DNA from: a virus
Length of the DNA: 14,831 bases
Strand: one strand, 5' to 3'
Virus genome (UHGV): UHGV-0322133
Both the position numbers and the translations under genes were made by a program. Of this stretch, positions 1-14,831 are shown piece after piece (position 1 is the first letter of the stretch; each line of letters opens with the position of its first letter). The notes beneath the pieces are model-generated. The model worked only from the letters and a program-made list of their open reading frames with translations. It was not told where the DNA came from and did not search any database.

Positions 1-898
<898 letters not shown>

Positions 899-902
<4 letters not shown>

Positions 903-1075
903 TTCCTCGCACGATGTCTTAGCCACCGGATATCCCACAGGTGAGCCGTGTAGTTGAAGGTTTTTACGTCAGATTCTTTTGGGATTGGCTTGCGTTTGTT
1001 TCTGGAGCGTTTCGTTGGAAGGTATTTGCAGTTTTCACAGATTATGTCGGTGATACTTCGTCGCTGTCGTCTCAT
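899..1075 (-). CDS. ninE: NinE-family small protein (58 aa, below the ORF-track cutoff)
   Basis: My own translation is [58 protein letters not shown]. Its ATG overlaps the ninB stop (ATGA), and its stop overlaps the methyltransferase ATG. The sequence matches my memory of lambda/P22 NinE. Confidence 0.7.
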
Positions 1076-1482
1076 TCGTATCTCCTGTCGGTAAATCTGA
1101 CACCCTGACCAATAGCCCAGGCTGTTGTGTACTCGATCAGACTTGCCATACGCTTCACGCTCATCTGTGCGCTACTCTCCCGAATGTTGACGAATTCGCC
1201 TTCAAGGCCGCGCAAAACATCAGCTTCCTGTTTTGTTGCCACTGCATGACCGCTGATCAACAAAACCTTCCATTGTTCCGGTTTTAACCATTTGCCGCAC
1301 CATTGAACCTGACGTGCGATATCCGCCAGCATCGCGTGAAATTTTGCGTTCTGGTCAAGGTTGCGCTTGTAGTCAGTAATGCGGATCGTGACTGGCTTGT
1401 CTTTATCGAGAGGAGTTGCGAGGATGGCGTTGATTGCGGCTTGCTGTTGTTGCTTAGTTCGGAGGAATATTGTTTGCTTCAC
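1072..1482 (-). CDS. ninB: NinB/Orf-family recombination mediator
   Basis: A 136-aa ORF with a GTG start preceded by AAGGAG. The segment [34 protein letters not shown] parallels lambda NinB (RSLDQNRKLWACLGDVSRQVEWHGRWLDAESWK). Confidence 0.85.
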
Positions 1483-1493
1483 TGAACACTCCT

Positions 1494-1679
1494 TTATTTT
1501 TTATGCCTGTAACCCCATTCTTCCAGCAACCTTGCGGCGTACCACCCAAGAAACAAAGGAAAGAACATTACAATGAGATATTCCCCGCCACGTTCAATGT
1601 TCGAAATTGACCAGATTACGATGTAACCAGTGCAGAATAGGAATATTACAAACCCCAAAAAGCTACTTCGTCGATTCAT
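1494..1679 (-). CDS. Small predicted two-TM membrane protein (61 aa)
   Basis: The internal ATG at 1679 is preceded by AAGGAG and lies directly after the upstream stop. The translation is MNRRSSFLGFVIFLFCTGYIVIWSISNIERGGEYLIVMFFPLFLGWYAARLLEEWGYRHKK, with two hydrophobic stretches. Confidence 0.55.
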   Translation of the reverse strand: MNRRSSFLGFVIFLFCTGYIVIWSISNIERGGEYLIVMFFPLFLGWYAARLLEEWGYRHKK

Positions 1680-1681
1680 GC

Positions 1682-1951
1682 TCACTCCTTCACTTTGACT
1701 CCAGCAGCGCGAATCAGTCCTTCGCATTCACTAATTGCGTCGTTATAACCAAATGTGACCCCATCCTCGAAATCGGTAGAAAATGCCTCACGCTCTCTTT
1801 TTCCAGGACACTCAATCTCGATAGCTGCTCGCGATGCCTGCCATGCCTCCCATGCAATCTCGACCTTGATGTGCATAATCTTCATCACGTCACTTGAAAC
1901 GTGATATTTGTTTTTAAACCATTCTTCAAACTGCTTTCTTGATTCGTCCAT
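1682..1951 (-). CDS. Hypothetical protein (89 aa)
   Basis: A track ORF that is tightly packed between its neighbours and co-oriented with the PR operon. I recognise no motif in it. Confidence 0.6.
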   Translation of the reverse strand: MDESRKQFEEWFKNKYHVSSDVMKIMHIKVEIAWEAWQASRAAIEIECPGKREREAFSTDFEDGVTFGYNDAISECEGLIRAAGVKVKE

Positions 1952-1968
1952 CGATACTTACCCTCAGT

Positions 1969-2175
1969 TCAACTCACAAAACGCCACGCCATTTTTGCTA
2001 CGACAACAGGCATAACACCGATAATCACCCAGACAAATGCAGCGCCAAACAACGTATACCATGGGTCTTTGCCGTCATTCACAAGACGAATGTAGCTATG
2101 CAGAACAATAAAAAACGTCAGAAGAATCCATCCAACGCCAACGCATTTGAATGCGACGAGCATAAACTCAGCCAC
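1969..2175 (-). CDS. Small predicted membrane protein (68 aa; GTG start, alternative ATG at 2163)
   Basis: It has two hydrophobic segments (VGVGWILLTFFIVL and LFGAAFVWVIIGVMPVVV). A GAGAG sequence lies 6 nt upstream of the GTG. Confidence 0.55.
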   Translation of the reverse strand: MAEFMLVAFKCVGVGWILLTFFIVLHSYIRLVNDGKDPWYTLFGAAFVWVIIGVMPVVVAKMAWRFVS

Positions 2176-2190
2176 GATTTACTCTCTCCC

Positions 2191-2222
2191 AAATAAAAAG
2201 GCCTGCGATTACCAGCAGGCCT
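2191..2222 (-). terminator. Rho-independent terminator-like hairpin after the helicase gene (tR2-like position)
   Basis: An 8-bp GC-rich stem (aggcctgc at 2199-2206 pairing with gcaggcct at 2215-2222) is followed on the minus strand by TTTTATTT. The same bases could instead encode a 27-aa peptide (see findings). Confidence 0.5.
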
Positions 2223-2250
2223 GTTATTAGCTCAGTGATGTAGATGGTCA

Positions 2251-3687
2251 TCAGAATCCTCCTTTCTTCTTGGACTGCGGTTCCTCGCGTTCACGGCGGC
2301 GCATTTCAGCAGACTGTTGGTCTGTATCATAAATAGCGCCATTTGCCTGAATGCAATACACCGTGCCGGTATTGCCATGACGATTGAGACGAAGGATTAG
2401 TTCGGTTTCACCAGGTGGAACACTGTCATCAAAAGCACCTTCACGATGGATCCCCACCCAATAATCGCAATCCTGTTCAATCTGCCCTGTATCTCGCGAG
2501 TCACTTGGTAATGGGCGCTTATTGGTTCGGCTTTCCAGTGCGCGGTTAAGCTGCGTCAGAAGCACAACAACGCAATCAAGCTCTTTGGCAAGGTTCTTCA
2601 GTCCTTTGGTGATCATGCCGTAAGCAAGGTCGTTGCGATCGGCCTTCTCAGCGGTCATTAGTGTCAGGTAATCGACCAGAATCATGCCAACACATCCTTT
2701 TTCTCGCTTGATTCGACGACTTTCGCTGACGATTTGAGCCAGAGATAATCCCGGCGTGTCGTCGATGTAAAGCAGGTCGATTTCACTCAAGCGATTGGCT
2801 GTTTCGATCGCCCTGTTGAAGTCACCATCGTAATCACCCTGATAGCCGTCATCAGCGTCATTTGTCGCCGGAAGGTAAAAAATATTCGGGTTAACACCTG
2901 ACTTCTGTCCTACCAGTTTTTCCAGTATCTGGTCACCGGGCATTTCAAGGCTGAACATCAGAGCGGGCTTTTTCTCATGCACTGCGCAGTTGATTGCCAT
3001 CTGGCTGTATAGCGTCGTTTTCCCCATCTTAGGGCGAGCGCCAATGACAAACAGAGAGCCTTTCACCAGACCTTTCGGTGACAGCATCCTGTCCAGCGAT
3101 GGGATCCCTGTGCTCATTCCCCGTTGTTCGCCTGATGGGTCAAATCGCTTCTCAAGGTCGCTAACCCAGTCTTCCATGACCTCACCAAATGAACGAAGGC
3201 CGCGACGCGATCCGGTTTTTGCATGGTCTGTCAGTTGCGTGAAAATCGACTGAATAGCTTCGTACTTCTGCGTTGCAGTCATTCCGTTGCGGGAATAGAG
3301 CAATTCCGTCGCTTCAGTCATGCGGTTGATGGCGTAGCGTTCCATTGCGGTTTCACGAACCTGCATTGCATAGGCAACGATGTTTGCGGCGCTTGGCGTG
3401 TTCTTTGCGATCTCAGCGATATAAGCAAAACCGCCAACAGACGCCGTTAACGATTTACGCTCCAATTCATCGAAAAGCGTCAGGCCATCTACTGGCTTTT
3501 GCTCCCGGTGCATTCTGGTTATTTCTTCGAAAAGGATTTTGTGTGGCCGGCTGTAAAATGAGTCAGGCTTCAGCATCGCCAGAACTTTCTGGACGCGCTC
3601 ACTGCTGTCATCATCCAGAAGCAATCCACCAATCACCGCCTGCTCTGCCTCGATGCTATGGGGCGGCGCATAAAAATTATCGGTCAT
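2251..3687 (-). CDS. DnaB-family replicative helicase (P22 gp12-type)
   Basis: The N-terminus PPHSIEAEQAVIGGLLLD is typical of DnaB. Walker A is GARPKMGKT, Walker B is ILVDYLTLM, and there is a LTQLNR motif. The likely start is ATG 3687, which overlaps the end of the initiator gene. The track start at 3702 is a GTG. Confidence 0.9.
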   Translation of the reverse strand: MTDNFYAPPHSIEAEQAVIGGLLLDDDSSERVQKVLAMLKPDSFYSRPHKILFEEITRMHREQKPVDGLTLFDELERKSLTASVGGFAYIAEIAKNTPSAANIVAYAMQVRETAMERYAINRMTEATELLYSRNGMTATQKYEAIQSIFTQLTDHAKTGSRRGLRSFGEVMEDWVSDLEKRFDPSGEQRGMSTGIPSLDRMLSPKGLVKGSLFVIGARPKMGKTTLYSQMAINCAVHEKKPALMFSLEMPGDQILEKLVGQKSGVNPNIFYLPATNDADDGYQGDYDGDFNRAIETANRLSEIDLLYIDDTPGLSLAQIVSESRRIKREKGCVGMILVDYLTLMTAEKADRNDLAYGMITKGLKNLAKELDCVVVLLTQLNRALESRTNKRPLPSDSRDTGQIEQDCDYWVGIHREGAFDDSVPPGETELILRLNRHGNTGTVYCIQANGAIYDTDQQSAEMRRREREEPQSKKKGGF

Positions 3688-4567
3688 CGTGTTCACCCTC
3701 ACGAACTTTCAGGTAGGTATTATCGTTAAGCAGGAAATCAAATCCCTTTTTGTGCCAGACAGTTCCGCGTTGATGGTTTGGGCGCTCTTCGAACATCCAT
3801 CGACAATTTTCGCCTACGTAGCTCAAATAATTTCTCCAGTCCTGCATCGAGAACCCATGCCCGTCAAGCTGGCGGGTTATCACTCCGGCTTTGCGCCAGA
3901 ACGTTCGGATCTGGTTTTTACGCTTGTCATTCAGTGCGCGGATTCTTGGAGCTTCAGGAAGGATTTCGTGGTAAGCATCGACAACATCCTGACAGCTAAC
4001 GGAAGGTTTTTTCTTGTCAGACTTTTTGTCTGCTGTGGCACTCTCTAATACGTCAGTATTAGAGATATTATTTATATTATTGTTTATGGACAACTGTTGG
4101 ACAACCGCTGGACAATCTCCGCTGAGAGCCGTGCCATTACTGGTGTTTGCGTTGGACAACCGTTGGACAACCGTTGGACAATTTTTTGACTGAAAATCGT
4201 CATATTTAACGATTGTAAACAGGCTAAATTTCTTCCCCATCGCGCAAATATTAAGCATCCCTTTCGACTCAAAAGTCCGTAATAAGCTCCGAACTTTGTT
4301 GTCGGGGATGAATGTTTCTCTGACCAGCGACGGGCGTCCAGTTATCATCTGACCGCGATCAACAGTTATCGGACCGATATCCGTATTGACGACAGTAGAT
4401 TCGTGATTAGCCTTGAGGATTAAGTGAAGCCAAAGATGTACTGCCTGAGAGTCCTTATAGAGCCTGCTGTCCATAAACTGGCGGTGTATAGAGACATACC
4501 CCATACTGGATGCCTCCTGATGTTGTACAGGGTTATGCCTGTAATCAGCTAACTTAACGACGCCCAT
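3677..4567 (-). CDS. Replication initiator (lambda O / P22 gp18 functional type) containing the origin
   Basis: A 296-aa ORF whose ATG is preceded by AGGAG. It sits between the cII-type gene and the helicase. The iteron array lies inside the ORF and is translated as the repeated VVQRLSN / VVQQLS peptide, followed by an Asn/Ile-rich AT-rich linker. Confidence 0.8.
   Translation of the reverse strand: MGVVKLADYRHNPVQHQEASSMGYVSIHRQFMDSRLYKDSQAVHLWLHLILKANHESTVVNTDIGPITVDRGQMITGRPSLVRETFIPDNKVRSLLRTFESKGMLNICAMGKKFSLFTIVKYDDFQSKNCPTVVQRLSNANTSNGTALSGDCPAVVQQLSINNNINNISNTDVLESATADKKSDKKKPSVSCQDVVDAYHEILPEAPRIRALNDKRKNQIRTFWRKAGVITRQLDGHGFSMQDWRNYLSYVGENCRWMFEERPNHQRGTVWHKKGFDFLLNDNTYLKVREGEHDDR
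4045..4086. other. AT-rich putative DNA-unwinding element next to the iterons
   Basis: The sequence taatacgtcagtattagagatattatttatattattgtttat lies immediately downstream of the iterons in the direction of the gene. This is the same order as in the lambda origin. Confidence 0.5.
4087..4181. repeat. Origin iterons: six TGGACAA cores in two triplets
   Basis: The cores are at 4087, 4098 and 4109, then at 4153, 4164 and 4175. Spacing within each triplet is exactly 11 bp, and the triplets are 44 bp apart (4 x 11), so all six lie on one helical face. Confidence 0.8.
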
Positions 4568-4649
4568 GTTTCACTCCTGCTTTGGCTAGTCTGTAAACAC
4601 CAACAAGGCGCTCTGCGAACGCCCTGTTATTTGCTGCGGCTACCACTAA

Positions 4650-4715
4650 TCACTCAGGTGAATCAGGGTGTCGAATCTCTTCTTTTTCCTGGTATTTCTT
4701 ACGACGTTTTGTCAT
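4650..4715 (-). CDS. Possible 21-aa basic micro-ORF between the cII-type gene and the initiator
   Basis: The translation is MTKRRKKYQEKEEIRHPDSPE, with AGGAG 5 nt upstream of the ATG. It is very short and may be a by-product of the overlapping oop-promoter sequence. Confidence 0.25.
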   Translation of the reverse strand: MTKRRKKYQEKEEIRHPDSPE

Positions 4716-4724
4716 AATTACTCC

Positions 4725-4792
4725 TGTGGATTGATCCAGTCTTTCTACATCAGGCCTCGAAGAATTCGCCGTTCTTCGGGGCTTTTTCTTTT
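4725..4792 (+). ncRNA. oop: oop-like antisense RNA overlapping the 3' end of the cII-type gene
   Basis: On the plus strand there is a candidate promoter (TGGTAT at 4690-4695, 17-nt spacer, CATAAT at 4713-4718). A strong terminator follows: stem 4754-4764 pairing with 4772-4782 and containing one G-U pair, then CTTTTTCTTTT. The position, orientation and ~68-nt length match lambda oop. The 5' part (gattgatccagt) resembles lambda oop (GTTGATAGATCCAGT). Confidence 0.5.
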
Positions 4793-5028
4793 GTCAGCAT
4801 TCTGGCTACTTTCTTAGCCAGTTCCGCCAACTCCTCGTCTTCAACACCCCATTCAAGAACAGCCAGAAGCATTCCCATTTTGGGGATGAAGCTATCTTTC
4901 CATCGCGAAATTTGCGATTCATTAATCCCTAACGCGTCGGCAACCTTTCGCTGACCACGTACAGCAATTCGATTCAGGATGTTGCTTGTAATTGCATTCG
5001 CTTTCTTGCGAGTACTTGTAAGTTGCAT
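4750..5028 (-). CDS. cII: CII / P22 C1-type lysogeny-establishment activator (92 aa)
   Basis: The sequence from the internal ATG at 5028 is MQLTSTRKKANAITSNILNRIAVRGQRKVADALGINESQISRWKDSFIPKMGMLLAVLEWGV... It shares the lambda CII core (VDKSQISRWKRDWIPKFSMLLAVLEWGV). The upstream extension in the track ORF lacks an RBS. Confidence 0.85.
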   Translation of the reverse strand: MQLTSTRKKANAITSNILNRIAVRGQRKVADALGINESQISRWKDSFIPKMGMLLAVLEWGVEDEELAELAKKVARMLTKEKAPKNGEFFEA

Positions 5029-5038
5029 ATGTAAGTAT
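5006..5038 (+). promoter_or_regulatory. PRE-like CII-dependent promoter (TTGC-N6-TTGT box plus -10)
   Basis: The box TTGCgagtacTTGT lies at 5006-5019. After 13 nt comes AAGTAT at 5033-5038, within catatgtaagtatttcc, which I recall as identical to the lambda PRE -10 region. The promoter points toward cI and is antisense to cro. Confidence 0.55.
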
Positions 5039-5107
5039 TTCCTTAGATAACAATTGATTGAATGTATGCAAATAAATGCATACACCATAGGTGTGGTTTA
5101 ATTTGAT

Positions 5108-5139
5108 GCCCTTTTTCAGGGCTGGGATGTGTAAGAGCG
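5108..5139 (-). promoter_or_regulatory. nutR (boxA CGCTCTTA plus boxB GCCCTGAAAAAGGGC)
   Basis: The minus strand reads CGCTCTTACACATCCCAGCCCTGAAAAAGGGC. By my recollection this differs from lambda nutR at one base. It lies between cro and the cII-type gene. Confidence 0.85.
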
Positions 5140-5147
5140 GGAATGTC

Positions 5148-6500
<1,353 letters not shown>

Positions 6501-6524
6501 TCCCCACCTCAATCTCGATAACCA

Positions 6525-6568
6525 AAAAACAAACTATTTTCCGTTTAAAAACAACGGAGTTTGTTTTT
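6525..6568 (+). terminator. Long AT-rich interrupted hairpin after the cI operon (possible immunity-transcript terminator)
   Basis: aaaaacaaact at 6525-6535 pairs with agtttgttttt at 6558-6568. An inner ccgtt/aacgg stem lies between them. The 3' arm ends in a T-run. The structure is weak because it is AT-rich, and it overlaps an operator-like site. Confidence 0.35.
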
Positions 6569-6623
6569 CACGCCTCTTTTTACAATATTTCTTGTTTACA
6601 ACATACAATCTTTCTTGTAATTT
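6551..6623. promoter_or_regulatory. OL operators and PL promoter
   Basis: There are three ACAA-N6-TTGT 14-mers: 6551-6564 (acaacggagtttgt), 6582-6595 (acaatatttcttgt) and 6605-6618 (acaatctttcttgt). The candidate PL has -35 TTTACA at 6595-6600, a 17-nt spacer and -10 TAATTT at 6618-6623, and points toward N. Confidence 0.75.
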
Positions 6624-6662
6624 TAAGCCATCAGCAGGACGCGCTAACCACCATGAAGGTGA

Positions 6663-6693
6663 TGCTCTTAAAAATTAAGCCCTGAAGAAGGGC
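6663..6693 (+). promoter_or_regulatory. nutL (boxA-like TGCTCTTA plus boxB GCCCTGAAGAAGGGC)
   Basis: The sequence tgctcttaaaaattaagccctgaagaagggc is essentially lambda nutL as I recall it. It lies downstream of PL and upstream of N. Confidence 0.85.
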
Positions 6694-6865
6694 AGCATTC
6701 AAAGCAGAAGGCTTTGGGGTGTGGTGAAGGGTTCATGGATGGGAATATGTCGCACGTAAAGCGGCGAGGCCTGCGGAACTATTGCCGAATTGAAGTCGGC
6801 CGAAGCAGGTCGAAATGGGTCTCCCACCTACCACACCACCAAAGCTAACTGACAGGAGAATCAAG

Positions 6866-7198
6866 ATGGATGCACAAACACGACGCCGCGAACGTCGCGC
6901 AGAGAAACAGGCTCAATGGAAAGCAGCAAATCCCCTGTTGGTTGGGGTAAGCGCAAAACCAGTTAACCGCCCTATTCTCTCGCTGAATCGCAAACCGAAA
7001 TCACGAGTAGAAAGCGCACTGAATCCGATAGACCTTACAGTACTGGCTGAATACCACGAACAGATTGAAAGCAACCTGCAACGTATTGAGCGCAAGAATC
7101 AGCGCACATGGTACAGCAAGCCACGCAGTGAAATGGGTGTGACTTGTTCAGGCCGCCAGAAACAACGCGGAAAATCAATTCCAGCTTATTACGATTGA
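6866..7198 (+). CDS. N: Lambda-type N antiterminator (110 aa)
   Basis: The N-terminus MDAQTRRRERRAEKQAQWKAANPLLVGVSAKPVNRPILSLNRKPKSRVESALNPIDLTVLAEYH... has the arginine-rich motif of lambda N. The C-terminal ~25 aa diverge from lambda. The SD is AGGAGA. The 17-codon upstream extension in the track ORF is not supported. Confidence 0.92.
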   Translation: MDAQTRRRERRAEKQAQWKAANPLLVGVSAKPVNRPILSLNRKPKSRVESALNPIDLTVLAEYHEQIESNLQRIERKNQRTWYSKPRSEMGVTCSGRQKQRGKSIPAYYD

Positions 7199-7203
7199 GG
7201 TTA

Positions 7204-7473
7204 ATGATGAAGTTCAAATTGAACGATGAAGTTAAATGGTCAAGCTCATCAAACGGTGTAACGAAGGTAAAAATCGGGTTTATCGTCGAGGTGATTCCTC
7301 CTGGTGTCAACGTAAAAAAATTCGAACTAGGCCGTCTGCTAGATGCACCTGGCCTTCCGAGGAAAGAAGAGAGCTATATAGTTTGTGTAGCTCCAAGACC
7401 CGGATCTCGTGCCAAGCCAAAATATTACTGGCCGCGAGTTAATAACCTGCGTCACTTACACGATGACAAATAG
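7204..7473 (+). CDS. Hypothetical protein (89 aa)
   Basis: The start is ATGATG at 7204, after the SD GAGGT and directly after the N stop. I recognise no motif. Confidence 0.6.
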   Translation: MMKFKLNDEVKWSSSSNGVTKVKIGFIVEVIPPGVNVKKFELGRLLDAPGLPRKEESYIVCVAPRPGSRAKPKYYWPRVNNLRHLHDDK

Positions 7474-7528
7474 AAGTGAATATCATTGTTTTACTTTTTC
7501 GCAGCAAACCACTTATTTGAGGTGAGAT

Positions 7529-7852
7529 ATGGAAGCATTAGTAGTAGAGCGAAGCGAGGATGGCTACTGGACGCACCCAGAATACGCCAACCTGTTTGGG
7601 GATAGAGAGGTAATTTCAGCTGATGAGTTCAGATCTTTCTGCAAGCAGCATGGCATTGAATCATCAATTGTTGAAATGGAAAACGACAACAATCAAACGG
7701 TAATTGACGCGTATTTTGAAGATGGGAATCCAAACATCAGTGGATGGGAGCCAAGCATGCCAGATGGAGAAGGATGGTTTGTCGGTTCGATTCACGATAC
7801 AGAAGACGGTCCGATCTGCGTTTGGTTCAGGAATGTAGATAAGGCAGAATAG
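7529..7852 (+). CDS. Highly acidic hypothetical protein (107 aa)
   Basis: The SD is GAGGTGAG. The protein is rich in Asp/Glu with few Lys/Arg (a rough count gives a net charge near -15 to -20) and contains several Trp. It occupies the ral/sieB-equivalent slot between N and cIII. Confidence 0.65.
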   Translation: MEALVVERSEDGYWTHPEYANLFGDREVISADEFRSFCKQHGIESSIVEMENDNNQTVIDAYFEDGNPNISGWEPSMPDGEGWFVGSIHDTEDGPICVWFRNVDKAE

Positions 7853-7986
7853 TCGGCCTTTATTTTTGGCATAAACAACAGAATAAACACAGCACTGTGT
7901 ATTCATTCCAACGAGTGAATACACGGAGCAATGTCGCTCGTAACTAAACAGGAGCCGACTTGTTCTGATTATTGGAAATCTTCTTT

Positions 7987-8011
7987 GCCCTCCGATGTGA
8001 GGGCCTTTTTA
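7987..8011 (+). terminator. Rho-independent terminator (tL-type) upstream of cIII
   Basis: The stem is gccctc (7987-7992) pairing with gagggc (7999-8004), with a 6-nt loop, followed by CTTTTTA. Confidence 0.6.
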
Positions 8012-8024
8012 TATGCATAACAAT

Positions 8025-8050
8025 AACGCTTCACTCGAGGCGTTTTCGTT
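8025..8050 (+). terminator. Second, weaker terminator-like hairpin
   Basis: aacgcttc at 8025-8032 pairs with gaggcgtt at 8037-8044 (one G-U pair), followed by TTCGTT. The U-tract is poor. Confidence 0.35.
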
Positions 8051-8076
8051 ATGCAATCAAATATAAGGAGTTACCC

Positions 8077-8211
8077 ATGATGCACTTTCAGCTCGCGGGT
8101 AGCGGCGTCATGTCCGCTTTCTACCCGCACGAATCTGAATTATCACGCCGAGTTAAACAATTAATCAGAGCAGCAAAGAAACAACTGGAGGCGTTATGCG
8201 CAATGAAATAG
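8077..8211 (+). CDS. cIII: CIII-like FtsH inhibitor (44 aa)
   Basis: The internal ATG at 8077 follows the SD AAGGAG. The translation is MMHFQLAGSGVMSAFYPHESELSRRVKQLIRAAKKQLEALCAMK. It has the pattern AG..(8-10)..ES.L.R....L seen in lambda CIII (AIAGWPVAGCPSESLLERITRKL) and sits immediately upstream of kil. The upstream part of the track ORF crosses the terminators. Confidence 0.65.
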   Translation: MMHFQLAGSGVMSAFYPHESELSRRVKQLIRAAKKQLEALCAMK

Positions 8212-8348
8212 CCATCAATCACCAGATGCTTCGTGCTGCACAAAACAAAGCAGTAATAGCCAGATTTATTGGTGATTCAAAAATGTGGCTTGAAGCAAAT
8301 AAAGCGATGAAATCAGCTATCAACCTTCCGTGGTATCGCAGGAAATGA
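8196..8348 (+). CDS. kil: Kil-like small protein (50 aa, below the track cutoff)
   Basis: My own translation is MRNEIAINHQMLRAAQNKAVIARFIGDSKMWLEANKAMKSAINLPWYRRK. The segment ARFIGDSKMW resembles lambda Kil (ATFIGDEKMF, from memory). The SD is GGAGG, and the gene sits after cIII. Confidence 0.6.
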   Translation: MRNEIAINHQMLRAAQNKAVIARFIGDSKMWLEANKAMKSAINLPWYRRK

Positions 8349-8452
8349 GTTTTACAGATAACTGGTCAGACGAAGAATTCATTCGTCAGATGAACAAAAT
8401 GCTCAATCAGCACAAAGAGAAGGAGAAAGATGATGATTCTGACTCTGAATGA
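8345..8452 (+). CDS. Possible 35-aa acidic micro-ORF
   Basis: The translation is MSFTDNWSDEEFIRQMNKMLNQHKEKEKDDDSDSE. Its ATG overlaps the kil stop (ATGA), and it overlaps the next gene by 23 nt. Confidence 0.3.
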   Translation: MSFTDNWSDEEFIRQMNKMLNQHKEKEKDDDSDSE

Positions 8453-8741
8453 TAAGCGTGAAATATCGCAAATAATCGCAAGTTTTACTGATGAAGATTA
8501 CGAGCGAATCAACAGTGAAGTTGATCGCCTCTGCAAACGTTGCGACCCAATAAGCGAAATGCTTCGCTCATATAAACCAGATGAACACACTAAGGACGCT
8601 ATCGACTGGCTGGAAGATGATGACTGTAACTATCAGGAAAAAGCCGCTGAATGGTTCTGGGATGCAATAACCGAAAGAGTTAAGGCTGAATATGCCTTCG
8701 CAATATTCAAACGCAGACACATTTTTGGAGAAGCAGCATGA
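8430..8741 (+). CDS. Hypothetical acidic protein (103 aa) at the gam-equivalent position
   Basis: The SD is AAGGAGAAAG. It lies directly upstream of recT and overlaps it by 4 nt. It shows no similarity to lambda Gam as I recall it. Confidence 0.65.
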   Translation: MMILTLNDKREISQIIASFTDEDYERINSEVDRLCKRCDPISEMLRSYKPDEHTKDAIDWLEDDDCNYQEKAAEWFWDAITERVKAEYAFAIFKRRHIFGEAA

Positions 8742-9649
8742 GCAATATCGTTGAATTCGTTAAACAGCAGGAGCAGTTATTCTGCGGAGCATTGACTGAA
8801 CAGACGGTGACATGGGCTAAGGAAAGCCAGTTTGCAATTCAGTATTTCCAGAAAAACGATTACCTGGCTAAAACAGCACTGGCAAACCCAACCAGCGCAC
8901 AGAACGCCATCATCAATGTTGCGGCGATCGGTATCACCTTAAACCCGGCTAGCAAACTGGCTTATCTGGTTCCGCGCGACGGCATGGTGTGCCTTGATAT
9001 CAGTTATATGGGATTGCTCCATATTGCAATGGAGTCTGGTGTTATCTCATGGGGTCAGGCAAAACTTGTTCATGCTAACGATACCTATGAGTCAAACGGG
9101 CTTGATAAAGCACCAACCCATAAATACAACGCCTTCGGTGATCGTGGTGATATCGTTGGCGTTTACTGCACAGTTAAGACGCCAGCAGGTGATTATCTAA
9201 CGGAAGAGATGAGTCTGGCTGAAATTGAGGCTGTAAGGAAAACAAGCAAGGCGGCATTCAGCGATAAAGGACCATGGGTAAATCACTGGAATGAGATGGC
9301 GCGAAAGACGGTCGTAAAGCGTGCAAGCAAGTATTGGCCTAAGGCATCACGTCTTGATAGTGCTATTCACGTACTAAACGAAGAAGAAGGTGTGTGGACT
9401 GAACCAGTTATGCCGCACAAATCAGAGGAATATATCCGCGAAGATGAACGGAAACGCCAGCAGGAAATTATGGAAAAAGCACAACTTCTTTGTGATGAAA
9501 TGGCTCAGGCAGAAAACATGGATGATTTGAAGCGATATTTTGCAGAAGCATATCGCCTGACATCTGGAATGAAATTGCAGCAGAACGTACAAGCCATTTA
9601 CATAGAATGCAAAGCGAAACTGGAGGTTGCCAGTGAGCAAACTATATGA
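8738..9649 (+). CDS. recT: RecT-family single-strand annealing recombinase (303 aa)
   Basis: The segment GPWVNHWNEMARKTVVKRASKYWP parallels Rac RecT (GPWVTHWEEMAKKTAIRRLFKYLP). An earlier segment, NPASKLAYLVPRDG...ISYMGL, also fits. A helical C-terminal extension of about 85 aa has no RecT counterpart that I can recall. Confidence 0.9.
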   Translation: MSNIVEFVKQQEQLFCGALTEQTVTWAKESQFAIQYFQKNDYLAKTALANPTSAQNAIINVAAIGITLNPASKLAYLVPRDGMVCLDISYMGLLHIAMESGVISWGQAKLVHANDTYESNGLDKAPTHKYNAFGDRGDIVGVYCTVKTPAGDYLTEEMSLAEIEAVRKTSKAAFSDKGPWVNHWNEMARKTVVKRASKYWPKASRLDSAIHVLNEEEGVWTEPVMPHKSEEYIREDERKRQQEIMEKAQLLCDEMAQAENMDDLKRYFAEAYRLTSGMKLQQNVQAIYIECKAKLEVASEQTI

Positions 9650-10115
9650 AATAGCCAATGAATACGCAAAATTGATGGATTCAGATTTAGAGCCAGAGAT
9701 GATTGCTGACACAATAGAAGGCATGGAAGGAGAATTTACCGATAAAATAGAGCAACTTCTTGCCATTATTAAAAATGAATCTGGTTATGCTGAACGCCTC
9801 AAGGACGAGGCAAAGTCACTAAATGAGCGAGCCGCAGTAATTCAAAATAAGATTGACAGCATTATGGCGTATATAGCGTCATCGCTTGAAATGGTTGGCA
9901 AGAAAAAGATTCGAGCAGGTATTCACCAGGTAACAATCCGCAAACCGTCAGAAACTGTAGAAATCATCGACTCAAGCGCCCTTCCTCCTGAATACGTTGA
10001 GTTTGAAACGACAATTAAAGCCGACAAACTGGCAATCAAACACCAACTAAAAGCAGGAATAAATATCCCCGGTGCTCAACTCAAAGTTGGGAAACCTTCA
10101 CTTCTTATCAAATAA
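9633..10115 (+). CDS. Sipho_Gp157-family protein (coiled-coil N-domain plus beta C-domain)
   Basis: The likely start is GTG 9633, 6 nt after the SD TGGAGG, giving MSKLYEIANEYAKLMD.... The overall pattern matches the Gp157 family that accompanies RecT/Erf in many phages. That pattern is an N-terminal ..LYE...EY..L, a central coiled coil, and a C-terminal IRKP..VEIID...LP.EY......K.DK.AIK..LKAG..IPGA.L. Confidence 0.7.
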   Translation: MSKLYEIANEYAKLMDSDLEPEMIADTIEGMEGEFTDKIEQLLAIIKNESGYAERLKDEAKSLNERAAVIQNKIDSIMAYIASSLEMVGKKKIRAGIHQVTIRKPSETVEIIDSSALPPEYVEFETTIKADKLAIKHQLKAGINIPGAQLKVGKPSLLIK

Positions 10116-10126
10116 CGGTATCGCCT

Positions 10127-10441
10127 ATGAAAAAGACTCCATGGGAGAAATGGGAAGTCGATTTCTTGCGCGAAGTGGCGGCGACAATGCCAGTTGAAGT
10201 TATCGCTGAAAAACTGGAAAGGACTGAAAAAGCAGTAATGGCGAAAGCAACAAGGATTGGCGCTGACATTGTTAGCCGACTTCGTGGAAGACGATGGACA
10301 AGAGCCGAAGTATCACTTTTCGGTAAGTTCTCCGCAGAAGAAATAGCAATTGCAACCTGCCGATCAATTTATTCAGTAAGAGCTATGCGATACAAGCTAA
10401 AAAAACTCGATGAAGAAAGAGCAGGCATACGAATAAATTAA
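10127..10441 (+). CDS. Hypothetical protein with two SANT/Myb-like helix-turn-helix repeats (104 aa)
   Basis: There is an internal repeat: W(EK)[37 protein letters not shown] and [39 protein letters not shown]. Confidence 0.6.
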
Positions 10442-10457
10442 CAAAGAGGAATTAATC

Positions 10458-10622
10458 ATGAGAGGACTTGCATACAATCCCGGCATTCTTCCGGCAGAAA
10501 TGATTATTCGCCAACGCGTAAAGCCAATGCCATCGAGAGAGGAATTGCTTAAAAGAAAGAGTTTCGGTTCTGTTAATGACAACAAATATCTGAATGCGAT
10601 GTGGCGGAGTGGGAAGAAATGA
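10458..10622 (+). CDS. Possible small protein (54 aa, below the track cutoff)
   Basis: The translation is [54 protein letters not shown]. The SD AAGAGGA lies 7 nt upstream. Its stop overlaps the next ATG (ATGA). Confidence 0.4.
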
Positions 10623-11038
10623 AGCAAATGACACTAATTGAGATGGATGGATTTCTGAAAGGTAAATGCATCCCACGAGATTTAAAGGTTAACGAAACAA
10701 ACGCTGAATATCTGGTGCGTAAATTTGCTGAAGCGGAGGCCAAGTGCGCGGCGCTGGCAGCGGAGAATGAGCTGGCTCGTAAAGCAGTTCAGGCATTCTG
10801 CGATGTTGTTGGCGACAACACAGAGGTTATCTGCGAGGAGGTTGGGAGAGATGGCGTTCTGGTTATTTTGGAGGCCATGAAGGCAACAGGAAATATGCCT
10901 GCCACCGATGCTTTCCTGGCTGAAGTACGGGCGCAGGGGGTAGAGATGATGCGCGAACATCCATCAATCAAACTTTGCTCTTTGACGCACATATGTGACG
11001 AGTTAGCCGCCCAGATTCGCAAAGGAGGCAACCAGTGA
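10619..11038 (+). CDS. Ea22-like family protein (139 aa)
   Basis: The likely start is ATG 10619 ([11 protein letters not shown]...). The protein has a coiled-coil segment, and its C-terminal [18 protein letters not shown]....AAQIRKGG resembles the conserved C-terminus of ead/Ea22-like prophage proteins. Confidence 0.6.
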
Positions 11039-11679
11039 GCAACCGTTTTTACATGATGTGCTCGCGTGAAACTGTGGGTAATAACGCTTCATTCCATTGC
11101 CATAACGGCAATGGTTACAGTTCTAATATCGATCGCGCTCATGTTTACACGCTGGAAGAAGCCCAAAAAGCCTGGAATTGTGGTCGAGATATCGATCAGC
11201 CTGTTTGCGCTGATAGCGTGGATGCAATGGCTGTGTGGCACGTTGATTGCCAGTACATCCCTACAGAAAGCCTGATTGAGCCAGATTGTACTGCGTATGT
11301 GGCCTACAAAAAAGGTAGCTGGAACGGCAACGATGTTTACTGGCTTCAACATGGTGGATTGCCAACAGATGACTTCAGTAAAGCGACCATCTTTAGCGTC
11401 GCCAACAAAAACGAACCAGGAATAGTTTGGTTGCCATTTTCCATTGCTGATGCAGCAAAGCGCCGGACGTTCAATATCAATAACTTTAACCGCAGAACAA
11501 TGGTTCAGGGCGCAGGTTTGGTCATGCCTGACTGGTTGAAAGAGCAGAACAGAAGAAAGAAGTCGCGAAGCGGGAAGGTGCGTTGGAATTGTCCGCATTG
11601 CGGAAAAATAACTTGGCAGTACAGCCCATATGATTTTGAAGGCTGTAGTGATTACAACTGTGAAGGATGGCGAGAATGA
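11035..11679 (+). CDS. Hypothetical Cys/Trp-rich protein with a C-terminal zinc-ribbon-like motif (214 aa)
   Basis: The GTG start lies 6 nt after AAAGGAGG and overlaps the upstream stop. The C-terminus reads WNCPHCGKITWQYSPYDFEGCSDYNCEGW (CxxC ... C....C). Confidence 0.7.
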   Translation: MSNRFYMMCSRETVGNNASFHCHNGNGYSSNIDRAHVYTLEEAQKAWNCGRDIDQPVCADSVDAMAVWHVDCQYIPTESLIEPDCTAYVAYKKGSWNGNDVYWLQHGGLPTDDFSKATIFSVANKNEPGIVWLPFSIADAAKRRTFNINNFNRRTMVQGAGLVMPDWLKEQNRRKKSRSGKVRWNCPHCGKITWQYSPYDFEGCSDYNCEGWRE

Positions 11680-12371
11680 CAATTGACTATCAGGTACTGC
11701 GTGAGGCGGCAGAACGTGCAATGCCGGCAATGGAACGCCTGTTAATGTTGCCAGCTGATGATGACTTGTTAAGTGAACAGGAACTTAAAGATTACGGTGT
11801 GGATATTGATGCGCTCAACGCCTTCAAATTTCTGACCGGACCAGAAACCGTGCTGGCACTGCTGGATGAACGGGAAAGAAACCTGCAATACATCAAAAGC
11901 CGCGATCAGGAGAACGAGGATATTGCGCTAACGGTAGGGAAGCTGCGCGTTGAGCTTGAAGCAGCAAAATCAAAACTCAACGAGCAGCGTGAGTATTACG
12001 AAGGTGTTATCTCGGATGGAAGTAAGCGTATTGCTGAACTGGAGAAAAGCGAAGAGCAACTCATTAACGAGCGTGACCATGCTGAGTCTGCTTTAGCTGA
12101 TATGTACTTTGCAGCAACCGGGGATAGGCCGGAGTGGAGTAACTGGTTCGGCTTTTCAAATGCCGTAGATGCCGTGGTTGACAGAATTGCTGATTTAGAA
12201 GCTAAACAGCCATCACCAGTAGTACCGGAAGGACTGGTTAAAGCAGTGTGCTTCTATGAACAGGTTAAGCGTGAAAATCCGCCAGTCGAAACCGGAGCAT
12301 GGAAAGACGCTGTTGACTGGGTTCTCGAAGAGGCTTGTCAGGCTGTAAACATTGGCATCAAAGGAGAGTGA
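11676..12371 (+). CDS. Ead/Ea22-like family coiled-coil protein (231 aa; alternative start at 11667)
   Basis: MTIDYQVLREAAERA... and ...VLALLDERERN... are typical of the Ea22-like N-region. There is a central coiled coil (LRVELEAAKSKLNEQRE...AELEKSEEQLINER). Confidence 0.7.
   Translation: MTIDYQVLREAAERAMPAMERLLMLPADDDLLSEQELKDYGVDIDALNAFKFLTGPETVLALLDERERNLQYIKSRDQENEDIALTVGKLRVELEAAKSKLNEQREYYEGVISDGSKRIAELEKSEEQLINERDHAESALADMYFAATGDRPEWSNWFGFSNAVDAVVDRIADLEAKQPSPVVPEGLVKAVCFYEQVKRENPPVETGAWKDAVDWVLEEACQAVNIGIKGE
12350..12371 (+). repeat. Left copy of a 22-nt direct repeat (cattGgcatcaaaggagagtga)
   Basis: It is identical at 21 of 22 positions to 12844-12865, with 17 nt exact (gcatcaaaggagagtga). 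It covers the last codons (..IKGE-stop) of the upstream gene and the SD of the next gene. Confidence 0.9.
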
Positions 12372-12373
12372 GA

Positions 12374-12865
12374 ATGCAAATTTCACCGGTTACTCTTCGT
12401 GTTGCGAAGGCGTTTATATCCAGACATCACCGACACAATAAACCACCTGTTGGGCATAAATTCAGCATTGGTCTGAGAAATGATGCCGGAGAATTGATAG
12501 GTGTGGCGACAGCTGGTAGACCTGTTGCACGACATTTGGACGATGGATTAACACTTGAAGTAAATCGCACATGTACCACAGGAGAACGCAACGCTAACAG
12601 CGCGCTTTATGGTGCTGTCTGGCGGGCAGCAAAAGCTATGGGTTATCAACGTTGTATTACGTACACCCAGGCAGATGAATCAGGAGCATCTCTTCGCGCA
12701 GCTGGTTTTGTTCGTGTGAAAGAGCTTCCTCCAAGAAAAAGCTGGGCGGAATCAAGCGTCGCCCTGCGGAGTAAACGCGATCCGGTCGGAAACGGTGGTG
12801 TTCCTCGTGTGCTTTGGGAAATCAGGAGAATGAGTACCACTGGCATTCGCATCAAAGGAGAGTGA
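12374..12865 (+). CDS. GNAT-like putative acyltransferase-fold protein (163 aa; I recall this family being annotated as XF1762-type prophage proteins)
   Basis: The start at ATG 12374 follows the SD AAAGGAGAG. The sequence is MQISPVTLRVAKAFISRHHRHNKPPVGHKFSIGLRNDAGELIGVATAGRPVARHLDDGLTLEVNRTCTTGERNANSALYGAVWRAAKAMGYQRCITYTQADESGASLRAAGF. Its order of strand/helix-like segments resembles GNAT beta4-alpha3-beta5-alpha4. There is no canonical R/Q-x-x-G-x-G/A motif. Confidence 0.6.
   Translation: MQISPVTLRVAKAFISRHHRHNKPPVGHKFSIGLRNDAGELIGVATAGRPVARHLDDGLTLEVNRTCTTGERNANSALYGAVWRAAKAMGYQRCITYTQADESGASLRAAGFVRVKELPPRKSWAESSVALRSKRDPVGNGGVPRVLWEIRRMSTTGIRIKGE
12844..12865 (+). repeat. Right copy of the 22-nt direct repeat (cattCgcatcaaaggagagtga)
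   Basis: See the left copy. This copy forms the last codons (..IKGE-stop) of the GNAT-like ORF and the SD of the zinc-ribbon ORF. Confidence 0.9.
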
Positions 12866-12866
12866 T

Positions 12867-13064
12867 ATGGATAAAAACACCACTGCTTACTGGAATCTGT
12901 CACTTGATACCGAATGCCCCAAATGCGGTCACAATTTCGATCTGCTTTGTGACGCTGATTTCTGGGAGTTTTCTGGAGCTAAACAGGCATGTGAAGAAAT
13001 AAAAGGTTACGAAACATGCTGTCCAGAATGTAACCATGAATTTAAAACAGATTTCGTGTATTGA
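12867..13064 (+). CDS. Small zinc-ribbon protein (65 aa)
   Basis: It has two CxxC pairs (CPKCGH ... CPECNH). It starts 1 nt after the GNAT-like stop and uses the SD within the repeat. Confidence 0.6.
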   Translation: MDKNTTAYWNLSLDTECPKCGHNFDLLCDADFWEFSGAKQACEEIKGYETCCPECNHEFKTDFVY

Positions 13065-13074
13065 GGCATAACAA

Positions 13075-13707
13075 ATGACCACTATTACCAGAGAACAGGC
13101 GCAGAAAATTATTGAAGCAGCCGATGAGGTTATTAGTGCGCTTGCCGGAACTAACGAGGATGTTCACCCTGGTAGCGATAACATGCTACGTCTGTGGGAT
13201 GACCTGAATGACCGTTACGCGCCCCCGGAAGTTGTGCGTGAGCTGGCACGAATTGCACTGGCATCACTGGAAGCAGAGCCTGTAAGCCAAACTTACAACT
13301 TGCCAGAATTAATCGAAGGCATGGAGGTTTCCATTGATGTAAGCACTTGTGATGCGGATTTAGGTAATCGCTATTTCGGTACCGTAACCGAGGCGTTAGA
13401 ACTTGATACAGCCAAGAATGGTTACATCCTCCTAGTTCAGGACGCAGAGCCAAACTTCGATATAAATGGCAACTCTCCGGTAATTCCGGATGGTTGGATA
13501 AGCTGTAGTGAGCGAATGCCGAAAAAGAATCAGAACGTACTTATTTCGGTGAATTTCGATAGTGATCTGGTTGAGCCGCTAATATGCTCCGCACGCTATA
13601 CCGGAAGTACCTTTCGGCGAGGACAAGCAACGATTAAGCCGGGTAATGGTATTGAGCAGGCAACTCACTGGATGCCGCTACCGGAACCGCCGCAGGAGGT
13701 AAAATGA
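13075..13707 (+). CDS. DUF551-domain protein (210 aa)
   Basis: The C-terminus WISCSERMPKKNQNVLIS...ATHWMPLPEPP fits the DUF551 pattern common in enterobacterial prophage early regions. Confidence 0.7.
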   Translation: MTTITREQAQKIIEAADEVISALAGTNEDVHPGSDNMLRLWDDLNDRYAPPEVVRELARIALASLEAEPVSQTYNLPELIEGMEVSIDVSTCDADLGNRYFGTVTEALELDTAKNGYILLVQDAEPNFDINGNSPVIPDGWISCSERMPKKNQNVLISVNFDSDLVEPLICSARYTGSTFRRGQATIKPGNGIEQATHWMPLPEPPQEVK

Positions 13708-13964
13708 TGGATGTAAAAGAGAAGGTTTTGCAGGTGATGCGTTCCCGTGCTGCCCTGCAAGAGAAAGCTCTCGGCGGGGAATATCCATTCACGATAGCAA
13801 CCTGGAATCTGCGGTTGGCAATGGAGAAGGAATTTCCTGATGAAGAATGGCGTTCGGCAGATTTGCGCAAAATTCTTATGGAGCTGGCTAAAGACGGAGC
13901 AGTATCCAAAGATACCTATGCCAGCCGGATTGGTCAGGCGGTATGGAGACTGGAGGTGCGGTAA
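13704..13964 (+). CDS. Hypothetical protein (86 aa), possibly winged-helix-like
   Basis: The SD is AGGAGG, and the ATG overlaps the upstream stop. I recognise no motif with confidence. Confidence 0.6.
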   Translation: MMDVKEKVLQVMRSRAALQEKALGGEYPFTIATWNLRLAMEKEFPDEEWRSADLRKILMELAKDGAVSKDTYASRIGQAVWRLEVR

Positions 13965-14000
13965 TGGCTAACCTGCAACTTGCCGTCAAAGGTGAATAAC

Positions 14001-14029
14001 AATCCTCGCACTCGCGGGGATTTCTTTTA
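14001..14029 (+). terminator. Rho-independent terminator (first of a tandem pair)
   Basis: aatcctcgc at 14001-14009 pairs with gcggggatt at 14014-14022 (one G-U pair, 4-nt loop), followed by TCTTTTAT. Confidence 0.55.
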
Positions 14030-14033
14030 TCTG

Positions 14034-14058
14034 AACTCGCTACGGCGAGTTTTGTTTT
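14034..14058 (+). terminator. Rho-independent terminator (second of the pair)
   Basis: aactcgc at 14034-14040 pairs with gcgagtt at 14045-14051, with a tacg loop, followed by TTGTTTT. Confidence 0.55.
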
Positions 14059-14070
14059 ATGGAGATGATT

Positions 14071-14370
14071 ATGGCCTGTTCAACATTCAACCCTTTAACG
14101 TTACAGAAATACCAGCCAGACCCTGAAGATTTATGCTCACTGTGTGGAGTAAATCATGGTAAAGCCGCCATGATCGAATGTAAGGACAAAATCCACATTT
14201 GCCTTAATTGCGTTGATGTCCTCGTTGATATCAAAAATGAGAGAGAAGATAAAAAGCGTAACGAGGCTATTCGCGCATTAGATTCATGGATGCGAGATGG
14301 GTATAGTGCTGCGCAAATTTATGACTTAGCAATATCAAAAGGCGAAATACCAGGTGTGCGAATCGAATAA
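14071..14370 (+). CDS. Hypothetical Cys-rich protein (99 aa from ATG 14071; in-frame ATGs also at 14059 and 14065)
   Basis: GGAG at 14061-14064 lies 6 nt before ATG 14071. The CSLCG ... CLNC motifs suggest a zinc-binding module. Confidence 0.6.
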   Translation: MACSTFNPLTLQKYQPDPEDLCSLCGVNHGKAAMIECKDKIHICLNCVDVLVDIKNEREDKKRNEAIRALDSWMRDGYSAAQIYDLAISKGEIPGVRIE

Positions 14371-14405
14371 GAAGCGCACTCAAGCATCTTTTGGAGAAAT
14401 CACTA

Positions 14406-14573
14406 ATGCACTTCCGAGTCACAGGTGAATGGAATGGAGAACCATTCAACAGAGTTATCGAAGCAGAGAACATCAACGACTGCTATGACCACTGGATGAT
14501 ATGGGCGCAGATAGCACATGCAGACGTAACCAATATTTGTATTGAAGAACTGAAAGAACACCAAGCCGCCTGA
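14406..14573 (+). CDS. Hypothetical small protein (55 aa)
   Basis: The internal ATG at 14406 follows GGAG. The translation is MHFRVTGEWNGEPFNRVIEAENINDCYDHWMIWAQIAHADVTNICIEELKEHQAA. Its stop codon sits in the loop of the terminator. Confidence 0.55.
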   Translation: MHFRVTGEWNGEPFNRVIEAENINDCYDHWMIWAQIAHADVTNICIEELKEHQAA

Positions 14574-14587
14574 TGGCGGTTTTTTAT
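14565..14587 (+). terminator. Rho-independent terminator
   Basis: gccgcc at 14565-14570 pairs with ggcggt at 14575-14580, with a tgat loop, followed by TTTTTTAT. Confidence 0.7.
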
Positions 14588-14630
14588 TGCCTGATTTGCA
14601 GGTTCGATTCCCTATTCGGAGATAGCACTC

Positions 14631-14831
14631 ATGCAACACGAACTACAACCTGATTCACTGGTTGATTTGAAATTCATCATGGCTGATACTGGCTTCGGTA
14701 AAACCTTCATCTATGACCGGATTAAGTCCGGCGACCTGCCAAAAGCCAAAGTTATCCACGGGCGAGCAAGATGGTTATATCGTGACCATTGTGAATTCAA
14801 AAATAAGCTCTTAAGCCGCGCCAATGGGTAA
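14631..14831 (+). CDS. xis: AlpA/Xis-family excisionase-type DNA-binding protein (66 aa)
   Basis: The segment LVDLKFIMADTGFGKTFIYDRIKSGDLPKAKVIHGRARWLYRDHCEFKNKL fits the AlpA/excisionase winged-helix pattern (..TG.s..tiY..i..G.fP.p.k.g.r..W....v..w). It sits at the distal end of the PL operon, so int is expected just beyond the window. Confidence 0.8.
   Translation: MQHELQPDSLVDLKFIMADTGFGKTFIYDRIKSGDLPKAKVIHGRARWLYRDHCEFKNKLLSRANG

Follow-up and report, generated by a model that had tools for sequence, protein, structure and literature searches.

A short reading frame and a terminator on the same bases of a phage genome: a probable ninA–tR2 module

Introduction

Can one short stretch of phage DNA be at once a gene for a hydrophobic peptide and a transcription terminator? 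The question is raised by the virus genome UHGV-0322133, in which a 27-codon open reading frame (ORF) directly behind the replicative helicase gene lies on top of a GC-rich hairpin. We analysed this locus within a stretch of 14,831 nucleotides, called the window below. In phage lambda, tR2 is a strong terminator, among the best-studied of the intrinsic ones, and follows the last of the replication genes in the rightward early operon; lambdoid phages overcome it through N. As for ninA, a named gene of lambda and P22, to our knowledge it is functionless.

Results

The reading frame is ninA and the hairpin is tR2

The features at the centre of the locus are as follows.

2251-3702, minus strand: DnaB-type replicative helicase gene (ORF list; Pfam DnaB, E = 3e-31, and DnaB_C, E = 3e-60)
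2258-2265, minus strand: Shine-Dalgarno (SD) sequence AAAGGAGG, within the last helicase codons and exactly 6 nt 5′ of the ninA ATG
2168-2251, minus strand: ninA, 27-codon ORF encoding MTIYITELITGLLVIAGLFIWERVNRG (phrog_5907; ninA annotation in HK620, P22 and Sf6; coding signature in codons 2-10)
2199-2222, minus strand: tR2 terminator hairpin AGGCCTGC-TGGTAATC-GCAGGCCT, from a pattern scan (8-bp stem with 6 G-C pairs, 8-nt loop)
2190-2198, minus strand: tR2 T-run TTTTTATTT, directly 3′ of the stem, encoding part of the L-F-I of NinA
1072-1482, minus strand: ninB (Pfam NinB, E = 4e-55), the first conserved nin gene past a variable cargo slot

The 27-codon ORF had been predicted at 2168-2251, and it holds at these coordinates; it can now be named, since it matches phrog_5907 with an E value of 1.3e-17, residues 1-26 falling on positions 1-26 of the 27-position profile. 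The original prediction was also right in placing its ATG at 2251, at the helicase stop and 6 nt from a strong SD: the helicase TGA occupies 2253-2251 and the ninA ATG 2251-2249 on the minus strand, the A being common to both (TGATG), and the predicted duplex of the SD with the 3′ end of 16S rRNA amounts to -11.6 kcal/mol. At its other end, the ninA TGA is located among the opening codons of the gene that follows, an ORF of 68 codons (GTGGCTGA).

The hairpin spans ninA codons 10-18 and the T-run codons 18-21. The fold has an energy of -15.7 kcal/mol (z = -2.7 against shuffles), and hairpin plus T-run (2222-2190, minus strand) are base for base those of lambda tR2 (NC_001416, between ren and ninB), which bears out the earlier description of a tR2-like terminator that codes for the helix centre. 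Positions 2225-2192 correspond to the tR2 oligonucleotide in the supplement of a reporter study (PMC4824070). The place is likewise that of tR2, with CII, an O-like gene, the DnaB helicase, the hairpin and NinB following one another on the minus strand. The stem, the loop and the T-run are identical in the two phages, and in both the terminator separates the replication genes from ninB. The surroundings differ in that the upstream neighbour is here a DnaB-type helicase, as in HK022 and HK620, and in lambda ren; that one base differs just past the T-run (TGGGAGAG here, TGGGGGAG in lambda); and that three cargo genes separate tR2 from ninB here, whereas in lambda ninB is directly next. No Rfam family was found anywhere in the window. 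A second terminator-like site, at 2139-2114 within the 68-codon gene, was dismissed as chance, as it has just 3 G-C pairs and 4 such sites compare with 3.0 in shuffled sequences.

The two readings of these bases had been presented as competing. They instead coexist: ninA and the tR2 terminator are annotated jointly, on the same bases, in the HK620, P22 and Sf6 records, a ninA homologue is annotated beside a terminator in the 933W record, and the pair was tested experimentally in the 2016 reporter study (PMC4824070). The first 25 residues of NinA are identical to those of HK620 at 24 positions. The other members of phrog_5907 (ninA of lambda, P22 and HK620, Sf6 gene 45 and 933W orf4) share the architecture seen here: a start codon joined to the preceding stop, a terminator within the frame, and a stop codon overlapping the start of the following gene. 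The differences lie towards the C terminus, where residue 22 is E here and G in most copies, and where the tail, set by the junction to the 68-codon gene, reads ERVNRG as against GRGKS in lambda. The pairing of hairpin and ORF is not a chance coincidence, because the 70-nt ninA–tR2 block is present in 421 phage records and some part of positions 1400-2400, a segment that includes the block, has a match in 2021 of 5426 complete E. coli genomes. The 27-codon ORF and the hairpin are the known ninA and tR2, an ordinary and already annotated feature.

The two halves of the frame are constrained differently

Within the ninA frame, and in no other frame, codons 2-10 carry 8 synonymous as compared with 6 conservative non-synonymous change types (p = 0.02). 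Against a diverged Symbiopectobacterium copy, pN/pS in these codons is 0.28-0.32 with synonymous change saturated, again in the ninA frame only, and the motif M-T-x-Y-[IL]-T-E-x-I is retained even though the nucleotides have diverged by about 45%. No coding signature is seen in codons 11-21, whose synonymous divergence from the same lineage is 0.11, as compared with about 1.1 in codons 2-10 (Fisher p = 0.0014); in the hydrophobic core synonymous sites are nearly frozen and pN/pS exceeds 1. Across 32 distinct variants, 98% of the stem cells are paired, as compared with 28-60% when the partner is slid. G-U wobbles occur at 3 of the stem pairs, another pair has changed on both sides from C-G to G-C, and the covariation score of the stem is above that of all 500 shuffles. 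The double change occurs in 2 of the 3 Symbiopectobacterium variants of the alignment and comes from that one lineage only. Gally-type phages have a different hairpin and T-run at the same place (-12.6 kcal/mol), and between variant L083 and the Gally type a T-A to C-G change in the stem can be read from the sequences; the compensatory evidence thus consists of one column-wise pair in one lineage and one pair among Gally-type hairpins. The comparison of homologues that had been proposed to separate the two readings turned out positive for both, the ORF showing synonymous drift and the stem a compensatory change.

Searches for further intermediates returned little. In a metagenome scan for stems with a base other than C at the variable stem position, all 57 matches were unrelated and due to chance, lacking both the T-run and the ninA 5′ part; tblastn of the Symbiopectobacterium-type NinA peptide against phages recovered canonical copies only, and a viral scan for the ninA 5′ end of that type gave zero matches.

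Judging from these patterns of substitution, the first ten codons of ninA evolve as protein-coding sequence and codons 11-21 as a structured RNA element. As far as could be found, such a split of constraint within one 21-codon stretch has not been described so far.

Is the frame incidental to a terminator?

The differing constraints bear on the simplest alternative, namely that the element is a terminator combined with a conserved recombination boundary, the ninA ORF being incidental, not meaningfully translated and functionless. Several observations fit this well. The Sf6 record labels the block ‘bsq6; boundary sequence’, and the same 70 nt join at least 9 upstream to at least 9 downstream contexts. 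An intact ORF is not a strict requirement, since an ATA start, a frameshift or an HNH insertion disrupts about 6 of the 68 distinct ninA regions, and the per-locus rate of ORF loss is similar for ninA and NinB, though ninA has one fifth of the length. In HK022 and Stx phages an inserted HNH endonuclease gene splits the ORF, while the tR2 hairpin persists alone directly 3′ of it. Furthermore, RefSeq carries no annotation of ninA, PGAP making no call for the ORF, and the nin region is dispensable in lambda (PMC3349717; PMC8022706).

Other observations count against it. An SD precedes the ninA ATG in 9 of 9 independent, unrelated upstream gene ends (binomial p = 1.6e-8), and nearly all junction types have the ninA stop at the start of the following gene, overlapping or abutting it in at least 9 of them. 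The frame-specific excess of synonymous change in codons 2-10 and the survival of the N-terminal motif also speak against it, as does the reporter study, in which silencing the ribosome-binding site or the AUG of ninA restored reporter output, so that the authors judged this active initiation site ‘not weak’ (PMC4824070, section 12). We consequently regard a purely incidental ORF as improbable. The order helicase–ninA–ninB is held even where the flanking proteins are just 30-54% identical.

Does the frame encode a membrane peptide?

Another possibility is that NinA is a functional single-pass membrane peptide, such as a toxin, an exclusion factor or a modulator of lysis or membrane potential, with the terminator being secondary. 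A hydropathy scan (Kyte–Doolittle windows) predicts one transmembrane segment, the 17-residue stretch ITELITGLLVIAGLFIW having a mean value of 2.08 and being followed by a polar or basic tail; hydrophobicity is retained in the Symbiopectobacterium (2.17) and Gally-type (1.62) variants, and codons 2-10 are constrained at the amino-acid level. The frozen synonymous sites and elevated pN/pS of the core nevertheless place the constraint on nucleotides and not on residues. Natural variants include non-conservative changes: L is replaced by Q in several contexts and T by K, and inversion of the loop produces LRLPA. The C-terminal tail differs at every junction, and NinA has zero matches to defence, toxin or holin families in Pfam, NCBIfam or PADLOC. 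The dispensability of the nin region counts against a membrane function as well. Moreover, the terminator itself predicts such residues in the ninA frame: G, L and A come from the stem and L, F and I from the T-run, so that the helix-like look is largely a by-product. Given the near absence of synonymous change in the hairpin half and the compensated stem pair, the hydrophobic centre of the peptide appears to be largely dictated by the terminator sequence. The ‘clean transmembrane helix’ of the original prediction does not survive in that form, and, with those codons dictated by the terminator, the helix-like look should not be read as pointing to a membrane peptide. A functional membrane peptide is in our opinion unlikely, if slightly less so than an incidental frame. 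The 34-aa ‘peptide without terminator’ of HK022, considered as proof of a membrane peptide, was rejected: in that phage the HNH endonuclease gene is inserted in ninA, from which the peptide arises, and the hairpin follows the HNH stop.

Small cargo genes between tR2 and ninB

Past the terminator, three ORFs are tightly packed ahead of NinB.

1969-2175, minus strand: gene for a 68-aa small membrane protein (GTG start preceded by GGGAGAGAG; phrog_1165, E = 1.6e-38)
1682-1951, minus strand: gene for an 89-aa acidic soluble protein (phrog_343, E = 6.4e-30; PF26207)
1494-1679, minus strand: gene for a 61-aa small membrane protein (ATG at 1679 preceded by AAGGAG)

The arrangement had been foreseen, with membrane ORFs of 68 aa (1969-2175) and 61 aa (1494-1679) and a soluble 89-aa ORF between them in the same operon, and hydropathy agrees, Kyte–Doolittle windows giving two hydrophobic segments in each of the 68- and 61-aa products and none in the 89-aa product. 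Among close relatives (>90% identity), synonymous and non-synonymous events (12 and 31 in the 68-aa ORF, 5 and 11 in the 61-aa ORF) gave no coding signal, as compared with 77 and 41 in the NinB control (p = 5e-21). That the two ORFs are non-coding was rejected on account of purifying selection against diverged homologues: omega of the 68-aa ORF relative to HK022_58 is 0.27-0.32 in its own frame and 0.8-1.2 in the other frames, and that of the 61-aa ORF relative to a 70%-identical homologue is 0.19, in its own frame only. By these substitution rates, both are real genes, for predicted two-helix membrane proteins.

By profile comparison, the 68-aa ORF is a full-length member of phrog_1165, together with HK022 gp58 and Stx2-86 orf69/70, and occupies the same slot after tR2; a Salmonella homologue has ATG at the same start position, and PGAP annotates the ORF as ‘hypothetical protein’. 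The 89-aa ORF is similarly a full-length member of phrog_343, in the same slot as Sf6 gp48 and ‘phiTE_015 family’ proteins, to which it is related within a mosaic family (mosaic alignment). It has 393 homologues, with precomputed PF26207 on each match listed; its AlphaFold (AF2) model has a pLDDT of 76.7 and found no match in the PDB by Foldseek at E ≤ 0.001. The 61-aa ORF has no PHROG family; it is rarely annotated, with no RefSeq annotation and only 4 clusters in a 5.8-billion-protein collection. A 77-aa extension of it was rejected, a diverged homologue using the same ATG with its own SD. The suggestion that these small proteins act as toxins, exclusion factors or holin-like modulators found no support, nothing in ninA or the 68-, 89- and 61-aa ORFs scoring above the curated cut-off in Pfam, NCBIfam or PADLOC. 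The three genes occur in all combinations and are real but optional cargo between tR2 and ninB.

Discussion

Taken as a whole, positions 2168-2265 (minus strand) very probably represent the ninA–tR2 module that opens the nin region of lambdoid phages. How the two elements may work together can be considered in the light of the reporter study, in which the identical tR2 sequence terminated in vivo with an efficiency of about 0.9 once the preceding stop codon stood 30 bp or more from it, was almost fully repressed by a stop codon a few bp upstream and was partly repressed when placed late in a coding region (PMC4824070).

These effects of nearby translation, along with a geometry in which a short ORF has a terminator 30 nt past its AUG, may hint at a leader-peptide attenuator, where the position of the ribosome on ninA would decide whether the tR2 hairpin forms and would thereby tune read-through into the nin genes. 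The trp and pyrBI attenuators indeed share with this locus a short ORF that overlaps an intrinsic terminator, the ORF being translated in the attenuators. Unlike these, ninA has no run of regulatory codons, and no alternative antiterminator hairpin stands out: the MFE and centroid folds of positions 2160-2275 (116 nt; z = -0.62) contain the terminator stem only, with no competing pairing. Silencing ninA translation, furthermore, shifted tR2 efficiency by only about 10% (PMC4824070). Read-through would rather be expected from N, given that lambdoid phages overcome tR2 in that way and that the window contains a candidate for it:

6815-7198, plus strand: gene for an N-like antitermination protein (phrog_271 ‘anti-termination protein N-like’, E = 6e-27)

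Attenuation by a leader peptide is accordingly the least probable of the alternatives, and very unlikely.

Under the reading preferred here, that of a ninA–tR2 module, a ribosome that completes the helicase gene would stop 28 nt ahead of the stem and would have to re-initiate at ninA. Because of that stop and restart, it would trail RNA polymerase, leaving the tR2 hairpin free to form, and unmodified polymerase would then terminate (about 90% in the reporter study; PMC4824070). By analogy with lambda, polymerase modified by the N-like product would be expected to read through tR2, and the 68-, 89- and 61-aa genes would be expressed only after such read-through. On the read-through transcripts, translation of ninA may take ribosomes over the terminator and into the next gene, keeping the chain of overlapping stops and starts of the nin genes unbroken. 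We infer this role of translational bridge for ninA; the hydrophobic centre of NinA would follow largely from the sequence of the stem and the T-run.

A chain of overlapping stops and starts is on record for the nin region (Kroger and Hobom 1982, as cited in PMC4824070), and ATGA motifs have been described there (PMC8022706). In the genome studied here, the corresponding junctions are TGATG between helicase and ninA, the overlap between ninA and the 68-codon gene already given, and the 89-aa ORF, whose stop lies 2 nt before the ATG of the 61-aa ORF, with an SD inside each preceding gene. The overlaps differ from the canonical ATGA, and the coupling is putative here.

It is tempting to speculate further that ninA is a conserved, deliberately dual-coded mini-ORF, which lets a strong terminator sit within a translationally coupled chain. 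The stop and restart at its ATG would uncouple the ribosome from polymerase and so allow tR2 to fire. On read-through transcripts, ribosomes translating across the hairpin would maintain the coupling to the genes beyond it. The motif M-T-x-Y-[IL]-T-E-x-I would then have its own function, either within the peptide or for initiation. We put this forward tentatively, as a possibility that is more doubtful than not.

Several consequences follow for phages of this type. RefSeq and gene callers skip ninA and the 61-aa gene, so that automated annotation shows apparent gaps at this locus. Between tR2 and ninB lies a hot spot of small accessory genes, among them the two genes for two-helix membrane proteins, which are reasonable candidates for phenotype screens. 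Finally, the dual coding of ninA, if true, might reflect a general rule by which operons accommodate internal terminators.

Gene order and the tR2 hairpin

The window corresponds to a lambdoid prophage's early region. Since genes for CII, an O-like initiator, a helicase, NinB, a repressor and an N-like protein surround it, the studied region is the start of the 'nin region' in the rightward early operon.

Features of the window
4750-5088, minus strand: CII
3677-4567, minus strand: O-like initiator
2251-3702, minus strand: DnaB-type helicase ORF, TGA stop at 2253-2251
2265-2258, minus strand: SD AAAGGAGG, 6 nt 5′ of the ninA ATG
2251 to 2168, minus strand: ninA, 27 codons, ATG at 2251-2249, encoding MTIYITELITGLLVIAGLFIWERVNRG
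2222-2199, minus strand: tR2 hairpin, then TTTTTATTT (pattern scan)
1969-2175, minus strand: 68-aa ORF with its own SD
1682-1951, minus strand: 89-aa ORF with its own SD
1494-1679, minus strand: 61-aa ORF with its own SD
1072-1482, minus strand: NinB, next after the 61-aa ORF
5467-6099, plus strand: cI-like repressor
6815-7198, plus strand: N-like antitermination protein
Plus strand: RecT and Ead/Ea22

Checked against the sequence and the ORF list, the coordinates of the original prediction were all correct. The helicase stop and the ninA ATG overlap by one base, the A being common to both, and 28 nt separate this stop from the tR2 stem. In the pattern scan the stem has 8 bp, six of them G-C, and the loop 8 nt; the hairpin RNA folds at -15.7 kcal/mol, a value equalled by one of 200 shuffles. 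A second, weak terminator-like site within the 68-aa gene (2139-2114, minus strand) consists of a 9-bp stem with three G-C pairs, then TTTTATTGTT. It is probably due to chance, because the scan returned four sites in total as compared with 3.0 in shuffles. On the 3′ side of NinB, an ORF at 489-938 (minus strand) matches only the first half of the phage DNA methyltransferase family phrog_363 and is overlapped by an ORF at 395-805 (minus strand), the end of which is transposase-like (phrog_1157, phrog_31967). These matches suggest that a methyltransferase gene has been truncated or interrupted at 395-938.

A lambda-type tR2 within ninA

The element is the lambda-type tR2 within ninA. In lambda, the matching block between ren and ninB is ATGACCATCTACATTACTGAGCTAATAACAGGCCTGCTGGTAATCGCAGGCCTTTTTATTTGGGGGAGAG; there the start codon of ninA shares bases with the stop of ren, and its TGA shares bases with the ATG of ninB. 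The HK620 record annotates 'terminator tR2' within 'ninA', that of P22 lists ninA and a terminator 'similar to phage lambda', and that of Sf6 assigns these bases to tR2, to a 'boundary sequence' and to gene 45, described as 'similar to phage 21 NinA'. The name ninA is also used in 933W and epsilon34. Moreover, the 27-codon ORF matches phrog_5907 (E 1.3e-17), and positions 2225-2192 are identical to the tR2 oligonucleotide of Li et al. (PMC4824070, supplement). In view of these annotations and identities, the dual reading of the bases is real, yet previously recorded, the feature being known and annotated. The superposition of ORF and hairpin, noticed from the sequence alone, is thus confirmed, also by the HK620, P22 and Sf6 records; both proposed readings exist, but they coexist and are not rivals. 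The 70-nt ninA–tR2 block is present in 421 phage records, and of 5426 complete E. coli genomes, 2021 have a match somewhere within positions 1400-2400, which include the block.

In the in vivo measurements of Li et al. (PMC4824070), tR2 had an efficiency of about 0.9 once the upstream stop codon lay 30 bp or more away. At a distance of 18 bp, with the natural upstream sequence, the value was about 0.8, and at a few bp it fell almost to zero. They judged the ninA start site 'not weak' because reporter output recovered when its RBS or AUG was silenced. Silencing shifted tR2 termination by only about 10%, and the authors concluded that terminators located no more than 100 bp into an ORF escape ribosome repression (PMC4824070).

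Constraint on the ninA reading frame

About 150 loci were collected from IMG/VR with two anchors, the 5′ part of ninA and the hairpin, and a further 142 were ascertained via the downstream 68-aa and 61-aa genes. On its 5′ side the ninA ATG adjoins the ends of nine unrelated genes, among them ren, a primase-like gene, helicases of two types and two contexts from Symbiopectobacterium. A correctly spaced SD is found in all nine, its duplex energy never being weaker than -5.9 kcal/mol, while even -4 is reached at only 13.6% of background positions (binomial p = 1.6e-8). At the other end, the frame stops on or adjoining the next start codon in at least nine distinct junction types, for example ATGA, GTGA, GTGGCTGA, ATGGTTAA and TAAATG. 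It is therefore quite unlikely that ninA is an incidental ORF.

Codons 2-10 point the same way. Copies collected with the hairpin anchor show eight synonymous change types versus six conservative non-synonymous ones (expected synonymous share 0.28, p = 0.02; p = 0.21 and 0.97 in the other two frames). A genome scan also revealed a diverged ninA in Symbiopectobacterium prophages, encoding MTAYLTECIVGLLAMAALLVWVGK... and flanked, as in the window, by a DnaB-like helicase with 30-54% identity to that of the window and by NinB with 46-48% identity. Against the canonical copy, its codons 2-10 give a pS of about 1.1, with synonymous sites saturated, and a pN of 0.36. The synonymous drift proposed as a sign of coding is accordingly present here (pN/pS 0.28-0.32; 0.5-1.05 in other frames). 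The ORF is thus conserved in its signals and first ten codons, and the hairpin is conserved too.

Constraint on the hairpin

For codons 11-21, the same comparison gives a pS of 0.11 and a pN of 0.17-0.21. It is only in the hairpin half that synonymous sites are almost frozen (Fisher p = 0.0014), which implies nucleotide-level constraint there. Among 32 distinct variants aligned, 98% of stem cells are paired; sliding the 3′ partner lowers this share to 28-60%. The covariation score exceeds those of all 500 shuffles. Three stem pairs show G-U wobbles. At pair 33/50, C-G has been replaced by G-C, the kind of compensatory change expected of a terminator; the substitution on one side (GGC to GGG) is synonymous and that on the other replaces Gly with Ala. 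In Gally-type phages this position is taken by another hairpin and T-run (-12.6 kcal/mol) and the frame stays open. A relative, locus L083, differs from them by one stem pair, T-A having become C-G, plus a 1-nt deletion that shifts the frame. That ninA acts as a leader-peptide attenuator is very unlikely, as no competing antiterminator fold was seen.

An HNH endonuclease gene interrupts ninA in HK022 and in several Stx phages, and the hairpin and T-run are kept directly 3′ of the HNH stop. Insertions just before the hairpin occur in L004 (HK022, 750-1500), L009 (SH2026Stx1), L102, L133, L134, L140, L182 and L272, and the 5′ half of ninA thereby acquires a new hydrophobic 34-aa ending (HK022_56). 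HNH looks like a mobile endonuclease targeting the highly conserved ninA–tR2 block.

Constraint on ninA therefore appears to be split, protein-like in the N-terminal half and RNA-like in the hairpin half. This is a modest and still provisional new point.

The ninA product

The original prediction also considered a membrane-active role for the 27-aa product, in which hydropathy windows do detect one hydrophobic segment. This idea is weak. The stem codons (GGC CTG CTG ... GCA GGC) and the T-run (CTT TTT ATT) yield G, L, A, F and I in the ninA frame whatever the peptide does, so that the helix residues are largely fixed by the terminator. Natural variants place Q, K, or R and P within the 'helix', and the C-terminal tail varies junction by junction. 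Of 68 distinct ninA regions, about six are damaged: one has an ATA start, three carry frameshifts and two an HNH insertion. For NinB, a five-fold longer gene, the figure is about 4 of 57 copies. In L178 (IMG/VR contig 2778261637_000005), the 8-nt tR2 loop is swapped for its near reverse complement (TGGTAATC to GATTACCT); the peptide becomes LRLPA and the stem is retained at -16.3 kcal/mol. Such a change could be the expected outcome of flipping between inverted stem arms, or could be an assembly artefact. Taken together, an autonomous membrane peptide appears unlikely.

Cargo genes between tR2 and ninB

In hydropathy windows, the 68-aa and 61-aa ORFs, with two hydrophobic segments each, and the 89-aa ORF, with none, agree with the predicted order of two membrane proteins flanking a soluble one. 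The suggested toxin, holin or exclusion types found no backing, since none of the three matches a toxin, holin or defence family.

The 68-aa ORF matches phrog_1165 over its full length. Compared with HK022_58 (about 36% nucleotide divergence, no indels) it has an omega of 0.30 (0.8-1.0 in other frames), and a Salmonella homologue has ATG at the position of its GTG start. No PHROG family matches the 61-aa ORF, RefSeq genomes leave it without annotation, and it accounts for only four clusters in a collection of 5.8 billion proteins. Comparison with a 70%-identical homologue, which uses the same ATG start, gives an omega of 0.19 (dS 0.99, dN 0.18; 0.74 and 2.45 in other frames), a clear sequence signature of purifying selection on this two-helix gene. 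Among close relatives (>90% identity; loci L155-L296), neither gene shows a synonymous excess, codon positions being equally hit, whereas NinB from the same loci shows a very strong one; constraint on the two genes is visible only against diverged homologues. Relaxed selection or inter-allele recombination may account for this.

The 89-aa ORF matches phrog_343 and is 48% identical to a RefSeq-named 'phiTE_015 family protein'. It has 393 homologues, with precomputed PF26207 on each match listed, although the protein from the window gave no match in a local Pfam scan. Mosaicism of the family lies within the gene itself: MDESRKQFEE, WQASRAAIEIE and IRAAGVKVKE are conserved, with interchangeable cassettes of varying length between them (alignment A2). 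The AlphaFold model is mostly helical (pLDDT 76.7), with no significant PDB match.

A variable cargo slot is seen at 1483-2198 of the window and in loci L012-L296: none, one, two or all three genes, in many combinations, occupy the tR2-to-ninB interval. The slot is empty in lambda and P22, whereas HK620 has the 68-aa gene alone, which its record leaves without annotation.

A proposed role of ninA translation and expression of the cargo

A ribosome finishing the helicase would stop and restart 28 nt 5′ of the stem, and would thus trail the polymerase; such a lag would leave tR2 able to fire on unmodified polymerase, while N-modified polymerase would pass it. On read-through transcripts, ninA translation would then take ribosomes over the terminator to the next gene and keep intact the chain of overlapping stops and starts, which is typical of nin regions (PMC8022706). 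The 68-aa, 89-aa and 61-aa genes are optional cargo, the expression of which would need tR2 read-through.
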